A DNA stretch of 64,000 nucleotides. Source: Planctomycetota bacterium. GTDB lineage: Bacteria > Planctomycetota > MHYJ01 > WSZJ01. Made by a program: the position numbers and the translations under genes. How positions within the stretch are numbered: the stretch's first letter is position 1; each line of letters opens with the position of its first letter. Under the pieces are notes generated by a model, which ran no database searches, was not told the origin of the DNA, and saw nothing but the letters and a program-made list of their open reading frames with translations. Shown here piece by piece: positions 1 to 64,000 of the stretch. The stretch covers positions 229,301 through 293,300 of the forward strand of contig JBBTCT010000022.1 in NCBI GenBank assembly GCA_038060895.1, written 5' to 3'.

Positions 1-1
1 C

Positions 2-286
2 CCCGAAAACCTCGGCAACCCCGTCGCCGCCGGCGTCCGCGTCCAGGGAGAACTCATGACGGACGGGACGCTCACCTGCCAGGGCGCAGGCGAAGTCCAC
101 AAGGCGTACACCGACTACGTGGAAGCGATGCGCGGCCAGGGCTGGGAGCCGCGCTCGGCCGACGGCGACGACGTCAGCAGCATGAAGTGTTCGCTGAAGA
201 AGGACACGCGGCAGGTGGACGTCGCGATCACCGCCGAGGGGAACGGGGCGATCAAGGTGGTCGTCACGGTGGGGACGGCGAAGTAG
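2..286 (+). CDS. hypothetical protein, 3' partial (C-terminal fragment; gene starts upstream of window)
   Basis: Open frame runs from window edge to stop at 286; no recognisable motif. Confidence 0.35.
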   Translation, partial: PENLGNPVAAGVRVQGELMTDGTLTCQGAGEVHKAYTDYVEAMRGQGWEPRSADGDDVSSMKCSLKKDTRQVDVAITAEGNGAIKVVVTVGTAK

Positions 287-545
287 GCTCGACCTTTGCC
301 CTGAATCCTCGCCGCCCTCGCTATGGCCGCTTCGACCTGCTCCGCCGGCGAGTCTGAGAACGTGGTGCTCTGCGACTGCCAGTGGAAGAGCGAGGAGGTG
401 CGCGCGTGTTGGCGGCAATTGGATTTCGGAGGGAAATCGAGCGCCGATTCCAGAGCGGCAGCAAGCTGCGGATCGGCAATTCCTGAGCAGTTGGCCGGAA
501 GATGTTGGTCGCACTTCGATACTCGACCGATATCATCTAGAACTA

Positions 546-2369
546 ATGAGTTCTGCTTCCTGCGCTTGGCAAGGCTCTGTCTCTTCCTTCCTGGAAACTT
601 CGGAGGAACGCGTCCTTTCCGATCTCACCGCGTTTCTGCGCGAAACCGGCGCGCCTCAGATCCTCGCCTGGGATCGCTCTCTCCGCGTCTTGCGAGACCA
701 GCTCCATACGTGTATGCCCGACGCCTCGAACTTCGCACTCGTCCTCGAATTCGAACTTCCGCGAAGCGGTGGCAGGCGCCCGGACTTGATCGTTCTGGAG
801 AACGGCCTCGTCCTCGTCATCGAATTCAAGAATCGCGTAACTGCGGAAGCGGCGGACCTCGCCCAGGTGAAGGGGTACGTGCGCGACCTCGAGGACTACC
901 ACGCCGCTTGCCGCGGCAAGACGCTCGTTCCGATCCTCGTGCCGATCGGGATGGAAGGGGAGCCCGAGGAGCGTGACGGCGTGCGCGTCGTCCCGTCGCG
1001 TCTGTTAGGCAGGGTGATTCGCGAGATCTCCAAAGGCGGCGAGGGGAAGCGCGGCGACGGGGAAGCGTTCGTTCTGGCACCATTTGAGCCTCTCCCCGCT
1101 CTTGTCGACGCCGCACGCCTACTATTCGAGCGCAAGCCTCTCCCTCGTATCAGAGCTGCCGAATCGGCACGCATCCCGGCGACGGTGGCCCGCCTCGAGC
1201 GGCTCGCTCGAGAAGTGCGCGGCACCGGAAGGCGGTCGCTCGCGCTTGTCTCGGGAGTGCCGGGAAGTGGCAAGACGCTTGTGGGTCTTCAACTGGTGCA
1301 CTCGCGCGACCTCGGTGTCCCGGCGGTGTTCCTCTCCGGAAACGGGCCGCTCGTCAACGTTCTCCAGTACGTCCTGGAGAACAAAGAGTTCGTGCGCGAC
1401 ATGAAGAAATTCATTCACGACCACCTCGTGCGTACGACCTCGGCGCCGCGGGAACACGTCGTTGTGTTCGACGAAGCGCAGCGAGCGTGGGACCGAGACC
1501 GTGTGCTCAAGAAGCATCGCGGGGCACTGGCGGACGGCGAGCCGGCTCTTCTCGCGAGGATTGCGACCAAGGTGAGCGACGGATTTGTGCTTGTCGCCCT
1601 GATCGGGACAGGGCAGGAGATCCATGAGGGAGAAGAAGGCGGGATTGCCCAGTGGGTGGGCGCGCTGAAAGAGGTCGGCGGGTGGGATGTGCTTGGACCC
1701 CCCGGGTACCGGGAGGAATTCGTGAAGGCCGGAATCGAATACACGGCGGATGACCTGCTTCATCTCACGGTAGCGCTTCGGAGTCACAGGGCGTCCGACA
1801 CGGCTCTGTGGGCCGGGCTCCTTCTTGAAGGTCGCCTGACCGAAGCGGCGAGCGTCGCTGCCGGCATGCGCGACAACAATTTCGAGATTCTCGGTTCACG
1901 ATCGCTGAACGCTCTTCGCGACTATGCGCGTGAGCGATACAGCAATGAGTCCGGAAAGAGGTTTGGGCTGGTGACTTCGTCGAGATTCCGAAATATCGAC
2001 GAGTACGGAGTGCGAACGCCACCCGCGAAATTCTTTCCGCATGGGCCGTGGTATGAGAGCCATCGTGACGATCCGAAATCCTGTTGTCGCCTCGAGGTCG
2101 CCGAAACGGAATTTGGATGCCAAGGACTGGAGCTAGACTTTCCGATCGTCTGCTGGGGACCGGACCTTGTCTGGCGCGGAGCTCACTGGGAAGTGGTGAT
2201 CAAGCGACGGAATCCCGACGTAAGGAATCCGGCCAAGCTGAGGCTCAACGCATACCGAGTCCTCCTGACGCGCGGCCGAGACGGCATGGCCGTGTTTGTG
2301 CCTCCTGGCCAAGCCGGAGACGCAACCTGGAGTGCACTCTTGGCGGGCGGGATCCGCGAACTGGCTTAG
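546..2369 (+). CDS. DUF2075-family protein: N-terminal PD-(D/E)xK-like nuclease motif fused to SF1-like P-loop ATPase
   Basis: Motifs PDLIVLE...VIEFK (D-E-K), Walker A GVPGSGKT, Walker B VVVFDEAQ; 607 aa single ORF. Confidence 0.75.
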   Translation: MSSASCAWQGSVSSFLETSEERVLSDLTAFLRETGAPQILAWDRSLRVLRDQLHTCMPDASNFALVLEFELPRSGGRRPDLIVLENGLVLVIEFKNRVTAEAADLAQVKGYVRDLEDYHAACRGKTLVPILVPIGMEGEPEERDGVRVVPSRLLGRVIREISKGGEGKRGDGEAFVLAPFEPLPALVDAARLLFERKPLPRIRAAESARIPATVARLERLAREVRGTGRRSLALVSGVPGSGKTLVGLQLVHSRDLGVPAVFLSGNGPLVNVLQYVLENKEFVRDMKKFIHDHLVRTTSAPREHVVVFDEAQRAWDRDRVLKKHRGALADGEPALLARIATKVSDGFVLVALIGTGQEIHEGEEGGIAQWVGALKEVGGWDVLGPPGYREEFVKAGIEYTADDLLHLTVALRSHRASDTALWAGLLLEGRLTEAASVAAGMRDNNFEILGSRSLNALRDYARERYSNESGKRFGLVTSSRFRNIDEYGVRTPPAKFFPHGPWYESHRDDPKSCCRLEVAETEFGCQGLELDFPIVCWGPDLVWRGAHWEVVIKRRNPDVRNPAKLRLNAYRVLLTRGRDGMAVFVPPGQAGDATWSALLAGGIRELA

Positions 2370-2374
2370 CGTTT

Positions 2375-2749
2375 TCAACCACGTTTTACAGTTCTTGCCG
2401 TCCGGACCCTGTGGACGACGGGAGGGGGGTCCGTTTTCGTGGCGTCGACTTGCCTGAACCTGCGTCGATCTCCTTTCGATTTCCTAGCCCAACTTTCGTC
2501 GGTCACCGACCAGTCGCCGTAGTACATGCCGTCGTAGTAGAGCAGGCACTCGCACGTCACCTGCAGGTCGGCGCTTGCGCACTCGTCTGGCTGCCCCTCA
2601 CCGTCGAGAGGACAGCACTTCAGGTCGCCCGCGTATGTCGTGTGGACGTAAGAGAGCGGACCGAGAATCGGGCCCTGTTCGCCCCAATCGTTGAGTTCTG
2701 ACCGATCGGTGGTCTCGGTTCCATGGAAGAGTTCGAGGTAGACGGGCAT
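2375..2749 (-). CDS. small hypothetical protein (Cys-rich)
   Basis: Strong RBS AAGGAGG immediately upstream of ATG on minus strand; convergent with DUF2075 gene. Confidence 0.45.
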   Translation of the reverse strand: MPVYLELFHGTETTDRSELNDWGEQGPILGPLSYVHTTYAGDLKCCPLDGEGQPDECASADLQVTCECLLYYDGMYYGDWSVTDESWARKSKGDRRRFRQVDATKTDPPPVVHRVRTARTVKRG

Positions 2750-2992
2750 GGAACCTCCTTGATCCGTGTGAGTTCAGAATTCCAATCGTGTGACATTGAT
2801 ACGTCCCGATCGAAAAACTCCTGGAGGAATTCCCAGGAATTCGGACAAGGTTCCACCGCGCCTGCCACCTCCTAGAACTCCTCAATGTGATTCCCCGTCC
2901 TCTTCCGCTTCACCCGGTCGAACTCCTTCACCGTCTTCGGGGATGAGGTCGAGGAACGCTTCCGATGCCACGACCTCGCGAGGCCGGGAGGA

Positions 2993-3811
2993 GTGGCGGG
3001 TTATCCTGCAACTATGCGAGCGCCGGCCCACTACGAATACACCGGCCTCATGGCCCAATCCTGGGACCTTCTCCGCGGCGACACTTCCGCCTGGCCCGAC
3101 CGTGCGTTCTACCTCGAGGTCATCCGCCGGCACGGGCAGCCGGTGCTGGATGTCGGGTGCGGGACGGGGCGGCTGCTGCTGGATTTTCTCGCGCAAGGGA
3201 TCGACGTGGACGGGGTGGACAACTCACCGGAGATGCTGGCGTTGTTGCGGGAGAAAGCTCGGGTGGCGGGACTGCAACCGCGCGTCTACGAGCAGCCGAT
3301 GGAAGCGCTCTCGCTGCCGCGGCGCTACCGGACGATTCTCATTCCGTCGAGCTCGCTTCAGCTGGTCACGGACGTCGCGGCGGCCGGAGCGGCGCTGCGC
3401 GGGATGCGGTCGCTTCTCCCGGAAGGCGGCGTCCTGGTCGCGCCGTTCATGACGCTCTGGCACGAAGGCCAGCCGCTGGAGTCGGGGCGCGAGACGAGGG
3501 CGGTGCGGCCGGCGGACGGGGCGGTTTTCCGGCGGATCGAGAAGTGCCGCTTCGACCCGGCGAATGGATGCGAGCACACGGAGGACCGGTATGAGGTGAT
3601 CGTGGACGGCCGCGTGGTCGGGGAGGAGACGCACCGGCGGTCGCCGGCGACGCGGTCGTACACGCAGGAGGAGGCGCGGCGGCTGTTTCTGGAAGCGGGG
3701 TTCGCGGAGGTGACGGTGACCAGCGGGTTCAGGTTGGTCGCCGCGAAGGCGGACGACCTGTTGTTCTGCGTGACCGCGCTGGATTCGAGGGCCCGTCCCG
3801 GGATAAGCTGA
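2993..3811 (+). CDS. class I SAM-dependent methyltransferase (small-molecule type)
   Basis: Motif I VLDVGCGTGRLL, motif II DGVD; no DPPY/NPPY DNA-MTase motif; GTG start at 2993 or ATG at 3014. Confidence 0.75.
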   Translation: MAGYPATMRAPAHYEYTGLMAQSWDLLRGDTSAWPDRAFYLEVIRRHGQPVLDVGCGTGRLLLDFLAQGIDVDGVDNSPEMLALLREKARVAGLQPRVYEQPMEALSLPRRYRTILIPSSSLQLVTDVAAAGAALRGMRSLLPEGGVLVAPFMTLWHEGQPLESGRETRAVRPADGAVFRRIEKCRFDPANGCEHTEDRYEVIVDGRVVGEETHRRSPATRSYTQEEARRLFLEAGFAEVTVTSGFRLVAAKADDLLFCVTALDSRARPGIS

Positions 3812-3815
3812 ATCC

Positions 3816-4094
3816 ATGTCAACGCTTCCCGACCACGGCGACTTCTTCGTCAAAACCACGCTCAACGAAGACCTCAAGGCGATTCGCCAGGCCACCGAGA
3901 TGGCGAAGCAGAACCCCTCGAAGCCGGGGCACTACTGGCTGCGGGCGGTGATCAAGGGGGACGGGCCGGAAGGGAAGTTCGAGGTGATCAAGATGTATCA
4001 CGTGGACCTGAACGCGGGGATCGTGGAGATCACGGAGACGATGGAAGGCGAAGAGCGGGCGCGGCGGACGCGCAAGCTGGACGATCTGGGGTAG
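3816..4094 (+). CDS. small hypothetical protein
   Basis: 92-aa ORF directly downstream of MTase, same strand. Confidence 0.45.
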   Translation: MSTLPDHGDFFVKTTLNEDLKAIRQATEMAKQNPSKPGHYWLRAVIKGDGPEGKFEVIKMYHVDLNAGIVEITETMEGEERARRTRKLDDLG

Positions 4095-4242
4095 GCTCGT
4101 TTGCGGCGAGGGTCGAAACGATGGGCTATGACGAAAAGCTGGCCGGCCGGATTGCCGGGAAGCTCGACGGGAAGAAGCCTCGGAAGTGAGCGGCCCGCGG
4201 AACCGATCAGGCTTTCGCCGCACGAGCCGCTAACATGAGGGC

Positions 4243-5214
4243 ATGATCCGACTTGCCGCTCTCCTTCTGCCGTTCCTGGCCGGCGTTTCCGCGGCCCAGT
4301 CGCCGGCGACGCAGGTCACTTTCGAGCTGAACGACGCGTTCGTGAAAGGAAAGGCGCTGGAAGGGGTGGAGGTTTCGCTTCAGCGAAGCCCTGAAGGTCC
4401 TGTCGAGCACTCGGGGTTCACGGGCGCGGGCGGTCGCCTGGTGATCATCGTGGAGCCTGGGAAGTGGCTCGTGTCGTACCGGCTGCGCGGATACGTGCCG
4501 GTCGTGCGGAGCGAGACGGACTTTGTCCGCGGTGCGGCGATCGTGACGACGAGCCTGTCGATGAACCTTGAGAGCGAAGGGAGCGACGGCGGCCGCCGGG
4601 TCCGGATGATCCTGAACTGGGGATCCGGCGCTGACCAGGTCCGCGACCTGGATGCGCACGCGCTGTGTGTGTGCGTGCCGGCCAATCCGCACATCTACTA
4701 CCAGGCGAGGATGCACGAGGCCGGTGCGCACGAGGTGTCGCTGGATGTCGACGACCGGGACGGGGGCGGGCCGGAGACGATCACGCTACGGGATCCCACG
4801 CCGGGACAATATCGGTACTTCGTGCACAACTTCAGCGGCGCGCCGGCGCGGCTCGGCGCTTCGGACGCCGTCGTGCGCGTCCTCTCGGGGGACGAACTGA
4901 TCGGGGAATTCCGCGTGCCGCCCGACGTCGCGGAGCGGGTGTGGCGGCCGTTCAAGGCGATCGAAGTGACGCCCGAGGGAAAAGTCTGGATCGTGCCGTT
5001 CGCGGAGTCCGAACTGAAGCGCGCCGAGGACCGGCGGGCACCTGTCGGGACGTCGACGTTCCGGGAACCGGCGGATGAGGAAGGGGCGCCGGTGCGTGCC
5101 GCCGCGCCGGCGAAGAAGGACAACTCCTCTTCCTTCGGGGTCCCGATCGCCGTACTGGTTGTCGTCCTCATCATCCTGGCCGAATTGTTTTTGCGCCGCA
5201 GGCGCGCTTCCTGA
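4243..5214 (+). CDS. secreted hypothetical protein with C-terminal TM anchor (CarboxypepD_reg-like N-domain)
   Basis: N-terminal signal peptide MIRLAALLLPFLAGVSAAQ; C-terminal hydrophobic helix followed by RRRRAS. Confidence 0.6.
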   Translation: MIRLAALLLPFLAGVSAAQSPATQVTFELNDAFVKGKALEGVEVSLQRSPEGPVEHSGFTGAGGRLVIIVEPGKWLVSYRLRGYVPVVRSETDFVRGAAIVTTSLSMNLESEGSDGGRRVRMILNWGSGADQVRDLDAHALCVCVPANPHIYYQARMHEAGAHEVSLDVDDRDGGGPETITLRDPTPGQYRYFVHNFSGAPARLGASDAVVRVLSGDELIGEFRVPPDVAERVWRPFKAIEVTPEGKVWIVPFAESELKRAEDRRAPVGTSTFREPADEEGAPVRAAAPAKKDNSSSFGVPIAVLVVVLIILAELFLRRRRAS

Positions 5215-5411
5215 CCGGCGACGAGGTTTCCCGGGACCTTCCGGCGGCCTCCCGGCGCCGACGCGTCGCAGGTGAGCGTGCTGCTCACGCTCGGCGGCGT
5301 GGTCGACGAGGTCCTGAAGTAGCCGCGCGCCGACTTCAGGCGCGCACCACGCTTCGAGTACCTGCGAGCCGAGTTCCTTCTGGTCACGGCCGATTTTCTC
5401 CAGCGTCGTCG

Positions 5412-5750
5412 AGCGCAGCCGCCGGCGAGTGCGTGGCCGTTGATGGCGGCGACGAGGGGTTTGGGGAACGTGAAAGCGGCGCGGAGCGCGTCGTGAAGTG
5501 CCGGGATCAGATCGCGGATGTACGTGGGCCCGCCGTCGGCGAGTTGTTTGATGTCGAGCCCGGCGGAGAATATCGGGCCGTCTGCGGCGAGGACCACGGC
5601 GCGCGACCCGGATTTCGCCTCGCTCGCGAACGCCGCTTCCAGCTCGCGCAGCAGTCCGACGTCCATCGCGTTCGCCTTGCCCTGTCGGAGGCGCAGGATC
5701 GTGATCGCACTGCGGGATTCGGTGGCGAGCATGGAGGTCCATGGAACCAT
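5412..5750 (-). pseudogene. enoyl-CoA hydratase/isomerase (crotonase) family, N-terminal fragment only
   Basis: Minus-frame translation matches crotonase N-terminus through AINGHALAGGCA, then the frame decays; no in-frame continuation found. Confidence 0.5.
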
Positions 5751-5796
5751 GCCCGCGGCCGGGGCGCACGCCGTTCGGAATTCTGCGAAATTCCGC

Positions 5797-5818
5797 TTGA
5801 CATGAAATGAATTATAAT
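5797..5818 (+). promoter_or_regulatory. AT-rich promoter island (TTGACA ... TATAAT-like boxes) upstream of HTH-ATPase gene
   Basis: ttgacatgaaatgaattataatggatcataatg in otherwise ~68% GC DNA. Confidence 0.35.
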
Positions 5819-6965
5819 GGATCATAATGACATGAAACGATATGAGACGGACTTCGACGCCGCCCTGGCGTTCCTCCAGGTCAGCCGCTCCACCCTGAAC
5901 CGCTGGGTCCACGACGGCAAACTCCCCGCCCGAAAGGTCGGCGGCCAGTGGCGCTTCTCCGAAGAAGACCTCACCAGACTCCGCGACGGATCCGGGGAGC
6001 CCGCCCCGCTCGTCCGCGCTCGAGAAGAGCTGAAGACTTTCCTCGAATCCTCACGGGCCAACCGAAAGGGACCGAAAAACATGAACGCCATCGACACGAA
6101 ATCGCAGCCGCTCGCCGAAGCCCTGGTCTGGGAAGCGCACGACCGCAAGGCCTCCGAGCTGCACCTCCAGCCGAGGAAGGACGGCGTCCACATCTCCGTG
6201 GGCAAAGAAGCGCGGCTCGAGACGATCCGCGTCATTCCGGCGGACCTCGCGCGCGAACTCGAGCAGGCATGGGAAGAAATCGGGCTGCCGTTCGGCGACT
6301 CGGGCATCCGCCGGATCTTCCTCAGTCGCGCCGGGGACCAGGCCGTGAACGAAGTCTCCGTGCTACTCCAGGCCATCGACACCCTCCAGGGGCGCCGCGT
6401 CACGCTACGCTTCATGGGCGGCGGCCGCATCGCCGACCTCGATACCGTCGCGCCGAAAGCCGACGACCGCGCCGTCTTCGAGCGCTGGCTCAAGCGCCCC
6501 AACGGGATCATTCTCTTCTCGGGCCCGACCGGCTCCGGCAAGACGACGACGCTCCTCTCCTGCCTTCAGCATCTCGCGAAGGACGCCGGGCTGGCCGTCT
6601 TCAGCCTCGAGTACCCCGCTTATGTCCGCGTCGATGGCGTCGACCAGGTTGAGGTTCCGAGCGAAGACGGCCCGGTCGTCAAGGCCGCGCTCGAGCGCAT
6701 CATGAGGATGTATCCCAACGCGATCGGAATCTGCGTCGAGACCGAAGAAGCCGCCGCGGCCGCGCTGAACATGGCGATCACGGGGCATCTCGTGCTGATG
6801 CAGGTGCATGCAGAAGAGCACGAGGCGGCGGTGAAGCGCCTCGAGCAGCTCGCAGGCAGGCCGGTCGCGCCGTCCGTGATCGGGGTGATCTCGCAGCGGC
6901 TCAAGCGCGGCGACGCGGGCGGGAAGGTGGCTGAGTACCGCTTCTGGGAGCCTGGCGGGAGATAG
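5817..6965 (+). CDS. excisionase-type HTH fused to GspE/PilB-like secretion ATPase (degenerate)
   Basis: N-term LNRWVHDGKLPARKVGGQWRF (HTH_17-like); Walker A ILFSGPTGSGKTTTL; His-box-like HLVLMQVHA; no clear Walker B or Asp box. Confidence 0.65.
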   Translation: MDHNDMKRYETDFDAALAFLQVSRSTLNRWVHDGKLPARKVGGQWRFSEEDLTRLRDGSGEPAPLVRAREELKTFLESSRANRKGPKNMNAIDTKSQPLAEALVWEAHDRKASELHLQPRKDGVHISVGKEARLETIRVIPADLARELEQAWEEIGLPFGDSGIRRIFLSRAGDQAVNEVSVLLQAIDTLQGRRVTLRFMGGGRIADLDTVAPKADDRAVFERWLKRPNGIILFSGPTGSGKTTTLLSCLQHLAKDAGLAVFSLEYPAYVRVDGVDQVEVPSEDGPVVKAALERIMRMYPNAIGICVETEEAAAAALNMAITGHLVLMQVHAEEHEAAVKRLEQLAGRPVAPSVIGVISQRLKRGDAGGKVAEYRFWEPGGR

Positions 6966-6987
6966 GCTCCCGCGCGACGGCGGCCCG

Positions 6988-8313
6988 TTGCGTAAGATGC
7001 CGGGGATGCCTCTGCTTCGCCGCCCGGGCTGGATCTGCGCCGCCGTCGCGCTCGCTTGCCTTGCCGGATGCGGGCAGAAAAAGCCGGCCGCATCCCGAAC
7101 TTCTTCGCCGGCGCCTCAGGAAATCACCGAACTCGACGCGGGGGAGCTCTTCACGAAGCTTCTTCCCGAAGGACTCCAGGCGCGCGTCACCCGCCGCGAG
7201 TACGCAGGCTACCGCGAGGGAGGCGTCTTCGTCATCGACGGCGACTACCAGTTCTTCCTCACCGTCATCAACAGCACGGCCGCGCCGGCGCGTGCGACGT
7301 GCCCGAAGTACCTGCTCGGCAAGGGCGAGGGGTGGAGGAACCCCAATCCGGGCGAAGGGCGGGAGCCGGAGTTCCTCTATTTCATGGTCGTCCGCGACCG
7401 GGAACTGCGGATCCCCGCGGGACAGGAGACGCGCGTTGAGCTCCGTGAAGCGCATTACCTGGGCAACGTAAACCGACCGCCCTATTTCGGGCCGGGGACG
7501 GAGCCGGAGCTGCGGATCTCGGTGCCGGCTGCGGATTCGCAGTATGTCAGAGCCGCTGAAGCGCTCGAAGCCCTGAAACCGTCGCTGGCGCCCTGGTTCC
7601 CGGGCCTCGCTTTCAGCCTCATTTCCGACGCGTCCCCCGACGAGATCCAGCGCAAGCGAATCCTGGCGTGGGAGTGGGTCGGGCTGAAGAGGCTTCGCGA
7701 GGCGCTGGAAGGGGCCGGTGTCCGGCCGCGGCAGGCATCGTCCTTCGAGGAGGCCGCGAAAAAGCGCGAGGGCATTCTCGGGAAGCTGCGCGCGGCCGTT
7801 GACGCCGCCGAGGCGATCCGCGCGGTGGACGAGCGATCGTGCGCCGGCGACGTCGAGGTCGCCGTCGCGGTCGCAGCTTTCCTCAAGCCGGAAGCCGACC
7901 GGACGGAGAAGTCACCGCTTCCCCTGGTCCTGGGCCGCCTCAAGGTCCGCGACCCCCGCATTCTCGACCGGCTCTTCGAATTCGCCCTGCGCGACGGCCA
8001 CGAATTCAGCCGCGTGCAGGCGGCCATGGAGGGAGCGAAGCTCGGCGACCCCCGGTGCATTCCGCTGCTCGTGCAGTACAGCCGGAACCCGGCCATGGCC
8101 GATGGCGACGTGGCGAAACTGGCCCAGGAATGCACCGGCACGCTGGTCGAGTTGTGGGAAGCGCAGGGAAAGTTCGCGCGGGGAGGGAAATGGAAAGAAG
8201 CCATCGACCGCTTCGGCGGCCTGGATGCCCCCGATCTGGCGGCCGTCCCGCAGGGGCAGCTCGCCGAGCTCAGGACCTTCCTCGAGTCCGGAAAAAACCT
8301 CCGCAGGAAATAG
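6988..8313 (+). CDS. lipoprotein with HEAT/PBS-lyase-like repeats
   Basis: Signal peptide with lipobox LAGC; C-terminal HEAT-like repeats. Confidence 0.6.
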   Translation: MRKMPGMPLLRRPGWICAAVALACLAGCGQKKPAASRTSSPAPQEITELDAGELFTKLLPEGLQARVTRREYAGYREGGVFVIDGDYQFFLTVINSTAAPARATCPKYLLGKGEGWRNPNPGEGREPEFLYFMVVRDRELRIPAGQETRVELREAHYLGNVNRPPYFGPGTEPELRISVPAADSQYVRAAEALEALKPSLAPWFPGLAFSLISDASPDEIQRKRILAWEWVGLKRLREALEGAGVRPRQASSFEEAAKKREGILGKLRAAVDAAEAIRAVDERSCAGDVEVAVAVAAFLKPEADRTEKSPLPLVLGRLKVRDPRILDRLFEFALRDGHEFSRVQAAMEGAKLGDPRCIPLLVQYSRNPAMADGDVAKLAQECTGTLVELWEAQGKFARGGKWKEAIDRFGGLDAPDLAAVPQGQLAELRTFLESGKNLRRK

Positions 8314-8385
8314 CCGCCCCGTCCGTGGCTACAATGCCCGTGTCCTTTCGCCGTTCCGTGGAATCGCGGTCGCAGGGGGTGCGGC

Positions 8386-10608
8386 GTGGGCAGGGAGCTC
8401 GAGATTCTCGCTGGACTCATGGCAGTCCAGCTGCGCCTCGTGCCGGGCCCCCGATTCATCCACGCCGGCGCGCAGACCGAATCGGACCCGACGAAACTCC
8501 TCACCCGGCGACTGGTCGAGGAACGGGACATCGGCGAAGCCGAAATGGCGTCGATTCTCATGCTGGCGTCGGGGCAGGTCCGGCAGCACGGCGGGGACGA
8601 GACCGCCGCCCTGGCCTCGGCGCCGATCGACCCGAAGCTCCTCGACGCGCTTCTGGAGTGCGGGCCGTCTCCGAAAATGAAAGGGTTGCTGCGGCTGCTG
8701 CGTCCCGCGGAAAAAGTCGGCACTTCGGTGCTGCCGGGGCACGCACCGAAGCTGTCGCTCATCGACACTTCGGAGCTGGACGACGTTCTCGGCGGCGGCG
8801 AAGTCGACCTGGAACAGGAGCTCCGCGGCGCGCGGCCGATGGGCGGCGGCCTGGCCATCCCCGCTTCCATTCCGGCGCCGACCGCGGAATCGGCCGAGGC
8901 GGACGACGTCCGCAGGGTTGAGCGCGCGCTGAAAACGTACGCGGATTCGCTGGCGGCGGCGCAGGGGCAGAAAGGGTTCCATGCCAGGGGGATGACGCGC
9001 GGCGTCTCGGAGTCGAACGTGACGGCGCTCGGGTCCGACCAGTCCGCGACCCGGGAAGCCAGGCAGAAAGCGGCGACCTTGTTCGAGGGATTGCGCAAGA
9101 CGATCGAGGAAGCGGTCGCGCGCCGGCCCGCGAACCGCGCCATCCGGCACGCCGCGGCGGAGTTCTACACGCGCGCGGCGAGCCAGCGCGAAATCGAGGG
9201 AGAGGCGGCGGCTTCTTCCGAACTCAAGGCCCGCGCCCGGCTGCTCGACACCTCCGTTCACTCCGCGGTCCGGCGCTCCGGGACGCTGGGCGTGCGGACC
9301 CGGGCGTTTTCCTGCGCGTGCGTGCGCGAGGGACGCGAGTTCGCGCCCGGCGCGCTGGCACTTCGCGGCCTGAGCCTGTTCACCGGCCTCCCCGCAGTCA
9401 AATCGCCCTCGAAAGTTCCGGGAGATTCCGGCGAATCGGATCGCCCCGTCCGGCTGAAGGCCCACGGGCCCGAGTGCGTTCCGGCGCCCCTTCCCGGAGC
9501 CGACGTCTGGCTCTTCCGGTACGACCTCGGCACGGATCACTCCACGCTCACGACGCCGAAGGACGTGGCCGGGCGCGGGACCGATCCGCTGCCGGTTCAT
9601 CTGCGCGAAGCGCTTTTTGCGAAGAACTCCCCGCACGCGCCGGAAGGGCCCGGCGTCCACCTCGGGAAGACGCCGGTGGAGGGCCTCGTCCTCCCCTCCG
9701 GTTCGTGGATGCTGCTGGTCTGGCAAGCCGGCCGCAATCCGGCGCGGGTGCCCGTGCGCACGGGCGTCAGCGGCGACACTTCCATCGACGTGACGCTGTC
9801 GCTCCCCACGGAAGTTCCGCCGAAGTTCGCTTCGATCGCCGAAGGAACGTTCCTGTACCAGGGGGACGTGAAGAACCCGCACTCGGAGCCCGGCCAGTCC
9901 GGATCGACGCACGAGTTCCTGCTGGCGAAGTACCCGGTCACCGCGAGGGAGTACGCCGAATTTCTGAACGCCCGCTGCCAGGCGGAACTCGACCTCGTCG
10001 TGCGCCGGAGCGCGCCGCGGGACGTGGAAAAGGCGACCACTCTCTGGCCCGGGCCTCCGTTTGCCGTGCCGACGGCGCAGGCCCTCGAGGCCGCGCCCGC
10101 GGAGTTCCGCGCCGCCGCGAAGAAACTCCCCGGCTGCACCGCCGACTGGAATGAACGGTGGCCGATCGTCTCGATTTCGTGGCGCGACGCGATGATGTTC
10201 TGCGAATGGAAGCGCGCCACCACGGGATGGCTCATGACGCTTCCCCACGAAATCGACTGGGAGAAAGCCGCCAGGGGAGTGGACGGGCGGACGTTTCCGT
10301 GGGGGCACGGCCTGAAGCAGGGCAACTGCAATACCGTCAGCGCGCGTCCCGACTCGGCCAGCCCCTCGGCCGTGGAGGAGTTCCCGGCCGACGAGTCGCC
10401 CTACGGCGTCTTCGGGCTCGGCGGGAACGCGCGCGACATGTGCCTCAACCAGCCCGGGCCGGAATTCGCCGGGCAGCGCGTCATGCGCGGCGGCTACTGG
10501 GCGAGCGACGGCCTCCGCTGCCACTCCAGCTACCGCACCTGCGCCAGGCAGGACCACGTTTCCGCGAACGGAGGCTTCCGGCTGATGTGCATCACACGGC
10601 TCTCCTGA
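8386..10608 (+). CDS. large protein with C-terminal FGE-sulfatase (SUMF1-like) domain
   Basis: C-terminal motifs WRLPTE/IDWEKAARG, RGGYWASDG, FRLMC typical of formylglycine-generating-enzyme fold; GTG start with RBS. Confidence 0.75.
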   Translation: MGRELEILAGLMAVQLRLVPGPRFIHAGAQTESDPTKLLTRRLVEERDIGEAEMASILMLASGQVRQHGGDETAALASAPIDPKLLDALLECGPSPKMKGLLRLLRPAEKVGTSVLPGHAPKLSLIDTSELDDVLGGGEVDLEQELRGARPMGGGLAIPASIPAPTAESAEADDVRRVERALKTYADSLAAAQGQKGFHARGMTRGVSESNVTALGSDQSATREARQKAATLFEGLRKTIEEAVARRPANRAIRHAAAEFYTRAASQREIEGEAAASSELKARARLLDTSVHSAVRRSGTLGVRTRAFSCACVREGREFAPGALALRGLSLFTGLPAVKSPSKVPGDSGESDRPVRLKAHGPECVPAPLPGADVWLFRYDLGTDHSTLTTPKDVAGRGTDPLPVHLREALFAKNSPHAPEGPGVHLGKTPVEGLVLPSGSWMLLVWQAGRNPARVPVRTGVSGDTSIDVTLSLPTEVPPKFASIAEGTFLYQGDVKNPHSEPGQSGSTHEFLLAKYPVTAREYAEFLNARCQAELDLVVRRSAPRDVEKATTLWPGPPFAVPTAQALEAAPAEFRAAAKKLPGCTADWNERWPIVSISWRDAMMFCEWKRATTGWLMTLPHEIDWEKAARGVDGRTFPWGHGLKQGNCNTVSARPDSASPSAVEEFPADESPYGVFGLGGNARDMCLNQPGPEFAGQRVMRGGYWASDGLRCHSSYRTCARQDHVSANGGFRLMCITRLS

Positions 10609-10660
10609 TGGCCCGTCCGGCGGCGCCTCCCTTGTCCGGCGCCTGGAGCAGGAGGTACGC

Positions 10661-12556
10661 TTGCAGACATCCATCAGCGGGGAAGCCGGCGATCCGCGCC
10701 GGGCGCTGGATTCAGGGGAAGCGGCGGTGACAGAGCAAGAGAATCCGGGCCGGTGCCGGAACTTCGTGAACGCCTGCCGTGAACGGCGGTCGGTGAAGGT
10801 CCTCGCCGCGGGGGTGTTCCTCCTCGCGGCCGCGTGGGTCGTGCAGATCGCCTCACAGCCCGAGGGCCCGCGCTTCCGCGAAGGCCTCGCTCTCTACGCG
10901 ACTCGCTTCTGGCCGCTTCTGGGAAGCGCCGCCGTGCTCTTCGCCGTGTGGGTCGCGCTGTGGGCCGCGACGCACCGCGCGAAGCTCTCGGCGGTCCTGC
11001 TCCTCGTGCTGTGGCTGCCGCCTGCGATCGCCAACGCGGCGAAGCTGGCGAGCCTCGACCTCCCGCTGATGCCGCTGGACGCGTACCGCACGGGGGACAT
11101 GCTGTCGATTTTTCACGCGGACCTCGTGCGGCCGGGGGGGTGGCTGAAGCTGTCGCTCCTGGTCGCGCTCACGGCGCCGCTCGTCATGGCATTCGCGGTG
11201 ATGCCGTCGCCGAAGACGCGGCCGCGCGTCCGCATCGCCGCCGGCGTGGCGGCCCTCGCGTTCCTGGGCTCGCTCTTTCTCCCGGCGACGAACGTCTTCG
11301 CGCAGCTCTCGGGACCGTTCACGCGCTACAGCTGGGACAGCCGCGGCACCCACGACCAGAACGGATTCGTCGTGTTTTTCGCCATGAACTGCCGGTACGT
11401 GAGGGTCGAAGAGCCGCGCGGCTACTCGGAGGAAGCGGTCGCGCGCATCATCCGCGAGCTGCCGCCGTCCACTGCGAAGACGAGCGGCCTCCGCCCGAAC
11501 GTCATCGTCGTCCTGAGCGAGTCGTTCAGCGACGTGACGCGCATCCCGGGCGTCGAATTCGAAACCGACCCGCTCCCGACCCTCCACGAACTCCAGCGCG
11601 ACTTCGGCCGCCTCGACCTCGTCAGCCCCGTCTACGCCGGCATCACGTGCAACGCCGAGCTCGAGATCCTCACCGGATTCAACATGCGCTTCTTCCCCGA
11701 ACCCTCCGCCGCCTGGGTCGATTCGATCCGCCGCCCGGTGCCGTCTCTCGCTTCCATCCTCCGCGGCCACGGATATCGCGCGATCTCGCTTCACGCCGCC
11801 GGCGGGTTCCACAACGACGCGCAGGTGCAGCCGCTTCTCGGTTTCGAAAAGTGCATTCCCGGAAGCGACTGGGTCAACCGCGACGCGATCGGCTGGCTCG
11901 TGACGGACGAAGCGGTGACGAAGGAGGTCATCCGCGTTTCGCGCGAGCTGCCGCGGCCGTGGTTCGTGTGCGTGAACACCATCGAGGGGCACGCGCCCTA
12001 CGACGGCAAGTACCCGGACCCGAAGTGCGGGATTCGCTTTACGAGGCCGCTCTCGGAGAAGTCGCGTGAGATTCTCGAAGGGTACGCGTACGGACTGAAC
12101 CGAGCCGACCGCGCGCTGCGCGCGCTCATCGACGGGTACCGCGACTCGCCCGAGCCCACGCTCATCCTGTTCTACGGCGACCACCTTCCCGACCTCGGCG
12201 AGAACTTCCTCGCCTGGAGCGAAACCGGTTTCCTCCCGCCCGGACAGGGAAGCTCCTCCCTCGCCATGCGCACCGTCCCCGCCGCGATCTGGAACAACTA
12301 CGGGAAGCGGCTTCCCGTGCTCAACGGTCCCGTCGGCATGTCGCGAGTCCTGCCGCTTCTCCTCGACGCGCTCGAGTTGCCGAAGCCGGCGCACGTGCGC
12401 GTCGTCGAGCAGGTGGGCGCCCGCTGGCCGGTCGTGAGCACCGCGGGATGCTTTGACGCCAGCGGGACCGGCGCGGACGCGGATCTCGCCGATTACTCCC
12501 TCATGCAGTACGACCTGCTGTTCGGCAAGCAGCACTTCCTGCAGGGCGGGCGCTGA
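10661..12556 (+). CDS. membrane-anchored sulfatase/phosphoglycerol-transferase (LtaS/MdoB-like) family protein
   Basis: Five N-terminal TM helices, then VVLSESFSD ... TCNAE alkaline-phosphatase-superfamily core; TTG start after GGAGG. Confidence 0.7.
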   Translation: MQTSISGEAGDPRRALDSGEAAVTEQENPGRCRNFVNACRERRSVKVLAAGVFLLAAAWVVQIASQPEGPRFREGLALYATRFWPLLGSAAVLFAVWVALWAATHRAKLSAVLLLVLWLPPAIANAAKLASLDLPLMPLDAYRTGDMLSIFHADLVRPGGWLKLSLLVALTAPLVMAFAVMPSPKTRPRVRIAAGVAALAFLGSLFLPATNVFAQLSGPFTRYSWDSRGTHDQNGFVVFFAMNCRYVRVEEPRGYSEEAVARIIRELPPSTAKTSGLRPNVIVVLSESFSDVTRIPGVEFETDPLPTLHELQRDFGRLDLVSPVYAGITCNAELEILTGFNMRFFPEPSAAWVDSIRRPVPSLASILRGHGYRAISLHAAGGFHNDAQVQPLLGFEKCIPGSDWVNRDAIGWLVTDEAVTKEVIRVSRELPRPWFVCVNTIEGHAPYDGKYPDPKCGIRFTRPLSEKSREILEGYAYGLNRADRALRALIDGYRDSPEPTLILFYGDHLPDLGENFLAWSETGFLPPGQGSSSLAMRTVPAAIWNNYGKRLPVLNGPVGMSRVLPLLLDALELPKPAHVRVVEQVGARWPVVSTAGCFDASGTGADADLADYSLMQYDLLFGKQHFLQGGR

Positions 12557-12559
12557 TGC

Positions 12560-12961
12560 CTAGGGCGGGCAAAGCAGCGGGATCGCTTCGCGTTTGTTCC
12601 TGCGATAGACATGAAAGTCGGTTCGGTCAGTCGTGATCACGATGTGGCGCGGGTACATCTCGCTCATGCGGATGAGGCAGAGATCGGCAAAATCGGGTTT
12701 CAAGTCGGCGTAACGCTTCGCCAGGGCTGCCAGCTGCGGAATATGCGCGCGGGATTCGAATGACGGAAGCACCAGGCCTTCCTCGATCATCGCCAGGACG
12801 ATGGCAGAGTCCTGTACGTGGAAGGCCGCTTCCGCAAGGACCGCATCGCAGGTGAGCAGCGGTTCCGTCATGCCTTCCGCCACGCTGACGGCCCAGTCGT
12901 GGTGCATGTCGTTCCGGCGGATGAAGGCGACGATGAAGCCGGTGTCGGCGATCCCCTTCAA
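12560..12961 (-). CDS. vapC: PIN-domain toxin VapC
   Basis: PIN acidic residues (D5, E.., D..); 4-bp overlap with upstream antitoxin. Confidence 0.8.
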   Translation of the reverse strand: MKGIADTGFIVAFIRRNDMHHDWAVSVAEGMTEPLLTCDAVLAEAAFHVQDSAIVLAMIEEGLVLPSFESRAHIPQLAALAKRYADLKPDFADLCLIRMSEMYPRHIVITTDRTDFHVYRRNKREAIPLLCPP

Positions 12962-13173
12962 TGCTTGCTGAAGCCCTTGCGCATCGAAAGGTCGCGAGGC
13001 CCTCCGCGGATGATGCCTGCGAGCCTCATGAATTTGCGTTGCTCGCCGGCCGCGCGAGCCTTCTCCAGCTGCTCGCGGACGAGACGGCCCTGTGAAATCC
13101 CGCTCCGGGCGGCGGCTTTTTCAAGCCAGTCGGCGAGGTCGGGGGTGAGGCGGATGGAGAGTGTACGACTCAT
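12958..13173 (-). CDS. vapB: VapB/CopG-like ribbon-helix-helix antitoxin
   Basis: 71-aa basic protein overlapping vapC start. Confidence 0.7.
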   Translation of the reverse strand: MSRTLSIRLTPDLADWLEKAAARSGISQGRLVREQLEKARAAGEQRKFMRLAGIIRGGPRDLSMRKGFSKH

Positions 13174-13342
13174 ATGGCAGAAGTGTACTCAGAGCGCGCG
13201 AAGAAGTCGAGTGCCGTCGGCGGTCGGACCTCGCTGCGCGACGCCGCCGAACGGCCGGCGTCGTCGCTTCGCTCGCCCCGACCGCTCGCCGTCACTCGAT
13301 TTCTTCGCGCGCTCTCACCTGGCCCGCACCGGTCAATGCGCC

Positions 13343-14929
13343 CTACTTTTCCGCCTCCAGCCGGACGGTCACGTTTTGCACCGATCGATCGCGGACTCTC
13401 AATTCCGCGCTCAACTTCTCTCCGTCCACTTCCCCCCACGCCACCAGGTCCAGCCGGTCCACGTCCTCGGAATCGAAGAGCAGGCTGAACCGCCCGTCCG
13501 CCCCGACGACGACGATGCCGGAGTCGGGGCGCTTGATGAGGGTGCAGACGCTCGCTCCCGCGCAGGGTTCGCCGTCGGGCTTGAGGACGACCCCGGCGAT
13601 GCGGAAGCCGGCGCGGAGGCGGACGACGAGTTCTTGCCCCTGGGGCTCGACGTTGCGGACGAGTCCCTTGACCCAGTCGATCGCGGCGGGGTCGTCGTCG
13701 GGAGGAGAGACCTCGACGAGCAGTTTCACGGGAGGGAGGCCGGTGAACGCGGCGACGCCGAGCTGATCCGTGACGCGGGCGCTGGCCGGGCTCTCGTAGA
13801 CTTCATAGAGCCGCACGGCCGCCGCGGCGACAGGCCCGCCCGTCGGCGATTCGACCTTGACCCGCAGCGTCCGGTCGAGCGGCTGCACCTGGAGCTGCAG
13901 GACGAGGTCGCGCGCGCCGGCGCTCACGCCGGGCAGCGAGCCGGTGACGCGGACCGGCCACGTGTCTTCCGCTTCCTGAAGCGCCGGCGCCTTCTCGCCG
14001 AAGTCGATCGCGAGCGTGACGGTTTCGCCTTCGGGGACGGTGGCTTCGAAGCGGCCCTCGGCGTCGGTTTTGGCCGTCGAGACCGTGTCCTTCCCCCGGA
14101 GAGTGGCGACGACGCCGCCCTTGAAGGGTCGCCCGCGAGGAGTCAGGACGACGCCTGAGGCGATGCCCGCATCCTCGAGCACGAAGCGCACGTCGTTGCC
14201 GTCGTCCGGGTACAGCTGCGTCTGCATCGGCAGCACGTAGCGGCGTCCGAAGGCGGGGGTTTCGACGACCTCGACCACGGGAAAGTCCCCGTACGACGTC
14301 AGCCGGGCGACGCCGAGCTCGTTGGTGGGGACGCACCCCTGCTTCGGGTCGTCGTTCGCGCGCTCCGACGAAACCACGACCTGCGCGCCGGCGACCGCGG
14401 CGCCGCGGGCGTCGACGACGGTCACGGTGATGATCCGCGCCTGCGGAAGGCGCAGTTCGAGGCCGTCGCGACTTCTTCCATCGGACAGGTCGAAGGGAAG
14501 CGTCACCACGCTTGCGGGGAAACGCAACGCGTCACCCGCCGAGAGGATTCCTGTGCTGGCGGGCAGGCCGTCAAACCGGAAAGCCCCGTCGGACCCTGTC
14601 TCCACGCCATTCATGAAGATGTCCGCAACCGATCTCGTCGAGCGAACCTGCACCAGGCAGCCGGCCGCGGCCGTCCCGTCGTGATTCAGCACCCGACCCG
14701 CGATGAAGAGTTTCCCGGCGGGCGCCGGAGCCCGCAGGCCCGTCGAACTTTCCTTCGGCGGGCTGCCTTCGCCGCCCTCGCCTGCCGCCGGCCTCTCGGG
14801 GCCCCGCGCCAGGTCCGCGGACGAGTCTTCGACAACGGGGCGCTCCGCCCCACGGAACCGGAGCCAGAGCCCGGCCGCCCCTGCCATCAGCAGGCAAAAG
14901 ACGACGCCGATGACAACGCGGTTCCGCAC
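13343..14929 (-). CDS. membrane-anchored protein with repeated carboxypeptidase-regulatory-like (Ig-like) domains
   Basis: N-terminal TM segment; repeated G-x-V-x-D-x-G-x-P-x-x-G-A-x-V motifs. Confidence 0.6.
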   Translation of the reverse strand: MRNRVVIGVVFCLLMAGAAGLWLRFRGAERPVVEDSSADLARGPERPAAGEGGEGSPPKESSTGLRAPAPAGKLFIAGRVLNHDGTAAAGCLVQVRSTRSVADIFMNGVETGSDGAFRFDGLPASTGILSAGDALRFPASVVTLPFDLSDGRSRDGLELRLPQARIITVTVVDARGAAVAGAQVVVSSERANDDPKQGCVPTNELGVARLTSYGDFPVVEVVETPAFGRRYVLPMQTQLYPDDGNDVRFVLEDAGIASGVVLTPRGRPFKGGVVATLRGKDTVSTAKTDAEGRFEATVPEGETVTLAIDFGEKAPALQEAEDTWPVRVTGSLPGVSAGARDLVLQLQVQPLDRTLRVKVESPTGGPVAAAAVRLYEVYESPASARVTDQLGVAAFTGLPPVKLLVEVSPPDDDPAAIDWVKGLVRNVEPQGQELVVRLRAGFRIAGVVLKPDGEPCAGASVCTLIKRPDSGIVVVGADGRFSLLFDSEDVDRLDLVAWGEVDGEKLSAELRVRDRSVQNVTVRLEAEK

Positions 14930-14935
14930 GAAGGT

Positions 14936-15663
14936 CTATTTGTCCTCCGTTTCGTCCGGCTTCCCGTGTTTCACCAGCTTCGCCGGCCCGTCCTTGATCA
15001 GCCCGATCCCCTTCACGTAGTACTTGTACTCAATGTGCCCGGGCTCGAGCGGCGTCGATTCCTGGATCTTGAGCACGTCCTTGAACTTCCCGGCCGGCGT
15101 CGTGACCTTGCGGTCGAGGCCGACGATCTCCGCCCGGTCCATCGCGACCCCGGGGGCGACTTCCTGCATGTAGCGGGCGCCCAGAAGCGCCGTCCCCGGC
15201 ATGATCATTCCGAACTTCGCGCCGTCCTTGCCGGCGAGCCAGGAGCCGTCGTGCGAGACGACCTTCCCGCCCTTGTACATGTCCACGTCCTCGCCGAAGT
15301 AGTACACGGCGTTGGTGCGCTTCGAGATCACGAAGTAGTTGCGCGAGACCTCGATCAGTTCGTCTCCTTCCCACTCTTTCTCCTCGACGATGCGCGTGTT
15401 GATGTCGCCGACCTTCTTCGTCTCTTTGAGGACGGTGATCAGGAGCTTGAGCTTCTTTTTCCCCTCCATCCCTTCGTACTCGAGCACGTAACCGGGATCG
15501 AGAATGAAGTAAGGGTTCTTGCCGGATGTCTCGAAGTCCGCGGGGTCCTCGCCGAAATCCTGTGTGAACACGGGCTCGTCCGGCGGCGGCGCTTTCGGGT
15601 CTTCTGCGCAGACGGTCAGGACGAGAAAAAGGGCGGAGGCGGTGAAAAGGGAAGCGCGGATCA
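14936..15663 (-). CDS. secreted Lys-rich hypothetical protein
   Basis: Signal peptide MIRASLFTASALFLVLTVCA; composition distinct from neighbours (K-rich); the upstream part of the long ORF in the track is antisense to queA. Confidence 0.55.
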
Positions 15664-15798
15664 TGGGGGCTCCTGCGGGCAGGTAGAAGTGCCTTCGACC
15701 ATACGCCCCGGAGCGTGGGCGGTTCAAGGACCATATGCGGGCTCCGCGGGCCGAAGTCTCGAGCAGACGATTGCCTGCTCCATGATTTTCAGTCCAAG

Positions 15799-16809
15799 TC
15801 AGCCACCGAGGATCACGCACGAGTCCCCGAACTCGTGGCAGAGGTAACCTTCGGATTCGGCGTGCCGGTAAGACTCGCGCAGCAGTTCCTCCGCCGCGAA
15901 TGCGCACAGCAGCCGGTAGTGGCTGGTGCCGGGTTCGTGGATGCCGGTGAAGATCCCGTGGACGACGCGGGGCCGGGTGTCCGGGGTCACGAGGTGCGTC
16001 GTGCGGCCGGCGCCGGCGCGGATTTCGCCATCGTGCGAACAGGCGCTTCCTTCGAGCGCGCGCACAACGCTGGTGCCGACGGCGATCACGCGGCGCGCGA
16101 CGGCGATCGCATCCACCGTGGCCTGCGGAATCTCGAAGCTTTCCCCGAACGGCAGGCGCGCGTCGAGCGCGGCGTCGCCGGAAGAAGAGAGCCCCGCCGA
16201 GTGCGTGATCGACGCGACGCGCACGCCGGCGCGCGCGAGCCCGAGCAGCGTCGCCCACGACAGCGGGCGCCCCGCCGACGGCGCTTCCGCCGCCCACGGC
16301 CGTGCGGCCCAGCCGGTCTGGACGTCCCAGAGCGCGAGGGGGCGGTCGAGGTACGAGTACTGCACGGGACGGCCGGCGCGATAGAGCGCGGGCCAAAAGG
16401 CGTCGGGGGGTTCGTCGAAACGGAGGTGCACGAGGCGGGGCGAAACGGCGTCCACGGCGGTGACGATGGCGTGCAACTCCGCGCCGAAATCGAGGTGCGT
16501 GCCGGCCGGAAGAAGCGGCGGCGCCGGTCGGTCCTCGGTGCGCGCACGCCAGTCGCCGGCGCCGAAGGCGATCGCTTCCCAGGAATCTGCTGACGGTGCG
16601 CCGCACAGGCGAAGCTCGACGGGATGCGAGGTGGAATTGAGGGAAGCGGGGAGAGTCGCGGCGTCGTTGACGACGACGAGGTCGCGGGGACGAAGGAAGG
16701 AGGGGAGGTCGCGGACGCGTGAGTCGTGGAAAGCGCCGGTGGATGGGTCGATTCGGAGAAGGCGCTCGGCGTCGCGGTCCGTGCGGGGGTGGCGGGCGGG
16801 GCTGAGCAT
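15799..16809 (-). CDS. queA: S-adenosylmethionine:tRNA ribosyltransferase-isomerase
   Basis: Matches QueA blocks LVVVNDAATLPA, RVIAVGTSVVRALE, HEPGTSHYRLLCAF, HEFGDS. Confidence 0.85.
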   Translation of the reverse strand: MLSPARHPRTDRDAERLLRIDPSTGAFHDSRVRDLPSFLRPRDLVVVNDAATLPASLNSTSHPVELRLCGAPSADSWEAIAFGAGDWRARTEDRPAPPLLPAGTHLDFGAELHAIVTAVDAVSPRLVHLRFDEPPDAFWPALYRAGRPVQYSYLDRPLALWDVQTGWAARPWAAEAPSAGRPLSWATLLGLARAGVRVASITHSAGLSSSGDAALDARLPFGESFEIPQATVDAIAVARRVIAVGTSVVRALEGSACSHDGEIRAGAGRTTHLVTPDTRPRVVHGIFTGIHEPGTSHYRLLCAFAAEELLRESYRHAESEGYLCHEFGDSCVILGG

Positions 16810-16811
16810 GG

Positions 16812-16870
16812 TCTTTAGCCTCCGCCAGCTTTCGCCAGCCTCGGCCAGCCTTCGCCAGCCTCACCTTCCA
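16812..16870. repeat. tandem CGCCAGCCT-type intergenic repeat (about 4 units)
   Basis: agcctccgccagctttcgccagcctcggccagccttcgccagcctc; same family recurs at 32380-32556. Confidence 0.6.
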
Positions 16871-17585
16871 TTCCCGGCAAACCGCTGAGCCGCGTTCCGC
16901 TGGGGATTTCCTCAACCCCCTCGATGCACCGCACGATCCGCTTCGCCACTTCCGCCGGATCCGCCAGCGTCGCGGGGTCGGCCTCGGGCATTGCTTCGGC
17001 ATGCATGCGCGTGTTCATCTCGCCGGGGTCGATGCCGAGGAAGCGCACGCCGGTGCCTTCGAGTTCCGCGGCCCAGATGCGGGCGAGGTGATCGAGGGCT
17101 GCCTTGGAAGAGGAGTAGGCGCCCCAGCCGGGGTAGGCGCTTGTGGCGGCGTCGCTGGAGATGTGGAGGACGAGGCCGCGGCGGCGGAGGACCATGGAGC
17201 CGGCGAGGGCTTTGGTCAGGCGGAAGGGACCGACGAGGTTGACCTCGAGGACGCGGGAGAGGTCTTCGCACTCGGTGTCGAGGAGGAGGGGAAGGGGCGT
17301 TTTGCCGAGGGTGCTGGCGTTGTGGACGAGGAGGTCGATCGGGCCGACGAGGGCGGCCGCGGCGCCGGCGAGAGGGTAGATCGCGGACTTGTCGCCGATG
17401 TCGGCGGGGAGGGGGTGGGCTTCACCGCCTTCGGCGCGGATTTCGGCCGCGACGCGATCGAGATCCGTTCTTGAGCGGGCGACGAGGACGACGCGGGCGC
17501 CGCGGCGGGCGAGTTCCTTCGCGAGCGAGGCGCCGAGGCCGCGGCCGGCGCCGGTGACGAGAGCGGAAAGACGGTTGAGATTCAT
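16815..17585 (-). CDS. SDR family NAD(P)-dependent oxidoreductase
   Basis: TGAGRGLG Rossmann motif, YSSSK catalytic motif. Confidence 0.85.
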   Translation of the reverse strand: MNLNRLSALVTGAGRGLGASLAKELARRGARVVLVARSRTDLDRVAAEIRAEGGEAHPLPADIGDKSAIYPLAGAAAALVGPIDLLVHNASTLGKTPLPLLLDTECEDLSRVLEVNLVGPFRLTKALAGSMVLRRRGLVLHISSDAATSAYPGWGAYSSSKAALDHLARIWAAELEGTGVRFLGIDPGEMNTRMHAEAMPEADPATLADPAEVAKRIVRCIEGVEEIPSGTRLSGLPGMEGEAGEGWPRLAKAGGG

Positions 17586-17793
17586 TGAGAGCCCTCCGGA
17601 TTGTGTTCCCTACTTAATAAAGTAACTCCTTTACTAAGTTTGTCAAGCGGGTTGGGTAGAAAGGCGGGAGAGAACGGAACCTGGCCCTTGCCCAGGGGAC
17701 GGAATGGGAGCGCCTGGGATTGAAGTTTGGTGGGCAAGGGCAAGGGCGAGGGCAACGACTGCGCTGTGACCGAATTCCGGTAACATTCCGGCG

Positions 17794-19158
17794 ATGCGCA
17801 TCACACTGCTGCTCCTGTTCCTGACCTCCACCGCGTTCGCCGATCGCTGGGGGGCATACGTGGAAAACCGCACGGTGTCCCCCAACGGAAAACACTACGT
17901 CGTCGCCAGAAGCCCCGAGTTCATGAAGCTCTCCTTCCAGATCTGCCGCCGCCGCGACGGTGTCGCGCCCCTTCTCCCGGCCGAGAATCCCGATCCCATC
18001 GATCGCGATTCCGAGGACAAGCTGCTGGCGGAAGGGCAGCTCGACTGGTGCCCGATTGCGATCCGGGTGCTGGACTCGGAGCCCTCGGCGGTGCTGTTCG
18101 AGAAGCACGGCGGAGTCGGGCGCGGAAACTCGCTGGCGCTGGTGGACGAGAAGGGACAGACGCGGTGGACGGTGCAGCTGGACGACCTCTTCACGGCGCA
18201 GGAGATCGAAAAGTTCATGCGCACGGTGTCGTCGATCTGGTGGTCGCAGGGGTGGTGGATTGACGAAAAGCGCGGAAAGGTCGTGGTCGTCGCGACCGGG
18301 GACGCGCTTCGCGAGGTTGACCTCAAGGACGGCAAGGTTTCGACGCCGCCGGCGAAGGTGCTGCTCCTGCGCGTGGAGGAAGGACCGGTGGCGGACCGGT
18401 GCCTGGCGCTTGAGGTGATGTCGCGGATACTGCCGGAGGGGATGACGCCGTGGGTCACGACGGTGGCGCAGGATGAGAAACAGCCGGTTGCGGTGCGGCT
18501 GCGCGCCGCGATTGCGTCGAAAAAGGCGGGTGAGGATCCGAGGGCGGGAGATCTTTTCCTGGCGGCGATCCCGAAGGGACAGCCGATCGACGAGCGGCGG
18601 TACGCAATCGGGCATCTCGGGGAGATTCTCGGTGAGAAGGCGATCCCTCACCTGCGTGAAGCGATGCGCGGGACTGCCGACGGGGCCTGGGGCTCGGCGC
18701 AGGAGGGTCTGGCGGCGTTCGGGGAGCACGCGGTGCCCGTGCTGATCGAGATGATGAAGGAAGTCAAGGAGACGCCGGACTACCGTGGAGGCGCGGCGCA
18801 CGTGCTGGCGAAGATCGGGGCGAGGTCGTCGGTGCCGGCGCTGGTCGAGACGATTTCGGACCCGGTTGAATACGTTGCGAATGCCGCGGCAAACGCGGCG
18901 ATCGCGATCGGGGCGCCGGATCTGGAGGAGAAGCTCGCCGCGATTCTGCTGAAGGGATCGACGCAGGACTCGCGCCTGGCCGGGTACTTCGAGGATCACC
19001 CGGGCGAGCGGGCGGTGGAAGCGCTCGTCGCGGCGCTAGGGCGGACGAAGCCGGATACGTACGACCGGCGGAGGGTGCTGCAAACGCTGAGGAAAATTAC
19101 GGGGAAGGATTTCGGTGAAGAGGCGGAGGATTGGAAGGCGGGGTTGAAAGGGAGGTAA
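17794..19158 (+). CDS. secreted protein with C-terminal HEAT repeats
   Basis: Signal peptide MRITLLLLFLTSTAFA; HEAT-like repeats in C-terminal half. Confidence 0.6.
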   Translation: MRITLLLLFLTSTAFADRWGAYVENRTVSPNGKHYVVARSPEFMKLSFQICRRRDGVAPLLPAENPDPIDRDSEDKLLAEGQLDWCPIAIRVLDSEPSAVLFEKHGGVGRGNSLALVDEKGQTRWTVQLDDLFTAQEIEKFMRTVSSIWWSQGWWIDEKRGKVVVVATGDALREVDLKDGKVSTPPAKVLLLRVEEGPVADRCLALEVMSRILPEGMTPWVTTVAQDEKQPVAVRLRAAIASKKAGEDPRAGDLFLAAIPKGQPIDERRYAIGHLGEILGEKAIPHLREAMRGTADGAWGSAQEGLAAFGEHAVPVLIEMMKEVKETPDYRGGAAHVLAKIGARSSVPALVETISDPVEYVANAAANAAIAIGAPDLEEKLAAILLKGSTQDSRLAGYFEDHPGERAVEALVAALGRTKPDTYDRRRVLQTLRKITGKDFGEEAEDWKAGLKGR

Positions 19159-19273
19159 CGACGGCGGAAGGAAGCTGTCCTCGCGGCGCCATTCCTCTCA
19201 GGGCGGTGCCATTTCCCATTCCCTCATGCCGGGTAGGAGGGAAAGGACAAGACGGGCGGCTGAATTGGCCTGG

Positions 19274-21091
19274 TTACTTCGCTCCCAACGTCCTCGCCCG
19301 AACAAGGTAAACCCAGACCTCCCGCCCCTTCGCCCCGTTCCTTGTGACCGCCGAGGCCACGAACGCTCTCCCGTCCTGCAGATGCGCGTCGCATCCCAGC
19401 GACACGACCTCGCAGGTCGGCGTCTGCACGGCGCCCCCTGTCTCGGACTCGGTCTCCAGTGCCTCCGCCATCGAGGCTTCGGCCAGACCCGACTGAAGCT
19501 TCACCTGCAGCCGTCCCTCGGTGGCCTGGAGGACGCCGGCGTGGAGAAGGAAGCCGTCGTTCAGCGAATCGATGACGGGATCCCAGGCCTTGGCGCCCCA
19601 GGCGATTTCCACGTCGTGCTCCGCGACGAAATCGGCGTGGCGGCCGCGAAGCGAATGGAAAGGACTCCCGGTGCGGCCGAGCGCGGACGACTGGGCGACG
19701 AGGCGCGCGGTCCCTTTCTGCACGAGCCCGAGGATGTCGCCGAAAAGCGCGTCGGGGAGCCCGCCCGCCCGCTCCAGGACGTCGCGGCGGGCGAGCCACT
19801 CGGACTCGGGGAACGCGAGAAGCCACGACTCGGCCGCGAGGTTCGCGCCAAGGCGCAACTCCAGGTCGGTCAGCGTGCGCCGGATCTTGTCCTGCACTTC
19901 CGGCGGCGCGTGCACGACGAGGTCGTCGCCGATGATGGCGTAGCGGCAGCCGTCTTCGCTCCAGGTTTCTTCGCCGGTGCCGGCCTTGATCCGCTCGTCC
20001 AGTTCGTCGAGGTCCAGGCAGGTCGGATCGGGACCCGGGCCACATCGGATTCCCCCTCCGTTCTCGGGCGGATCGTTCAGCCCCAGATGGGGGGGCCTGC
20101 GATCGAACCAGGGGAGGCGCAGCAGAGCGCCGATGCTGTAGGCACGGAAGACCTCCGCGTTTCCCGCCCGCTCGGCGACGGCGTCGGAAGCGCCCTCGAC
20201 GCGTGCGCGCAGGAGGACGGCCGTGGTCCAGCCCGGAGTGAAGGGGCGGTAATCGGTCGCAGCGAGGAGGAGGGTCCGGCCCGGCTGAAGCGCGACGTAG
20301 GTGCGGATTTCCGTGGAATCCATGCGCGGAAGTTCGAGGCGTCCGCCGGACGCCGCCGGGAGTTTGAAATCGGCCAGCTCGGCCAGGCGCGCGGTCTGGA
20401 TCAGGAGCTCGAGGTGCAACAGGTCCTCGCCCGCCGAAAAATGCGGCCGCATCTCCAGGACCGCACCTTCCTGAAGTTCGTCCATGATCGGGTCGGCGAT
20501 CGCAGACTGCTGCGCAATCTCGATGTCGAAATCTCTCACATAGGTCTTCCGCCGGAGCGACGACGCAACCGCGTAGCGCCCCCCGCCCCCGCGGGCGACC
20601 AGCCGGTGCGCCACCCGGCCGCGCGCCTTGTCAGCCGCCGCGGCCCGAAGCCCCGCCGCCGCCGCTTCGTCCAGCAATCCCGGCGCAAGCCCGTCCGCAA
20701 CCCCGGGCGCCAATTCCACCATCTCCATCTCCACCACGATCGTCCGCGCCGCCCGCTTTTCGAGCAGCTCGAGCGCTGCGGCAATCGACTGAAGCACTTC
20801 CGGCCCCGCCGTCACGCGCAGCGTCCCGTTGGCGTACTCGAGCGTGTCCACGCCGCTGTCCCACGCGCCGGCATTCACGGTCTGGCCGAGGAGAAGCGCG
20901 ATGCTGTCTCCGGTGCCCTCCGTCTCGGGGGCCGCGCCCACCGGGGGCTCGTAAACGACAAAGCCGATCCGCGGCCCGCGCTTTTCGGGACGAGGGTCCG
21001 TCAGGGAGCGCAGATCCCACGTGCGGCGCTCCTGCGCGGAAGCGGCCGTTGCGAAGGCGAGGACGGCGAGGATGGCGATTGAGACCCGCAT
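19274..21091 (-). CDS. secreted hypothetical protein, paralog B of tandem pair (internal two-fold repeat)
   Basis: Real start MRVSIAILAVLAFATAASA inside the longer track ORF; start overlaps upstream stop as TGATG. Confidence 0.55.
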   Translation of the reverse strand: MRVSIAILAVLAFATAASAQERRTWDLRSLTDPRPEKRGPRIGFVVYEPPVGAAPETEGTGDSIALLLGQTVNAGAWDSGVDTLEYANGTLRVTAGPEVLQSIAAALELLEKRAARTIVVEMEMVELAPGVADGLAPGLLDEAAAAGLRAAAADKARGRVAHRLVARGGGGRYAVASSLRRKTYVRDFDIEIAQQSAIADPIMDELQEGAVLEMRPHFSAGEDLLHLELLIQTARLAELADFKLPAASGGRLELPRMDSTEIRTYVALQPGRTLLLAATDYRPFTPGWTTAVLLRARVEGASDAVAERAGNAEVFRAYSIGALLRLPWFDRRPPHLGLNDPPENGGGIRCGPGPDPTCLDLDELDERIKAGTGEETWSEDGCRYAIIGDDLVVHAPPEVQDKIRRTLTDLELRLGANLAAESWLLAFPESEWLARRDVLERAGGLPDALFGDILGLVQKGTARLVAQSSALGRTGSPFHSLRGRHADFVAEHDVEIAWGAKAWDPVIDSLNDGFLLHAGVLQATEGRLQVKLQSGLAEASMAEALETESETGGAVQTPTCEVVSLGCDAHLQDGRAFVASAVTRNGAKGREVWVYLVRARTLGAK

Positions 21092-22899
21092 CAGCGCACC
21101 TCCGGAAAGCGGACCCGGATGAGGAGAAGGAGCGTTTCGGCGGGGCCTTCGCGTCGCGCCTCCGTCACCGCCGTCCACTCGCCGGCCTTGACGGTCGAGT
21201 CCGTCCGGATTTCGAGCAGGTCGATCGTGGTCCGGTGGATGTCGCCGCCGTGCTCCGCCCCGGTTCCAAATGCTGCGATTTCCGAACGCCACCCGAACTG
21301 GCCCTGGAGTTCCACCCGCGCGCGCCCGCCAGCGTCGGCCGCAAAGGGCCTCACGTCAAGCAGGAGCCCTTCGCGCAGGACGTCGTTGACCGGGTCCGTC
21401 GCCGCCGCTTCCTGCGCAATCTCGACGTCGCGGTCGCGCACGAAGAGCGACTCGGCGCCCGCGAACGCGTGGACGCGCTGGCCGGTGAGCCCGAGAGCCG
21501 TCGCGCCTGCGACCACGCGCGCACGGTCGCCCTTGCGCGCCGCCGCGAGAACGTCCGCCGCCGGGAGGTCGCCGCGCTCCCTGCCCTCGAGGGCCACCAC
21601 GACCGCGTCCACCGCGACCCGCTTCAGCCGGAGTTCGGCCATTCCCTTGAGCGCCGCTTCCGTCGCTTCCAGGATCCCCTGCGGTGCGACGGCCATGATG
21701 CGGTCGTGCCTGAAGCGCAGTTCGCGGCCTTCCACCGACCAGGCGTCCTCCCCGCCGGCCGACTGGCGGAGCAGCGCCCCGAGAGTGTCGTCGTCGAGCC
21801 CGGGATTGCGCGGGTCTTCGATGAAGATGACGCCGCCCTGCTGTTCGTCCCAGTCCGAGAGGTCCAGCCGCTGCCCGGGGAAATCCGTCACGTTCCATTG
21901 GAGGGTGCCGGCCTCGAGGAAGCGCATCTTGAGATCGTCGAGGCCCGCCGCGAGATCGCCGAGGGGCTCTTCGACGCGCTTGGCGCGGACCAGCGCCACG
22001 AGCGTCCAGCCGTTCTCGATGCCTTCGACGCCGCCGGGGACGAGCAGGACGGTGCGCCCCGAAGGGCACGGCCACGTCCCGGCCGCGAACCAGGCCGCGC
22101 GCGAGGGGAGCTGGATCTTTCCCTCGGGTTTCGCCTTCGCGTCGAATTCGAGCACCGTGCCCGGGCGGGCGCACTGGAAGCGGTACTCCAGGAGGACCGT
22201 CGCGCCGTCGGGGGCGAGCACCGGCCGCACGTCGAGCACGGTCCCATCCAGCACTTTCTGCACGAACGGGTCGGCGACCGTGGCCGCCTGCGCAATTTCG
22301 ATGTCGTAGTCCACCACCAGTTGCCGCTCGCGCACGTCGGCCGCGTGAAACCGAAGCCCCGGCGCGCCGCCCGATCGCAGCACCGCCACTGTCCGCCCGC
22401 GCGTCCCGCCCGCCGCCGCTTCCCGCAACGACTGCTCCTGCGCATCCGTCACGACGCCCGCTTCGAGCCCGGCCGTTTCAAGCACCCCCGGCGCCAGCAG
22501 CATGACCTCCGCATCCACCACCACCCGGCGCGCGCCGATCCGCGCGAGCACGTTCAGGGCCGCGACGATCTTCTCCTGGGCCTGCTTCGTCTGCTTGACC
22601 GTCATCCACCCGTCGCCGGCGATGTCGAGCGACGCGTCCCCCGCTTCCCACGACTCCGGCTCGACCATCCGCTGGATCGCCCAGGTCAGCGTCTCGGCGT
22701 CGAAGGCGGCCACTTCCTCGTACTCCTCGCCGTTCTCAACGGCCGAAGTATCCGGAATGGTTTTCAGGCTCAGCCTCGGTCCCGGCTTCGAACTGCCCGT
22801 AGCCCGGAGCGCGCGGACGTCGTGCGTGCGCGTCACAAAGCCAGAGTCCTCGGCCCAGGCAAGTCCCGCGGCGAGGAAGAGGACGGCGATCGGTCGCAT
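21091..22899 (-). CDS. secreted hypothetical protein, paralog A of tandem pair (internal two-fold repeat)
   Basis: Signal peptide MRPIAVLFLAAGLAWA; shares D(Y/F)DIEIAQ ... DP ... VRP module with paralog B. Confidence 0.55.
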   Translation of the reverse strand: MRPIAVLFLAAGLAWAEDSGFVTRTHDVRALRATGSSKPGPRLSLKTIPDTSAVENGEEYEEVAAFDAETLTWAIQRMVEPESWEAGDASLDIAGDGWMTVKQTKQAQEKIVAALNVLARIGARRVVVDAEVMLLAPGVLETAGLEAGVVTDAQEQSLREAAAGGTRGRTVAVLRSGGAPGLRFHAADVRERQLVVDYDIEIAQAATVADPFVQKVLDGTVLDVRPVLAPDGATVLLEYRFQCARPGTVLEFDAKAKPEGKIQLPSRAAWFAAGTWPCPSGRTVLLVPGGVEGIENGWTLVALVRAKRVEEPLGDLAAGLDDLKMRFLEAGTLQWNVTDFPGQRLDLSDWDEQQGGVIFIEDPRNPGLDDDTLGALLRQSAGGEDAWSVEGRELRFRHDRIMAVAPQGILEATEAALKGMAELRLKRVAVDAVVVALEGRERGDLPAADVLAAARKGDRARVVAGATALGLTGQRVHAFAGAESLFVRDRDVEIAQEAAATDPVNDVLREGLLLDVRPFAADAGGRARVELQGQFGWRSEIAAFGTGAEHGGDIHRTTIDLLEIRTDSTVKAGEWTAVTEARREGPAETLLLLIRVRFPEVR

Positions 22900-23229
22900 G
22901 AAGCGGTCTCCCGGGTGAATTGGCAGGGCGTCCCCCGGTGCATGAGACGGCCCGACGGGGGTGCGGGTCAAGCGCATTTCTGAAGTTCTGGGCTGGCATG
23001 GGCCGGCATGAGCTGGCGTTGGCTTAGTTCAGCAGGAAGACCAAGACCCGTACAGAGGGTGGGCTGAAACGCCAGTGACTCGGGGCCGGCCAGGGGACTA
23101 TACTCTGGTCGGGGGAGATTTTTCCGAGTGGACCGCTGCTTTGCGCTGAGATCGCTGGTGCGGGAGGGAGAAGTAATGAGCGACCTGCTCTGCGTTGGAC
23201 TTTCGAAACGCTCCGCCCCCTCTCGTGTG

Positions 23230-23253
23230 CAAGCAAGCAAGCAAGCAAGCAAG
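23230..23253. repeat. (CAAG)6 tetranucleotide microsatellite
   Basis: gcaagcaagcaagcaagcaagcaagg inside a small RBS-preceded ORF (23176-23346). Confidence 0.7.
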
Positions 23254-23364
23254 GTAACCCACCTCTCAGCGCTGTTTGCGCGCCGCCGAAAGTCGAGATG
23301 CGGAAGACCGCATGGACGCCAGATGTCGCTGTGCCTCCCAGTCTGAAGGTTTCAATGCCAAGTT

Positions 23365-24924
23365 TTGCCTGGTGCCTACGAGAGGAAATCGCCCATGGAA
23401 CGATTTGAGGCCGCACGTCGCGCACGCGCAGTTCTGCAAAATCTGGTCATCGCGGCGGCTCCGGCTGGTCAAATCCTGAATGCCACGCTTCGCGAGTGCC
23501 TCCTCCTGACTGGGGCGCGAACCGCGCTCTTCATTGGCGCCGCCGAGGTCCCAGAGCACCTTCGAAGCGTTCCCATGACCTTCGATGGACCGGGAAAGTG
23601 GCCGCCGCTTTCACCGAAACTGCTCGAAACGGTCATGCGTACGGCGAAGCCCTGGGTTCCCGTGGCAACGCCCGCGGATGGAAATGGCACTCCACCCCAC
23701 GTCTCCGAAGTGCTGTGCCTGGGCGATCGTTTCATGGGGGTCGCAGGGTTCATGCCCTGCTCGTTGGAAACTCTCGGTGAAGCGGGGCGTGAACTGCTCA
23801 CAGAGCTCCTACAGTCCATCGCCGAAGCTCTCTCCGCGGCCGTGTACCAGACGGCAATCGCCCGATTGGAGTCGGACCTGCGGCTTGCGAGAGTTGGCAA
23901 TGCCCTCACGCCGCTACCTCTCGTCGGCGGACCGACGAAGCTGCAGTCAAAGCGGCTGGTCGGCAATTCATCCCAGATGCGCGATTTGGACGGACGGATC
24001 GATCGTGCAGCCGCCACCGATGCAACGGTCCTGATCCAGGGGGAAACAGGAACGGGGAAGGAACTTGTCGCCCAGGAAATTCACGCCCGTTCGCCGCGGC
24101 GGCGGGGCCCGTTCGTCGATCAGCACATGGGAGCCTTGCCCGACGACCTGATCGAAGCGGTCATCATGGGGTACGTCAAGGACATCCACTCGCAAGCCCA
24201 CAAAGACAAGCCCGGCCAGTTCGAGCTAGCCGACAAGGGCACCTACTTCATGGACGAGGTCGGGCTGACCACCCTGATCGTGCAGGAGAAATTTCTGCGT
24301 GTTCTCCAGGAGCGAAAGGTCCGCCGCATCGGGTCGGAAGTGTCGTTCGATTTCGACACGCGCATCATTGCGGCGAGCAATCGCGATCTGCAGGAACTCG
24401 TCCGTGAAGGAAAAATGCGTGAGGACTTTTTCTACCGGCTCAAGGTCGTGACCATTCCCATCCCCCCGCTGCGTCACCATCTCGAGGACTTGCCGGCACT
24501 GTTCGAGTATTTCACCGAGCGCCTCGCCTGCAAGTGGAGCCTGCCCGCGCTTCGCGACCACAAATTCGATTCCGCCTGGGCCGCTCTCCTCGGGGGATGG
24601 TCGTGGCCCGGAAACGTTCGGGAACTTGAAAACACCGTTGAGGAGGTCGTAACGAATTCGGGAGGCGCGCCAAAGCTCGAGGAACTGGAAAAGATCATGG
24701 ACGCGAAGCGGAATGCGGCCGGGATCGAGGAGGCAGCGTCCGGCGAGCGGATTTCGCACGCCAAGCGGATGGAGAATGCCGAAGCGAACTTCCTGCGAAG
24801 CGACCTGCGCGAGAGCAACGGCAGCGTCCGCAAGGCGGCAGAGAAGAACGGCCTCTCGGAGCCGACCATGCGAAGGAAGGCAACCCGGTATCACCTCTCG
24901 ACTTCGTCAGGCGCTCAGAAATGA
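23365..24924 (+). CDS. GAF-domain AAA+ bacterial enhancer-binding-protein-type regulator (sigma-54-activator family, GAFTGA motif absent) with Fis-type HTH
   Basis: Walker A GETGTGKE, Walker B GTYFMDEVG, R-finger region, C-terminal HTH; GAFTGA replaced by KDIHSQAHKDKPG. Confidence 0.8.
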   Translation: MPGAYERKSPMERFEAARRARAVLQNLVIAAAPAGQILNATLRECLLLTGARTALFIGAAEVPEHLRSVPMTFDGPGKWPPLSPKLLETVMRTAKPWVPVATPADGNGTPPHVSEVLCLGDRFMGVAGFMPCSLETLGEAGRELLTELLQSIAEALSAAVYQTAIARLESDLRLARVGNALTPLPLVGGPTKLQSKRLVGNSSQMRDLDGRIDRAAATDATVLIQGETGTGKELVAQEIHARSPRRRGPFVDQHMGALPDDLIEAVIMGYVKDIHSQAHKDKPGQFELADKGTYFMDEVGLTTLIVQEKFLRVLQERKVRRIGSEVSFDFDTRIIAASNRDLQELVREGKMREDFFYRLKVVTIPIPPLRHHLEDLPALFEYFTERLACKWSLPALRDHKFDSAWAALLGGWSWPGNVRELENTVEEVVTNSGGAPKLEELEKIMDAKRNAAGIEEAASGERISHAKRMENAEANFLRSDLRESNGSVRKAAEKNGLSEPTMRRKATRYHLSTSSGAQK

Positions 24925-25109
24925 CGAAGCGCCGCTCATCTTTGACGAAACGCACTTCGTAAGTCGAAGCCCTGTGGTGCGCGAAACTTGTGTCGCGTGC
25001 CGCACCGGCCGGTTCCGTTGAATTCGTCAAGAGTGAGCGAGTGCCGGATCCTTTTCCGGATCCCGCCCCGGGGAATGTGAGTGGCCCGCGGCTTGCGATA
25101 AAGATTCGC

Positions 25110-25637
25110 ATGGGAGCCTGCTGCGGCGGATGCGATGAGGGCGCGAGTTGCGCTGGCAAACAGCCTGCGGCGGTTTTGCTGCCTCCGGACCTGATCATCC
25201 CGGGACCCGACCCGGATCGCACGGGAGTGCTTGAGCTGGAAGAAGTTCCGGATGAGACGACGAGCGATGAATCGGTCCCGCTGATCACGAAGTCGCTCGG
25301 CCCCACCCGGCCAGTCGCACTTAACACCCGTCTCGTCCTCACGGACGGCGGAACGACTGTCAGCGAAGCGCTGCACGTCCGGGGTTGCAACTCGGGTAGC
25401 GTCGACCTTGTCGTCTTCCTTCTGAATTCGATCTCGACCATAGACGCGGTCCTGGAGGGCGGAATCGACGGAGAAAACTACCGCCGGATTTCCTCGACGC
25501 GATTCAGCGCAGCCGGGTTTGCGAGGTTCCGATTTCGCCGGGTGGGTTACCGCTTTCTCCGAGTGTATTACAGCGCTTCCGGCTCGGCCGGTGGCGTCGC
25601 TGTCCTGACCACAACGATCAACGGTTCATCCAACTGA
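25110..25637 (+). CDS. hypothetical protein, Cys-rich N-terminus (MGACCGGCDEGASCAG); C-terminal beta-rich domain paralogous to the next gene
   Basis: Alternative upstream start at 24990; shares the IDG(E/Q)N(Y/W)R block with 25657-25980. Confidence 0.4.
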   Translation: MGACCGGCDEGASCAGKQPAAVLLPPDLIIPGPDPDRTGVLELEEVPDETTSDESVPLITKSLGPTRPVALNTRLVLTDGGTTVSEALHVRGCNSGSVDLVVFLLNSISTIDAVLEGGIDGENYRRISSTRFSAAGFARFRFRRVGYRFLRVYYSASGSAGGVAVLTTTINGSSN

Positions 25638-25656
25638 CCCCCAAAGGAGGACGTTC

Positions 25657-25980
25657 ATGGCCTATGCCAAGCTCTTTACAAACTTGTCCGTCGTCAACGG
25701 AGTTTCGCAGTACTCGCAACCGTTCAGTATGGCGGGGAACAACGCGTTCCGGTTCGGAGTGACGGTCTTCAGCAACTCCGCGACGAGTCTGACCTGTACG
25801 CCCCAAGGTTCCATCGACGGACAAAACTGGCGGGACCTCACCGCCGCAACCGGGCTCGTCGTCGGGTGGGCCTCGTTCACGCAAGGGAGCATCACCGACC
25901 TGATGGTGAGACTCGTCTGCACGGTCGTAGGAACCGGGACGATCGTCCTGGCCGCTGATGTGTACACGAGCCAGCAGTAG
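25657..25980 (+). CDS. small beta-rich hypothetical protein
   Basis: Strong RBS AAGGAGG 7 nt upstream of ATG. Confidence 0.6.
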   Translation: MAYAKLFTNLSVVNGVSQYSQPFSMAGNNAFRFGVTVFSNSATSLTCTPQGSIDGQNWRDLTAATGLVVGWASFTQGSITDLMVRLVCTVVGTGTIVLAADVYTSQQ

Positions 25981-26100
25981 GAACACGAAGAGTCGGAGCA
26001 GTCGCAACCCTCGGACCAGTCGGGGCGGAGGAGAGCCGTCGTCCGGCTCTCTTCCGTCCGGCTTCCGAAATAAAAACATCGTCGTTACAAAGAGGTCGAA

Positions 26101-26667
26101 ATGCCCGAACTTCCGCTGACCTACGTCTACGAGCCGCCGAACTGGCTTGCGCGCGCGAACGCCTACGGCTCCTGCGTCGGCGGCCGGAGATTCTCCGTCG
26201 CGCATCAGACACCCGGGACGACCGTGACGGGGCAGACCTCCTTCGTGGCCACGACTCCCACGTTCCTGATCAACCAGGCGAGCGCCGCGCACCGCGTCGT
26301 GCTCTCGAACTTCGCGCTCTGCCAGATCGGGACGCCCGCGGGAGGGACGATCCACGTGGCGCTGGCGATCGACTCGTCGGATCGATACTCCTCAGGAGGG
26401 ACGTCGATCACCCCGCAGGCGACCGCGATGCCCAGTGCGCTCACCGCGGGCTTCAGTTTCCGGTTCAACCCGACCGCCGCCGCCGCCAGCGCCGTCCGGA
26501 TCCTGAACGAGTGGACCCAGCCCGCGTGGGCCGGTTCGATTTTCAATCCCGACCTGCATGACGGCGTCCTGATCGGATACACGGGTTCGATTCTGATCTA
26601 TACGTGGGCGGCCACGACGGCGCCGACGTGGATCATCGGCGGCTTCGACGTCCTGGAGGACGAGTAG
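26101..26667 (+). CDS. hypothetical protein (Thr/Ser/Ala-rich, beta-rich)
   Basis: RBS AAGAGG upstream; abuts the next gene. Confidence 0.55.
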   Translation: MPELPLTYVYEPPNWLARANAYGSCVGGRRFSVAHQTPGTTVTGQTSFVATTPTFLINQASAAHRVVLSNFALCQIGTPAGGTIHVALAIDSSDRYSSGGTSITPQATAMPSALTAGFSFRFNPTAAAASAVRILNEWTQPAWAGSIFNPDLHDGVLIGYTGSILIYTWAATTAPTWIIGGFDVLEDE

Positions 26668-26668
26668 G

Positions 26669-27553
26669 ATGCCGACGATCCGAGACCTGAGCCAGGGCGG
26701 CGTCCAGCCTCACGCCTCGACGCACATGTCGGGAGGTTCCGACGCGATCAAGCTCGACGAGCTCGCCGCGCCTACGGACGTCACGACGCTGAATGTCTCC
26801 ACTTCGGCTCACGGGCTGACGCCGAAGCTCCCGAACGATGCGACCAAATACCTCGACGGGACTGGCGCGTTCAGCGTCCCTGCGGGAAGCGGCGGCTCCG
26901 GCTCGTACCTCGGGACCACCGTGAAGACTTCCGGCACGACGTTCACGACCGGAGCCTCCACCAACACGATCCGTGTACGCCTTCAGGCCGGCGGCGGTGG
27001 AGGCGGCGGCGCTGCGTCGAATCTATTCAGCCCCGCCGGCGGCGGTGGCGCGGGCGGATACGCGGAAAAGACATTCGCCGTGAGCCCCTCGACCGCCTAC
27101 ACCTGCGCGATCGGCGCCGCAGGAGCCGGGGGCTCGGCAGGAAACAACAACGGCTCGGCCGGAGGGAACTCCACTTTCGCAGTCGGCGGAACGACCGTCA
27201 CAGCTTTCGGCGGCAATGGCGGAATCGGAACTGCCGGCGGAAGCGGCTCATCCGCGATCTTCGTTCTGGGGGGCGCTGCCGCATCCGTCTCCACGAGCGC
27301 CGACCTGAACGCAAGCGGCTCGCCGGGAGGGTTCGGGACAGGAAGTGGCGGCATTGGTGGTAGCGGCGCCTCGGGAGCCGGAGGTTCGTGCCTCTTCGGC
27401 GCCGGCGGAAACAGCCTCAATACCCAGAGCGGCGGCGCCGCGGGCGTCGGTTACGGCGCGGGCGGAAGCGGCGGCTGTTCGCTTTCCAGCGGCGGAAACG
27501 TTGCCGGCGGCGCAGGACTCGCCGGGGTGATCGTCGTCGAGGAGTTCTCGTAG
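26669..27553 (+). CDS. Gly-rich protein with phage tail-fibre-like N-terminal motif
   Basis: N-term HASTHMSGGSDAIKLDEL ... HGLTPKLPNDATKYLDGTGAF, then long GGxGG repeats as in phage minor tail/tail-fibre proteins. Confidence 0.55.
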   Translation: MPTIRDLSQGGVQPHASTHMSGGSDAIKLDELAAPTDVTTLNVSTSAHGLTPKLPNDATKYLDGTGAFSVPAGSGGSGSYLGTTVKTSGTTFTTGASTNTIRVRLQAGGGGGGGAASNLFSPAGGGGAGGYAEKTFAVSPSTAYTCAIGAAGAGGSAGNNNGSAGGNSTFAVGGTTVTAFGGNGGIGTAGGSGSSAIFVLGGAAASVSTSADLNASGSPGGFGTGSGGIGGSGASGAGGSCLFGAGGNSLNTQSGGAAGVGYGAGGSGGCSLSSGGNVAGGAGLAGVIVVEEFS

Positions 27554-27574
27554 CAAGATCGAGGAGATGAAGTC

Positions 27575-28015
27575 GTGAGCGGAAACGGCTGTTCCTTCTG
27601 GGCCCAGAACGTCTCCCCGGAGACGAGCTGGCCGATTTCCTCCGAAGCGCCGGCGGGGATGGACGGAATGTCCTGGTCGAGCGAGTGCGTCTGGGACGCG
27701 ATGTCCTTCCCGCAGGGAGTCCTGCAGGTCTCCGCGCCCGTCGAGATCCGGAACCCAAACAACACCGTGATCTTCTCCATCGTGATCATCGGCCAGAGCA
27801 GCGGGTCTCCTCAGCTCGCCATCGTATTCTCCGGCGCCAATTGTCCGGAGGGTCCCTACACCACGCTGAGCGGGCCGACCAACATCACGACCTTGGGCCT
27901 GCAGTTCCTAGGCGCCGTGACCGGAATCAGGTTCCCCTACGTCCGGGCAGAAGTCATGTCGTCGAACGGGAGTGCGGTGGCGGGGAGCGGGTGCTTTTGT
28001 GTCTCGGAAGCCTAA
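27575..28015 (+). CDS. hypothetical protein (Cys-containing, beta-rich)
   Basis: GTG start after GAGGAG RBS. Confidence 0.45.
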   Translation: MSGNGCSFWAQNVSPETSWPISSEAPAGMDGMSWSSECVWDAMSFPQGVLQVSAPVEIRNPNNTVIFSIVIIGQSSGSPQLAIVFSGANCPEGPYTTLSGPTNITTLGLQFLGAVTGIRFPYVRAEVMSSNGSAVAGSGCFCVSEA

Positions 28016-28173
28016 AGCCAGCGTTCGCTCGACAAACCAACCGTCCAAAGCGCCATCGGTGTAGCACATAACGAGAAGAGGTTTCGCGCGACTGTCTCTC
28101 ATCAAAGTCAAGTCAGAGCTCTCCAGCGCCTGACGGGTCTTCGAGTCGATTTTCCCTAGAGAAGGAGGTACCG

Positions 28174-28656
28174 ATGCCAGATCCAGAGATTGTGTCAATT
28201 GACGAAATCTTGCGTGCTAATGAGCTAAGGGATCCGCTGACCGGGGTCAGAACCGGCGGCACCGTGCTACACCCTGGCACTGGCGTGAAACTTCGGAAAG
28301 ATCGGCCTTCAGGATCCATTGGAATCAACTTGGACACAGGTCAATTGGAGATGCATGACTGGGGGCCGACCGTTGCTGGGCCCAGTACTGATTTCTCAAA
28401 GTTACCTGAACGAATCCGACTCTTTGGGGGAGAAACTGGCGACGGGCCCAGGGTGGGTCGTGACCCAAAGGAGTCTGAGGACCGTGGCGTGGAGATGCTG
28501 CTTCCGGAAGGCGTGAGAAAATTCGTCGCAGGAGATGCGCTGAAGGCAGGTATTGTCTCCATTTCCTTCGAGTTCGGAGGACCTTGGGGCCTTACCGTCA
28601 CGTTTGGAAGGCCGCCTGAGCCGGCTGGGGTCAGACGGAAGGACCTGGAGAAGTGA
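28174..28656 (+). CDS. hypothetical protein
   Basis: Strong RBS AAGGAGG 5 nt before ATG; lower-GC DNA. Confidence 0.55.
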   Translation: MPDPEIVSIDEILRANELRDPLTGVRTGGTVLHPGTGVKLRKDRPSGSIGINLDTGQLEMHDWGPTVAGPSTDFSKLPERIRLFGGETGDGPRVGRDPKESEDRGVEMLLPEGVRKFVAGDALKAGIVSISFEFGGPWGLTVTFGRPPEPAGVRRKDLEK

Positions 28657-28760
28657 CGCAATGCGAAACACGATCCATTTCTCGAAGTCGAGGACTGTCT
28701 GGGATGGGATGACTTCCCAGGAGCTAACCGCGCCTCCGTCGAAATCTCAGGAGCACGTCA

Positions 28761-29909
28761 ATGCGAACAGAAGCTTCTAGCGAACTGACTCATTCGTCAA
28801 GGTGGTGTCATCCAGTTACATTTGCACTTGCCTTGTTTCTTGGATGCGCCGCGGGTCAGGGCACCAACGAATCGAAGCCAGAAGAACCCAGGATTCACAA
28901 TTCGGTGGAATTGAGGGACTCGCAAGGGAGGATCCGGCTCTCGATCTGTCTGGATCAAGATGAGTGTCCTCAAATCATGCTATTTGATCCCGCCGGACAC
29001 CCTCGCTCGCGAATTGGACTAAGTTCGGAATTCGAACCCGTAATTCGTATGACGGGTTCGAACGGCGAGGATGCGGTTTCGCTTGGTTTGCGCGAGGATT
29101 CCCCCCAACTCCGGCTGGAGTGTGGCGAGGGACGAAGTGGTATTCGGATCCAGGCTGAAGCAACGCGAGGACCGGAGTTGACGTTGTCGGATGGCGATGG
29201 TTTGGAGCGCGCCCGACTGGCAATTGATCGTGGCGCCCCACAACTTTCGATGTTGGACCCTGGACTCAAGCCTCGCCTGTACCTTGGAACCGAGGTCTCG
29301 ACACCGGATAATTACGGACTCCGCGTCACCTCAGACGACGGCCTTTCCCGCGCGGAGGTTGGCACGACAAAAAACTCGCCGGCGTTCATCCTCGTTTCTG
29401 GAGGCGCTGGCGAATGGTCAGCGCTTGCAATGAGCCGTGGCGGGCACCCGCTGCTAAGCTTTGTCGATTCGACCGACATCGAACGAATTCGAGTCAGCTT
29501 GACGCCTCAACAGGAGTCCGAAGTAGCGCTTTGTAGCGCCGAAGGTCAGATTTCCGTTCTGGCAAGATGTCCGAAGTCGGGTTTCGGGTTGGTCAACTTG
29601 TCCGATGGCGATTCACCGACAGCCGTGTTTCTGGGGAAAGGTTCGTCCGGTGATGTCTTGGCCGGGATCGTTGATGCGGCGGGGTGTAGACGAGCGAGCT
29701 TGTCGCTAACCCCGGAGGACCGAGCTTACGCCTCCGTACAGGATTCGACCGCCTCCTCAGCCTTTCTGACGAACGATGGCAAAGGACTTTGCAAACTCGA
29801 GCTGAATCGAAAGGGAAAGACCAGACTGCTCGCGGGTTTTGACAAGACTGATACAGCATCCTTCATGTCGCTTGATTCGGAGGAAATCGAAACTTGGCGA
29901 TCAAAGTAG
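28761..29909 (+). CDS. repeat-containing lipoprotein
   Basis: Lipobox ALFLGCAAG; about eight roughly 24-aa repeats of the form P-x-L-x-L-x-D-x-G. Confidence 0.55.
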   Translation: MRTEASSELTHSSRWCHPVTFALALFLGCAAGQGTNESKPEEPRIHNSVELRDSQGRIRLSICLDQDECPQIMLFDPAGHPRSRIGLSSEFEPVIRMTGSNGEDAVSLGLREDSPQLRLECGEGRSGIRIQAEATRGPELTLSDGDGLERARLAIDRGAPQLSMLDPGLKPRLYLGTEVSTPDNYGLRVTSDDGLSRAEVGTTKNSPAFILVSGGAGEWSALAMSRGGHPLLSFVDSTDIERIRVSLTPQQESEVALCSAEGQISVLARCPKSGFGLVNLSDGDSPTAVFLGKGSSGDVLAGIVDAAGCRRASLSLTPEDRAYASVQDSTASSAFLTNDGKGLCKLELNRKGKTRLLAGFDKTDTASFMSLDSEEIETWRSK

Positions 29910-30203
29910 ACTGCGGGGCTGCCATTCTTCTACAGACAGGCTTCAGTAGATGCGGTCGGGCGTCTCGATGGGGTTGAGACGTCGGGTGTAGACGGTTTCG
30001 CGACGTTGTAGACGTCGTAGGGCGACTCTTCCGTTCGGACGGAGCCCAACACCTGGGCTTGCGGGACACCCCGAACCTCCGAACGCAAATCGCTTCGTCC
30101 ACATCCAATTTCCCCAGGAGTCTCATGCCCGCCTTGCTCCGCCTCCCCCGCCAATGCTAAAGTCGCCCTTCCGGGTAACCCAGGGCCCGGTTGAGGGCCT
30201 CTC

Positions 30204-30725
30204 ATGGACGCAACGAAACCGGAAGTCGCCGCTCCAGCACCGCCCGCGCCGCTGGCCGACCCGCGCGTGGACAAGCTCCTTGAAAAGATCGGGATCCTTG
30301 AGCAGCTTTTCGTGAAGCGCATCAAGGACGACCAGGCGCACGCGGCGGCGTACAACACGCTGTACCAGGACATGTCGAAGTACCGGGACGACGCGTTCCG
30401 GGGGGCGCAGAAGTCGCTTCTCAAGGGTCTAGTGCTCATTTACGACACGATGAAGCGGTCCATTTCGGGGATCGGGGACGGGACGGTGCGCGAGATGGTG
30501 AACCTGCACGTCGAGGAACTGCTCGAGCTGCTTCATCGCCACGACGTCGAGCGGATGCCGGACACGCTGGGAAAATTCGACCGGAACGTGCAGCAGGCGC
30601 TGGGGACGGAGCCGGCGGCGACGGCGGAAGAAGATCAGACTGTTGCGCGAGTGGTGCGTGACGGGTTCAAATGGGGGACTCAGGTGTTGAGGCCGCAGGA
30701 AGTAGTGATTAAGGTAAAAAAGTAG
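30204..30725 (+). CDS. grpE: nucleotide exchange factor GrpE
   Basis: C-terminal VVRDGFKWGTQVLRPQEVVIKV matches the GrpE beta-domain. Confidence 0.8.
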   Translation: MDATKPEVAAPAPPAPLADPRVDKLLEKIGILEQLFVKRIKDDQAHAAAYNTLYQDMSKYRDDAFRGAQKSLLKGLVLIYDTMKRSISGIGDGTVREMVNLHVEELLELLHRHDVERMPDTLGKFDRNVQQALGTEPAATAEEDQTVARVVRDGFKWGTQVLRPQEVVIKVKK

Positions 30726-30765
30726 TAGGGAGCAGGGGGTAGTGGGTAGTTGGTAGGAAAGGCAA
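30721..30765. repeat. GGGGGTAG(T/G)GGGTAG-type intergenic repeat
   Basis: agggggtagtgggtagttggtagg; related copy in inverted arrangement at 34621-34680. Confidence 0.5.
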
Positions 30766-30788
30766 AGACTCTTAACAGGAGACCGTCC

Positions 30789-32378
30789 ATGGCCGACCAG
30801 AAGACGCCGATGACGTGCGGGATTGACCTGGGCACGACGAACAGCGCCATCGCGTTCATCGACGAGCACGGCAAGGCGCAGGTGATCCAGAACACGGACA
30901 ACGAGCGGATCACGCCCTCGGTCGTGCTGTTCGAGGAGAAGGAAGTCATCGTCGGCAAGATCGCCAAGAACTCGGCGGTGGCAGCGCCGGACCGGGTAGT
31001 GCAGTTCGTGAAGCGGCACATCGGCGAAGAGGGCTGGGTGAAGACGTACTTCGGGACGGAGTACACGCCCGAGACGATCAGCGCGCTGATCCTGAAGCGC
31101 ATCGTGCAGGACGCCGAGAAGGTGAGCGGCGGCAAAGTTGGGAGCGTGGTGATCACGGTTCCGGCGTACTTCAACGAAGTCGAGCGCAAGGCGACGCAGG
31201 ACGCGGGGACGATCGCGGGCCTGAACGTCGTCTCCATCCTCAATGAGCCGACGGCCGCGGCGCTGGCTTACGGGCTGGACCGGCTGGGCGAGAAGAAGCG
31301 CGTCCTGGTCTACGACCTGGGCGGCGGGACGTTCGACGTGACGATCATCGAGATCGACGGCACGAAGATCGACGTGCTGGCGACGGACGGCGAGCGGCGG
31401 CTGGGCGGCATCGACTGGGACGACGAGATCATCAACATGGTCTCCGAGAAGTTCCAGGCGGAGCACGGGATCGACCCGCGCAACGACCTCGAAGCGTGCC
31501 AGGACCTGCGCAACAAGGCGGAAGACGCGAAGATCAGCCTGTCGAAGCTCGAAAAGGTGCGCATCCTCTGCCAGTGCCAGGGCAAGACGACCAAGGTCGA
31601 ACTGACGCGCGAAGATTTCGAGAAGATCACCAAGGGCCTGCTCGACCAGACCGAGACGTACCTCGGGGTCGTGCTCCAGAAGGCGAAGCTCGCCTGGAAG
31701 GACATCGGCACCGTCCTGCTCGTCGGCGGCATGACCCGCATGCCCGCCGTGCAGGGCATGATCCAGCGTGTCACGGGTCTTAAACCCGAAACCGGCATCA
31801 ACCCCGACGAATGCGTCGCGATGGGCGCCGCCTACTACAACGCCGTCCTCGCCCTCCAGGCCAAGCCGTCCGAGGAGCCCGAGCTGGCGCTTCAGGGCGA
31901 AGCGCTGAAGGAGTCGATCGACGAGGAAGTCATGATCCTGCTGCAGGGCGTCGAGGTCACGAACGTGAACTCGCACTCGCTGGGCATCGTGGGCATCCAC
32001 AAGAAGACCGGCAAGCTGGTCGCGTACAAGATGATCCCGAAGAACACGCCGATCCCGGCCGACATCACAAAGCCGTTCGGGACGGAGAAGGAAAACCAGG
32101 TCAGCGTGCAGATCAAGATCGTCGAGGGCGAAGGCGAGACCCCCGAGGATTGCACGGAGATCGGGATGTGCGAGATCAAGGACCTCCCGAAGGGCCACCC
32201 CGCGGGCTCGATCATCGACGTGACCTACTCGTACAGCGTCGACGGCCGACTGCAAGTCACAGGCAAGGACCGCCTGTCCGGCAAGGAGGCCAGGGTCGAG
32301 ATCGTCCGCGCGAGCGGTATGGATGACAAAGAGATCAAGGAGGCGAAGAAGGACGTGGTTGAGATGGAAGTAGGCTAA
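30789..32378 (+). CDS. Hsp70-family chaperone, short form (no C-terminal lid/EEVD)
   Basis: GIDLGTTNS, DLGGGTFD, VLLVGGMTRMP motifs; about 530 aa. Confidence 0.85.
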   Translation: MADQKTPMTCGIDLGTTNSAIAFIDEHGKAQVIQNTDNERITPSVVLFEEKEVIVGKIAKNSAVAAPDRVVQFVKRHIGEEGWVKTYFGTEYTPETISALILKRIVQDAEKVSGGKVGSVVITVPAYFNEVERKATQDAGTIAGLNVVSILNEPTAAALAYGLDRLGEKKRVLVYDLGGGTFDVTIIEIDGTKIDVLATDGERRLGGIDWDDEIINMVSEKFQAEHGIDPRNDLEACQDLRNKAEDAKISLSKLEKVRILCQCQGKTTKVELTREDFEKITKGLLDQTETYLGVVLQKAKLAWKDIGTVLLVGGMTRMPAVQGMIQRVTGLKPETGINPDECVAMGAAYYNAVLALQAKPSEEPELALQGEALKESIDEEVMILLQGVEVTNVNSHSLGIVGIHKKTGKLVAYKMIPKNTPIPADITKPFGTEKENQVSVQIKIVEGEGETPEDCTEIGMCEIKDLPKGHPAGSIIDVTYSYSVDGRLQVTGKDRLSGKEARVEIVRASGMDDKEIKEAKKDVVEMEVG

Positions 32379-32379
32379 G

Positions 32380-32556
32380 GACAGGCTGGCATAGGCTGGC
32401 GGAGGCTGCGGAGGCTGGCGGAGGCTTTGGCGCAAAGGGAGGCAACCCCCTATGAGTAAGCGCCGACGCAATCGCCAGCCCCGATTCAGCCGACGCCTTT
32501 AGCCTTCGCCAGCCTCCGCCAGCCTCTGCCAGCCTCCGCCAGCCTCTTCACTACCC
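32380..32556. repeat. inverted tandem arrays of GGCGGAGGCT(G) repeat (long hairpin potential)
   Basis: Left arm aggctggcggaggctgcggaggctggcggaggct; right arm its reverse complement agcctccgccagcctctgccagcctccgccagcctc. Confidence 0.65.
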
Positions 32557-33771
32557 ATGCCTGAAAACCGCTTCCACGAACTTCTGGGCCTCCCAGAAGA
32601 GGTCTCCGACCCGGACTATTACCAGCTCCTGGGCGTGCCACGCTCCGAGAATGACGCCGCCGCAATCGAGGCGTGCTTCAAGGAGAAGATGACGCATGTC
32701 CAGCACATCGAGAACCCGCGCCACAAGGAGTTTCTCGAGTTTCTCAAGGGGGAGCTGAAGCGCGCCCGGTCGATCCTGACCGACGAAGAGCGGCGCGGCG
32801 AGTACGACCGCGAGCTGGCGGAGGAGCGCGGCGACGAGCTTCGGAAGGTGCTGTCGCACATGCTCGTGGACGGGACGCTGAGCTCGATCGCCGAGGTGTC
32901 GGTCTTCCGCGAGGGTCACAATCTCGGGCTGAGCGGCGAGTTCGTGAAGCAGGTCGTGGACGAGGAGTTGAAGAAGGCGGGGGCGCGCCGCGTCTCGGTC
33001 GCGACGGGGACCAACGGGCACCAGACGCAGGTCCTCATGAACCAGAAGGCGCAGGAAGTCGCGCGCCAGATGCAGGAAGCCCGCATGGCGGCGCGCATCG
33101 CCGACACGCGCGCGAAGATCGCGGAGACGCACCAGAAGAAGGCCGAGGAGCAGGTGCAGGTCGTGCTGCAGAAGGCCCGCGTGGCCGAGGTCCAGAAGAA
33201 GCAGGCCGTCGAACTGGCGCAGGAAACCCGCGAACGCGCGCGGCAGGCCGAGATCCACAAGATGCGCGCCGAACAGAAGGTCCAGGCCGTCACGCAGAAG
33301 GCCCGCGAAGCCGAGACGCTCGCGCGCAAGGCGATTACCCGTGAGCACCTCGCCGCCGCCCGCCACAAGATGTCCGAACAGGAACGCAAGCAGCTCGAAG
33401 CCGGCATGAAGGAGGCGGAGACCCGCTTCCAGGCCTACGTCGAAGCCTCCAACGAAGAACTTGAGTCGGTCCGTGAGAAAGGCATGGCAGGGCGGCGCCT
33501 CACGATGTGCTACGCCCTCCTCAGCATGTCGCTCGTCGCCGGCGCCGCGCTGCCTAAATACGTGCCGGGCGCCGCTTCCGCCATCACGAAACTGCTCGAA
33601 CCCTATGTCTCCAGGGTCAGCGGCATTCCGCACGCGGCCCTGCCGCTCATCGCCATCGCAATCCTGCTCCCGACGCTTCATTGGCTGGCAGGGACGCGGG
33701 CCACCGGGTTCTTCGCGCCGCTGCTGGTTATCCTCGCGCTGGCCGTCGCGGCGGGCGTGCTGCGGGGATAG
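32557..33771 (+). CDS. membrane-anchored J-domain-like protein (HPD motif absent) with long coiled coil
   Basis: N-term DYYQLLGVPRSENDAAAIEACFKEKMTHVQH resembles a J domain but lacks HPD; C-terminal TM helices. Confidence 0.6.
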   Translation: MPENRFHELLGLPEEVSDPDYYQLLGVPRSENDAAAIEACFKEKMTHVQHIENPRHKEFLEFLKGELKRARSILTDEERRGEYDRELAEERGDELRKVLSHMLVDGTLSSIAEVSVFREGHNLGLSGEFVKQVVDEELKKAGARRVSVATGTNGHQTQVLMNQKAQEVARQMQEARMAARIADTRAKIAETHQKKAEEQVQVVLQKARVAEVQKKQAVELAQETRERARQAEIHKMRAEQKVQAVTQKAREAETLARKAITREHLAAARHKMSEQERKQLEAGMKEAETRFQAYVEASNEELESVREKGMAGRRLTMCYALLSMSLVAGAALPKYVPGAASAITKLLEPYVSRVSGIPHAALPLIAIAILLPTLHWLAGTRATGFFAPLLVILALAVAAGVLRG

Positions 33772-33857
33772 TGGCTGTCGGGAACGGAATTGAATGTAGC
33801 CGCGCCCGGCGAAGGATTGCAGGATTCCGCCCCTTAACCCATTCAGGGGAAACCGCC

Positions 33858-34267
33858 ATGAAGTTCCGCAACGCTCTCCCGCTCCTCGCCTCGTTTGCCC
33901 TTCTCGCTGGCTGCGCCTCGAACGGCGAGGGCACCGCCGACACTTCCGGCAAACCCGGCGCCTTCCACGTCCGGGGCGACCAGGTTGAAGCCTGCGAGTG
34001 CGACTCAGTCTGCCCGTGCATCTTCGAAAAAGATGTCACCCACGAACAGTGCCAGGGCTGGCTCGCCCTCGCGATCCGGGAAGGCAGCTACGAGGGGACG
34101 GACCTCGCGGGCGTCACCTGCGCGATCGCCCTGCTGAAGACCGAGAAAAACCTGGGCAAGTCGATGGGCAAGTTGCGGACAGCAACACGCTCAGCGACGG
34201 CCCGGTGAAGTGGGATTTCAAGGGTCGCAACGGCGGGTACGGCGGCTTCGAATTCAAGAGCAAGTAG
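33858..34267 (+). pseudogene. DUF1326-like lipoprotein with apparent -1 frameshift at an A5 homopolymer (or sequencing error)
   Basis: Lipobox LLAGC; CECDSVCPC motif; frame 0 stops at 34208 but the +2 frame continues to 34267, immediately followed by a strong terminator. Confidence 0.45.
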
Positions 34268-34273
34268 CAGAGT

Positions 34274-34306
34274 CCCGGGAGCCCGGCGAAAACGCCGGGC
34301 TCCCTT
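34274..34306 (+). terminator. rho-independent terminator
   Basis: gggagcccggcg-aaaa-cgccgggctccc followed by tttgtc. Confidence 0.8.
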
Positions 34307-34331
34307 TGTCTACGGACCACCCGGAGGTCCC

Positions 34332-34598
34332 ATGCCCCTCTACGACTCCGTCCTCCAGCTCATCGGCCGCACGCCGCTTGTCCGCCTCGCGCGCGTCGGC
34401 GCGGGATGCCCGGCGCGCGTCTGCGGCGTCGGAACAGGCGGCACACTGACCGGCGCCGGGCGCTTCCTCAAGGAGCGCAAGCCGGCGCTTCGCGTCGTCC
34501 TGGCCGACCCGGTGGGGTCGACGCTGTCCGGCGGGGCTTCGGGGACCTACTTGCAGGGGCAATCGGCGACCCAAGACCCGAATCCGCATCGTCCTTAA
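34332..34598 (+). pseudogene. cysK: cysteine synthase (CysK/CysM) remnant with internal deletion and truncation
   Basis: N-term MPLYDSVLQLIGRTPLVRLARV joined directly to mid-protein GVGTGGTLTGAGRFLKERKPALRVVLADPVGSTLSGG, then decay. Confidence 0.5.
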
Positions 34599-34620
34599 CG
34601 AAGAGTCGCTAGAATCCCAC

Positions 34621-34680
34621 CCCCTTCAGGGGGTAGGGGGTAGTAAAGGCCCTGCGTAGCCGGTTTTTCCTACCCACTAC
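34621..34680. repeat. inverted pair of GGTAGGGGGTAG repeat units (REP-like hairpin)
   Basis: gggggtagggggtagtaaagg ... cctacccactacc. Confidence 0.5.
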
Positions 34681-34717
34681 CTCCTGCCACTGCCGTCCCC
34701 GCTTCCAGGAACCCACG

Positions 34718-35677
34718 ATGAGTCCCAAAGACGATTCGGAACGCAATACGTTCCGCCGCATCCACAGCGACCTCGTCGATGATTTCGACGAAGAGCTCGA
34801 GCTGGAATCCGAGGACTACGAGCCCGGGGACATTCCGGCGAAGGGGATTTCCGACGCCGAGCGCGTCCTGCGCCGCCGTTATTTCAAGGAGCTCTTCCGG
34901 CTCCAGTCCGACCTGATCAAGATGCAGGACTGGATCGTGCACAAGGGGCTGAAGCTGGTGATTCTCTTTGAAGGGCGCGACGCGGCCGGCAAGGGAGGGC
35001 TGATCAAGCGGATCACGCAGCGCCTGAACCCGCGCGCCCTTCGCGTCGCGGCCCTGCCGGCGCCGACGGACCGGCAGCGGTCGCAGTGGTACTTCCAGCG
35101 CTACGTGGAACACCTGCCGGCGGCGGGCGAAATGGTGCTCTTCGACCGCAGCTGGTACAACCGCGCCGGCGTGGAAAAAGTGATGGGGTTCTGCACGGCG
35201 GCGGAGCTCGAGGAGTTCTACCGGTCGGTGCCGGAATTCGAAAAGATGCTCGTGCGGTCGGGGATCCAGCTCATCAAGTACTGGTTCTCGATCAGCGACG
35301 AAGAGCAGGAGTTCCGGTTCATGTGCCGGACGATGGACCCGATGAAGCAGTGGAAGCTCTCCAAGATGGACCTCGAGTCGCGCCGGCGGTGGGAGGACTA
35401 CACGAAGGCGAAGGAGATGATGCTCGAGCGCACGCACATCCCGGAGGCGCCCTGGTGGGTGGTGATGGCCAACGACAAGAAGCGCGCGCGGCTGAACTGC
35501 ATCCACCACCTGTTGAGCCAGGTGAAGTTCCAGGAAGTGCCGCACACGCCGCTGACGCTGCCGAAGAGGGAGCACCGGGAGGACTACCACCGGAATCCGG
35601 TGCCGAAGAGCATGATCGTCCCGGACGTTTACGGAGAACCCGGAAGTCCTTCGGGTCAGGCTCCGACGGCCGAATGA
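34718..35677 (+). CDS. polyphosphate kinase 2 (PPK2) family protein
   Basis: Walker A FEGRDAAGKGG, DRSWYNR lid motif. Confidence 0.85.
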   Translation: MSPKDDSERNTFRRIHSDLVDDFDEELELESEDYEPGDIPAKGISDAERVLRRRYFKELFRLQSDLIKMQDWIVHKGLKLVILFEGRDAAGKGGLIKRITQRLNPRALRVAALPAPTDRQRSQWYFQRYVEHLPAAGEMVLFDRSWYNRAGVEKVMGFCTAAELEEFYRSVPEFEKMLVRSGIQLIKYWFSISDEEQEFRFMCRTMDPMKQWKLSKMDLESRRRWEDYTKAKEMMLERTHIPEAPWWVVMANDKKRARLNCIHHLLSQVKFQEVPHTPLTLPKREHREDYHRNPVPKSMIVPDVYGEPGSPSGQAPTAE

Positions 35678-37527
35678 CTCGCGCTGCCGCTCCCGGAGTT
35701 CTCCTCCTGCTGGCCACCTTCGCCTCCGCCCAGACGACGACGGTCCGCGACGCGGACGGGTTCCGGCAGGCGGTGAGGACGGCGAAGCCGGGCGCGAAGA
35801 TCCTCCTTGCGGCAGGGGAGTACGGCGGAGGTTTTTATTTCGAGAACGTGAAGGGCGAATCCGGGAAGCCTGTGACCATCGCCGCCGCGGACCCCGCGCA
35901 CCCGCCCGAGTTCACCGGCGGCGCTTCCGCGATGCACTTCACGGACGCCTGCCACCTCGAGCTGCGCGACGTCACGGTGAAAGGCTCAACCGCCAACGGC
36001 CTCAACTTCGACGACGGCGGCACGTTCGACACGACGTCGCACCACCTAGTCCTCCGCGGGATCAGGGTCACCGACGTCGGCGCGAGAGGCAACGAGGACG
36101 GACTGAAGATGTCGGGCATCCAGGATTTCCGCGTCGAAGACTGCTCGTTCGAGCGCTGGGGCGCGAACGGATCGGGGATCGACATGGTCGGGTGCGTGCG
36201 GGGCGTGATCGAAAATTGCCGCTTCAGCCACCCGGGAGGCTCCAACGGCGTGCAGATGAAGGGGGCCAGCGCCTCCGTATCGGTCCGCAGGTGCCGCTTC
36301 GAGGACGCCGGCTCGCGCGCGATCAACATCGGCGGCAGCACCGGCCTCCCGTTCTTCCGGCCGCCGCTCAAGGAGCCGCCGTTTGCGGAAGCGCGGGACA
36401 TCACGGTCGAAGGAAACACGTTCACGGGGTCGGACTGCCCGGTGGCGTTCGTCGGCGTGGACGGCGCCGTGGTCCGCTACAACACGATCTACCGCCCGCG
36501 GCGCTGGGCGATGCGCATCCTGCAGGAGACGACGGCGGACGGATTCGTGCCGTGCCGCAACGGCGAGTTCAGCCGGAACATCGTAGTTTTCCGGAGCGAC
36601 GCGTGGTCGGAGGGCGGGGTCAATGCAGGCTCCGGGACGGAGCCGTCGAGCTTCAAGTTCGAGGGAAACGCCTGGTTCTGCCTCGACGCCCCGGCGCGGT
36701 CGAAACCCAAACTGCCGGCGGAAGAGATCAAGGGGTTGTACGGGACCGACCCGATGTTCGAGGATCCTGAGAAGGGTGACTTGCGCGTGAGGGCGGCGAG
36801 CCCCATCCGCGACGCGGGGGCTGAGGCGCTTCAGGACTCGCCGGTCGTCTGGCTCGACGATGCGAAAACGGTGAAGATGGAATTCCGCCGCATCAAGGCC
36901 GGGAAGTTCACGATGGGTGCGAAGGAAGGCGCGGACGAAAAGCGGCTGCCGCATTCGGTGACGCTGACGCGGGATTTCCTGATGCAGACCACAGAGGTGA
37001 CGCAGGCGCAGTTCGAGGCGCTGATGGGGTCGAATCCGTCGAAATCGAAAGGCAAGGACCTGCCCGTGGAGCACGTGACGTGGGATGAGTGCCAGGAATT
37101 CGTCGAGAAGCTGAACGTACGCCTCGCAGGATGGGTCGCAAGCCTTCCGACCGAGGCGGAGTGGGAATACGCCTGTGGCGCGGGGTCTGCCGGGAGATGG
37201 GGCAGCGGGAACGACGCGAAACAGCTCCTCGATTACGCCTGGCTCGAGCCGAACTCGGGCGGCAAGACGCACCCGGTCGCGCAGAAGAAGCCGAACGCCT
37301 GGGGACTCCACGACATGCACGGCAACGCGTGGGAGTGGTGCGCCGACTGGTACGGCCCCTTCCGCGGCGACGAAATCGACCCCAAAGGCCCCGAAACCGG
37401 CGTCGCACGCTGCCTGCGCGGCGGGAGCTGGACCAGCCTCGCTACCCACGCGCGGTCGGCCCACAGCCTGTGGTGCGCGCCGGACTACCGAATGGAAGAA
37501 GCGGGGTTCCGGGTGCTCCTCAAATAG
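35674..37527 (+). CDS. secreted right-handed beta-helix (pectate-lyase-like) protein with C-terminal FGE-sulfatase domain
   Basis: Signal peptide; ATGA start/stop overlap with PPK2; C-terminal GNAWEWCADWY ... RGGSW FGE motifs. Confidence 0.75.
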   Translation: MTRAAAPGVLLLLATFASAQTTTVRDADGFRQAVRTAKPGAKILLAAGEYGGGFYFENVKGESGKPVTIAAADPAHPPEFTGGASAMHFTDACHLELRDVTVKGSTANGLNFDDGGTFDTTSHHLVLRGIRVTDVGARGNEDGLKMSGIQDFRVEDCSFERWGANGSGIDMVGCVRGVIENCRFSHPGGSNGVQMKGASASVSVRRCRFEDAGSRAINIGGSTGLPFFRPPLKEPPFAEARDITVEGNTFTGSDCPVAFVGVDGAVVRYNTIYRPRRWAMRILQETTADGFVPCRNGEFSRNIVVFRSDAWSEGGVNAGSGTEPSSFKFEGNAWFCLDAPARSKPKLPAEEIKGLYGTDPMFEDPEKGDLRVRAASPIRDAGAEALQDSPVVWLDDAKTVKMEFRRIKAGKFTMGAKEGADEKRLPHSVTLTRDFLMQTTEVTQAQFEALMGSNPSKSKGKDLPVEHVTWDECQEFVEKLNVRLAGWVASLPTEAEWEYACGAGSAGRWGSGNDAKQLLDYAWLEPNSGGKTHPVAQKKPNAWGLHDMHGNAWEWCADWYGPFRGDEIDPKGPETGVARCLRGGSWTSLATHARSAHSLWCAPDYRMEEAGFRVLLK

Positions 37528-37826
37528 ACATCATTTCTCCGGTGACCACTCCACCGGCGTTTTCACCGCTTCCTTGATCGCGTCCCACTCCTTCGGCGTC
37601 ATGTTCATGCGCTCGGCGCGGCTTGTCGTTTCGCGAATTTGGCAAAGCCGTCCGCCGGCATGATCGAGTTAGACGGAGTGCATCCCGATGAAGAGATCCT
37701 CGCCCAGGCCGCGCTCGCCGGCGAAGGCAAGGGTGCGTGCCTTGAAGGCGCGCTCAAGTTCCTTGGCGGAAAATGAACCGGGCATGACGTCCCGCAGCGA
37801 ATGAGCCGTGCTACGATCCGCCCGCG

Positions 37827-38663
37827 ATGACCATGCTGCGCGTCATGACGTACAACATCCTCGAGGGCGCGAACGACCGCCTCGACGTGGTCGCCTCGGT
37901 CGTGCGCGCGGCGGACCCGGACGTGCTCGGCGTCACCGAGGCGAACGGGTTCGAGGACCCGAAGCGGCTGAAGGAAGTCGAGAAGGCGTTCGGGATGAAG
38001 GGTGTCGTGGGGCATGCGAAGAGCGGTTTCCACGTCGCAATTTTCACGAAGCCGGCGTGGACCGTCGAGGCCAGCGGGTCCGAGTTCTACCCGTTTTTTC
38101 ACGCGGCGCTCTGGGCGAAGCTGCGGTTCGACAAGGACCGCCACTTCACCGCCGTCGTCGCCCACCTCAATCCGTTCAGCCCGGATGAGCGCCTCGCGGA
38201 AGTCCGGGCCCTGTGCCGTCACGCGGCGCCCAAGGAGCGCGCCGTCCTGATGGGAGACTTCAACTGCATGGCTCCCGGAGACGAGATCGACCAGAGCGTC
38301 CTCGAACTCCCGCGCAACATCCTGGCGCGCTTCATCAAGGAGGCCGGCGACCCCGTCGAGTTCGACCGCCGCGAGATCGCGCTCGCCGAGTGGGCGGGGT
38401 TCGTGGACGTTTACCGGAAAATGGTCCCGAAGAAACCGGGGTGGACGCTCATGACGACGCGGTTCGGCGCGGCGCTCCGGTCGCGAATGCGCATCGACTA
38501 CATGCTGGCGACTCCGGGGATGTCGAAGCGCGCGACTTCGTCGGAGGTCATCGAGACGAACGAGTCGCGGCGCGCGAGCGACCACTACCCGCTGATGGCG
38601 ACGTTCGACATGCGCGGGATGGGGACGGGGAAGTCGGAAAAGTGGATACCGCTTGAAAAGTAG
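37827..38663 (+). CDS. endonuclease/exonuclease/phosphatase (EEP) family protein
   Basis: MTYNIL, GDFN, SDHYPL motifs. Confidence 0.8.
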   Translation: MTMLRVMTYNILEGANDRLDVVASVVRAADPDVLGVTEANGFEDPKRLKEVEKAFGMKGVVGHAKSGFHVAIFTKPAWTVEASGSEFYPFFHAALWAKLRFDKDRHFTAVVAHLNPFSPDERLAEVRALCRHAAPKERAVLMGDFNCMAPGDEIDQSVLELPRNILARFIKEAGDPVEFDRREIALAEWAGFVDVYRKMVPKKPGWTLMTTRFGAALRSRMRIDYMLATPGMSKRATSSEVIETNESRRASDHYPLMATFDMRGMGTGKSEKWIPLEK

Positions 38664-38696
38664 AGGCTTGCCATCCTGGAGGAAAGGCGGTAGCCC

Positions 38697-40808
38697 ATGA
38701 GACTTCATGGAACATTCACGGCGCTCGCGCTCATCGCCTTCGTCGCCGGCTGCGGGGGAAGCGCCGACCATGCCGACCCGGGGGAAACGGACTTGAGCGC
38801 GGACCCGCATCTCTGGCTTGAAGACGTCTACGGCGAGAAAGCGCTCGATTGGGTGCGCGCGCAGAACGCCGTGAGCCAGAAGGAGCTCGAGGCGCTGCCG
38901 GAATTCGAGCCGACGCGGAAGCGGCTTCTGGCGATCTACGATTCGCGGGAGCGGATTCCGCACGTGGGGAAGCGGGGGAAGTGGTTCTACAACTTCTGGC
39001 GCGATGCGAAGAACGTGCGCGGCGTGTGGCGGCGGACGACGCTGGACGAGTACCGCAAGGCGGCGCCGGCGTGGGAGACGGTGATCGACGTCGACCAGCT
39101 CGCGGCCGCGGAGAACGAGAATTGGGTCTGGCAGGGGACGCACTTCCTCGAGCCGGGTTGGGAGCGCTGCATGGTCCAGCTCTCGCGCGGCGGGCTGGAC
39201 GCGAGCGTGTGGCGCGAGTTTGACGTCGTGAAGAAGGAATTCGTGGCTGGCGGGTTCGCGGTGCCGGAGGCGAAGAGCTGGGTCGCGTGGCGCGACATCG
39301 ACACGATCTACGTCGGGACCGATTTCGGCCCGGGGTCAATGACGACATCCGGGTACACGCGCATCGGCAAGGAGTGGAAGCGCGGGACGCCGCTGGCGGA
39401 GGCGCGGACGGTCTTTGAGGGGACGGTGGACGACGTCAACGCGGACATCACGGTCATCCACGATCACGGCCGCACGTACGAGCTGGCGTCGCGCTCGCCG
39501 ACGTTTTTCACGGACGAGATGTTCGTGCGCCGGGGGGACGAGTTCGTGCGCATCGAGAAGCCGGCTGACACCCGACTCCGCTTCTTCGGCGACGCGGCGC
39601 TGTTCGAGCCGCGCACGGACTGGACCGTCGGCGGGAAGACGTGGCCCGCCGGCACGCTCCTTTCGACGGACTTCGACTCCTGGATGAGGGGCGAACGCAA
39701 CCTCGTCCCCGTCTTCGAGCCCACGGCGCGCGCTTCGCTGAGCAGCATCCATTCGACGAAGAGCTGCCTGATCCTGAACATCCTCGAGAATGTCCGCAGC
39801 CGCCCCGTTCTTCTGCACCTTGAAAAGGGAGCCTGGAAACGCACGCCCCTCGAGGTGCCGGAGATCGGCGTCGTGGGCGCGCACGGCGTTGACCCGGACG
39901 AGAACGACGACTACTTCCTGGACGTGACCAGCTTCCTCACGCCGTCCAGCCTGTGGATGGGGACCGTCGGGAAACCGGGGCGCGAAAAGTTGAAGAGTCT
40001 CCCGGAGTATTTCGAGGCCGACGGTCTCGAGATCCAGCAGTTCGAGGTCAAGTCGAAGGACGGCACGCGCGTCCCGTACTTCCAGGTCAGCCGCAAGGGC
40101 CTCGCGCTCGACGGCTCGAATCCCACCCTTCTCTACGGCTACGGCGGCTTCGAAATCTCCATGCTCCCTTCCTACAACTCCGGCCTCGGAGCCTCCTGGC
40201 TCGAGCGCGGCGGCGTCTACGTCCTTTCCAACATCCGCGGCGGCGGCGAGTTCGGCCCCGCGTGGCACAACGCCGTGCGAAAGGAGAACCGGCAGCTCGC
40301 CTACGACGACTTCATCGCGATCGCCGAGGACCTCATCGCGCGCAAGGTCTCATCCCCGCGCCACCTCGGCATCTCAGGCCGCTCGAACGGCGGCCTCCTC
40401 ATGGGCGCCATTCTCACCCAGCGCCCGGAACTCTTCCGCGCCGTCGTCTGCGGGAATCCGCTTCTCGACATGAAGCGTTACCACAAGCTGCTGGCCGGCG
40501 CGAGCTGGATGGACGAGTACGGCGACCCCGACAAGCCGGAGGAGTGGGCGTACATTTCGAAGTTCTCGCCGTACCAGAACCTGCGCAAGGAGCGGACGTA
40601 CCCGCGCGTGCTGTTCACGACGTCGACGAGGGACGACCGCGTCCACCCCGGCCACGCGAGGAAGATGTTCGCGCGCATGCAGGAGCAGGGCCATGACGCC
40701 CTCTACTACGAGAACATCGAGGGAGGGCACGGGTCGGCGGCGAACAACAAGCAGTCGGCCTTCATGGAAGCGCTGGCGTATGCGTTCCTGTGGAAGGAGC
40801 TGAAGTGA
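38697..40808 (+). CDS. prolyl oligopeptidase (S9A) family lipoprotein
   Basis: Lipobox VAGC; catalytic GRSNGG, DDRV, GGHG motifs. Confidence 0.85.
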   Translation: MRLHGTFTALALIAFVAGCGGSADHADPGETDLSADPHLWLEDVYGEKALDWVRAQNAVSQKELEALPEFEPTRKRLLAIYDSRERIPHVGKRGKWFYNFWRDAKNVRGVWRRTTLDEYRKAAPAWETVIDVDQLAAAENENWVWQGTHFLEPGWERCMVQLSRGGLDASVWREFDVVKKEFVAGGFAVPEAKSWVAWRDIDTIYVGTDFGPGSMTTSGYTRIGKEWKRGTPLAEARTVFEGTVDDVNADITVIHDHGRTYELASRSPTFFTDEMFVRRGDEFVRIEKPADTRLRFFGDAALFEPRTDWTVGGKTWPAGTLLSTDFDSWMRGERNLVPVFEPTARASLSSIHSTKSCLILNILENVRSRPVLLHLEKGAWKRTPLEVPEIGVVGAHGVDPDENDDYFLDVTSFLTPSSLWMGTVGKPGREKLKSLPEYFEADGLEIQQFEVKSKDGTRVPYFQVSRKGLALDGSNPTLLYGYGGFEISMLPSYNSGLGASWLERGGVYVLSNIRGGGEFGPAWHNAVRKENRQLAYDDFIAIAEDLIARKVSSPRHLGISGRSNGGLLMGAILTQRPELFRAVVCGNPLLDMKRYHKLLAGASWMDEYGDPDKPEEWAYISKFSPYQNLRKERTYPRVLFTTSTRDDRVHPGHARKMFARMQEQGHDALYYENIEGGHGSAANNKQSAFMEALAYAFLWKELK

Positions 40809-40827
40809 ATCGAGGCTGGTTGCAGCA

Positions 40828-41961
40828 GTGAGCACGAAGCCACAATTTCCATGTCCGTGTTGTGGATACGTCGTGTTTTTCGAGCGTCCGGGTAACTACG
40901 AAATTTGCCCGATCTGTTTCTGGGAAGACGACCTCGTTCAACTTCGTGACCCGCGGTTTCCAGGGGGCGCCAACAAATCCAGCCTGGTGGATGCGCAGCA
41001 GAACTGCATTTTGGAAGGTGCCATGGAATCCCGATTCAAGGGGAATGTCCGCAAGCCGCGACCTACCGACGAACAGGATCCGCATTGGCGGCCGGTCAAC
41101 CTCGAGAAGGACAACCTGGAGCAGTGCCTGCCTGAAGGGGTCTTCCCTGCCCGAGCTTCCGATTCGCCGGCGCGAGATTTCAGGTGTTCGACTGCCCCCG
41201 CCGCGGCATCATGCCTGCAACCTCTCAGCCGGAGAATTGCCATGCGCGTTTGCCTCGTTCTCGCCTTCGTCGGCATCGCCGCTTCCCTCGCTGCCGCCCA
41301 GGACTCGAAGCCCGACGTCTCCGAAAACGCCTGGCTCGACTACGACGTCGCTTCGCTCAAGAACGGCGAGTGGGTGAAACTGAAACTCGACCGCGACGGG
41401 GAGAAGCCTCTGGAGTACCGGCTGTCGTGCGTGGGGCTGGAAGCGGAGGTGGTCTGGATCGAGGAGGACCGGACGACGGTGGAGTCGTTCCCGGGGACGG
41501 TGATCCTGTGCTCGGTGGGGTTGAAGGACCGGAAGGTGAAGCGCGCGTTCTGGGGGAAGCCGGGTGAGAAGGGCCGGGAGCTGAACCTGACGCGGCGGAT
41601 TTTGCCGGATCCGGGCAACGACGCGGCGAAGGGGACTGCGGAAGTGACCGCGGGCAAGGTGACGATCAAGGGAAAGGAGCACGTCACCGAGAAAATCGAA
41701 ATCAAGGTGGAGATCGAGGGGTTCGGCGCGCCGATCAAGACGAAGCAGGTGATCGTCCTTGCAGCCGAGATCCCATTCCCGCTGGCGATGGACGAGAAGG
41801 GCAACTGCCGCGCGAGCATTTCGGAGGGGAAGATCGAATGGAAGGGGAAGCCGACGTGGAAGGGCGGGGTGGTGACGCTTCAATTTGAGGGCGGAACGAA
41901 GTCGACGCTGTCGCTTGTGGACTGGGGGGCGGACGCGAAGGCGACGTTGTTCAAGCCCTAG
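40828..41961 (+). CDS. CPCC-family Cys-rich domain fused in-frame to a secreted domain (read-through; see also internal start)
   Basis: N-term CPCCGYVVFFERPGNYEICPICFWEDD (CPCC family, normally an ~80-100-aa protein); no stop before an internal signal peptide. Confidence 0.45.
   Translation: MSTKPQFPCPCCGYVVFFERPGNYEICPICFWEDDLVQLRDPRFPGGANKSSLVDAQQNCILEGAMESRFKGNVRKPRPTDEQDPHWRPVNLEKDNLEQCLPEGVFPARASDSPARDFRCSTAPAAASCLQPLSRRIAMRVCLVLAFVGIAASLAAAQDSKPDVSENAWLDYDVASLKNGEWVKLKLDRDGEKPLEYRLSCVGLEAEVVWIEEDRTTVESFPGTVILCSVGLKDRKVKRAFWGKPGEKGRELNLTRRILPDPGNDAAKGTAEVTAGKVTIKGKEHVTEKIEIKVEIEGFGAPIKTKQVIVLAAEIPFPLAMDEKGNCRASISEGKIEWKGKPTWKGGVVTLQFEGGTKSTLSLVDWGADAKATLFKP
41241..41961 (+). CDS. secreted hypothetical protein (alternative internal start within CPCC ORF)
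   Basis: RBS GGAGAA 6 nt before ATG; signal peptide MRVCLVLAFVGIAASLAAAQ. Confidence 0.45.
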
Positions 41962-42785
41962 CGCCCGAGCCTCTCGGAAGCATCCCACTCTTCTTCATTT
42001 TCCAGACCTGTCCTGTAGTCCGGATTCTCGACGAAGTGGCCGAGGTCCTGGTCCCAGAAGAACACCTTCCGGCAGGGGAACTCGGAAACCGGATCCCGGC
42101 GGATGATGCCTTCCTCACCTTCAATTGTGTCACCGTCGTCTTCTCCCTTGTCGACGACGGTTCCCGTGAGATCGAGGTCGTCGTACCCGTCGAGGTCGAT
42201 GTCGCGATAGCAGGGAGACAGCAGGCCCCCCTTGTAGGTGTACCGGTCGTCATGGTCGTCCACGGCGCGCGTCTCGAGGAGCAGCACCAGCTTCCGGCCG
42301 CGCAACTCGTACAGGTACAAGCCTCCGTTGCCCATGTGCGTCTGGCCGAAAACCTCGAACACCGGATTGGGGATTCCGTGCAGCGCCAGGGCCCGCATCT
42401 CCCGGACCGATTGCTCCCCGGGCTGGTTTTCGCACTCCGCCTGCCAGACAATGGCATCCTCCTCAACCCCGTACACCGTCATGAATCCCCACCACTGGCC
42501 TTCGTAGTCGCAAATGGCGCCGAGCAGATCGGGGTGCCCGGCGACCGGGACTGAAGTGATCGCGCGGAGTTCGGCCGACTCGTGTTTCAGGTTCCATGCG
42601 GCGATCGCGGCGTTGAAGCGGCCTGAATCGTCTCCCTCAGGGTCCTCCAGGCGGGGAGAGATTCCGGCCTCATCGGCGGATTTGCGCGACGAGAGCCGCC
42701 GGCATCCGGCGAGCAGAAGAGCGATCGCGACTGAGATCGTAAGGACTCTGATGGGGCACCTCGGGCTGTGAGCGACGCGCGGCAC
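41958..42785 (-). CDS. acidic lipoprotein, hypothetical
   Basis: Lipobox LLAGC. Confidence 0.55.
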   Translation of the reverse strand: MPRVAHSPRCPIRVLTISVAIALLLAGCRRLSSRKSADEAGISPRLEDPEGDDSGRFNAAIAAWNLKHESAELRAITSVPVAGHPDLLGAICDYEGQWWGFMTVYGVEEDAIVWQAECENQPGEQSVREMRALALHGIPNPVFEVFGQTHMGNGGLYLYELRGRKLVLLLETRAVDDHDDRYTYKGGLLSPCYRDIDLDGYDDLDLTGTVVDKGEDDGDTIEGEEGIIRRDPVSEFPCRKVFFWDQDLGHFVENPDYRTGLENEEEWDASERLGR

Positions 42786-42817
42786 TGCTATCGGCGCGCC
42801 GCCGACCCGGGCCGCAC

Positions 42818-43285
42818 TTACTCTTTACCGCCGCAGCACTTCTTGTACTTCTTGCCGCTCCCGCAAGGGCACGGATCGTTGCGGCCGAGAGGCGCGCCCG
42901 CATTCTTGAAAGGCGTTCCCTCGGGTTTCGCCTGCTTTTCGAACGCCGCGGTGAGCGCGCCGGCGTAGGTGGCGAGCTGGCGGCCGCCGTAGAGGCGACC
43001 CTCGGATTCCAGGAATTCGAGGAAGGCGCCGACGAGGTGGGGGACGGAGGCGCGCGCTTCGGGTGGAAGGGCAAGCCGGGCGAGGCCGGTGAGGAGGCCG
43101 TTTCTGACGGAGAGTTCGTCGAGATCGCCGGGAGAAACGGAGGCGCACGCCGTTTCCATGAAGGCCATGAGGAGCGGGGCGGCGTCCAGATCGGGGCGTG
43201 CGCGGAAGGGGCGGAAGGGAGTGGACTCGAGGAAGTCAGCGATCCAGGCTTCGACGCTGTCGCGTTCGAACGTTTCCATGGGCAA
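42818..43285 (-). CDS. SEC-C metal-binding motif protein
   Basis: C-terminal [17 protein letters not shown]. Confidence 0.7.
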
Positions 43286-43573
43286 AGCATCGTACGCGCG
43301 GGGCTGCTGTCGCGCGAGTGGCAGGGGGAATAGTCGCCGGAACGCTCAGCCGAGATCGTATAAAATAAGTACTCTGCGCTGCTTAATGATATGCGTGGCT
43401 GGAGTCTGACGCACAGCGAATTTCAACGGGATTATGCACTTGACAAACTTAAAATCCATGAACGAAACTCGTACAGGCATCATGGTTTGCGTCGATTATG
43501 GCCCCGCGATTAAACGAATAAGAAAATCGCCAGAGTCCCGTTTCAGGACGCGATTTTGGCCCGCGACGAGGAT

Positions 43574-43702
43574 TCAGGACTTACGGCGAGGTTTCCCGGC
43601 CTTCTTAGCCCGCTTCAGGGGGGGTGTAGCGAGGGCCTTCCGGATCATGGCGTCGAAGTCCACGCGGGTCACTTCTCGGTGGCTCTCTGGCTTGGGTTTC
43701 AT
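43574..43702 (-). CDS. small basic ORF (42 aa) inside the element
   Basis: RBS AAGGAG 8 nt upstream of ATG; Lys/Arg-rich tail. Confidence 0.25.
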   Translation of the reverse strand: MKPKPESHREVTRVDFDAMIRKALATPPLKRAKKAGKPRRKS

Positions 43703-43748
43703 CTATCTATCTCCTTGGGGGTTATCAGGCTGATTCCCCTAGAAAGTA

Positions 43749-43777
43749 TTTGACAGCGTCTGCGGCGCAGCTTAGGA
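43749..43777 (+). promoter_or_regulatory. sigma-70-like promoter TTGACA-N17-TAGGAT
   Basis: tttgacagcgtctgcggcgcagcttaggat; downstream ATG at 43786 would be nearly leaderless. Confidence 0.4.
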
Positions 43778-43785
43778 TTTCCCAG

Positions 43786-44175
43786 ATGCGAAGGAACAAC
43801 AAGATCGTGAGCCTTGGAGAGGAAATCGCGGCGAAGCGCCGGGAGCTGGCGGCGCTTGAGGCCGAACTTGACATCGAAGTCAGGCGGTATAGCGGTGGTC
43901 ATGCGAAGGCTCCACAAGCGGTGGTGACACCGCCTAGACCTGCGGACCCTGAAGAGGTCCTTCTGAGTGATGCCATCATCGCTGGCAAGGTGGTGCCTCT
44001 CTTGGACAGGGAGCCGGATCGGGTGTTCACCGTGGATGATATCACAAGATTGACCGGAGTGCCGCGCCACCTTCTGGTGATGTCTATCGGGCGCATGGTG
44101 CGCTGGCACAAGGTCCACAAAGTGGAAGCTGGCAAGTACAAGGCATCCACGGTTAAGAAAGCGATGGAGGGATAA
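43786..44175 (+). CDS. hypothetical protein with coiled-coil N-terminus and winged-helix-like C-terminus (element passenger/regulator)
   Basis: Alternative start at 43750; followed by hairpin ccctcgg-N7-ccgaggg. Confidence 0.45.
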   Translation: MRRNNKIVSLGEEIAAKRRELAALEAELDIEVRRYSGGHAKAPQAVVTPPRPADPEEVLLSDAIIAGKVVPLLDREPDRVFTVDDITRLTGVPRHLLVMSIGRMVRWHKVHKVEAGKYKASTVKKAMEG

Positions 44176-44215
44176 AGAAAAACCCTCGGTCGTTGGCCGA
44201 GGGTGTACGTCGGTT

Positions 44216-44307
44216 GGAGAGGTGTCCGAGTGGCTTATGGTGCTGGTTTCCAAAACCAGTGAACGGTGGTGACACACCGTCCGAGGGTTCGACTCCCTCC
44301 CTCTCCG
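44216..44307 (+). tRNA. class-II tRNA, Ser-like body (acceptor GGAGAGG, G73) with anticodon CCA (reads UGG)
   Basis: Hand-folded: acceptor GGAGAGG/CCTCTCC, anticodon stem CTGGT/ACCAG, loop TTCCAAA, 23-nt variable arm with 6-bp stem ACGGTG/CACCGT, T-arm GAGGG-TTCGACT-CCCTC. Confidence 0.6.
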
Positions 44308-44325
44308 TTTTGCTGTTCTGAGGCT

Positions 44326-44420
44326 GGCCGGGTGGCGGAACTGGTTTACGCGCCCGACTTGGAATCGGGTGGTTGTCTCTTGACGGGGGCACCATGCGGG
44401 TTCGAATCCCGTCCCGGTCA
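44326..44420 (+). tRNA. class-II tRNA, Leu-like body (D-arm GGCGGAACTGGTTTACGCG, A73) with anticodon UGG (reads CCN)
   Basis: Acceptor GGCCGGG/CCCGGTC, anticodon stem CCCGA/TCGGG, loop CTTGGAA, long variable arm, T-arm GCGGG-TTCGAAT-CCCGT. Confidence 0.55.
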
Positions 44421-44541
44421 GTCTCATTTTTGAAAGATCGAAGCGCCTTTGCGAAGTGCTTGAGGCTGGCGCGTGTCAAAAGAATACAACAAGACTGGGT
44501 GCGTGTCAACTTGCGAAATTGACGCACCGCGCCAACTCTGA

Positions 44542-45495
44542 CTAGCGCTTCACATCCCGCTTTGGCGCTTCCAGAGTGAGGCGTTTTCCTTCGGTGCGCT
44601 GGATCGCGTCGAGCATCTTCGCCCCGTCTGACTTCTTCCGGTTGTTGAACGTCCAGAGGTAGGAATCGAGGTACTTCGGAAGGTAGTCATGCCCAACGCC
44701 GTGGAAGATGCCCACGATGGAAGTCTTGAAGTTGGCGAAGAGGCCCTCAACGCCGTTCGTCGTGACGTCCCCACGGGCGTACTCTTCGATGGAGTGGTTG
44801 ACGGTTTCATGCTTCACCATCATCCGCCCTGGCGTGACGTACAGCTTGGATTCGTCTGAGTGAAGCACCGTCCGCTTGGGATCAACGTTCTTCATTACGA
44901 AGCGGCGGATGTCCCGCGCGTTGGCCTTGGGCGCTGGCTTGACGACGGCACGCGCGGACCCTCCACGCTGAACCAGCGCCAGCACGGTTGACTTCTTCAC
45001 GGCCTTGCCACGGCGCGATCCGCGCCCCTTGTGGCCGAAGTAGGTTTCGTCCGCTTCGATGATCCCGGCGAGTGGTGACTTGTCGGAGTTCTGGAGAGCG
45101 TGGCGCACCCGATGGCAGAGAAACCACGCGGTGCGATAACTGCCGAGTTCAAGGTGCCGCTGGATTGCCAGCGCCGAGATTCCTGTCTTGCTGGACGAAA
45201 TGAGGTAGAAGGCCAGCAGCCACTTGTTGAGCGGGATGTGGCTGTCCTCGAAGATCGTGCCAACGGTGCAAGTGAACTGCTTCCGGCACGCCACGCAGAA
45301 CAGCAGCCCCTTGCGAATCTTCTTCTCCGCGTCTGGCTTGAGCCGGGCGACCTTCTCGCGTTCGGTGCAGCCACAGTGCGGGCAAACGGGGCCAGAGGGC
45401 CAGCGCACCGCTTCGATGTAGTTACGCGCGGCGTCCTCGTCTGGGAAGAGAGAGAAGATGTTCGTCAGGCTCACGGCATCGGGCGTCGGGATCAT
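44542..45495 (-). CDS. IS1595-family (ISXO2-like) DDE transposase
   Basis: N-terminal zinc ribbon WPSGPVCPHCG; DDE core around IIEADETYFG. Confidence 0.85.
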   Translation of the reverse strand: MIPTPDAVSLTNIFSLFPDEDAARNYIEAVRWPSGPVCPHCGCTEREKVARLKPDAEKKIRKGLLFCVACRKQFTCTVGTIFEDSHIPLNKWLLAFYLISSSKTGISALAIQRHLELGSYRTAWFLCHRVRHALQNSDKSPLAGIIEADETYFGHKGRGSRRGKAVKKSTVLALVQRGGSARAVVKPAPKANARDIRRFVMKNVDPKRTVLHSDESKLYVTPGRMMVKHETVNHSIEEYARGDVTTNGVEGLFANFKTSIVGIFHGVGHDYLPKYLDSYLWTFNNRKKSDGAKMLDAIQRTEGKRLTLEAPKRDVKR

Positions 45496-45721
45496 GGGCG
45501 TCTCCTTTGAGTACGCCTAAAAGATACTAGATCATGCTTGTTTTGTCAAGTGCATAATCCCGATTTCAAGCTTAACATTATGATATTAAATAAGTTATGA
45601 CACATTGTCTGCAACGGTTCATTCGGCACGTGCGTTGCAATTCAATCTTGACGCGACCTGATCAACGAACGGTTGCGGCCTTCACTTCCCAAACAACAAC
45701 TCACCGATCGGAGAACGACCC

Positions 45722-46261
45722 ATGAGCAACACATTGGACACAACCATCCGGGTTCAGTGGTCCCCGGCCCCCGGCTCCCCCGAAGCCCTTTCTTCCAACC
45801 GCCGTCTCTCGAAGCTCGCCGCTGCGGCGCTTCACTGCGCCTGGCTGTCCTACATCGCGGCGCTCTTCCTTCCTGCCGCTGTCTACACACCCGGCTACCT
45901 GTGCCTGCTCGGGTCGGCCGTTTCGGTGGTGGTTCTCTGCCTGGGCTCGGTCTCCGCGCTCGTTCCCGCGCTTCTGTTCATCCCGAACCTGGCGATGCTC
46001 CTGAGCCCGATGGTCCTGGCGCGGTCCGTGCGTCGCGGCCGCATGATGCAGGTCCTGAGCGGGCTCAGCGTGGCCGGCGCCATCCTGACCGTTTCGTGCG
46101 GCGCGCTGATCTGCTCCCAGGGGCTCGACACCGGCGGCTGCGGCGGCACGGGCGGACGGAACTCCGATCCGGAGATCGGGTTCTTCATGTGGGTCGTGTC
46201 GGCGGTCTTCCTCGCGGCCGGCACGGTCCTCGCCCGCCGGTCGGAAGGCGCCGCGAAGTAA
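45722..46261 (+). CDS. integral membrane protein, hypothetical
   Basis: 4-5 predicted TM helices; RBS GGAGAA. Confidence 0.55.
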   Translation: MSNTLDTTIRVQWSPAPGSPEALSSNRRLSKLAAAALHCAWLSYIAALFLPAAVYTPGYLCLLGSAVSVVVLCLGSVSALVPALLFIPNLAMLLSPMVLARSVRRGRMMQVLSGLSVAGAILTVSCGALICSQGLDTGGCGGTGGRNSDPEIGFFMWVVSAVFLAAGTVLARRSEGAAK

Positions 46262-46353
46262 GTCCGGTCTCCTCTCTGCCGAACGGGCCGCGCGATCCCC
46301 ACGGATCCGCGGCCCGTCGCGTTTCCGGCATTCTTCGGGGACAATGCCCCGGA

Positions 46354-46713
46354 ATGGACCAGCTGAACACCGTGCGCGTTCACCTCCTCGAACTTCATCG
46401 CCTCCTCCTCGCCGTCGAGCGCGAGGACTACGAACGCGTCCACGGCCGCGTGACGGGCGCCACCTTCCTGAACGTGCTGACCTCCGACCCGGCGTTCGCA
46501 TGGCTGCGGCCCCTCACGTCGCTGATCCTCACGCTGGACGAGATGCTGGAAGCGGAACTCACCGAGGCCGACCGGGTGGACGGCATCACGCGCATCCGCG
46601 CTTTCCTGGCCCCCGACGAAAACGGGAACGAGTTCCAGAGGAGGTACGCCGACGCGCTTCAGCAGAGCCCGCACGTTCTACTCGCGCACGGGGTGGTGAT
46701 GAAGGCGCTGTAG
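46354..46713 (+). CDS. hypothetical alpha-helical protein
   Basis: ATG inside a longer track ORF; coding-like composition. Confidence 0.4.
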   Translation: MDQLNTVRVHLLELHRLLLAVEREDYERVHGRVTGATFLNVLTSDPAFAWLRPLTSLILTLDEMLEAELTEADRVDGITRIRAFLAPDENGNEFQRRYADALQQSPHVLLAHGVVMKAL

Positions 46714-46810
46714 ACCGCCGCCGGGCGCTCCCCCGGCTCACTGTAATAGACAATAAAACCATTATGTCTATTCTGGGCATTATGGTAATTTCCGTCCAGG
46801 AGGTTTCACC

Positions 46811-47162
46811 CATGACGACAAGTTCCCTGCCGACGCCGACGGGCGAATCCGTTCCCATGACCAGCTTCCCGGCCTCTGCGCTCAAGAACTCCGCTGCGGA
46901 TGTCCTGGAGATGGTCCTGACCTCCGGCGCCGTTGTCATCACCCGACACGGCAAGGAGAAGGCCGTGATCCTGTCCGTCGAAGCCTACCGGCGACTCGTG
47001 GCTTCCCGCCGCGACGACCTGGACGTTCTACGCGCAAAATTCGGCGGGCTGCTAGCCAGAATGCAGACTCCCGCTGCGCGAAAGGGCGCACGGGCCGCCT
47101 TCGACGCTTCGCCGGATGAAATGGGCAAAGCAGCCGTAAAGGCGGCGCGCCGCCGTGGCTGA
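46811..47162 (+). CDS. Phd/YefM-family antitoxin
   Basis: RBS AGGAGG; core VVITRHGKEKAVILSVEAYRRL; AT-rich palindromic operator upstream. Confidence 0.7.
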
Positions 47163-47802
47163 CCGCCGCGCCGTCATCACCGTGCTCGCCGGCACGAATG
47201 GCGCCGGCAAGAGCAGCATTGCAGGAGCCACGATTCGTTCGCGCCAGGCGGACTACTACAACCCTGACGAAGCGGCGCGCGCTCACAAGGAAGCGCATCC
47301 GGAGGCGACTGCCGAAGAAGCGAACGCCGCTGCGTGGGAATTCGGCCGCCGCATGCTCGAAGAGGCCGCTCGTGAGCGGAAGAACTTCGCCTTTGAAACG
47401 ACACTGGGCGGCAACACGATCATGTTTCTTCTTGAGAATGCAGCGAATTCCGGTTTGGACGTGCGGATCTGGTACACCGGACTTGCTTCAGTCGAGTTGC
47501 ACCTCAAACGCGTCCGGCAACGGGTCCGCCTGGGAGGTCACGACATTCCCGAGGAAATGATCCGGCGCCGCTATGAGAACGGGCCCCGGAACCTGATCCG
47601 CCTCATGCCGAAGCTCGCCTCGCTGCGCGTCTACGACAACAGTGCCGCAGGGGATCCCGCCGCGGGAGTGGCTCCGAAACCAGTTCTTGTTCTGCAGATG
47701 GAAAAGGGCCGAATTGCCGGGCCGAAGGATCTGTCCCGGACTTCCGAATGGGCGAAATCGATCGTCGCGCGGGCCATGGAACTTCACTCGGCGCCCAGGT
47801 AG
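47155..47802 (+). CDS. zeta-toxin-like P-loop kinase (toxin of TA pair)
   Basis: P-loop [11 protein letters not shown]; 8-nt overlap with antitoxin gene; GTG start. Confidence 0.7.
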
Positions 47803-47863
47803 CGACCCCGCTCGGATCGGCATTGTGCTATCCTCCCGCCCCCTCATTTCCGGAACCACCTTG

Positions 47864-49387
47864 ATGCGTTTCGCAGACCTGCACCTGATCGAGCCTCTTC
47901 TCCGCGCCGTGCACGACGAAGGCTATGTCACGCCCACCCCCATCCAGGAAATGTCGATCCCGCACGTGCTGGAAGGGAAGGACCTGCTCGGCTGCGCCCA
48001 GACCGGCACCGGCAAGACGGCGGCCTTCGCACTTCCGATCCTCCAGCGCCTCCACGCCCAGCCCATCCCGAACCCGCGATACGTGCGCGTGCTGGTGCTC
48101 GCGCCCACGCGCGAGCTGGCGACCCAGATCGGCGATTCGTTCCGGACCTACGGGAAACACCTCGGCTTCCGGCACGTCACCATCTACGGCGGCGTCGGCC
48201 AGAACCCGCAGGCACAGGCGCTTCACCGCGGCGTCGACATCGTCGTCGCCACCCCCGGCCGGCTGCTCGACCTGATGCAGCAGGGGTATGCGAAGCTGAA
48301 CCGGGTGGAAGTGCTGGTGCTCGACGAAGCGGACCGGATGCTGGACATGGGGTTCATCCACGACGTGAAGCGGATCATCGCGGCGATCCCGAAGAAGCGG
48401 CAGACGCTTTTTTACAGCGCGACGCTGCCGCGCGAGATCCAGTCGCTGGCGCACGACATCCTGTCGAGCCCGGTTCGCGTCGAGGTCACGCCCGCGGCGA
48501 CGACGGTCGAGAAAATCGCACAGTCGGTGTGCTTCGTGGACAAGGGAAACAAGTTCACGGTCCTTCAGGGGCTTCTGCGCGACACGAAAATTCAGCGCGC
48601 CCTCATTTTCACGCGCACGAAGCACGGCGCGAACAAGCTCGCCAAGCAGCTCAACCAGGTCGGCGTCCGATCCGACGCCATCCATGGGAACAAGGCGCAG
48701 ACGGCGCGCGAGCGCGCGCTGGCGGACTTCGGGCGAGGCAAGATCCGGGTCCTGGTCGCCACCGACATCGCCGCGCGCGGGATCGACGTCGAGGGCATCA
48801 CGCACGTCTTCAACTACGACCTCCCCAACGTCCCCGACAGCTACGTGCACCGCATCGGGCGCACCGCGCGAGCGGGGGCTTCCGGCGAAGCGATTTCATT
48901 CTGCTCCCCCGAGGAGCGCGGCGAGCTGTCCGACATCGAGCGGCTGATCCGGATGACGCTTCCGACGCGGCCGGGACAGCCGGAACGGCCCGCGGCGGGG
49001 CGGCCGGGCGGCCAATCGGCCGGGCGGGCAGGCGGGCGCAGCTTCGGCTCCTCAGGGCAGATGGGCGGCTCCTCGAATCGCTTCAATCGCCCGGGACAGG
49101 GACATGGAGGCCACGCGCACCGCTCGCAGGGCGCGAAGCCGGCCGGTCACGGCCACTCCGGGTCCCACGGCCACCACACTTCCGGCGGTCACGCCGCTTC
49201 CCACGTCCAGGCAGCCTCCCACGGCTCAACTCCCGCGCACCCGGCTCCGCACTCCCACGCCGCGCCTCACTCGCACGGAGCTCCGCGATCCGCCGGCGGT
49301 TCGCATCAGCACGGCGGCGCGCCGGCTCACGGCCAGGGCCGCTTCGCGGGAAAACTCCGGGGACGGCATCCCCGGAAGGGGCGTTAG
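47864..49387 (+). CDS. DEAD-box ATP-dependent RNA helicase (RhlE-like) with His/Gly-rich tail
   Basis: Q-motif, [23 protein letters not shown] motifs. Confidence 0.9.
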
Positions 49388-49472
49388 CCGGAGTTCGTCC
49401 AGGGAGATCGAACCCGCGGCTCAGCGGTTCGTTGAAGGGGAGGACGCCCGGACGGGCGGCCCAACCCTTCTC

Positions 49473-50933
49473 ATGAGAACACTTCTCAGCCCCTGTCTTG
49501 CCGCGCTTGCGACGGCGGCCTGCTTCGCGATGAACGCGAGCGCCGAAGAGCCCGCTTCCGCCGATGTGTTCATCGAAACGGCCGACGGAACGATGATCGC
49601 GGGCACCTTGCCCTCGGACCTGGCGTTTGTGCTCGCGCGACCGGACGGAGAAACGAAAATCGCCGCGGGTGCGGTGCGCCGGCTGGCGGTGTCGAGCCTT
49701 CGGGAAGCGGAAGCGCTGGAGCTGGAGGCTTCGGTCAAGGGGATCGGAGTGCGGTGGAAGAGCGAGGAATTCGAGGAGCGCGAAGCGGCGACGAAGGAAG
49801 CGTTGAAGCTGCCGGCGGCGGCGGCGGCGTTCCTGTCGCGATTGAGAGCGGACCCGGACGCGGAGGTGGGCGCGCGGGCGCGCGAGGTGCTGGAAGAGAT
49901 CCAGGCGCGCGGAGACCCGGGCGATGCGCGCGACCAGGTATTTGCGGACGGCAAGATCCTGCGGGGCTGGCTGAAGCTCGAGACGTTCACGCTCACGACG
50001 ATGCTGGGGCCGGCCAAGATTTCACTGGCGGACGTGCGCACGCTGCGCCGGGTGGAAGAGCCGGAGCGCCTGCCGCGCGCGACACAGGAGGACGAATGGC
50101 CACCGCCGCCGCCGGACCGGCCCGCGCCGCCGCCGGCGAACGGTTCTATTCAGGTCGCGATGCTTCTGCGAAACGGCTGGCGGCTCGTGGGCGAGTTGGC
50201 GCCGGAGGCTCTTTCTCTCGAAGGAGAGAACGGCGACCTGGTGGCGATGGAGAACCTCGTCCGGCTCGAACGGGCGAAGGACGATCGCAAGTTCTTCCGG
50301 GTGATCCGAAAGGGAAAACCTTCGGTCAGCGCGACGCTGGCGGCAGATGAGGTCGCTCTCGATGCGCTCGTCGGGCGCTGGGCCGTGCCCGCCGACGACA
50401 TCGAGTGGATTGAGTTCGGGCCGCTTCGGCGCAACTCGGGAGCCCTCGTTCAACTCATTGCCGACTTCACCGCGGCGAAGGCCGCCGGCGAAAAACGGCT
50501 GGAGTCGAAGTTCTGGGTCCACATCCGCGACCAGCGTGCCAACCCGTGGGACAGCGCGGGAAAGGTGGGAATGACCTGGTCGCTTCTCGACGTCCAGGGC
50601 GACGCCTGCCTGGTCGGCGTGCACGCGAAGAGCAACGCCTACCAGGGCGATACGTCCGTGGAGGAAGAGCTTCCGATCCTCGCGATCCGCAAAGGGAAGT
50701 TCGCGCCGCCGGAGGGGCTGGACGTCTCGAACGCGTACCGGGGCTGGGCCTCGGGCGAGATCCGGCTGACGCGGCCGGTGCGCGGGACGGCGATGACTTC
50801 GCTGGAAGCGGCGAACAAGCTGGTCGTGGAGGAGTTCGGGGACGGCTGGCGGATGGCGCAGTTCCACGATACGAACAGGACGGGATGGCACTGGTGGGCC
50901 TACTGGGTGGATCCGACCGGGAAAGAGAAGTAG
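49473..50933 (+). CDS. secreted hypothetical protein
   Basis: Signal peptide MRTLLSPCLAALATAACFA; Pro-rich linker. Confidence 0.55.
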   Translation: MRTLLSPCLAALATAACFAMNASAEEPASADVFIETADGTMIAGTLPSDLAFVLARPDGETKIAAGAVRRLAVSSLREAEALELEASVKGIGVRWKSEEFEEREAATKEALKLPAAAAAFLSRLRADPDAEVGARAREVLEEIQARGDPGDARDQVFADGKILRGWLKLETFTLTTMLGPAKISLADVRTLRRVEEPERLPRATQEDEWPPPPPDRPAPPPANGSIQVAMLLRNGWRLVGELAPEALSLEGENGDLVAMENLVRLERAKDDRKFFRVIRKGKPSVSATLAADEVALDALVGRWAVPADDIEWIEFGPLRRNSGALVQLIADFTAAKAAGEKRLESKFWVHIRDQRANPWDSAGKVGMTWSLLDVQGDACLVGVHAKSNAYQGDTSVEEELPILAIRKGKFAPPEGLDVSNAYRGWASGEIRLTRPVRGTAMTSLEAANKLVVEEFGDGWRMAQFHDTNRTGWHWWAYWVDPTGKEK

Positions 50934-51008
50934 GGAGGAGCGCTCGATCGCGGCCCTCTGTCCGCCGAACAAGCCGGAAAGGAGGTCCCTGCAACTACAC
51001 TCCGTTCC

Positions 51009-54000
51009 ATGAGCGGCGATTCGTCCCTGCAGAACCGCGCCCTTGCCGAGCTGGCCCGCGCCCGCGGGTGGGTGGAGGACGCGGCGCTCGACCGGGCGGT
51101 CTCGGAAGCGGCAGGCGCCGATCTTGGAAACCGGCTGCGGGACGCCGGGCTGATTTCGCAGGGGCAGCTCGAATCGCTTCGCGCCGCCCTCGGCGTGCCT
51201 CTTCAGCCGGGCTCTGATGCGACGGTGGTCCCGGGCGCGGTCGTCGGCGAGGCGTCTGCGGCAGACACCCAGGTCGGGCCTTACCGGATCCTGCGCGAAC
51301 TCGGCCGCGGTGGCATGGGGGTCGTCTACCGCGCGCTCGACCCGAAGCTCGGGCGCGAAGTCGCGCTCAAGGTGCTTCTCGGTGGCGGCATCGCTCCCGA
51401 GGACCAGGTCGAGCGCTTCCGCCGCGAAGCCGCCCTCCTCGCGCGGCTCGGCCGCCATCCGCATCTCGTCGCGGTGCACGACGCGGGGCGCGACGGGGAT
51501 TCGCTGTACTTCACGATGGACCTCGTCGCCGGGAGGTCGCTGCAAAAGCGCCTCGATGACGAAGGCGCTCTTCCTCCCCTCGAAGCCGCGCGCATCGCCG
51601 CGGAGGCCGCTTCGGCCCTGGCGTTCGTGCATGCTGCGGGGGCGGTGCACCGCGACGTGAAGCCCGCGAACGTCCTGCTCGACGCGGAAGGCCGCGCGTA
51701 TCTCACGGATTTCGGGCTGGCGCGGGCGGGGGATTCCGGGCTGACGCTGACGGGGGACGTCTTCGGGACGCCCGCGTTCATGCCGCCGGAACAGGCGGCG
51801 GGGATGGGGAAGTCCGCGACCGCCGCGGCGGACGTCTATTCGTTGGGCGCGACGCTGTACCAGGCGATGACCGGCGCGGCGCCTTTCGCGGGCGAAAGCG
51901 CGGCCGAGATTCTGCGGCAGGTCGTGAGCGAAGAGCCGCAGGCGCCGCGCTCGGTGCGCGCGGCGATCCCCGTCGATCTCGAAGTCATCTGCCTGAAGGC
52001 GATGCGCAAGGAACCTCACCGCCGGTACGGATCGGCTGCGGACATGGAAGCGGACCTGCGGCATTTCATCGCGGGAGAGTCGATCCAGGCGCGCCCGGCC
52101 GGCGCGGCCGAGAGGGCGGCGGGCTGGGCGCGCCGCCATCGCGGCCCCGTCGCGGCGGGAGCGGTGGCGCTTCTGCTCATCGCCGCAGCAGGCGGCGCCG
52201 CCGGCTGGAAGGCGATCACCCAGGCGCGCTCGGACCGCTCGCGGCAGGAAAACGAATCGCGGGCGCGCGCGGAAGCGGCGCCGCTTCTGGCCGAAGGAAG
52301 TTCCCTGATCCGGCAGTCCGACGAGGCCTGGAGGGCGGGCGATCCCTCCCTCCGCGCCGCGATCGCCGCGCGCGCGATCGCGCCGCTTCGCCGCGCCGCC
52401 GGCCTTCTCCCCGGAGACGGCGACATCGCCTGCGAACTCGGCCGCGCGCTCCGGAGGTCCGGGCATCGCGGTGAAGCGCTGGCCGCGCTCGAGCGCGCGC
52501 AGCGGCTGAGCCCCCGGAACTCGCTGGCGTGGTACGAACACGGGGCGACGCTGATGGACCAGCTCGAAGACCAGCGCGGGCGGATCCTGCGCACGGTCAT
52601 TCCCCGCGGAACCTTCAGCATGGAGCAGGACAGCAAAGTTCGCCCCGTCATGGAAGTGTCGCTGGATGAGACGGCCTCGCCCGCCGCGGAGTCGCTGAAA
52701 GCCCGCGCGGCCCAGGATTTCCGCGCGCTGGTCGATCTCGAGCCGGCCGGCGAACGCTCGGCCTACGGGCGGGGGATCCTGCACTTCTTCGAGAAGCGAT
52801 ACGAGGACGGGCTCCGCGAGCTCGACGCCGCGCTGGCCGAGAATCCGTATTTCTTCGAAGCGCGCGAGGCCCGTGCGCAGCTGCTCGACCTCTGGACGAA
52901 GGACCCGCTTCGCGCCCTCGAAGACCGCCGCACGCTCGCAGCGCAGCTTCCGCTCAACCTGCTCGCGCGCCTCGGATACGCCATGTCGCTGGCGGCGGTG
53001 GGGCGCAAGGAGGAAGCGCTCGCCGCGGCCCGCGGCATCGCCGCCGGGTGGCCGGACGACCTCGTCAGTCAGTTCAACGCGGGCGTGATCTGCCTCGCGT
53101 GCGACGACCGCGACAGCGCGAGCCGCTGCGCCGTCCGCGTGCTCGAGCTGGCGGACACGCAGGAAGAGCTGGAGGCCGGCGTCGAGCTCTCGGTCAATTC
53201 CTGCCTTCTCGTGCACGACGTCGCGGCCGCCGACGAAGCCCTGGAGCGCTTCGCGTCGCGCATCGACCCCGATTTCGCCCACCTCTTGCGCGCCATGGTC
53301 CGCCGCGAACAGGGGCGCCACGCCGAGGCCTCCCGCGAACTCCGGGCGATTTCACCGGATGACCCCTACTACCTCATCTGCTCCGACATGCGCGGCTGGG
53401 TCGAGTGGACCTGCGGCAACCTCGACCTCGCCGACAAGGCCTCCTTCGACGGCGCCCGGCGCTTCAGCGAAGGCGGCAGCTTCTGGGTCCGCGGCCTCAT
53501 CCTCATGGACCTCGGCCGCTACCCCGAGGCCGTCGAAAACCTCGACGCAGCCTGCCGCATCACGCCGGACTTCAACGCCTACATCATTCACCTCTCCGGC
53601 GCCCGCTTCCTCAATCGCGACCTCCCCGGCGCTGTCGAAGCGCTGGCGCAGGCGATCGCGACGACGCCCATGCCCGAGTCGGCGCGCAAGACCGCCGACA
53701 GTTACGTCGCCAACCTCCGCAAGCAGGCGGAAGCGGCAAAAACGCCCGCGCAGGAGGGCGCGCTCGTGCAGGGCGTCGCGGGTGCGCTGGCCTTTCTGGG
53801 GGCGCAGGTCGAGGCCCGCTCGGCGACCCGGCAGGCGATCGACATCGGCCTCGCCGGCCTCTGGTACCTGCTCCAGCAATTCTACTTCGACCGAGGGATG
53901 CACAAGGAATCGTCGACGGCCGGCGAAGCGCACCTGAGGATCCAGCGCAACGGGGCGGTCTTGTACAAGCTGGCGCGCTCAAAAGCTTCCGAGGGGAAGA

Positions 54001-54137
54001 CAAAGTCGGCGCTGAAGGCGCTCGCGGAGGCGTTCGAGAAAGGCTTCGACGACGGAAAGCGGCTGGACTCGGAAAAGGCGTTTGACGGAGTGAGGGAGTC
54101 GGGGGATTTCATTGAGCTTCGGAAGCGGTGCCGGTGA
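51009..54137 (+). CDS. Ser/Thr protein kinase with TM segment and TPR repeats
   Basis: GRGGMGVVY, VALK, HRDVKPANVLL, DFGLA kinase motifs. Confidence 0.8.
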   Translation: MSGDSSLQNRALAELARARGWVEDAALDRAVSEAAGADLGNRLRDAGLISQGQLESLRAALGVPLQPGSDATVVPGAVVGEASAADTQVGPYRILRELGRGGMGVVYRALDPKLGREVALKVLLGGGIAPEDQVERFRREAALLARLGRHPHLVAVHDAGRDGDSLYFTMDLVAGRSLQKRLDDEGALPPLEAARIAAEAASALAFVHAAGAVHRDVKPANVLLDAEGRAYLTDFGLARAGDSGLTLTGDVFGTPAFMPPEQAAGMGKSATAAADVYSLGATLYQAMTGAAPFAGESAAEILRQVVSEEPQAPRSVRAAIPVDLEVICLKAMRKEPHRRYGSAADMEADLRHFIAGESIQARPAGAAERAAGWARRHRGPVAAGAVALLLIAAAGGAAGWKAITQARSDRSRQENESRARAEAAPLLAEGSSLIRQSDEAWRAGDPSLRAAIAARAIAPLRRAAGLLPGDGDIACELGRALRRSGHRGEALAALERAQRLSPRNSLAWYEHGATLMDQLEDQRGRILRTVIPRGTFSMEQDSKVRPVMEVSLDETASPAAESLKARAAQDFRALVDLEPAGERSAYGRGILHFFEKRYEDGLRELDAALAENPYFFEAREARAQLLDLWTKDPLRALEDRRTLAAQLPLNLLARLGYAMSLAAVGRKEEALAAARGIAAGWPDDLVSQFNAGVICLACDDRDSASRCAVRVLELADTQEELEAGVELSVNSCLLVHDVAAADEALERFASRIDPDFAHLLRAMVRREQGRHAEASRELRAISPDDPYYLICSDMRGWVEWTCGNLDLADKASFDGARRFSEGGSFWVRGLILMDLGRYPEAVENLDAACRITPDFNAYIIHLSGARFLNRDLPGAVEALAQAIATTPMPESARKTADSYVANLRKQAEAAKTPAQEGALVQGVAGALAFLGAQVEARSATRQAIDIGLAGLWYLLQQFYFDRGMHKESSTAGEAHLRIQRNGAVLYKLARSKASEGKTKSALKALAEAFEKGFDDGKRLDSEKAFDGVRESGDFIELRKRCR

Positions 54138-54152
54138 TCCGACGCACGACCA

Positions 54153-54758
54153 TCAACAATTCTCGTACTTCCAGTTCCGCGACTTTCCTTTCGTCAGCCA
54201 CTCCAGCGTCGTCGCGAGGCGGCGCTGGCGCGTCGCCTCCTGTTTCGCTTCCGTGATCCACTCGATGTACTCGCGCCGGTGGCTCGGCGGAAAGGCCTCG
54301 AACGTCGCGCGCGCCTTCGCGTTTTTCTTGAGCGCCGCGGCGAGATCCGCCGGCACCTTCGCCTCAGGCTTCTTCGTGCGTGGCCGCGACATCGGCGACT
54401 TCGCACCGGAGAGGTTCAGCTCGACGGCCTGCCGCACGTAGTCCGCGATCACTCCGTCCGGCGGAAGCTGCGACACGTCCGTGTACCGAGACCCCATCAT
54501 CCCGTCGTGCCTGCCGAGAATCCCCGCCGGGTCCTTCATCTGCTTCTCGCGCCAGAACCCGAACGTCGCGTGCGCCTTGAACGCCGCCATCCCGCAGACC
54601 ATTCCGTACTTCTCGAAGCTCGGCACACCCCACTTGATTTTCTCCTCGATCCCGGGGCACCCCGTGCGCACCGCCGCGCGGACGCGCTTCAGGATCGGCT
54701 GCGCGAACGGCGCGGCCTTCGCGATGTACGCATCGACTTTCTTCGAGTCGTCGGGCAT
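54153..54758 (-). CDS. DUF1801/YdeI-like protein
   Basis: Real start at MPDDSKKVDAYIAK inside the longer track ORF. Confidence 0.55.
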   Translation of the reverse strand: MPDDSKKVDAYIAKAAPFAQPILKRVRAAVRTGCPGIEEKIKWGVPSFEKYGMVCGMAAFKAHATFGFWREKQMKDPAGILGRHDGMMGSRYTDVSQLPPDGVIADYVRQAVELNLSGAKSPMSRPRTKKPEAKVPADLAAALKKNAKARATFEAFPPSHRREYIEWITEAKQEATRQRRLATTLEWLTKGKSRNWKYENC

Positions 54759-54830
54759 GGCGGGACCTCTTGCAGGAGAAGCGCCGATGTTGCGGAAGGC
54801 CGCCCGGCGAGTCAAGCCGCGCGCACCGCG

Positions 54831-54836
54831 TATAAT
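54831..54836 (+). promoter_or_regulatory. -10 box TATAAT upstream of pgpA
   Basis: cgcgtataatgcgcacccc TTG start at 54846. Confidence 0.3.
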
Positions 54837-54845
54837 GCGCACCCC

Positions 54846-55307
54846 TTGCGACTCTTCCTCGCCACCGGCTGCGGCCTCGGCCGATTCCCCTTCGGCGGAT
54901 CGATCGCGTCGCTTGCCTCCTGCTTCTTCGCCGTCGTCGTCGCCGAATCGACGTTCCCTGACCGGCTCGAGTGGGCGGTGCTCGCCGTCCTTGCGTCGCT
55001 CGTGTGCCTTGCGACAGCCGGAGAAGCGGAGCGGGTGCTCGGGAGGAAGGACCCGCTGGAAGTCGTCGCCGACGAATTCGCGGGGATGTGGCTGGCGTTT
55101 GCAATCGCGCCGCCGGGGCGGAATCTCGCACTGGTCTTCGTGGTGTTCGGACTATTCCGACTCTTCGACGGCGTAAAGCCGTTCGGGCTGAAGAAGCTCC
55201 AGGCGGCACCGGGCGCAGTGGGGATCCTGATTGACGACCTGGTGGCAGGTGCCATAGCAGGAGCCGGCACCCTCGGCCTGTCCGCCGCGTTACCGGGAGT
55301 CCTTTAG
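54846..55307 (+). CDS. pgpA: phosphatidylglycerophosphatase A
   Basis: DEFAGMW ... FRLFDGVKPFG ... GILIDDLVAG matches PgpA; TTG start. Confidence 0.7.
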   Translation: MRLFLATGCGLGRFPFGGSIASLASCFFAVVVAESTFPDRLEWAVLAVLASLVCLATAGEAERVLGRKDPLEVVADEFAGMWLAFAIAPPGRNLALVFVVFGLFRLFDGVKPFGLKKLQAAPGAVGILIDDLVAGAIAGAGTLGLSAALPGVL

Positions 55308-55318
55308 CCGACCGCGGG

Positions 55319-55903
55319 CTACTTCGTGCCTGCCGGGGCCATCCAGGCACTTGGGTCGCCGTCGAGGAGGTCATCGGCGAGCGAGCCGGTCGGACTGTCG
55401 TACGTAAAGACGTCCACGCGGCCCTGGAAGAAGAGGACGTTGAGATCGTCCCCGTTGCCGTGATTCGGCTCGCCCGTCGCAGGATTGTCGTCGTCGCAGG
55501 CGATCGGCAGGTCCGGGGGCGCGCCGTCGTTGATGCCCGCGGTCGTCCACGTGTAGGTCACGCCGCCTTCAGGCGTGTAGGCGCCCGCGTCCACGATCGC
55601 GGCGTAGTGCGTCCCCGTGCCGCCCTTGCCGACTACGGCGCAGCGGAACAGATTGCCGTCGGTCGCCAGGTCGGGGCGCCAGAGCAACCCGAACCACGTC
55701 AGGGCGCCCGGCGTCGGGTAGGCCTTGAACTTTCCCTCGTACAGGGCGAAGTACACGCCGATCTGCTTGAGCGAGTTCTTGCAGTCCGTCTTGCGGCTCG
55801 ATTTGCGCGCCGCGGCCAGGGCAGGGAGGAGGAGCGCCGCCAGGATGCCGATGATGGCGATGACGACGAGCAGTTCGATGAGAGTGAAGCCTTTGCGTCG
55901 CAT
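55319..55903 (-). CDS. prepilin-type N-terminal cleavage/methylation domain protein (DUF1559 family)
   Basis: [25 protein letters not shown]; C-terminal NHGNGDD ... FFQGRV (H-X9-G region). Confidence 0.75.
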
Positions 55904-56108
55904 CAGACGTCTCCTGCTCCAAGAATAGCGTTTGTTCCCCACAAAGAGATGCCGGCATTCGTGAGGGGCTTTCACGGGGAAGCGGAATTCGTCCATCGGG
56001 GGAGGAGGGGCTATCGAATAGCCGCCACGACCTAACTTCCGGCTTACTTCAGCTCCGTCTGCGCGCTCTTTCCCCCACCCGTCCCGCTATCATGCATCTC
56101 CGACACCC

Positions 56109-56762
56109 GTGCCCACCTTCCCCAGCACCATCTGGCACGACCTCGACCGCGCCCGCAACGGCGAGGCCGCCGCGTGGACCGCCGTCGTCACCCGCTATCG
56201 CCCGGCGATTCACTCCTTTCTTCGAAGCGCCGGCAGATCGGAGGCCGACGCGGATGACATCGCGCAGGATGTCTTCCTCCAGATGGTCCGCAGCAGCCTC
56301 CTCGACGGCGCGCACCCCAGGCGCGGCAAGTTCCGGAGCCTCGTCCTCGCCGTGACGACCAACGTCATGCGCCACAAGCTCCGCGACGACCGCGCGGAAA
56401 AACGCGGCGGCGGCAGGAAGCCCGTCCCGCTCGAAGGGCAGGACGTCCCGGCGCCCGAGGAAGAAGAGCGCTTCGACCGCGAATGGGTCAAGCGCATGGT
56501 CGCCTCGGCGCTCGAAGAGCTGGCCCGGACACGGCCGCTCTATCACGAAGCGCTCCGGCTCTCCCTCGAGGACCGGACGCAGGCGCAGATCGCGCAGACG
56601 CTGGGAAAGTCGTCCGCCCAGGTGAACAACCACATCCATCGCGCGAAGAAGTGGGTCCGGCGGCGGTTGCGCGCGCTGGTGAGGGAGTCGTGCGCGGACG
56701 CGGTGACGTACCGGGAGGAGCTCGCCTACCTCGGGAAGTACCTGGACCTGGAGGGGGAATAG
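56109..56762 (+). CDS. ECF-subfamily RNA polymerase sigma factor
   Basis: Sigma region 2 (DIAQDVFLQM) and region 4 (AQIAQTLGKSSAQVNNHIHRAKKWVRR); GTG start. Confidence 0.8.
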   Translation: MPTFPSTIWHDLDRARNGEAAAWTAVVTRYRPAIHSFLRSAGRSEADADDIAQDVFLQMVRSSLLDGAHPRRGKFRSLVLAVTTNVMRHKLRDDRAEKRGGGRKPVPLEGQDVPAPEEEERFDREWVKRMVASALEELARTRPLYHEALRLSLEDRTQAQIAQTLGKSSAQVNNHIHRAKKWVRRRLRALVRESCADAVTYREELAYLGKYLDLEGE

Positions 56763-56764
56763 CC

Positions 56765-59332
56765 CTATTTCGCAGCTTCCACCGACCGCACCAGCCTGAA
56801 CCCGATGTCGCTGTCCACTTCTCTCTCCGGATCCCCATCCACGAACGTCGTCCGAAACTCGACCCAGTCCATGTCGCGCGACCCGCCGCCCCGCACCCCG
56901 CGCAGCCTCACCGACTTGTCCTGCCAGTTCGAGCACCACTCCTTCACATTCCCCGCCAGGTCCATGATCCCGTACGGGCACTCGTCCGCGGGATTCGACC
57001 CGACGGGAAGCGCCCCGAGTTCCACCGTCGGTCGCGACCGCCCGCCGTTCGTCCAGATCCAGTCGAACGTCGGTCCCCACGGAAACGCACGCCCGTCCGC
57101 GCCGCGGGCGATCGCTTCGCGCTCCCGCGTCGTCGGAAGCCGCCACGGGAGCCCGTCCCGCTGCGCCCGCCACGCGCAATACTTCCGCGCGTCCCAGTAC
57201 GACACTTTCACCATCGGCAGACGCAGACCTCCGTCCGGGTAACCCGGCTCCGCCGGCATCAGCCGCCCGTCCCGCATCTCCCAGCCGTCCGGCGGCGCCC
57301 GCTTCCGCAATTCCTCCGGGTCCCCCGCTGCCGCAAGCGCCGCGAGATACTCCGCGTACTCCGCACGCGTAACCTCGTACTTCCCGGCCACCAGGTCCCC
57401 CATCTCGCGAACCCGCCGCCTCTCGTCCGGACCCACGACGAATTTTCCGGCAGGCACGTGCACGAAGTCCGCACCGATCTCCGCTTCCGTCAGCAGCCGT
57501 ACCGTCGCGGCCACCTGCGGATACTTGCGCGTGATCGCGAACGGGAAGCGCGTGTCCCGGCGGCCCGGGAGCCGGAGGATCGCCAGGTACGAACCCGCCG
57601 GCAGCTTTTCCGGCGGCGCTTTCATCGGGCGCAGCACGAGTCGTGGATCCTCTCCCTGCTCGTACCGGAAGTACTCAACGGCAGCGCCCGGCGGGTCCGA
57701 GGTGATCACCACCGAGCCGCTCGCGCGGTCGCACTCTTCCGACCTCGGCTTGTCGTAGAGCTTCAGCAGACCTTTCGCTTCCGCCATCTTGAGTGCATCC
57801 CCGGCCCACTCCGCGCGCTTGAAAGCTCTCCAGTAATAGCCGGACAGGAATTCCCGGGGCGGCGCGTAGTCCGGGTCGGCCTGTACGGCGGACGAATAGA
57901 AGTGGACCACCTTTGTGCGTTCCTCGGAGAGTTCGCGCTCGAGCGTGGCGATCCGGGTTTCCATTCTCCAGAGCTCGTCGTGCTTGCCGGAGGGCGCGGT
58001 GGTGTCGAGCGAAGCGAACAGCGCGTCGCGTTCGACCTGAAGTGCCTTGAGCGAGGCGCCAATCTCCTTCACACGCGCGCGTGCCGCCTTTCCCTGCTCG
58101 GTGTTGCGCTCCGCGTTGTACCGCTTTGCTTCCCGACGCTTGAGCGCCAGCAGGTTCGAGTTCCGGTCGCTCTTCTCGAGATTCCAGAGCTGGCTGGCCA
58201 GCCACACGGCCTGCTCCGTGTCGCGTTCCGCCAGGACCTCCGCGTGTTTCGCTTCGACGTCGCTCCGGTGGCGGGCGGCATCGACGGCGAGCTTCACGCC
58301 GAGTCCTGCGAGTGCGAGCACCAGGGCGGCTCCCGCCGTCGCGGCCGCGACATGACGGCGCACCCAGAGTTCCGCCTTGCGCGCCGGCGAAGGCGGGCGC
58401 GCGAGCACGCGGCCTCCGTCGAGATGTCTGCGGAGGTCGTCGGCAAAGGAAGCGGCATCCGGGTATCGGCGCGCAGGATCTTTTTCGAGGGCGCGCAGGG
58501 CGACGAGCTCGAGGTCGCGCGGGACGCCGGGATTCAGCGCGTTCGGGGGAAGCGGATCTTCATACGCGACCCGCCGGATCACGTCGGCCGCGTTATCCCC
58601 CTGGTGCGGGGCGCGGCCGGTGAGGATGTGGTACAGGATCGCGCCGAGCGCGTAGACGTCGGTGCGGACCGAAAGGAGCCCCGACTGCCCGAGCGCCTGC
58701 TCGGGCGCCATGTACCACGGCGTCCCCAGCGTCGTCCCGCTCTGCGTCAGCGCCGTCTCGGAATCGATCTTCCGCGCAAGGCCGAAGTCCGCGACCTTCG
58801 GCACGCCGGCAGGCGTCAGCAGCAGATTTCCCGGCTTCAAATCGCGGTGAATGATCCCCGTCCCGTGCGCGTAATGCACCGCCCGGCTCACCGTTTCCAG
58901 GATCTCCGCCCCCTTGCGAATCTCCACGTCGTTCGCGCTCAGCGCTTCCGCCAGCGTCCTCCCGCGGATCAGCTCCATCACCAGGATCATTCGCCCTTCT
59001 TCCCAGCCCACGTCGTAAATCGTCACGATGTTCGGGTGCGTCAGCTTCGCCGCCATCTCCGCTTCACGCCGGAACCGGATCCCCATCTCCGCGTCCCCGC
59101 GGCTCTCCTCGCGCAGCACCTTGACCGCGACCTCGCGCTGCAGCTTCTTGTCGAACGCCGCGTAAACCACCGCCGTGCCGCCGCGCCCGAGCTCCTCGCG
59201 CATCTCAAACCGCGAAGCCGCCAGCGGCGGCGCCATCTGCACCGTCGCCACTTCCTTCATGGCGCTTCGCATCGCATCGTCGAGGGATTCGGGTTTCATG
59301 GTCGAGGTCCGGGAAGCGGCGGGCATTTTCAC
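56765..59332 (-). CDS. Ser/Thr protein kinase fused to C-terminal FGE-sulfatase domain
   Basis: Kinase motifs GRGGTAVVY, HRDLKPGNLLL, DFGLA; C-terminal FGE-like motifs (WRLPTTRERE, NVKEWC, GFRLV); alternative start at 59299. Confidence 0.8.
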   Translation of the reverse strand: MKMPAASRTSTMKPESLDDAMRSAMKEVATVQMAPPLAASRFEMREELGRGGTAVVYAAFDKKLQREVAVKVLREESRGDAEMGIRFRREAEMAAKLTHPNIVTIYDVGWEEGRMILVMELIRGRTLAEALSANDVEIRKGAEILETVSRAVHYAHGTGIIHRDLKPGNLLLTPAGVPKVADFGLARKIDSETALTQSGTTLGTPWYMAPEQALGQSGLLSVRTDVYALGAILYHILTGRAPHQGDNAADVIRRVAYEDPLPPNALNPGVPRDLELVALRALEKDPARRYPDAASFADDLRRHLDGGRVLARPPSPARKAELWVRRHVAAATAGAALVLALAGLGVKLAVDAARHRSDVEAKHAEVLAERDTEQAVWLASQLWNLEKSDRNSNLLALKRREAKRYNAERNTEQGKAARARVKEIGASLKALQVERDALFASLDTTAPSGKHDELWRMETRIATLERELSEERTKVVHFYSSAVQADPDYAPPREFLSGYYWRAFKRAEWAGDALKMAEAKGLLKLYDKPRSEECDRASGSVVITSDPPGAAVEYFRYEQGEDPRLVLRPMKAPPEKLPAGSYLAILRLPGRRDTRFPFAITRKYPQVAATVRLLTEAEIGADFVHVPAGKFVVGPDERRRVREMGDLVAGKYEVTRAEYAEYLAALAAAGDPEELRKRAPPDGWEMRDGRLMPAEPGYPDGGLRLPMVKVSYWDARKYCAWRAQRDGLPWRLPTTREREAIARGADGRAFPWGPTFDWIWTNGGRSRPTVELGALPVGSNPADECPYGIMDLAGNVKEWCSNWQDKSVRLRGVRGGGSRDMDWVEFRTTFVDGDPEREVDSDIGFRLVRSVEAAK

Positions 59333-59482
59333 ACAAAGAGATGCCCGGTGGCGTCCGGTTGTTTCACTTCATTCCAGGAATGACGGCATTTAAGGTTCGG
59401 TGAAGGTTCGGCCGCTTCTCGAATGGGCATCTCACGCTCGTTGCTTCGCGTCCCGCGATTCCCGTAGAATCCATGGGCTCAC

Positions 59483-60616
59483 ATGGGGGACCTCGCGATG
59501 GGCGAACACACGCGCGATCGGGCTGGCGCCGACGCGGATTCACTGCGCGCGGAGAATCTGCGCCTCGAGACCCTGGTTCGCAAGCAGGAACTGGACTTCA
59601 AGACGCTCCTCGAGATGGCCAACGCGATCAACGAGCGGTCGCTGGATCCGCGCGGGATCGAGGCCTACCTCATCTACATCTGCAACGCTGTGCGCGGGCA
59701 GTTCGGGGTCACGAAGGCGCATGTGGTGCGGGAAGCGATGGACGGGGAAGCGCGGCGGTTCATCCTGATGGAGCGGGGGAAGACGGTGTTTGAGTGCGCG
59801 CGGGACGGGGAGTTCGCGAAGGCGATGGTGAAGGCGCGCGGGGCGGTGCCGCTCTCGGGGGATCCGGTGGCGAATCTGCCGGAGGCCGCGCAGCTCAAGG
59901 CGCTCGACCTCGAAACCGTGGCGCCGCTTCTGAGATTCGCCGAAGGAAAAGCCGAACTCAAGGGGGTGCTCGCGATCGGAAAGCGGCTCGTCAAGGCGCC
60001 TTTCGCGGCCGACGACCTCCAGATGTTTGGATTGCTGGGGAGCATCATCGCGATTTCGCTGCATAATGCGGAACTGCACCGGAAGGCGATCGTGGACACG
60101 CTGACGCAGGTGTACAGCCGGGGGCATTTCGACCTGGCGATGGAAGCGGAGATTTCCCGTGCGGAGCGGTACGGCGGACAGCATCATTCCGACGAGGTGC
60201 GGTTCGTGTCGCTGGTGATGATGGACATCGACCACTTCAAGAAGGTGAACGACACGCACGGCCACCTGGGCGGGGACGCGGTGTTGCGGGTGGTGGCGCG
60301 GGCGCTGAGGCAGACGGTGAGGAAATCGGACGTGGTGTCGCGGTACGGCGGCGAAGAGTTTGCGTTGATCGCGCCGGAGACGAACAAAGAGGAGGCGATC
60401 CGGATGGCGGAGCGGTTGCGGCTGAGGATCGCCGGGGAGAAGGCGGAGAGCGGCGGGAAGTCGCTGGCGGTCACCGCGAGCTTCGGGGTCGCGACGTACC
60501 CCAATGATGCGGGGGATCTGCGCGCGCTGGTGGCGGCCGCCGACAAGGCGCTGTACGCGGCCAAAGAGCGCGGGCGTAACCAGGTCGTCGCCGCTTCCGG
60601 CCGGGAGCACGCCTGA
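59483..60616 (+). CDS. GAF-domain diguanylate cyclase (GGDEF)
   Basis: RYGGEEF active site, DxxHF metal site. Confidence 0.8.
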   Translation: MGDLAMGEHTRDRAGADADSLRAENLRLETLVRKQELDFKTLLEMANAINERSLDPRGIEAYLIYICNAVRGQFGVTKAHVVREAMDGEARRFILMERGKTVFECARDGEFAKAMVKARGAVPLSGDPVANLPEAAQLKALDLETVAPLLRFAEGKAELKGVLAIGKRLVKAPFAADDLQMFGLLGSIIAISLHNAELHRKAIVDTLTQVYSRGHFDLAMEAEISRAERYGGQHHSDEVRFVSLVMMDIDHFKKVNDTHGHLGGDAVLRVVARALRQTVRKSDVVSRYGGEEFALIAPETNKEEAIRMAERLRLRIAGEKAESGGKSLAVTASFGVATYPNDAGDLRALVAAADKALYAAKERGRNQVVAASGREHA

Positions 60617-62493
60617 TGGAACGGCCCATGGGGGGAGCGCGCCGTCCGGCGCCGGGAGGCACCAGCGCCAAGATGGGCGGGACGGGACAGCACCGTGCGG
60701 TCCGACCCGCGCCGGGGCACACCCCCGCGGGAACGCCACCGCCGTCGGACACCAGCCACCTGAGACGGACGGACGGCGGGCACAGCGCCGGCCACGGCGG
60801 GGGACACGCCGCCGGCCCCGCGCGCTCTCCGGGGACCTCCAGCGGGTCGCTCGGCGGCATGGGCCTCGGCGCCAAGTTCGCGCTCTTCATCGCCCTCACC
60901 GTCGCCATCGCCAGCTCCTTCCTCGTCGTCGGCGGGTACTACTCCGTCGCGAAGGAAATGGACCAGGAGATCGACGAAGCGGGCGTTCGGCTGACGAAGC
61001 TCGCCGCGGCGACGGCGTGGCCGATCATCAAGAAGCACATGGACGCCGGCGATGACAACCCGCGCGAGAAGCTGCTCGAGAACCTCAACAACATGGTCAA
61101 GCTGGTCGATCCCACGAACCAGCCGGCCTACAAGAAGCTCGACGACGAGAACCGCAACAAGTGGCTGAAGGCCATCCTGGAATCCAGCGACATCGACCCT
61201 TACAGCCTCCTGACCAATTCGACGATGGAGCTCGAAACCCCCGAGATCATCAACATCATCATCCTCCTGCCGAACGGGCGGGATTACATCGCCTCCATGA
61301 AGCGAGACCCGATCACCCTTGGAAATCCGACGCCTCGCGCCAAGATCGGCGGCGTGGAGATCCAGGAGGGCATCTACTCCTCCGGCAACAACGTCCGGGT
61401 GCGGCTCTTCAAGAAGCCCGTCCTCGACCAGAACGGAACCGAGCGCGGCACCGTGCAGGTCTACCTGAAGGCCGCGAAGATCGACGCGGCGAAGTCGCAC
61501 ATCCTGACGGCCATGATGATCCCGCTGCTCTTCGCGATCGTCATCGGCGCCGGCATCGGCTTCTACCTGTCCACGATCGTGACCAAGCCGCTCAAGACGC
61601 TCATCAGCGACATCCAGATCGTGTCGCAGGGTGACCTCGAGCACGAGACGAAGGCGCGGTCCACCGACGAGATCGGGTACCTCGCGCGGACGTTCAACCT
61701 CATGACGAAGAGCCTCGCGGTGGCGCACACGGCGGAGCTGCAGACCAAGGCGATGGAGCACGAGTTGAGCATCGCCGTGGACATCCAGTCGAACCTGTTG
61801 CCTAAGCGCATCCCGAAGATCCCGAAGTTCGAGATCGGCGCGTACTACCGGCCGTCAAAGGAAGTCGGCGGCGACTACTACGACTTCATCCAGATCGACC
61901 AGAACCACCTGGGCGTGATCGTGGCCGACGTGTCGGGCAAGGGCATTCCCGGGTCGATGGTGATGACGATGGCGCGGTCGCTTATCCGGATGGAAGCGGA
62001 GCGAAATCTGTCCACGGCCGACACGCTGATCAAGACGAACCGCATCCTCGCGCGCGACATCCGCCGCGGAATGTTCGTGACGTGCCTCTACGCGCTCATC
62101 GACGTGCAGAAGAACTCGATGCTCGTCTCGAGCGCCGGGCACAACCCGATGGTGGTCTACCGCAAGGCGACCAACAAGTACGAGCTGATCAACCCCAACG
62201 GCATCGCCCTCGGTTTCGACAAGGGCCCGATCTTCGAGCGCACCATCAAGGAACAGTCGATCCCGTACGGCCCGGGCGACCGCTTCGTCCTCTACACCGA
62301 CGGCGTCGTCGAGGCCATGAGCCCCCGGAACGTCGAGTTCGGGGACGAACGTTTCTACAAGATGGTCCAGACCCTCGCCGACAAGGATTCGAACGTGTTC
62401 ATCAACACCATCGTGAAGGCGCTCGACGACCACCAGGGCGACGGGGAGCAGCACGACGACATCACGCTCGTTACGGTGAGGGTGCTGGGCTAG
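60616..62493 (+). CDS. membrane sensor (HAMP) PP2C-type Ser phosphatase (RsbU/SpoIIE family)
   Basis: Two TM helices, HAMP, GGDYYD, VADVSGKG, DGVVE, DDITLV motifs; ATGA overlap with GGDEF gene. Confidence 0.8.
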   Translation: MERPMGGARRPAPGGTSAKMGGTGQHRAVRPAPGHTPAGTPPPSDTSHLRRTDGGHSAGHGGGHAAGPARSPGTSSGSLGGMGLGAKFALFIALTVAIASSFLVVGGYYSVAKEMDQEIDEAGVRLTKLAAATAWPIIKKHMDAGDDNPREKLLENLNNMVKLVDPTNQPAYKKLDDENRNKWLKAILESSDIDPYSLLTNSTMELETPEIINIIILLPNGRDYIASMKRDPITLGNPTPRAKIGGVEIQEGIYSSGNNVRVRLFKKPVLDQNGTERGTVQVYLKAAKIDAAKSHILTAMMIPLLFAIVIGAGIGFYLSTIVTKPLKTLISDIQIVSQGDLEHETKARSTDEIGYLARTFNLMTKSLAVAHTAELQTKAMEHELSIAVDIQSNLLPKRIPKIPKFEIGAYYRPSKEVGGDYYDFIQIDQNHLGVIVADVSGKGIPGSMVMTMARSLIRMEAERNLSTADTLIKTNRILARDIRRGMFVTCLYALIDVQKNSMLVSSAGHNPMVVYRKATNKYELINPNGIALGFDKGPIFERTIKEQSIPYGPGDRFVLYTDGVVEAMSPRNVEFGDERFYKMVQTLADKDSNVFINTIVKALDDHQGDGEQHDDITLVTVRVLG

Positions 62494-62542
62494 GCGCGTC
62501 CTGAGGTTGGCGGCGTGAATTCAACACCTGGGAGAGCAGCGG

Positions 62543-62989
62543 ATGGGTGAAGTGCACGACCGGATCGTCATCACGAACGACACCAAGTTCCTCGGTTTCG
62601 TGCGCGAGTTCATGTCGCGCATGATCCGCCAGTCGTCGCTCTCCCGCGAGGACGAGAACAAGATCATCCTCGCGGTGGACGAAGCCGTCGCGAACATCAT
62701 CGAGCACGCGTACGAGAACCAGCGCGAGGGGACGATCGACGTCGAGTGCCTGGCCGACCCGGTGAAGTTCGTCGTGACGATCCGCGACTCCGGCCACCAG
62801 TTCAGCCCGGAAGCCATCGAGACGCCGAGCATCGAAGGGCACGTGAAGATGAAGAAGAAGAAGGGCCTGGGCATCTACCTGATGCGCCTCATCATGGACG
62901 AGGTGCGCTACACGTTCCGCGAGGGAATCCAGAACGAACTCGTGCTCGTCAAGTACATCGGGGGAAAGCCCAAGGCACCGCAGGCTTAG
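62543..62989 (+). CDS. RsbW/SpoIIAB-like anti-sigma factor Ser kinase (HATPase_c)
   Basis: N-box EAVANIIEHAY, G-box GLGIYLM. Confidence 0.8.
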   Translation: MGEVHDRIVITNDTKFLGFVREFMSRMIRQSSLSREDENKIILAVDEAVANIIEHAYENQREGTIDVECLADPVKFVVTIRDSGHQFSPEAIETPSIEGHVKMKKKKGLGIYLMRLIMDEVRYTFREGIQNELVLVKYIGGKPKAPQA

Positions 62990-63047
62990 TTCCGTTGAGT
63001 CAGCCGGGGAGGATCGCTAGAATCCCCGTCCAACATCGAGGAATCAG

Positions 63048-63395
63048 ATGGCCGAGTTCCACATCCAGACCAAGAAGCTGAACAACAACATCGTCTTCAT
63101 CGCGGTGCAGGGTTTTCTCGACGCCCACACCTTCGAGGAGATGGAGAAGACGATCAACGACCTCTTCGACGGCGGCACCTACCGCCTCGTGGTCGACCTC
63201 TCCAAGCTCGACTACATCTCCAGCGCCGGCGCGGGCGTCTTCATCGGCGCGATCGGCACCGCGCAGGAGAACGACGGGAACATCGTCCTCATGAAGCCGA
63301 GCCCGAACGTGAAGGAAGTCTTCGACCTGCTCGGCCTCAGCCAGATCTTTCCGTTCGCCAACGACGTCGACGGAGCTTCGAAACTGTTCGCGTAG
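63048..63395 (+). CDS. STAS-domain anti-sigma-factor antagonist (RsbV/SpoIIAA-like)
   Basis: DLSKLDYISSAGAGVF with conserved phosphorylatable Ser. Confidence 0.8.
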   Translation: MAEFHIQTKKLNNNIVFIAVQGFLDAHTFEEMEKTINDLFDGGTYRLVVDLSKLDYISSAGAGVFIGAIGTAQENDGNIVLMKPSPNVKEVFDLLGLSQIFPFANDVDGASKLFA

Positions 63396-63420
63396 AGGGG
63401 CCGGGCCGGAATCAGAAATG

Positions 63421-63457
63421 AAGTCGCCCGGAGCGGAATCGCTCCGGGCGAAGTTGT
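63421..63457. terminator. rho-independent terminator between convergent genes
   Basis: cgcccggagcg-gaat-cgctccgggcg followed by aagttgttttc. Confidence 0.7.
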
Positions 63458-63471
63458 TTTCGGGGACTCCG

Positions 63472-63990
63472 TCATTCGCCGCGGCGCGCCCAGTCGATGA
63501 CGCGCTTCCAGAATGGGTAGAACCACGGCTCGTCTCCGCTGCGGAACCTCCATCGCCAGGTTTCGTCGGTGGCGGAGCAGAAGACGCGGCCGCGGCCGGT
63601 TTTCCTCGTGACGAATAGCGGCATGCGCCGGTCTTCGGGGCCGCATTCCACAAGCGCCTGCGCGTCCGCCTTGCAGCGGGTCGCAAGAAGCCAATGGATT
63701 CCCGGGATGCCGTCGCTGCGGCGGTCTCTGTCCTCCCAGACTTCCGTGGAGGGCGCCGGATTGGCCGAAAACGAAGTGATCGAGCTCAGGATCCCGAAGT
63801 CGGTCAGCCTGTATGCGTAGACAGCGGGTGATTCGGGGAGCGGCGTGTCGATTTCCACCGGCAGGAGCGGCTGAAGGTCCTTCTCGTCCCAGAGACTCGG
63901 CATCGCCTGTTCGCCGGCGATCAGGATGAGGCCGCCGCCCTCTTCCGCGACCCACGTGACCAGATTCTGCCAGCACATCCAGGACGCCAT
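63472..63990 (-). CDS. hypothetical protein, 5' partial (gene continues beyond window end)
   Basis: Minus-strand ORF open to the window edge. Confidence 0.4.
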   Translation of the reverse strand: MASWMCWQNLVTWVAEEGGGLILIAGEQAMPSLWDEKDLQPLLPVEIDTPLPESPAVYAYRLTDFGILSSITSFSANPAPSTEVWEDRDRRSDGIPGIHWLLATRCKADAQALVECGPEDRRMPLFVTRKTGRGRVFCSATDETWRWRFRSGDEPWFYPFWKRVIDWARRGE

Positions 63991-64000
63991 GTCCGGAGTC

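What the first reader, a model, noticed from the sequence alone, without database searches (positions are those of the whole stretch)
43420..45569. Freshly inserted IS1595-type transporter element carrying two tRNA genes
A 2136-bp segment is bounded by perfect 21-bp inverted repeats: cgggattatgcacttgacaaa at 43427-43447 and its exact reverse complement at 45542-45562. It is flanked by identical 7-bp direct repeats (atttcaa) and is clearly AT-richer than the surrounding ~68% GC DNA. Inside are an IS1595/ISXO2-type DDE transposase, a small RBS-preceded basic ORF, a 130-aa coiled-coil/wHTH protein behind a TTGACA-N17-TAGGAT promoter, and two tandem tRNA genes. An IS carrying tRNAs as passenger genes, with an intact target-site duplication, looks like a recent transposition. 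It would be a vehicle for moving (unusual) tRNAs between genomes.
Basis: seen in the sequence. Interest (0 to 1): 0.88.

Follow-up and report, generated by a model that had tools for sequence, protein, structure and literature searches.

The report
Jumping gene carrying anticodon-swapped tRNAs
A 2.1-kb IS1595-family insertion sequence in a groundwater Planctomycetota genome carries two tRNA genes built like serine and leucine tRNAs but with tryptophan and proline anticodons; the leucine-type one recurs in related elements from other bacteria, always alongside a conserved matching CCA codon in the transposase gene.

Summary
Perfect 21-bp inverted repeats (43427-43447 / 45542-45562) and 7-bp direct repeats bound a 2136-bp element at 58% GC (flanks 65%). 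It encodes an IS1595 transposase, a small basic ORF, a 129-aa ORF and two tRNAs.

The tRNAs are chimeric. tRNA1 has a Ser-type class II body (G73) with the Trp anticodon CCA. tRNA2 has a Leu-type body (G1:C72, A73) with the Pro anticodon UGG.

tRNA2 is not a one-off. Eight divergent relatives (transposases 40-75% identical; Planctomycetota and Alphaproteobacteria) carry a Leu-type tRNA(UGG); in the seven whose two ends were mapped it lies inside homologous IRs. The cloverleaf pairs in 98.9% of cells, 17 of 20 pairs covary, and UGG and A73 are invariant. A model built from them scores E. coli tRNA-Leu at 64.5 bits and genuine tRNA-Pro(UGG) at 38.

One Pro codon near the transposase C-terminus is CCA in all eight, although synonymous sites are saturated. 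This was confirmed as a prediction on two new elements.

Best reading: a transporter IS whose signature cargo is a missense (Pro-to-Leu) tRNA coupled to its own transposase. Charging and decoding are untested. I found no precedent in the searchable literature.

The parts
43420..43426 (.). Left target-site duplication ATTTCAA (7 bp)
   Evidence: Read directly from the sequence. It is identical to 45563-45569. Relatives have 8-bp TSDs.
43427..43447 (+). Left terminal inverted repeat CGGGATTATGCACTTGACAAA
   Evidence: 100% complementary to 45542-45562, with 0 matches expected by chance. It aligns with the ends of six related elements; consensus CG(G/C)(G/A)A(T/C)TATGCACTT..CAAA.
43574..43702 (-). 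Small basic ORF (42 aa, motif DFDAMIRKALATPP..KK). It is a backbone gene of this IS group, not specific to the tRNA cargo.
   Evidence: ORF list. Homologs lie next to an IR in L018, L002, L003, L029 and L062. Weaker matches occur in L028 (E about 1; the motif was recognised by eye) and in relatives carrying MTase or PIN passengers (L050, L051). No Pfam or NCBIfam hit.
43750..43778 (+). Promoter-like site TTGACA-N17-TAGGAT for the ORF129-tRNA1-tRNA2 unit. The ATG lies 7 nt after the -10 box, so the transcript is leaderless or has a very short leader (inference).
   Evidence: Consensus scan, 10 of 12 positions matched.
43786..44175 (+). ORF129: long N-terminal helix plus a C-terminal winged-helix-like domain; putative regulator of the tRNA unit
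   Evidence: No Pfam or NCBIfam hit. AF2 pLDDT 67, with topology H4-36, H55-75, E, H, H, E. Foldseek PDB hits are all winged-helix nucleic-acid-binding domains but weak, E >= 0.06. Exhaustive phmmer finds only 2 relatives. It is 47% identical to the ORF at the same position in L018.
44182..44204 (-). GC-rich hairpin between ORF129 and tRNA1. On the minus strand it is followed by a T-run, making it an intrinsic terminator for transcripts antisense to the tRNAs. On the plus strand it has no U-tract.
   Evidence: Terminator scan; fold -18.3 kcal/mol, z = -3.5. The equivalent antisense-strand terminator is present in L018 (6093-6110) and L062 (4558-4574).
44216..44307 (+). tRNA1: Ser-type class II body (7/5, G73, 6-bp variable-arm stem) with the Trp anticodon CCA
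   Evidence: ARAGORN; Rfam tRNA 48.8 bits. The MFE fold is a class II cloverleaf. Full-length BLAST hits in phages are annotated tRNA-Ser, E down to 3e-7. The best pairwise match among 10 E. coli K-12 tRNA genes is serV. So far it is seen only in this element.
44326..44420 (+). tRNA2: Leu-type class II body (G1:C72, A73, A14, A15/U48, 3-bp GCG/CGC D-stem, long variable arm) with the Pro anticodon UGG (loop CUUGGAA)
   Evidence: ARAGORN and Rfam 55.5 bits. It is one of 8 homologous tRNA(UGG) genes in related IS: 98.9% of cells pair, 17 of 20 pairs have compensatory changes, and 0 of 500 shuffles reach the observed values. The covariance model built from them scores E. coli leuZ and leuT at 64.6 and 64.5 bits, against tyrV 39.2, serV 38.9 and proM(UGG) 38.4.
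44481..44509 (-). Promoter-like site TTGACA-N17-TATTCT pointing antisense into the tRNAs
   Evidence: Consensus scan, 10 of 12. L018 has an equivalently placed antisense promoter-like site at 5829-5857. Function is inferred only.
44542..45495 (-). IS1595-family DDE transposase (317 aa), convergent with the tRNAs
   Evidence: Pfam PF12762 and PF12760; NCBIfam NF033547. 6766 homologs at E < 1e-30, the closest 75% identical.
44563..44565 (-). The 'coupled' CCA codon (Pro311 of the transposase), the exact Watson-Crick cognate of tRNA2's anticodon
   Evidence: It is CCA in all 8 tRNA-bearing elements. It is the only one of 30 invariant four-fold-degenerate columns with the same codon in the first six, although third-position identity is only 0.30-0.44 between clades. 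The prediction held in L058 and L062. Flanking synonymous sites are not conserved.
45521..45549 (-). Transposase promoter-like site TTGACA-N17-TATCTT, with its -35 box inside the right IR
   Evidence: Consensus scan, 10 of 12.
45542..45562 (-). Right terminal inverted repeat
45563..45569 (.). Right target-site duplication ATTTCAA

Best explanation
This is an intact, probably recently transposed transporter IS of the IS1595 family. Its cargo is a small operon (promoter, winged-helix-like ORF129, tRNA1, tRNA2) encoding two class II tRNAs whose anticodons do not match their bodies.

tRNA2 is a tRNA-Leu-type molecule with the proline anticodon UGG. It is the defining, vertically conserved passenger of a subgroup of these IS found in at least two phyla. 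tRNA1 is a tRNA-Ser-type molecule with the tryptophan anticodon CCA and is an extra found only in this copy.

Proposed mechanism. Bacterial LeuRS and SerRS do not read the anticodon (established knowledge). The host enzymes should therefore charge tRNA2 with Leu and tRNA1 with Ser. The tRNAs would then insert Leu at CCA (and, by wobble, CCG) and Ser at UGG, probably at a low, regulated level.

The transposase gene of every tRNA(UGG)-bearing element keeps the otherwise rare CCA codon at one fixed position. Its other CCA codons tend to sit where homologs tolerate Leu or other aliphatic residues. The tRNA therefore appears functionally coupled to translation of its own transposase as well as acting on the host proteome.

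Expression looks restrained. There is a putative wHTH regulator. In the convergent-type elements there is also transposase read-through or a dedicated antisense transcript across the tRNAs that ends at a conserved terminator.

Shown: the IS anatomy, the tRNA body types, covariation, conservation of the anticodon and of the codon. Inferred: aminoacylation identity, decoding, regulation, and any benefit to the element.
For: IS anatomy.

tRNAs inside homologous IRs in independent elements with different flanks and their own TSDs: L002, L018, L028 and L029, L058 and L062; IR alignment. L003 has only degenerate IRs recognised by eye.

tRNA(UGG) present in 8 distinct elements.

Structure under selection: 98.9% of cells paired, 17 of 20 pairs with compensatory change, 0 of 500 shuffles, and slid controls at 41-52%.

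Leu-type rather than Pro-type body: covariance-model scores of 64.5-64.6 bits for E. coli tRNA-Leu against 38.4 for proM; invariant G1:C72, A73, A14, A15 and U48; full-length BLAST hits annotated tRNA-Leu.

tRNA1 is Ser-type.

Codon coupling:
- CCA makes up 26% of Pro codons, against 9% in relatives without the tRNA (Fisher p = 0.003, not corrected for phylogeny) and 6% in host-like ORFs.
- The fixed CCA column holds in 8 of 8 elements, including 2 found after the prediction was made.
- There is no flanking nucleotide motif.
- Highly conserved prolines use CCG or CCC in 22 of 23 cases.
- CCA columns show more Leu and aliphatic residues in homologs than control CCA columns do: LIVM 22% against 5%, p about 0.05.

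Literature: the C33 seen in two members parallels the non-U33 reported for natural mistranslating tRNAs (PMC11415595). Serylated allo-tRNAs with Leu anticodons mistranslate in E. coli (PMC5389517).
Against: - No experiment or transcript data: charging, processing and decoding are all inferred.
- The anticodon G35-G36 plus A73 are the major ProRS determinants, and CCA plus G73 are the major TrpRS determinants (my knowledge). Cognate or dual charging is therefore not excluded.
- Enrichment of CCA in the element's own transposase, rather than avoidance, is not what simple toxic mistranslation predicts.
- The coupled column is Pro in most close homologs and is variable family-wide (P, S, T, M, V, L), so no particular residue seems essential there.
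- The closest relative's copy (L018) has lost G18-G19 and the T-loop UUC, and two copies have C33. Some copies may therefore decode poorly or not at all.
- The Leu-tolerance statistics are marginal (p about 0.03-0.05) and the samples are small and phylogenetically structured.
- tRNA1 would put Ser at four Trp codons of the transposase, two of them invariant.
Confidence: 0.55

Rival explanations
1. Cognate supply, in the manner of bldA. Despite their class II shape, the tRNAs are charged according to their anticodons: Pro on tRNA2, Trp on tRNA1. The IS brings its own decoder for CCA, a codon rare in these GC-rich hosts, so that transposase translation is tied to expression of the IS-borne tRNA.
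For: CCA is enriched in the transposases of tRNA-bearing elements and is fixed at one position. It is rare in host-like ORFs, at 6% of Pro codons. The coupled column is Pro in 92 of 132 homologs. A73 on tRNA2 and G73 on tRNA1 also match the discriminators of bacterial tRNA-Pro and tRNA-Trp, and the anticodon is the main ProRS/TrpRS determinant (my knowledge).
Against: All eight have G1:C72, whereas E. coli proM has C1:G72. Seven of eight have a long variable arm, and seven of eight have A37 where proM has G37. The body scores 26 bits higher on tRNA-Leu than on tRNA-Pro. Every host must already have a tRNA-Pro(UGG) to read CCA, so a strict dependency is unlikely. It is unclear why a Pro acceptor would be kept in Leu shape for this long.
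Confidence: 0.15
2. Non-translational tRNA-like RNA. The conserved cloverleaf with a UGG loop acts as a regulatory or addiction RNA. Possibilities include a toxin/antitoxin-type RNA, a decoy for tRNA-targeting nucleases, a partner of the antisense transposase 3'UTR, or a binder of CCA ends or CCA-containing RNAs. It would not decode on the ribosome.
For: L018's copy lacks the D-loop GG and the T-loop UUC yet keeps its stems and the CUUGGAA loop. Two copies have C33. In the convergent elements an antisense promoter or transposase read-through plus a terminator brackets the tRNAs. In L029 a toxin-antitoxin-like gene pair sits directly upstream. Mukai et al. found many allo-tRNAs inactive in translation and associated with TA systems and transposon genes (PMC5389517). 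In the window the two anticodon loops are mutually complementary over 6 nt (UUCCAA/UUGGAA).
Against: Seven of eight copies keep every feature needed for translation: a 7/5 acceptor/T arm, G18-G19, a T-loop, a 7-nt anticodon loop and A73. The conserved partner is a codon in an ORF with no flanking nucleotide conservation, which points to decoding rather than RNA-RNA pairing.
Confidence: 0.2
3. Accidental hitch-hikers or a native tRNA locus. An IS landed next to host tRNA genes, or captured decaying tRNA pseudogenes that have no function.
For: tRNA1 is known only from this one element, and it has a U10-U25 mismatch in the D-stem.
Against: Both tRNAs lie inside perfect IRs and TSDs. tRNA(UGG) lies inside the IRs of seven other elements with unrelated flanks. 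It shows strong compensatory covariation and an invariant anticodon across transposases only 40% identical. The window contains no other tRNA.
Confidence: 0.03

Closest known systems
Transporter IS (tIS) of the IS1595 family (Siguier, Gagnevin & Chandler 2009; cited in PMC8496243 and PMC7986276)
   Same: An IS1595-type Zn-ribbon plus DDE transposase, short terminal IRs, a short AT-rich TSD (8 bp in relatives), and passenger genes carried inside the IRs. Sister elements carry N6-methyltransferase/ParE or PIN (VapC) passengers. The ends, GGGATTAT..., resemble the ISNwi1-group consensus as I recall it from ISfinder.
   Different: Here the passenger is a tRNA operon. I found no report of a tRNA passenger in an IS. 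The cargo is conserved across the subgroup and matched by a codon in the transposase, which is not a known property of tIS passengers.
allo-tRNAs and 'irregular tRNA polycistrons' of soil bacteria (Mukai et al. 2017, PMC5389517)
   Same: Class II (long variable arm) tRNAs whose anticodons do not match their SerRS- or AlaRS-type identity. They occur in environmental bacteria, often near toxin-antitoxin or transposon-related genes, and some are proven missense suppressors in E. coli.
   Different: allo-tRNAs are defined by 8/4 or 9/3 acceptor/T-stem geometry and a long D-stem with a tetraloop. The tRNAs here are canonical 7/5 with 3-bp D-stems. The conserved one is Leu-type rather than Ser-type, always has UGG, and sits inside a defined IS.
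tRNAProX / ProRSx mistranslation system of Streptomyces (PMC10404621; review PMC11415595)
   Same: Naturally encoded bacterial tRNAs whose anticodon and acceptor identity disagree, giving deliberate missense decoding. Some carry a non-U33 that tempers decoding.
   Different: Those are Pro-identity tRNAs reading Ala, Thr or Asn codons, and they come with a dedicated synthetase. Here a Leu-identity tRNA reads Pro codons, no synthetase gene is present, and the carrier is an IS.
bldA tRNA-Leu(UAA) and TTA codons in Streptomyces (my knowledge)
   Same: A rare codon in GC-rich genomes is placed in particular genes, so their expression depends on one dedicated tRNA.
   Different: bldA is a cognate chromosomal tRNA. 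Here the tRNA is IS-borne and its body and anticodon disagree.
tRNA-Ser(CAG) of CUG-clade yeasts (reviewed in PMC11415595)
   Same: An anticodon change on a class II tRNA whose synthetase ignores the anticodon, with the affected codon redistributed to tolerant sites.
   Different: That is a genome-wide nuclear reassignment in eukaryotes, not a mobile element's private tRNA.

Membership tests
IS1595 family insertion sequence | Transposase with an N-terminal Zn-ribbon and an ISXO2-like DDE domain | tested here: met
   PF12760 at 5e-12 and PF12762 at 2e-29; NF033547 at 194 bits against a cutoff of 75.
IS1595 family insertion sequence | Terminal inverted repeats bounding the element | tested here: met
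   A perfect 21-bp pair with 0 expected by chance, homologous to the ends of six relatives.
   The window has 7 bp, ATTTCAA. L002, L018, L028 and L029 have 8 bp.
IS1595 family, ISNwi1 subgroup | Characteristic end sequence (ggnnatTAT, recalled from ISfinder) and phylogenetic placement among ISfinder entries | not testable with these tools
   The ends read C-GGGATTAT, which fits my recollection, but ISfinder is not available here.
Transporter IS (tIS) | Passenger genes unrelated to transposition located between the IRs | tested here: met
   ORF129 and two tRNAs lie between 43447 and 45542. The same holds in seven relatives.
tRNA (Rfam RF00005) | Cloverleaf scoring above the gathering threshold | tested here: met
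   48.8 and 55.5 bits against 29.
Bacterial tRNA-Leu (class II) | A73 discriminator, long variable arm, Leu-type D-arm (A14, A15/U48, 3-bp D-stem), and overall similarity to tRNA-Leu | tested here: met
   A73, G1:C72, A14, A15 and U48 are invariant. A long V-arm is present in 7 of 8. Covariance-model scores are 64.5-64.6 bits on E. coli leuT and leuZ against 38-39 or less on Tyr, Ser and Pro.
Bacterial tRNA-Leu (class II) | A leucine anticodon (NAG or YAA) | tested here: not met
   The anticodon is UGG in 8 of 8.
Bacterial tRNA-Leu (class II) | Aminoacylation by LeuRS | not testable with these tools
   This requires biochemistry.
Bacterial tRNA-Pro | Anticodon NGG | tested here: met
   UGG.
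Bacterial tRNA-Pro | Class I body with a C1:G72 pair and G37 | tested here: not met
   G1:C72 in 8 of 8, a long V-arm in 7 of 8, and A37 in 7 of 8. E. coli proM has C1:G72 and G37. The model scores proM at 38.4 bits against 64.5 for tRNA-Leu.
Bacterial tRNA-Ser (tRNA1) | G73, long variable arm, and a Ser-type acceptor and D-arm | tested here: met
   G73 and a 6-bp V-arm stem. The best match among 10 E. coli tRNAs is serV. Phage hits are annotated tRNA-Ser at 3e-7.
Bacterial tRNA-Ser (tRNA1) | A serine anticodon (NGA or GCU) | tested here: not met
   The anticodon is CCA.
allo-tRNA (Mukai et al. 2017) | A 12-bp acceptor branch in 8/4 or 9/3 configuration, with a long D-stem and tetraloop | tested here: not met
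   A 7-bp acceptor and 5-bp T-stem, both supported by covariation, and a 3-bp D-stem with a 9-11-nt loop.
allo-tRNA (Mukai et al. 2017) | A class II body carrying an anticodon for another amino acid | tested here: met

The most novel reading that the evidence does not exclude
An insertion-sequence lineage encodes its own missense tRNA: a LeuRS-charged tRNA with anticodon UGG. It keeps 'private' CCA codons in its transposase that this tRNA reads as Leu. The active or regulatory form of the transposase would then be made only when the element's own tRNA is expressed, while the same tRNA causes low-level Pro-to-Leu mistranslation in the host. In this copy a second tRNA would add Trp-to-Ser mistranslation. 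This would be a mobile, self-contained codon-reassignment module, spread between phyla by transposition.
Probability: 0.25. Interest if true: 0.95.

Novelty: new variant of a known kind. Interest (0 to 1): 0.84.

Why it matters
Transporter IS are known, and natural mistranslating tRNAs are known, but a transposable element whose conserved cargo is an anticodon-swapped tRNA links the two.

- It shows a route by which genetic-code ambiguity could move horizontally as a 2-kb unit between phyla.
- The co-conserved CCA codon suggests that a mobile element can couple its own transposase to a private decoder. That would be a new layer of transposition control.
- It offers a natural, compact and testable system: one promoter, one or two tRNAs and one reporter codon. 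This suits the long-standing question of whether deliberate mistranslation is adaptive, selfish or regulatory.
- The Leu-type UGG tRNAs are also candidate orthogonal scaffolds for code engineering.

Tried and rejected
- Empty-site search. Look-ups of the exact flanking proteins found only the same IS-bearing locus and a 780-bp contig too short to show the junction.
- Other copies in the same genome. The exact transposase is on record at one place only.
- BLAST of the tRNAs against 28 Gb of E. coli genomes was uninformative because of E-value limits. I replaced it with phage BLAST and covariance-model scoring of annotated K-12 tRNAs.
- Rfam at E <= 0.01 on seven relatives (L001-L004, L006-L008) missed the L002 and L003 tRNAs. 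ARAGORN and a custom covariance model found them.
- No relatives in viral contigs. The plasmid relatives I checked (Mesorhizobium, Roseomonas, Methylobacterium) lack the tRNA.
- Avoidance of CCA/CCG in IS genes, as expected for a toxic mistranslator, is rejected: CCA is enriched.
- A nucleotide-level motif around the coupled codon is rejected: flanking synonymous sites vary.
- A decayed second tRNA in the 'slot' upstream of tRNA(UGG) in L018, L002 and L003 is rejected: only hairpins are there, with no covariance-model hit.
- allo-tRNA membership is rejected because the geometry is 7/5.
- ORF129 function remains open: no family hit, a weak fold match, and only two homologs in 1.8 billion representatives. 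Its distant homolog lies in a phage-like replication module without a tRNA.
- The small basic ORF as a tRNA-specific partner is rejected: it also occurs in MTase- and PIN-carrying relatives.

Full report
**1.

The segment 43427-45562 (2136 bp) is bounded by perfect 21-bp inverted repeats, CGGGATTATGCACTTGACAAA. They are the only two matches in the window even with three mismatches allowed, against none expected by chance. Identical ATTTCAA heptamers flank it at 43420-43426 and 45563-45569. GC is 58.1% inside and 65.4% in the flanks.

The 317-aa ORF at 44542-45495(-) carries the IS1595 Zn-ribbon and DDE domains (Pfam 5e-12 and 2e-29; NCBIfam 194 bits). The remaining features are:
- a 42-aa basic ORF at 43574-43702(-);
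- a 129-aa ORF at 43786-44175(+), behind TTGACA-N17-TAGGAT;
- two tRNAs at 44216-44307 and 44326-44420 (ARAGORN; Rfam 48.8 and 55.5 bits, the only gathering-level RNA hits in the window).

The genome is a Planctomycetota MAG. A second assembly of the same locus comes from Hainich groundwater.

**2. The tRNAs are chimeric.**

Both are 92-95 nt with long variable arms, which in bacteria is the class II shape of Leu, Ser and Tyr tRNAs. Yet the anticodons are CCA (Trp) and UGG (Pro).

tRNA1 has G73 and a Ser-type acceptor and D-arm.
- Its full-length BLAST matches in phage genomes are annotated tRNA-Ser, with E down to 3e-7.
- Its best match among ten annotated E. coli K-12 tRNAs is serV.

tRNA2 has G1:C72, A73, A14, A15/U48 and the D-arm UGGCGGAAYUGG..ACGCG that E. 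coli leuT also shows.
- Its relatives' full-length matches are annotated tRNA-Leu.
- A covariance model built from the IS tRNAs scores E. coli leuZ and leuT at 64.6 and 64.5 bits.
- The same model gives 39.2 for tyrV, 38.9 for serV and 38.4 for proM, the genuine tRNA-Pro(UGG).

Both fold into class II cloverleaves as the minimum-energy structure. They are canonical 7/5 tRNAs, not the 8/4 or 9/3 allo-tRNAs of Mukai et al. (PMC5389517).

**3. The Leu-type tRNA(UGG) is the conserved cargo of an IS subgroup.**

I scanned species-representative genomes, metagenomes and a protein database with the transposase and looked up contigs for individual homologs. This yielded eight distinct elements with a tRNA(UGG):

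| Element | Transposase identity to window | Notes |
|---|---|---|
| window | 100% | two tRNAs |
| L018 | 75% | nearly the same IR |
| L058/L059 | 46% | two tandem copies, 98% identical over the compared repeat |
| L062/L063 | 48% | same 2.1-kb layout as the window |
| L028/L042 | 43% | |
| L029 | 43% | |
| L002/L032 | 42% | Rhizomicrobium MAG |
| L003/L033 | 41% | alphaproteobacterial MAG |

Each has its own IR pair, homologous to the window's, with consensus CG(G/C)(G/A)A(T/C)TATGCACTT..CAAA. The flanks differ in every case. L002, L018, L028 and L029 have 8-bp TSDs. L003's IRs are degenerate and were recognised by eye. The tRNA always lies inside the IRs.

Across the eight tRNAs, 98.9% of the cells in the four helices pair. 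Seventeen of 20 pairs show compensatory changes, none of 500 shuffles reaches the observed values, and slid controls pair at only 41-52% (six-sequence version). G1:C72, A73 and the UGG anticodon never vary. The loop is CUUGGAA in four elements.

Other members of the same transposase clade carry N6-methyltransferase/ParE, PIN/VapC or other passengers and no tRNA. In a rough NJ tree the tRNA-bearing elements form two clades with these others between them.

The small basic ORF occurs with all passenger types, next to an IR, so it is probably backbone.

The gene directly upstream of the tRNA varies:
- helix plus winged-helix-like proteins in the window, L018 and L028, and probably L002, whose ORF I translated only by eye after my scripted frame was wrong;
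- a toxin-antitoxin-like pair in L029;
- nothing in L003.

ORF129 itself has only two detectable relatives among 1.8 billion representatives. It gives a low-confidence winged-helix model.

**4. A codon in the transposase tracks the tRNA.**

I expected the IS genes to avoid codons that a Pro-to-Leu tRNA would misread. Instead CCA is enriched:
- 18 of 69 Pro codons in six tRNA-bearing transposases;
- 12 of 127 in 14 relatives lacking the tRNA (Fisher p = 0.003, not corrected for phylogeny);
- 56 of 972 in host-like ORFs of the window.

One Pro near the C-terminus is CCA in all six (window codon 311, at 44563-44565 on the minus strand; motif GKRL(T/M)(L/Y)xxP). Of 30 columns with an invariant four-fold-degenerate residue, it is the only one with the same codon in all six. 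Third-position identity is 0.30-0.44 between clades and about 0.5 within them, so synonymous sites are near saturation. The neighbouring synonymous positions are not conserved, so there is no DNA or RNA motif. It is the codon itself that is kept.

I then sampled four more homologs as a test.
- The two that turned out to carry a tRNA(UGG), L058 and L062, have CCA there.
- Of the two without it, L060 has CCC and L064 has CCA.
- In L064's gene CCA is already 7 of 10 Pro codons.

Other relatives lacking the tRNA have CCG, ATG, ACT, TCG, GTT or GCT at this column. The more distant ones have Leu codons, for example MYRDLI against MYKDPI.

Highly conserved prolines (WPxGxxCP and similar) are CCG or CCC in 22 of 23 cases.

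Collapsed to distinct columns, the contrast between the two groups is:

| CCA columns of | n | Pro in homologs | Leu | L/I/V/M |
|---|---|---|---|---|
| tRNA-bearing genes | 13 | 27% | 5.5% | 22% |
| control genes | 14 | 50% | 0.8% | 5% |

The Mann-Whitney p values are about 0.05, 0.03 and 0.05. This is suggestive, not decisive.

**5. How it most likely works.**

Shown: a complete IS1595-type transporter IS. Its right IR supplies the -35 box of a transposase promoter. The cargo unit is promoter, ORF129, hairpin, tRNA1, tRNA2.

Inferred: host LeuRS and SerRS ignore anticodons (established for bacteria). They should charge tRNA2 with Leu and tRNA1 with Ser, so that CCA (and CCG by wobble) is partly read as Leu and UGG partly as Ser.

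The fixed CCA codon, and the placement of the other CCA codons at Leu-tolerant sites, argue that the tRNA acts in translation. They also suggest the transposase has adapted to it, or exploits it.

Decoding is probably kept low, for several reasons:
- Two members have C33. Natural mistranslating tRNAs often lack U33 (PMC11415595).
- L018's copy has lost the elbow contacts.
- The hairpin between the upstream gene and the tRNA has no U-tract on the sense strand but is a proper terminator on the antisense strand.
- In the window and L018 a promoter-like site fires antisense across the tRNAs towards that terminator.
- In L062 the transposase stop codon is 11 bp from the tRNA, so the transposase 3'UTR itself would be antisense to it.

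**6. Rivals.**

(a) Cognate charging by ProRS/TrpRS, with a bldA-like rare-codon logic. This explains the CCA enrichment and the Pro-rich coupled column. It fits poorly with G1:C72, A37, the long variable arm and the 26-bit preference for tRNA-Leu (0.15).

(b) A non-translational tRNA-like RNA. This is supported by the degenerate L018 copy, the C33 variants, the antisense architecture and the TA neighbourhood. It does not explain conservation of a codon (0.20).

(c) A hitch-hiking pseudogene or native locus. This is refuted for tRNA2 and remains conceivable only for tRNA1, which is so far unique to this copy (0.03).

**7. Comparison with what is known.**

The carrier is a member of the IS1595 family and of its transporter-IS class. 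The 7-bp TSD is the only oddity.

The cargo works like allo-tRNAs and like the Streptomyces tRNAProX family, but belongs to neither.
- The geometry is 7/5.
- The identity is Leu-type.
- There is no dedicated synthetase.

Full-text searches returned no report of an IS carrying a tRNA, nor of a Leu-type tRNA(UGG). The search terms were allo-tRNA, ProRSx, IS1595 with tRNA and passenger, mistranslation with transposon, missense suppressor with insertion sequence, and ISNwi1. The library does not hold most subscription-journal papers, so this absence is not proof.

**8. Verdict.**

The element is more interesting than described. It is one member of a cross-phylum IS lineage whose signature passenger is an anticodon-swapped tRNA co-conserved with its cognate codon in the transposase. 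The function is unproven. I rate the missense-tRNA explanation at about 0.55 and the strongest form, transposase recoding by a private tRNA, at about 0.25.

Noticed in passing
window 44216-44307 and 44326-44420: The two anticodon loops are mutually complementary over 6 nt: UUCCAAA in tRNA1 against CUUGGAA in tRNA2. UGG is also complementary to the universal 3' CCA end of tRNAs. A kissing complex between the two tRNAs is conceivable.
   Followed up: no
window about 46812-47802 (+); L056 3977-4967: A PhdYeFM-antitoxin / Zeta-toxin gene pair lies about 1.2 kb downstream of the IS (Pfam labels from the contig look-up). A SEC-C-motif protein (42818-43285, -) abuts the left side.
   Followed up: no
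L054 3477-5956, L055 757-3310, L051 3501-6382: Sister IS1595 elements carry a 260-290-aa hypothetical protein, a PIN/VapC toxin and a small protein. VapC toxins typically cleave tRNAs, which is an intriguing parallel to the tRNA-carrying sisters. Two of these are on plasmids of cultured Roseomonas marmotae and Methylobacterium oryzae.
   Followed up: partly
L049, L050, L060, L064: Other sister elements carry a large N6-adenine methyltransferase fused or adjacent to the transposase, often with a ParE-like toxin and the same small basic ORF.
   Followed up: partly
L018 5975-6095 (-): In the slot where the window has tRNA1, the closest relative has a different structured RNA: a roughly 16-bp stem enclosing two hairpins (-49 kcal/mol, z = -2.2). 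Its tRNA(UGG) has lost the D-loop GG and the T-loop UUC while keeping all stems. L018 also carries an extra 160-aa ORF with no family match.
   Followed up: partly
L029 762-1627: Directly upstream of the tRNA(UGG) is what looks, by eye, like a small toxin (DUF4258-like) plus an HTH/zinc-finger antitoxin pair. This echoes the allo-tRNA/TA association reported by Mukai et al.
   Followed up: no
L058/L059 (GCA_964621525.1, contig CAZUMS010000006.1): Two tandem copies of a 3.7-kb tRNA-bearing element lie head to tail, 3729 bp apart and 98% identical over the compared repeat. Their tRNA(UGG) is only 76 nt (short variable loop) with C33 and an encoded CCA. It is a Leu-like body that has lost the long arm.
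   Followed up: partly
L002 2352-2633(-), L028 3172-3399(-), L029 about 1774-1986(-): In the co-directional clade a conserved Xre-type HTH gene sits between the tRNA and the transposase, divergent from the transposase across a palindromic operator-like sequence (L029 1993-2046).
   Followed up: partly
L065/L066 4001-4663: The only distant homolog of ORF129 (28% identity) lies in a phage-like replication module from groundwater, with a family-A DNA polymerase and an intein-containing helicase. No tRNA is nearby.
   Followed up: partly
L060 1-1630 and 7052-8068: One IS1595/MTase relative is inserted next to a family-A DNA polymerase that has multiple inteins and LAGLIDADG domains, and next to an IS605 OrfB/TnpB gene.
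   Followed up: no
window 34719-34798 (-): A weak hit of the IS-tRNA covariance model (15.5 bits, E = 0.24). ARAGORN and Rfam find nothing there, so it is probably noise.
   Followed up: no

Follow-up and report, generated by a model that had tools for sequence, protein, structure and literature searches.

Two tRNA genes with mismatched bodies and anticodons carried by an IS1595-family insertion sequence of a Planctomycetota bacterium

Introduction

What does a mobile element do with a tRNA whose body is that of a serine tRNA and whose anticodon is that of a tryptophan tRNA, and which amino acid would such a tRNA carry? Natural tRNAs in which body and anticodon belong to different isotypes are rare, are known mainly from the allo-tRNAs and from the tRNAProX of Streptomyces, and are of unclear purpose. 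The question is raised here by a gene at positions 44,216 to 44,307 on the plus strand (tRNA1) of a 64,000-nucleotide stretch of a Planctomycetota MAG, which is referred to in full as the window. A sequence-only reading of the window had flagged this gene as a class-II, Ser-type tRNA with the anticodon CCA, carried on a mobile element, that would insert serine at UGG codons or act as a decoy or inhibitor.

Results

An intact tRNA gene with a Ser-type body and the anticodon CCA

ARAGORN places tRNA1 at 44,215 to 44,308 (+) with the anticodon CCA, one base wider on each side because of an extra T.G pair, and the Rfam tRNA model matches 44,216 to 44,307 from end to end, scoring 48.8 bits where the gathering score is 29 (E = 1e-8). 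The predicted fold (-39.6 kcal/mol) is more stable than that of shuffled sequence (z = -3.1). The cloverleaf drawn by hand in the sequence-only reading was reproduced by ARAGORN in each of its details: an acceptor stem of 7 bp (GGAGAGG/CCTCTCC) followed by G73, an anticodon stem of 5 bp (CTGGT/ACCAG) closing a 7-nt loop (TTCCAAA) with U33 and A37, an extra arm of 23 nt with a 6-bp stem, as in the class-II tRNA-Ser of bacteria, and a T-loop TTCGACT, closed by the T-stem GAGGG/CCCTC. G18G19 is present, and the 3' CCA is not encoded. The sequence-only reading had overlooked a U10.U25 mismatch in the D-stem, which has three pairs or fewer. Sub-threshold Rfam matches over the gene (sX4 and Plastid-psbl-rps4) were set aside as by-products of tRNA-like sequence.

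The nearest database matches of tRNA1 are genuine tRNA-Ser(UGA) genes located in tRNA clusters, which bears out the Ser-type class-II body. Acceptor stem, D-arm and anticodon stem are common to tRNA1 and these genes; three positions of the anticodon loop differ, and U33, A37 and A38 are kept. Measured against published identity rules (PMC9976931), tRNA1 has the G73, G1-C72 and G2-C71 of bacterial tRNA-Ser, with CCA in place of the NGA or GCU anticodon. By the same rules, CCA and G73 are also features of bacterial tRNA-Trp, whereas the class-I body of that tRNA, with its variable loop of 4-5 nt and its A1-U72 pair, contrasts with the long extra arm and G1-C72 found here, and alignment with E. 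coli tRNA-Trp shows generic tRNA similarity only. The 7/5 arrangement and the CCA anticodon likewise set tRNA1 apart from tRNA-Sec, which has an 8/5 acceptor branch of 13 bp, a 6-bp D-stem and the anticodon UCA. BLAST searches of E. coli genomes with this gene and with its neighbour described below were uninformative, and genuine tRNA genes were scored with a family covariance model (R1) instead. We conclude that tRNA1 is a real, intact tRNA gene derived from a gene of the tRNA-Ser(UGA) type. It is probably expressed.

Serine identity rests on the extra arm and not on the anticodon, while the major determinants of bacterial TrpRS are G73 and the CCA anticodon (PMC9976931). On these rules tRNA1 would be charged mainly by SerRS, through its long extra arm, G73 and G1-C72/G2-C71, with TrpRS as a possible competitor through G73 and CCA. 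Insertion of serine at UGG is thus a plausible outcome, and since G73 and CCA are both present, charging with tryptophan or with a mixture of the two is possible. It is quite improbable, in our estimate, that TrpRS charging, alone or beside SerRS, makes tRNA1 simply an odd-bodied additional tRNA-Trp that causes little or no mistranslation. G73 together with C34-C35-A36 forms the major TrpRS identity set of both E. coli and B. subtilis, and two further pairs of importance in B. subtilis, G2-C71 and G4-C69, are present in tRNA1 too (PMC9976931). A tRNA-Trp would nevertheless have no long extra arm, and it would have A1-U72 and G3-C70 where tRNA1 has G1-C72 and A3-U70; the features that tRNA1 has kept are exactly those on which SerRS relies, and there is no apparent reason for an insertion sequence to carry a redundant tRNA-Trp on a serine scaffold.

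Both tRNA genes are cargo of a young IS1595-family element

The location on a mobile element was confirmed. tRNA1 and a second tRNA gene lie within an insertion sequence of 2,136 bp at 43,427 to 45,562. Its left terminal inverted repeat (43,427 to 43,447, plus strand), CGGGATTATGCACTTGACAAA, is 100% complementary over 21 nt to the right one (45,542 to 45,562, minus strand); the repeat occurs just twice in the window, where no copy is expected by chance, and its core ATTATRYACTTGAC is kept at the ends of related elements. Directly outside the repeats lie identical 7-bp copies of ATTTCAA (43,420 to 43,426 and 45,563 to 45,569), read as a target-site duplication. Target duplications of the IS1595 family are typically 8 bp long. 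Perfect repeats and an intact duplication mark this copy as young, by all appearances recently transposed.

Between the repeats, the minus strand encodes a transposase of 317 aa (P0002; 44,542 to 45,495) with an N-terminal Zn-ribbon and a DDE domain (Pfam Zn_ribbon_IS1595, 5e-12; DDE_Tnp_IS1595, 2.3e-29), which carries the NCBI name IS1595 family transposase; a promoter-like TTGACA-17-TATCTT inside the right repeat points toward it. Near the left end, a small basic ORF of 42 aa, MKPKPESHREVTRVDFDAMIRKALATPPLKRAKKAGKPRRKS (43,574 to 43,702, minus strand), has AAGGAGA upstream and is divergent from a gene for a protein of 129 aa. This small ORF was called as a gene in an independent assembly (L017), and ORFs at the same position in most related elements share the motif (L)SLxPLxFExALxAAxxTGP with a Lys/Arg tail, the pairwise BLAST similarity of the window ORF to them being weak (E about 0.1 to 1).

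The 129-aa cargo protein (P0001; 43,786 to 44,175, plus strand) follows a promoter-like TTGACA-17-TAGGAT (43,750 to 43,778) and is predicted to have an N-terminal coiled coil and a C-terminal winged-helix-like domain. Its Pfam matches are weak (MarR_2, Penicillinase_R and PaaX, all winged-helix), and the best fold matches of its single-sequence AF2 model (pLDDT 67) are winged-helix domains, all non-significant. Database searches returned only the protein itself, in a Planctomycetota MAG, and PADLOC returned nothing for it. The closest relative of the element (L098) encodes a clear homologue at the corresponding place, and in most elements with a tRNA a comparable protein of 120-215 aa is encoded immediately upstream of it. 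A GC-rich hairpin, CCCTCGG-loop-CCGAGGG (44,182 to 44,204), separates the 129-aa gene from tRNA1, with a T-run on the minus strand only. The tRNA genes and the winged-helix gene appear to be transcribed together. No synthetase gene was found in or near the element.

The neighbouring tRNA belongs to a conserved Leu/NGG family

The second gene, tRNA2 (44,326 to 44,420, plus strand; Rfam, 55.5 bits), starts 17 nt downstream of tRNA1. ARAGORN and Rfam identify it as a 7/5 class-II tRNA with A73 and the anticodon UGG in the loop CUUGGAA; its body is of the tRNA-Leu type. This over-long tRNA had escaped the sequence-only reading and is the conserved and better-evidenced of the two. It scores 87.5 bits on R1, within the 71-92 bits of the family members, whereas tRNA1 scores 31.7 bits, at the level of generic or unrelated tRNAs, and so falls outside the family.

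Sixteen full members of the family were found, spread over 15 related IS1595 elements, and viral contigs carry additional copies. Diverged members in two elements (L002 and L003) escaped Rfam at E < 0.01, and relaxed ARAGORN was too noisy to find members on its own. The common cloverleaf is 99.7% paired, as against 39-46% in slid controls, and 18 of its 20 pairs covary in compensatory fashion; a tertiary covariation, A18:G55, is also seen. Every member has G35, G36, A73, U8, A14, A15 and U48; at position 37, where tRNA-Pro has G, most have A, and five members have the loop UUUGGAA. No anticodon other than UGG and AGG occurs, the latter in three members. Scored with R1, E. coli tRNA-Leu reaches 68 bits and the Ser, Pro and Tyr tRNAs at most 48 bits. 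By this comparison across elements, tRNA2 and not the flagged tRNA1 is the conserved part of the system. The literature searched contains no prior description of an IS1595 element with tRNA cargo, of a natural tRNA-Leu with a proline anticodon or of hybrid tRNAs on transposons, and the IS1595-borne tRNA-Leu(NGG) family is previously undescribed. Pairing of the UGG loop with the 3' CCA ends of tRNAs, in the manner of a T-box, was considered and is unlikely as a general function, as the three AGG members would pair with CCU.

The family anticodon follows one proline codon of the transposase

One codon of the transposase links tRNA2 to the element that carries it. Pro311, at the end of the motif GKRLTLEAP, is encoded by CCA at 44,563 to 44,565 on the minus strand (the plus strand reads TGG), which pairs with the UGG anticodon of tRNA2. 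The corresponding alignment column, 412, is the proline that ends the C-terminal motif GKRLxYRxP, and its codon is CCA in all 14 elements of the UGG type and CCU in all three of the AGG type. This is the sole single-codon column among 35 conserved degenerate columns, whose mean pairwise codon identity is 0.32; the other synonymous sites of the transposase are randomised. Anticodon and dedicated proline codon thus stay fully Watson-Crick matched throughout the family, and this covariation indicates that the family tRNAs act in the translation of their own transposase.

Overall codon usage of the transposases leans the same way. In UGG-type transposases only, CCA is enriched (OR 2.3, p = 2e-5) and CCU is depleted (OR 0.32, p = 6e-5). 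CCA accounts for 40% of the proline codons in the transposase of the window element versus 3.8% in the host, where it is the rarest proline codon. Avoidance of CCA in the other genes of the element was considered as a possible sign that an amino acid other than proline is delivered: its share is 13% in cargo genes versus 27% in transposases (p = 0.02), a difference that falls to p = 0.2 once column 412 is left out. We also considered a private genetic code in which the hybrid tRNAs restore conserved residues, and rejected it, as not one transposase column has proline in the tRNA-bearing elements and a conserved leucine in relatives.

Which amino acid tRNA2 delivers to this codon bears on what the pairing would mean. 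If the Leu-bodied family tRNAs were charged with proline by ProRS, they would serve as decoders of a codon rare in the host; translation of the transposase would then need the element's own tRNA, much as TTA codons need bldA, and there would be no mistranslation. The strong ProRS determinants G35, G36 and A73 are indeed invariant, position 34 varies between U and A, in the pattern of ProRS recognition, one member (in L044) has C1-G72 as in bacterial tRNA-Pro, and the dedicated codon, itself the host's rarest for proline, falls at a position that is Pro in 86 of 111 homologues and Leu in only three. Other features speak against ProRS. The family has C72 and A15-U48 in place of the bacterial ProRS determinants G72 and G15-C48, it has kept every E. 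coli LeuRS determinant (A73, A15-U48, U8-A14, and G18G19 or a compensated variant), R1 ranks tRNA-Leu 20 bits above tRNA-Pro, and A prevails over G at position 37. Absolute selection of a single codon is moreover hard to explain under delivery of proline, because a host tRNA-Pro could read the same codon. We therefore regard charging by ProRS as unlikely, while giving it real weight.

tRNA1 is a singleton among the elements searched

No second tRNA with a serine body and the anticodon CCA was found in about 100 related loci or in the viral collection. The closest relative of the element (L098), with a transposase 75% identical and the same layout, has no tRNA in the corresponding slot, only acceptor-stem remnants. 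This slot, which has the winged-helix gene on one side and the conserved tRNA on the other, is filled by hairpin arrays in two other elements (L002 and L066), by a degenerate tRNA-like remnant in a third (L038) and by almost nothing in two more (L044 and L049).

A dedicated UGG target of tRNA1 was likewise not found in the element: all five of its UGG codons also encode Trp in L098, which is without tRNA1. Of the four Trp residues of the window transposase, three are shared with 78 or 79 of 79 other sequences, and one is matched there by Phe or Tyr, never by Ser, which likewise speaks against a private code. Matching of anticodon to codon, as seen for tRNA2, does not apply to tRNA1, and tryptophan has no synonymous codon for such a comparison.

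These observations fit a decaying or neutral passenger, that is, a captured tRNA-Ser gene with mutations in the loop and D-stem and no function, beside which only tRNA2 would matter. The U10.U25 mismatch, the failure of tRNA1 to be kept in L098 or anywhere else searched and the variable content of its slot are all in keeping with this reading. Against it, the gene has kept its four stems, T-loop, G18G19, U33 and A37 intact, the Rfam score lies 20 bits over threshold, and the changes relative to tRNA-Ser(UGA), three in number, cluster in a 7-nt loop whose flanking stem is unchanged. The loop changes yield the exact complement of the tRNA2 anticodon, for which the chance is about 1 in 64, the copy of the element appears young, and L098 may itself be a decayed copy, its tRNA2 having the aberrant T-loop UGCGAGG. 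Taken together, we judge the passenger reading unlikely.

The complementarity of the two anticodons suggests a further role, in which tRNA1 acts as an anti-tRNA or codon mimic: its loop UUCCAAA would pair with the tRNA2 loop CUUGGAA and titrate tRNA2 off the CCA codon, tuning translation of the transposase. The two anticodons are perfectly complementary, which lends some point to the decoy or inhibitor of the sequence-only reading; pairing is possible at six of the seven loop positions, and the tRNA1 loop is the perfect reverse complement of the UUUGGAA loop of the five family members noted above. CCAAA in this loop also reproduces the mRNA context of the dedicated codon in the window element (GCG CCA AAG), and with their genes 17 nt apart the two tRNAs are presumably made in equal amounts. 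tRNAs with complementary anticodons form stable dimers in vitro, as classical work established. Most family members, however, have no such partner, and the complementarity of U33-A37 and U32-A38 follows almost automatically from ordinary loops, so that the real coincidence is again about 1 in 64. The intact SerRS features, T-loop and acceptor stem would not be needed for such a role, which is also without precedent, and we consider it highly improbable.

Discussion

The explanation that we favour for these observations jointly, and which we put forward tentatively, is that tRNA1 is a functional Ser-bodied decoder of UGG, charged mainly by SerRS and carried as cargo beside a transposase-linked tRNA2. 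It would act on the ribosome as a tRNA. Replacement of Trp by Ser across the proteome would do harm, a reason to expect that tRNA1 is expressed at a very low level or has a different role, and the winged-helix protein encoded upstream presumably keeps its expression low. A more elaborate form of recoding, directed at one site, is a long shot in our view: these elements would control their own transposase through a Leu-charged element tRNA that reads the dedicated proline codon, where the catalytic domain ends, to give Pro and Leu isoforms, and tRNA1 would be the anticodon-complementary partner that presents the CCA-AA of the target codon and titrates tRNA2. In all of these readings we infer from sequence transcription, aminoacylation, the amino acid on each tRNA and any benefit to the element.

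Comparison with known systems places the pair between several precedents. Like tRNA1, the allo-tRNAs are bacterial tRNAs in which SerRS identity elements and a long extra arm go with a non-serine anticodon; some lie near transposon-related or toxin-antitoxin genes, and some insert serine at non-serine codons in E. coli (Mukai et al. 2017, PMC5389517). Their acceptor and T-stems are arranged as 8/4 or 9/3 (a 12-bp branch), whereas tRNA1 has the canonical 7/5. Neither a review of allo-tRNAs nor the main text of their description lists the anticodons CCA or UGG, a body of the Leu type or a link to IS1595, and no coupling between the anticodon and a codon of a neighbouring gene was reported (PMC5389517). 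The tRNAProX/ProRSx systems of Streptomyces and Kitasatospora are, like the pair described here, natural dual-identity tRNAs in which the isotypes of body and anticodon differ, and they have been proposed to cause deliberate mistranslation (PMC11415595). Those tRNAs are chromosomal and of class I, have a Pro body with an Ala, Asn or Thr anticodon and are served by a dedicated synthetase paralogue (PMC11415595); tRNA1 and tRNA2 have class-II Ser and Leu bodies, come without a synthetase gene and ride on an insertion sequence.

Mistranslating tRNAs have also been engineered, among them tRNA-Ser(UGG) in yeast and flies and anticodon variants of tRNA-Leu; in these, serine or leucine is redirected because SerRS and bacterial LeuRS ignore the anticodon (PMC9258585, PMC11028032). 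Such tRNAs are laboratory constructs or rare human variants, whereas the system described here is natural, mobile and maintained, at least as regards its Leu/NGG member. The coupling of tRNA2 to a codon that is scarce in the host and abundant in the transposase, with an anticodon that tracks a single codon, resembles what is seen with bldA and with phage tRNAs. In those cases (bldA being the tRNA-Leu(UAA) of Streptomyces, and phage tRNAs matching the codon usage of the phage) one particular tRNA serves codons that the host seldom uses, and the expression of certain genes comes to depend on it. Body and anticodon match in bldA and phage tRNAs; in tRNA2 they do not, and this tRNA is borne by an insertion sequence and kept in register with one transposase codon.

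What is new here is the occurrence of hybrid tRNAs of canonical 7/5 geometry as cargo of a simple insertion sequence, together with comparative evidence for the codon that the conserved member reads. A long-standing question, whether mistranslation that is written into a genome is ever aimed at a particular target, thereby becomes directly testable, with no more than a 2-kb element, a single codon and a short C-terminal peptide to work on. Genome annotation is affected, since genes of this kind are called as tRNA-Pro or tRNA-Trp, and there is also a bearing on the biocontainment of recoded organisms and on the regulation of transposases. More broadly, decoding capacity can travel from genome to genome on insertion sequences. 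If the more far-reaching readings hold, tRNA1 and tRNA2 would regulate as a transposon-borne pair of tRNA and anti-tRNA, and the element would be the first mobile element with a private missense decoder for a codon of its own gene.

An IS1595-family element carries two adjacent tRNA genes

A perfect 21-nt inverted repeat that occurs only twice in the window (43427-43447 and 45542-45562) has ATTTCAA just outside each copy. Between the copies lie a basic 42-aa ORF (43702..43574, minus strand), a 129-aa ORF (43786-44175, plus strand) followed by a hairpin and two tRNA genes, and a convergent IS1595-family transposase gene (45495..44542, minus strand; Pfam DDE_Tnp_IS1595 2e-29, Zn-ribbon 5e-12). 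The perfect repeats, the flanking ATTTCAA and the transposase place the first tRNA (tRNA1) on a mobile element, as the sequence-only reading had proposed. The host is a Planctomycetota MAG, and the locus is also present in an independent assembly (L017). The genes around the element are chromosomal, and GC content is 59% in the IS region versus 66% in its flanks. A PhdYeFM-type antitoxin gene (46812-47162, plus strand) and a Zeta-toxin gene (47155-47802, plus strand) form a pair outside the element, about 1.2 kb beyond its right end. A GrpE/Hsp70/DnaJ-domain gene cluster (30204-33771, plus strand) is a candidate accessory chaperone system; its weak DnaJ match (23 bits) falls short of the Pfam cut-off.

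Database searches show the 129-aa protein to be a sequence orphan. Comparable proteins are encoded on the same strand, directly 5' of the tRNA, in most tRNA-bearing elements and combine an N-terminal coiled coil with a C-terminal winged-helix-like domain; the Pfam matches (MarR_2, Penicillinase_R and PaaX) are all below threshold. A single-sequence AF2 model of the 129-aa protein is modest (pLDDT 67), and its fold matches, nearly all of them winged-helix domains, are non-significant. We infer that this protein is a putative regulator of a protein-tRNA operon. Defence-system models gave no match. The small basic ORF, which matches no Pfam family, combines the motif (L)SLxPLxFExALxAAxxTGP with a tail rich in Lys/Arg. 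It is kept across the IS1595 subgroup in elements with and without a tRNA, a single cluster comprising 23 loci.

The first tRNA joins a Ser-type body to a CCA anticodon

Two tRNA genes, side by side, are called by ARAGORN in the 64-kb window, namely tRNA1 (44215-44308, plus strand) and tRNA2 (44325-44421, plus strand, anticodon UGG). The Rfam tRNA model covers both end to end, at 44216-44307 with 48.8 bits and at 44326-44420 with 55.5 bits (gathering score 29). For tRNA1 the ARAGORN call returns the anticodon CCA, as had been read earlier, and its cloverleaf reproduces every structural detail of the class-II fold described earlier: a 7-bp acceptor stem (GGAGAGG/CCTCTCC), a 5-bp anticodon stem (CTGGT/ACCAG), the anticodon loop TTCCAAA with U33 and A37, an extra arm with a 6-bp stem, the T-arm GAGGG-TTCGACT-CCCTC and discriminator G73. 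Shuffled sequence folds less stably (z = -3.1), and a D-stem mismatch, U10.U25, is the single flaw of the tRNA1 fold.

In distant BLAST searches, only the tRNA1 part was matched in plasmid records, at about 75% identity, and these matches are genuine tRNA-Ser(UGA) genes within ordinary tRNA clusters. The aligned genes agree with tRNA1 in three parts, namely its acceptor stem, its D-arm and its anticodon stem, and the tRNA1 body is therefore Ser-type. Their anticodon loop is CUUGAAA versus UUCCAAA in tRNA1, a difference at three positions, and an A25-to-U change is the source of the D-stem mismatch.

Allo-tRNAs combine Ser identity with a wide range of anticodons, and some have transposon or toxin-antitoxin genes close by (PMC5389517, PMC7609411); a toxin-antitoxin pair, PhdYeFM/Zeta, also lies near this element. 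However, tRNA1 has 7/5 geometry and therefore is neither an allo-tRNA, for which 8/4 or 9/3 is defining, nor a tRNA-Sec. The tRNAProX system, which works together with ProRSx (PMC11415595), is unrelated. Hybrid-identity tRNAs are already known, and tRNA1 is best described as a variant of that kind.

The neighbouring tRNA belongs to a conserved family

The retrieved transposase relatives comprise 16 loci from genomes and 80 from metagenomes, and the family census covers about 100 loci, many of them incomplete. Over-long 'tRNA-Pro' genes, identified by ARAGORN, a motif scan and a covariance model, adjoin the transposase in 13 retrieved loci. Further copies occur in the closest relative of the window's element (L098) and on viral contigs, where three adjoin IS1595 transposases. 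In all loci that contain both IS ends, the family tRNA sits between the two, and the inverted-repeat core ATTATRYACTTGAC is kept across the IS1595 subgroup.

In an alignment of the first fifteen family sequences, 99.7% of cloverleaf cells are paired and 18 of 20 pairs show compensatory changes, whereas slid controls reach only 39-46% pairing. U8, A14, A15, U48, G35, G36 and A73 are among the invariant positions. A18 in the D-loop (for G18) and G55 in the T-loop (for U55) occur together in L052, L066, L081 and L098, a tertiary covariation without exception among 16 members (4/4 versus 12/12) that suggests selection on the tRNA elbow. Thirteen of the 16 full members carry the anticodon UGG and three carry AGG. 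As judged by model scores, the family joins a tRNA-Leu body to a proline-box anticodon, because R1, the covariance model of the family, scores E. coli tRNA-Leu (68.3 bits; family members 71-92) above tRNA-Ser (34-48), tRNA-Pro (41-47) and tRNA-Tyr (40). On the same model tRNA1 scores 31.7 bits, the level of an unrelated tRNA. The conserved element of the cassette is tRNA2, which lies 17 nt 3' of tRNA1 and has a tRNA-Leu body, A73 and UGG, and not the tRNA1 flagged earlier.

Two-tRNA cassettes recur with a partner other than the window's Ser/CCA tRNA. In L069, tandem family members (3899-3999 and 4007-4091, minus strand) both carry UGG; in L117, R1 matches at 1419-1513 and 1674-1779 (minus strand), with a clear UGG loop in the first only.

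A transposase codon follows the anticodon of the element's tRNA

Avoidance of Pro codons, as expected beforehand, is contradicted by the transposases of UGG-type elements, in which CCA makes up 27.2% of Pro codons versus 13.8% NNA in the remaining four-fold boxes (OR 2.3, p = 2e-5) and CCU is under-represented (OR 0.32, p = 6e-5). Neither bias is present in tRNA-less relatives. At column 412 of the transposase alignment, the Pro closing the C-terminal GKRLxYRxP, the codon is CCA in 14/14 UGG-type and CCU in 3/3 AGG-type elements, the latter class having three members on two tree branches. Elements that lack a tRNA and encode Pro at this column use CCU (19), CCG (5) or CCA (3); the three CCA loci all fall within tRNA-bearing clades and have contig ends where the cargo would be. 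Among 35 shared four-/six-fold degenerate columns of UGG-type elements, only column 412 has a single codon, the others having 2 to 6. Across these columns the mean pairwise codon identity of 0.32 shows that synonymous sites elsewhere are randomised, and this justifies, only indirectly, treating elements as independent in the covariation statistics. In the window this dedicated codon lies at 44563-44565 (minus strand), and CCA, the rarest Pro codon of the host (3.8%), accounts for 40% of the Pro codons of the IS transposase (OR 17, p = 2e-5). Separately, in a small sample of cargo genes, CCC accounts for 2/49 Pro codons in AGG-type elements (L044, L049 and L066) versus 27/77 in UGG-type elements.

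If codon and anticodon pair on the ribosome, their three-base match should follow the anticodon in both states, and it does. We therefore regard a role of the family tRNAs in translation of their own transposase as demonstrated, on comparative grounds alone.

As for the amino acid delivered at this codon, the family tRNAs may carry Leu. In addition to the Leu-type body, they keep the E. coli LeuRS determinants A73, A15-U48, U8-A14 and the D/T-loop contacts, have C72 and A15-U48 in place of the bacterial ProRS determinants G72 and G15-C48, and LeuRS ignores the anticodon (PMC9976931). Leu delivery would also explain most easily the absolute selection of a single codon, as something that host tRNA-Pro would not supply. 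Alternatively, they may deliver Pro: G35, G36 and A73 are invariant and position 34 is variable, exactly as in ProRS recognition, and across the wider family the dedicated site is Pro in 86/111 homologues and Leu in 3. No conserved-Leu position with a Pro codon was found in the transposases of tRNA-bearing elements, and codon usage in the cargo genes favours neither amino acid.

Possible roles of the singleton tRNA

The tRNA1 gene is a singleton. L098 shares the gene order of the window's element, and its transposase is 75% identical. It also encodes a clear 129-aa-protein homologue and a tRNA2 copy whose loop, CUUGGAA, is identical; its tRNA1 slot contains no tRNA, only the acceptor-stem remnants GAGAGG...CTCCCTCTC. 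Neither the related loci nor the viral contigs yielded another tRNA with a Ser body and CCA. In other elements this position is taken by hairpin arrays or by a degenerate tRNA-like remnant, or is empty. The arrays, of three or four very stable hairpins, fill the stretch from the winged-helix gene to the tRNA in both L002 (2074-2198, plus strand, z = -5.4) and L066 (4621-4755, minus strand, z = -4.9). The remnant, upstream of the family tRNA of L038 (1300-1385, minus strand), has an acceptor-like helix with G3.U70, A73 and a good T-arm (ACGGG-UUCUAGU-CCCGU), without a proper D-arm or anticodon arm.

No dedicated UGG target was identifiable for tRNA1, because all UGG codons of the element also encode Trp in L098, and since Trp has one codon only, the synonymous-codon test is impossible. 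The element's only UGG codon outside conserved-Trp positions is transposase residue 281 (44653-44655, minus strand), Trp in the window and L098, Phe in 63 relatives and Tyr in 11.

For both tRNAs we infer expression, aminoacylation and phenotype. Our tentative reading is that tRNA1 is a translationally active hybrid that decodes UGG and is mainly charged with Ser. It combines SerRS features with G73 and CCA, two major bacterial TrpRS determinants (PMC9976931); charging with Trp, which the presence of both would allow, is improbable. That tRNA1 is a non-functional passenger is unlikely, since plain decay fits poorly with a gene intact except for one D-stem mismatch and with three loop changes that yield the exact complement of the tRNA2 anticodon. 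The loop also copies the CCA-AA context of tRNA2's target codon. A role as anticodon-complementary partner of tRNA2 is rated slightly below charging with Trp.

Relation to described tRNAs

In the literature searched, which included few subscription-journal papers, we found no description of IS1595 elements with tRNA genes, of natural Leu-body/Pro-anticodon tRNAs or of a transposase codon in register with an element-encoded tRNA. The tRNA2 of this Planctomycetota element is the founder of an IS1595-borne family.

What the first reader, a model, noticed from the sequence alone, without database searches (positions are those of the whole stretch)
44326..44420. Class-II Leu-like tRNA with a Pro anticodon (UGG), tandem to the Ser-like/CCA tRNA
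The second tRNA lies 18 nt downstream. Its D-arm (TGGCGGAACTGGTTTACGCG) is almost identical to bacterial tRNA-Leu. It has an A73 discriminator, a long variable arm, and T-loop TTCGAAT. Its anticodon loop CUUGGAA puts UGG at positions 34-36. LeuRS is also anticodon-blind, so it would insert Leu at CCN (Pro) codons. The two anticodon loops are reverse complements of each other (UUCCAAA against CUUGGAA), so the pair could form a loop-loop (kissing) duplex. Two adjacent identity-swapped tRNAs on a transposable element is not a described arrangement. Candidate roles are programmed mistranslation, anti-phage or anti-host translation interference, and toxin/decoy RNA.
Basis: partly seen in the sequence, partly recalled or inferred. 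Interest (0 to 1): 0.85.

Follow-up and report, generated by a model that had tools for sequence, protein, structure and literature searches.

The report
Transposon-carried Leu-type tRNA with Pro anticodon
A jumping gene in a Planctomycetota genome carries two intact long-arm tRNAs whose anticodons do not match their bodies; the second belongs to a conserved, apparently undescribed family of leucine-type tRNAs with a proline anticodon that travel with this kind of transposon, and the transposon's own gene is enriched in the codon they read.

Summary
Window 44326-44420 (+) is a well-folded class II tRNA with a Leu-type D-arm, A73, a 26-nt variable arm and anticodon UGG. It lies 18 nt after a Ser-type tRNA with anticodon CCA. 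Both sit inside a 2136-bp IS1595-family element with perfect 21-bp inverted repeats and a 7-bp target duplication.

The tRNA is one of 23 related class II Leu-type tRNAs found here: 22 carry UGG and one carries UUA. All 161 stem cells pair across seven members. The family is linked to IS1595 transposases in both search directions.

Transposase genes next to a UGG tRNA use CCA for 27% of Pro codons, against 10% in 87 relatives. The excess sits at non-conserved prolines only. This indicates that the tRNA decodes CCA, and it hints that the tRNA does not reliably insert Pro.

Best reading: a LeuRS-chargeable missense tRNA used by the element. Charging by ProRS is not excluded.

The Ser-type partner is unique to this element. 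About a third of relatives carry a nearby loop complementary to the anticodon loop, with matching flanking changes. That signal did not replicate under a strict test.

I found no published description. The closest precedent is the allo-tRNAs.

The parts
43427..45562 (.). Complete IS1595-family insertion sequence (2136 bp) carrying both tRNAs
   Evidence: Perfect 21-nt terminal inverted repeats. Transposase Pfam hits. Homologous inverted repeats (ATTATGCACTTGNCAAA) bracket the related element in L003.
43427..43447 (+). Left terminal inverted repeat CGGGATTATGCACTTGACAAA
   Evidence: (pair I2, 100% complementary)
45542..45562 (-). Right terminal inverted repeat. It contains the TTGACA of the transposase promoter-like site.
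43420..43426 (.). Target-site duplication ATTTCAA, left copy
   Evidence: read directly
45563..45569 (.). Target-site duplication ATTTCAA, right copy
   Evidence: read directly
43574..43702 (-). 42-aa basic ORF (MKPKPESHREVTRVDFDAMIRKALATPPLKRAKKAGKPRRKS), divergent from the tRNA operon. Weakly similar small ORFs occur in L003, L004, L070 and L103.
   Evidence: Gene called in the public assembly. Alignment A4 has low identity. No Pfam hit.
43750..43778 (+). Promoter-like site TTGACA-17-TAGGAT. It is the only + strand candidate upstream of the 129-aa ORF and the tRNAs.
   Evidence: consensus match only
43786..44175 (+). 129-aa orphan ORF, possibly a winged-helix protein, immediately upstream of the tRNAs
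   Evidence: Only a self hit among 5.8 billion proteins. Sub-threshold MarR_2 hit. Gene called in the public assembly.
44182..44204 (-). GC-rich hairpin followed by a T-run on the minus strand. It would stop transcription that runs antisense through the tRNAs.
44216..44307 (+). tRNA1: Ser-type class II tRNA. Acceptor stem GGAGAGG/CCUCUCC, G73, 23-nt variable arm with a 6-bp stem and GUGA loop, U10-U25 mismatch. Anticodon CCA at 44250-44252.
   Evidence: No homologue in the other loci.
44326..44420 (+). tRNA2 (the finding): Leu-type class II tRNA with A73, 26-nt variable arm, anticodon loop CUUGGAA at 44358-44364 and anticodon UGG at 44360-44362.
   Evidence: Family covariance model R1 gives 85.5 bits. 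Covariation.
44481..44509 (-). Promoter-like site TTGACA-17-TATTCT pointing antisense into the tRNA genes, inside a repeat-rich spacer
   Evidence: consensus match only
44542..45495 (-). IS1595-family transposase (317 aa), convergent with the tRNAs. 6 of its 15 Pro codons are CCA, none of them at the conserved prolines.
   Evidence: Pfam DDE_Tnp_IS1595 2.3e-29 and Zn_ribbon_IS1595 5e-12. Codons.
45521..45549 (-). Promoter-like site TTGACA-17-TATCTT for the transposase, partly inside the right inverted repeat

Best explanation
Shown: window 44326-44420 encodes an intact class II tRNA that is a passenger of an IS1595-family insertion sequence. It belongs to a conserved family of tRNALeu-derived tRNAs whose anticodon is fixed as UGG.

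Inferred, with good support: the tRNA is used in translation and reads CCA codons. The transposase genes that travel with it are specifically enriched in CCA. In this GC-rich host, CCA makes up only 2% of Pro codons.

Inferred, with moderate support: the tRNA keeps the LeuRS identity set and lacks two strong ProRS determinants, so it is at least partly charged with leucine. It would then act as a natural Pro-to-Leu missense tRNA. The element tolerates this because it keeps CCA away from its essential prolines.

Inferred, with weak to moderate support: access to the anticodon is limited by a complementary loop encoded next to it. In this element that partner is the anticodon loop of the upstream Ser-type tRNA(CCA). 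That tRNA would itself be a Trp-codon missense tRNA with Ser identity, or with dual Ser/Trp identity.

What the element gains is not established. Options include tuning or diversifying its own proteins, coupling transposase output to expression of the tRNA operon, and host proteome stress.
For: 1. It is a real, selected tRNA.
- Rfam gives 55.5 bits.
- In the seven-member alignment, 161 of 161 stem cells pair and 19 of 23 pairs show double changes. None of 500 shuffles reach this, and shifted registers drop to 39-46% paired.

2. It is a family with a fixed anticodon.
- The search that started from the transposase, which has no anticodon bias, gave UGG in 6 of 7 tRNAs and UUA in one, among 97 IS1595 loci.
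- Searches of viral contigs that started from the tRNA added 16 more.

3. The link to the transposon holds in both directions.
- An IS1595 transposase lies beside 6 of the 16 tRNAs found in the tRNA-first searches.
- It lies beside 0 of 120 ordinary Leu-type tRNAs, whose anticodons are UAG, CAG, CAA, UAA and GAG.
- Inverted repeats enclose the tRNA in the window, L003, L027, L070 and L098.

4. The tRNA appears to be used in translation.
- CCA makes up 34 of 124 Pro codons in the accompanying transposases, against 87 of 873 in relatives (Fisher 5e-7).
- Per element, Mann-Whitney gives 4.5e-6.
- The excess survives a same-subfamily control (22.6% against 12.9%, P = 0.016). Other NNA codons are not enriched.
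- In the window, host genes use CCA for 12 of 635 Pro codons and IS genes for 8 of 28.

5. Leucine fits better than proline.
- A73, A14, U8, the A15:U48 Levitt pair and the Leu-type D-loop geometry are conserved. G1-C72 and A15:U48 stand where ProRS needs G72 and G15:C48 (identity rules from PMC9976931).
- The CCA excess is confined to non-conserved Pro columns (22/71). Conserved-Pro columns show 1/34. Controls show 54/501 and 17/284.
- In the window, P33, P36, P39 and P88 are CCC or CCG, while all six CCA codons fall at variable positions.
- An engineered tRNALeu(UGG) puts Leu at Pro codons in yeast (PMC11028032).

6. There are signs of a partner loop.
- The complement of anticodon-loop positions 33-37 lies in a hairpin loop within 200 nt upstream in 4 of the first 12 loci, against 0.43 expected (P about 5e-4).
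- L055 has an 8-nt match in a hairpin just before the ribosome-binding site of the next ORF.
- C33 is matched by G in L004 and L024. C38 is matched by G in L233 and L236. U38 is matched by A in L055.
- Over 22 loci the complement 5-mer occurs 20 times on the same strand and 6 times on the antisense strand, against 9.6 expected (P = 0.002).
Against: - No aminoacylation, expression or proteomic data exist. Identity is inferred from rules worked out mostly in E. coli.
- G35, G36 and A73 are the anticodon and discriminator determinants of ProRS, and ProRS types differ in how much they read the acceptor stem. Three family members (L070, L099, L237) even have the Pro-type C1-G72 pair.
- U33 is C in three members, position 37 is C in one, and U55 is C in three. 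These changes would weaken decoding.
- CCA is also somewhat rarer at conserved prolines in controls (6% against 10.8%). The evidence for a non-Pro amino acid therefore rests on small numbers, roughly P = 0.01 by my own binomial estimate.
- Part of the CCA signal comes from one linker position (alignment column 181). CCA is also common there in relatives without a tRNA (8/22).
- The partner-loop test was designed after seeing the first cases. Under the same strict criterion it did not replicate in the second set (2/11 against 1.0 expected, P = 0.26).
- More than half of the family shows no partner.
- No benefit to the element has been demonstrated.
Confidence: 0.45

Rival explanations
1. A class II-bodied proline tRNA. 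ProRS reads G35, G36 and A73 and charges it with Pro. The element carries it as a codon-supply tRNA, as phages do, so that its CCA-rich genes can be translated in GC-rich hosts where CCA is very rare. On this reading there is no mistranslation.
For: - UGG and A73 are both conserved, and both are ProRS determinants.
- IS genes use CCA about 15 times more often than host genes (29% against 2%). CCA is enriched in the accompanying transposases.
- Three members have the Pro-type C1-G72 pair.
- Jumbo-phage tRNA arrays hold class II-bodied tRNAs(CCA) with a full Trp-type acceptor end, A1-U72 and G73. This shows that long-arm bodies can be re-assigned to the amino acid of the anticodon.
Against: - In the window tRNA and in 20 of 23 members, G1-C72 replaces G72, A15:U48 replaces G15:C48 and A37 replaces G37.
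- The LeuRS set is fully retained, so LeuRS should compete.
- CCA is not enriched at conserved prolines (1/34). It should be if CCA were simply the best-supplied Pro codon.
Confidence: 0.27
2. A tRNA-shaped regulatory RNA that is not used for decoding. Its anticodon loop acts as a fast-pairing U-turn loop that kisses a complementary loop: tRNA1 here, and leader, trailer or 5'-UTR hairpins elsewhere. This would control processing, neighbouring gene expression or transposition, in the manner of antisense-loop control or T-box specifier pairing.
For: - Complementary same-strand loops occur with matching flanking changes in the window, L004, L024, L055, L101, L233, L236 and L241.
- In L055 the 8-nt complement sits in a hairpin 5-6 nt upstream of the ribosome-binding site of the next ORF.
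- Loop and T-loop positions important for decoding drift in some members: C33, C37 and C55.
Against: - The central UGG is invariant in 22 of 23 members, while the flanking positions co-vary. This points to a constraint outside the RNA pair, such as the codon or the synthetase.
- The CCA codon enrichment in transposase genes is not expected for a non-decoding RNA.
- Acceptor stems, A73 and frequently encoded CCA ends are maintained.
- More than half the members have no partner, and the strict replication failed.
- There is no Rfam T-box match or any match other than tRNA.
Confidence: 0.18
3. A hitchhiking or decaying tRNALeu gene that an IS captured and that then acquired a chance anticodon mutation. 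On this reading it has no function.
For: - Only a minority of related IS1595 elements carry it (7 of 97 loci).
- Some members have degenerate T-loops (L055, L099, L237, L240).
Against: - Stem pairing is perfect, with 19 of 23 pairs changed on both sides, across members whose transposases are only about 40% identical.
- The same anticodon occurs in 22 of 23 members.
- The transposase codon usage has co-adapted.
Confidence: 0.03

Closest known systems
Allo-tRNAs and polycistrons of irregular tRNAs in Acidobacteria (Mukai et al. 2017, Nucleic Acids Res, PMC5389517)
   Same: Both are natural long-variable-arm tRNAs whose anticodon does not match their Ser or other identity. Both are predicted missense or nonsense suppressors, are sometimes tandem, and lie near transposon-related genes and toxin-antitoxin systems. 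Some allo-tRNAs are active in E. coli and others are proposed to be non-translational.
   Different: Allo-tRNAs are defined by 8/4 or 9/3 acceptor/T-stem geometry. These tRNAs are canonical 7/5 with a Leu-type body. Here the anticodon is fixed (UGG) rather than spread over many codons. The gene is demonstrably inside an IS1595 element bounded by inverted repeats. The transposase codon usage tracks the tRNA.
Engineered or variant tRNALeu and tRNASer anticodon mutants that mistranslate (e.g. tRNALeu(UGG) and tRNASer(UGG) in yeast, flies and mammalian cells; PMC11028032, PMC6827378)
   Same: The principle is the same: LeuRS and SerRS ignore the anticodon, so an anticodon change re-targets Leu or Ser to other codons. 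tRNALeu(UGG) puts Leu at Pro codons and impairs growth.
   Different: Those are laboratory constructs or rare human variants in eukaryotes. This is a conserved natural bacterial and phage family on a mobile element.
Natural bacterial mistranslating tRNAs of the tRNAProX type in Streptomyces and relatives (Pro identity with Ala, Thr or Asn anticodons and a dedicated ProRS paralogue; recalled from my own knowledge, not checked here)
   Same: Both are naturally maintained tRNAs whose anticodon and amino-acid identity disagree.
   Different: The direction is opposite: there Pro goes to other codons, here Leu goes to Pro codons. No synthetase paralogue lies in the 64-kb window. This is a class II body carried on an IS.
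Phage-encoded tRNAs, including suppressor tRNAs and the class II-bodied tRNA(CCA) genes found here in jumbo-phage tRNA arrays
   Same: Both are tRNA genes carried by mobile genetic elements and matched to the element's own codon usage. Both include long-arm bodies combined with non-Leu/Ser/Tyr anticodons.
   Different: The phage tRNA(CCA) genes have the Trp-type acceptor end, A1-U72 and G73. The window tRNA1 has a Ser-type acceptor and tRNA2 a Leu-type acceptor. An insertion sequence is a far smaller carrier than a phage tRNA array.
Complementary-anticodon tRNA dimers and anticodon-specifier loop pairing in T-box leaders (established knowledge, recalled from memory)
   Same: In both, an anticodon loop pairs with a complementary 7-nt-type loop, with extra pairs to positions 33 and 37.
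   Different: No T-box architecture or Rfam T-box match is present. The partner varies between elements: a tRNA, a leader hairpin, a 5'-UTR hairpin or the tRNA's own variable-arm loop. The pairing itself is untested.
IS1595-family insertion sequences with passenger genes (ISfinder classification, recalled from memory)
   Same: Both have a DDE transposase with an N-terminal zinc ribbon, short terminal inverted repeats, a target duplication and room for passengers.
   Different: I found no report of tRNA passengers in this family.

Membership tests
tRNA (Rfam RF00005), class II (long variable arm) | Full-length match to the tRNA covariance model above the gathering score | tested here: met
   55.5 bits against a gathering score of 29, model positions 1-71. 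ARAGORN also calls it.
tRNA (Rfam RF00005), class II (long variable arm) | Cloverleaf helices maintained by compensatory changes among homologues | tested here: met
   161/161 cells paired, 19/23 pairs with changes on both sides, 0/500 shuffles reach this.
tRNA (Rfam RF00005), class II (long variable arm) | Base-paired long variable arm | tested here: met
   The 26-nt region folds as a 3+6 bp stem (-9.7 kcal/mol alone) and is part of the minimum-free-energy cloverleaf.
Bacterial tRNALeu (LeuRS substrate) | Discriminator A73 | tested here: met
   A at 44420, and A73 in all 23 family members. Rule from PMC9976931.
Bacterial tRNALeu (LeuRS substrate) | A14/U8 and the Leu-type core: D-loop length and G18G19 placement, and the A15:U48 Levitt pair | tested here: met
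   The D-arm has the same length as E. coli leuT and is 17/20 identical to it. The L098 D-arm is identical to leuT. U precedes the T-stem in all seven aligned members.
Bacterial tRNALeu (LeuRS substrate) | A leucine anticodon (NAG or NAA). This defines the isoacceptor but is not needed by LeuRS. | tested here: not met
   The anticodon is UGG.
Bacterial tRNALeu (LeuRS substrate) | Actual leucylation | not testable with these tools
   Needs an aminoacylation assay.
Bacterial tRNAPro (ProRS substrate) | G35, G36 and A73 | tested here: met
Bacterial tRNAPro (ProRS substrate) | C1-G72 pair (G72), G15:C48 Levitt pair, G37, and a short class I variable loop | tested here: not met
   The window tRNA has G1-C72, A15:U48, A37 and a 26-nt variable arm. 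Determinants from PMC9976931.
IS1595-family insertion sequence | DDE_Tnp_IS1595 transposase with an N-terminal zinc ribbon | tested here: met
   PF12762 at 2.3e-29 and PF12760 at 5e-12.
IS1595-family insertion sequence | Terminal inverted repeats and a flanking target-site duplication | tested here: met
   Perfect 21-nt inverted repeats and the 7-bp repeat ATTTCAA on both sides. From memory the family norm is about 8 bp, so 7 bp is slightly short.
Allo-tRNA (Mukai 2017) | 12-bp acceptor branch split 8/4 or 9/3 | tested here: not met
   Both window tRNAs are 7/5. They work like allo-tRNAs but are not members.
Allo-tRNA (Mukai 2017) | Anticodon unrelated to identity, and association with mobile or toxin-antitoxin contexts | tested here: met
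   Zeta/PhdYeFM pair 1.2 kb from the IS.
T-box or other curated RNA family for the partner loops | Match to an Rfam model other than tRNA | tested here: not met
   Only RF00005 hits in the window and in six related loci at E up to 1.
Phage class II tRNA(CCA) with Trp-type acceptor (considered for tRNA1) | A1-U72 (or G1-U72) with G73 and loop CUCCAAA | tested here: not met
   tRNA1 has G1-C72, G2-C71, A3-U70 and loop UUCCAAA. 21 of the 22 phage genes have the Trp-type end and 21 of 22 the CUCCAAA loop.

The most novel reading that the evidence does not exclude
IS1595-family elements carry a self-contained recoding module with three parts. The first is a leucine-charged tRNA that reads the proline codon CCA. 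The second is a transposase gene whose codon choice has evolved around that tRNA: CCA at tolerant positions and at one recurrent linker position, but never at essential prolines. The third, in many copies, is a cis-encoded 'anti-anticodon' loop that masks the tRNA. In this element that loop belongs to a second missense tRNA, Ser at UGG. If true, this would be the first case of a transposon that deliberately alters decoding of a sense codon for its own regulation or for host manipulation. It would also be the first natural tRNA-tRNA anticodon pair used as a control device.
Probability: 0.25. Interest if true: 0.9.

Novelty: new variant of a known kind. Interest (0 to 1): 0.74.

Why it matters
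Natural tRNAs whose anticodon disagrees with their amino-acid identity are rare, and their purpose is an open question. This case offers a compact and tractable example.

- The whole system is a 2.1-kb insertion sequence.
- The tRNA belongs to a conserved family found in Planctomycetota, Alphaproteobacteria and viral contigs.
- There is an internal read-out, the element's own CCA-enriched transposase gene, which suggests the tRNA is used in decoding.
- A possible built-in masking partner is present.

The system could show whether mobile elements exploit controlled mistranslation or a private codon supply. It could supply new orthogonal tRNA scaffolds. It also warns annotators that 'tRNA-Pro' and 'tRNA-Trp' calls of 85-100 nt are not ordinary tRNAs.

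Tried and rejected
- **Private genetic code.** The idea was that Pro codons sit where relatives have Leu, or Trp codons where relatives have Ser. It was rejected. Prolines and tryptophans of tRNA-bearing transposases sit at conserved Pro and Trp columns or at variable ones. Only one CCA, in the window, falls on a hydrophobic column.
- **Ochre-suppressor logic in L070.** Both of its IS genes end in TAA, but TAA is the commonest stop in this transposase family (42/87), so this is not evidence.
- **Homologues of the 129-aa passenger protein.** Only a self hit was found. Passenger sets differ between elements: HARE-HTH, Gp49-like, HTH, and Schlafen/AlbA_2.
- **An empty insertion site in other assemblies.** None was found. 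All contigs carry the IS.
- **Plasmid search with the whole element.** It returned only short transposase matches.
- **BLAST of the two tRNAs against E. coli genomes.** This was too insensitive to be useful. I replaced it with direct comparison against annotated K-12 tRNAs.
- **A synthetase paralogue nearby,** as with Streptomyces ProRSx. None lies in the window.
- **tRNA1 as a member of the phage class II tRNA(CCA) group.** Rejected on its acceptor-stem type.
- **A dedicated sigma-70-like promoter directly upstream of the family's tRNAs.** None was found consistently.
- **Strict replication of the partner-hairpin test on 11 new loci.** Not significant.
- **Literature searches for IS-borne or transposon-encoded tRNAs, tRNALeu(UGG) and tRNASer(CCA).** No natural bacterial case was found.
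Full report
**What is at the coordinates**

ARAGORN finds exactly two tRNA genes in the 64-kb window: 44215-44308 (anticodon cca) and 44325-44421 (anticodon tgg). The Rfam tRNA model matches 44326-44420 end to end at 55.5 bits and 44216-44307 at 48.8 bits, against a gathering score of 29. No other Rfam family is present.

tRNA2 parses as a canonical 7/5 class II tRNA: GGCCGGG UG GCGGAACUGGUUUACGCG CCCGA CUUGGAA UCGGG, a 26-nt variable region, GCGGG UUCGAAU CCCGU CCCGGUC, then A73. Its minimum-free-energy fold is that cloverleaf, with a 3+6-bp variable arm.

tRNA1 is GGAGAGG UG UCCGAGUGGCUUAUGGUG CUGGU UUCCAAA ACCAG, a 23-nt variable arm with a 6-bp stem, GAGGG UUCGACU CCCUC CCUCUCC, then G73. 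It has one U10-U25 mismatch.

Compared with annotated E. coli K-12 tRNAs:
- The tRNA2 D-arm has the length of leuT and 17 of 20 of its bases.
- tRNA1 resembles serU. Its acceptor is GGAGAGG against GGAGAGA, it has G73, and it has a Ser-type D-arm.
- Each differs from a cognate isoacceptor by a change at position 35: UAG to UGG, and CGA to CCA.

**Context**

The window is chromosomal DNA of a Planctomycetota MAG. GC content is 66%, and the neighbours are ordinary genes.

The tRNAs lie inside a 2136-bp element bounded by perfect 21-nt inverted repeats (43427-43447 and 45542-45562). The 7-bp direct repeat ATTTCAA flanks it on both sides.

The element contains, in order:
- a 42-aa basic ORF (-);
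- a promoter-like TTGACA-17-TAGGAT site;
- a 129-aa orphan ORF (+);
- a hairpin;
- tRNA1, then tRNA2;
- a convergent transposase with Pfam DDE_Tnp_IS1595 and Zn_ribbon_IS1595 domains.

It is a complete, recently inserted IS1595-family element with passengers. A PhdYeFM/zeta pair lies 1.2 kb outside it.

**The tRNA is one of a family**

Searching one genome per species with the transposase gave 16 loci. Searching metagenomes with a transposase alignment gave 80 more. ARAGORN and a covariance model built from the hits found a homologous long-arm tRNA in L003, L004, L024, L027, L055 and L070.

Their transposases are only about 40% identical to the window's and are scattered over the transposase tree. 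Their stems differ almost everywhere, yet they always pair: 161/161 cells, 19/23 pairs with changes on both sides, and 0/500 shuffles reaching this.

This search carries no anticodon bias, and it gave these loops:
- CUUGGAA
- CUUGGCC
- UCUGGAG
- CCUGGAA (twice)
- CUUGGAU
- CUUUAAA (once)

That is UGG in six and UUA in one.

Inverted repeats homologous to the window's enclose the tRNA in L003, L027, L070 and L098.

**The reverse search**

Scanning viral contigs for a Leu-type D-arm followed by a YYUGGA loop gave 16 further unique members at 35-89 bits with the family model. Six of them have an IS1595 transposase or a fragment of one beside them, usually convergent.

As a control, 120 viral loci with the same D-arm but no anticodon constraint were examined. 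They carry normal Leu anticodons: UAG 57, CAG 20, CAA 13, UAA 12, GAG 7 and AAG 3. None is next to such a transposase.

The association between a Leu-type body, a UGG anticodon and IS1595 therefore holds in both directions. The family also occurs without a nearby transposase, including in a phage tRNA array (L247).

**Does it work in translation?**

The transposase genes that travel with a UGG tRNA use CCA for 34 of 124 proline codons (27%). The 87 relatives without it use CCA for 87 of 873 (10%), at the same third-position A content (Fisher 5e-7). Per element, Mann-Whitney gives 4.5e-6.

With controls limited to the same transposase subfamily, and with the most biased column removed, the difference persists (22.6% against 12.9%, P = 0.016). 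GCA, ACA, GUA, CUA and CGA are not enriched.

In the window itself, host genes use CCA for 12 of 635 proline codons and IS genes for 8 of 28.

A codon-level signature of this kind is what one expects if the tRNA decodes the element's own messages. It argues against a pseudogene and against a purely non-decoding RNA.

**Which amino acid?**

Published identity rules (PMC9976931) state:
- E. coli tRNALeu identity rests on A73 and A14 plus the tertiary core.
- tRNAPro identity rests on G72, G35, G36, A73 and the G15:C48 pair.
- LeuRS and SerRS do not read the anticodon (PMC11028032).

The family keeps A73, A14, U8, A15:U48 and the Leu D-loop geometry. It has G35, G36 and A73 but not G72, G15:C48 or G37. 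The exceptions are L070, L099 and L237, which have C1-G72. Leucylation is thus the better fit, but ProRS charging cannot be excluded.

The codon data add a hint. The CCA excess is confined to non-conserved proline columns (22/71 against 54/501 in controls). Conserved-proline columns show none (1/34 against 17/284). In the window, P33, P36, P39 and P88 are CCC or CCG, and all six CCA codons are at variable positions.

If the tRNA simply supplied proline, the excess should also appear at conserved prolines. By my rough binomial estimate, 1 of 34 against an expected 18% has P of about 0.01. The numbers are small, and controls show a weaker trend in the same direction, so I treat this as moderate evidence for a non-proline or risky insertion.

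A recurrent CCA sits at one linker position, alignment column 181 in the motif xPLxxKLxG. It occurs in 8 of 9 tRNA-bearing elements that have Pro there, against 8 of 22 controls. Part of this may be shared ancestry.

There is no sign of a private code. Pro and Trp residues do not sit on Leu or Ser columns, apart from one CCA in the window on a hydrophobic column.

**The kissing-loop idea**

In the window the two anticodon loops can form six contiguous pairs. The duplex energy is -5.6 kcal/mol, reached by 0.9% of random anticodon-like loop pairs.

The Ser-type tRNA is not conserved. No other locus has a second class II tRNA beside the UGG tRNA.

However, several relatives carry a sequence on the same strand that is complementary to their own anticodon loop and sits in a hairpin loop:
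- L004: UCCAG in a strong hairpin at -32. This tRNA has C33.
- L024: UCCAG at -179. This tRNA has C33.
- L101/L102: two hairpins with CGUCCAAC loops, and a UUUCCAAAA trailer.
- L055: AAUCCAAG, an 8-nt perfect match that includes its unusual U38. It sits in a hairpin just before the ribosome-binding site and start of a 57-aa ORF.
- L233: GUCCAAGG in a downstream hairpin, and GUCCAA in its own variable-arm loop. This tRNA has C38.
- L236: GUCCAAA hairpin loop at -53. This tRNA has C38.
- L241 and L103: the complement lies in their own long variable arms.

The statistics are mixed:
- In the first 12 loci the strict criterion gave 4 hits against 0.43 expected (P about 5e-4). That test was devised after seeing the data.
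- In the 11 later loci the same criterion gave 2 against 1.0 expected (P = 0.26).
- Over all 22 loci the complement 5-mer occurs 20 times on the same strand and 6 times on the antisense strand, against 9.6 expected (P = 0.002).

I conclude that anticodon-loop pairing with a cis-encoded partner is a real possibility. It is supported by matching changes at positions 33 and 38. It is neither universal nor proven. A DNA-level explanation also remains open: repeated protein-binding sites, as the four ACGTCCAAC copies in L241 might suggest.

Because the central UGG never changes while its flanks co-vary with the partner, the triplet seems to be held by something else. The codon or the synthetase would fit, and that agrees with a decoding role.

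**Other readings considered**

- The passenger proteins are not conserved, apart from a weakly similar small basic ORF.
- No synthetase paralogue is nearby.
- Class II tRNAs with a CCA anticodon are common in jumbo-phage tRNA arrays. Those have the Trp-type A1-U72/G73 acceptor end, so they are probably true Trp tRNAs with long arms. The window's tRNA1 has a Ser-type acceptor and is a different thing.
- tRNA1 shares G73 and CCA with the TrpRS identity set, so dual Ser/Trp charging is possible.

**Comparison with what is known**

The closest described objects are the allo-tRNAs and irregular tRNA polycistrons of Acidobacteria. These are long-arm tRNAs with mismatched anticodons near transposon-related genes and toxin-antitoxin systems. 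Some are active as suppressors in E. coli and some are thought to be non-translational (PMC5389517, PMC7609411).

The present tRNAs work like these but fail their defining 8/4 or 9/3 geometry.

Engineered tRNALeu(UGG) causes Pro-to-Leu mistranslation in yeast.

Seven literature searches found no report of tRNA passengers in IS1595 elements and no natural bacterial tRNALeu(UGG) or tRNASer(CCA). The library does not cover all journals.

**Verdict**

The conserved unit is the Leu-type tRNA(UGG) as an IS1595 passenger, with co-adapted transposase codon usage. The tandem Ser-type tRNA(CCA) is peculiar to this element, and it may serve as the anticodon-complementary partner that simple hairpins provide elsewhere.

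I rate it a new variant of a known kind: natural anticodon/identity-mismatched tRNAs on mobile elements.

My confidence in each reading:
- Missense Leu-at-CCA tRNA: about 0.45.
- Proline-charged codon-supply tRNA: about 0.27.
- Regulatory tRNA-like RNA: about 0.18.
- Hitchhiker or pseudogene: about 0.03.

Noticed in passing
L250-L272 (viral contigs), e.g. L250:5801-5889, L263:3675-3766, L272:2990-3080: 22 class II tRNAs (84-92 nt) with anticodon CCA sit inside large phage tRNA arrays, often beside a normal 72-74-nt tRNA-Trp. They combine a Ser-type D-arm and a long variable arm with a Trp-type acceptor end (A1-U72 or G1-U72, G73) and the loop CUCCAAA. They look like long-arm tryptophan tRNAs.
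   Followed up: partly
L250, L252, L255-L260, L263, L264, L269 (ARAGORN lists): The same phage arrays hold other over-long tRNAs with anticodons outside Leu/Ser/Tyr. Examples are Ile-UAU at 94 nt, Asn-GUU at 91 nt, Lys-CUU at 86 nt, Val-UAC at 86-87 nt, Glu-UUC at 85 nt, His-GUG at 82-90 nt and Pro-UGG at 83 nt. This suggests a wider phenomenon of long-arm bodies on many anticodons.
   Followed up: no
L070:2583-2664 (-), inside an IS bounded at about 1208 and 3483: One family member has the loop CUUUAAA, so its anticodon is UUA (ochre-suppressor type). It has a leuZ-like D-arm and a Pro-type C1-G72 pair. Both IS genes end in TAA, but TAA is the commonest stop in this transposase family, so that is not evidence of programmed readthrough.
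   Followed up: partly
L098:1300-2751 (+): The passenger ORF next to the class II tRNA in this element has Schlafen AlbA_2 and HATPase_c_4 domains. Eukaryotic Schlafens are known, from memory, to cleave long-arm Leu and Ser tRNAs. This is a single case and may be coincidence.
   Followed up: no
window 44481-44509 (-) and 44182-44204 (-): A promoter-like site downstream of tRNA2 points antisense into the tRNA genes. A hairpin with a T-run that terminates on the minus strand lies just upstream of tRNA1. Together they could bracket a roughly 300-nt antisense transcript covering both tRNAs, or the 3' end of the convergent transposase mRNA. The spacer 44460-44540 also holds repeats GCGTGTCAA and TTGACGCAC.
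   Followed up: no
window 46812-47802 (+): A PhdYeFM antitoxin and zeta-toxin pair lies 1.2 kb outside the right end of the IS. This echoes the reported proximity of allo-tRNAs to toxin-antitoxin systems, but it is not part of the element.
   Followed up: partly
window 43574-43702 (-); L003:1463-1708 (-); L004:2289-2444 (-); L070:2665-2937 (+); L103:9514-9825 (-): A small basic ORF with a shared C-terminal motif, roughly hydrophobic-x-E/D-x-hydrophobic-R/K-K/A-A-L-x3-P-x2-K-x-K, lies divergent from the tRNA in several elements. Similarity is low (23-40% identity) and there is no Pfam hit.
   Followed up: partly
L055:1407-1580 (-) and L103:9514-9825 (-): A small Cys-rich protein motif (W-H-S-I-K ... 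H-x-N-x2-C-x2-G-N-N-I-E ... C-x2-C) recurs next to the tRNA. In L055 its ribosome-binding site follows directly after the hairpin whose loop is an 8-nt complement of the tRNA anticodon loop.
   Followed up: partly
L241:896-925 and about 1073-1100; L101:7715-7765: The motif CGTCCAAC recurs. There are four direct copies (AACGTCCAAC) downstream of the tRNA in L241, and two hairpin loops upstream of the tRNA in L101/L102. It contains the complement of the anticodon loop but could equally be a protein-binding repeat.
   Followed up: partly
L247:1614-1687 (-): In a phage tRNA array, the class II tRNA(UGG) is followed 5 nt later by a 74-nt, class I-sized tRNA with the serine anticodon ACU. This is a mismatch in the opposite sense.
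   Followed up: no
L115:3084 (+): A viral contig has a Leu-type D-arm followed by the loop CUCUAAA (anticodon CUA). This is an amber-suppressor-type tRNALeu, of the kind used by stop-codon-recoded phages.
   Followed up: no
L003, L004, L027: The Rfam tRNA model, run at E up to 1, reported only three of these six family members (L024, L055, L070). It missed L003, L004 and L027, although ARAGORN and the family model find them easily. Standard annotation pipelines may therefore under-call this family.
   Followed up: no
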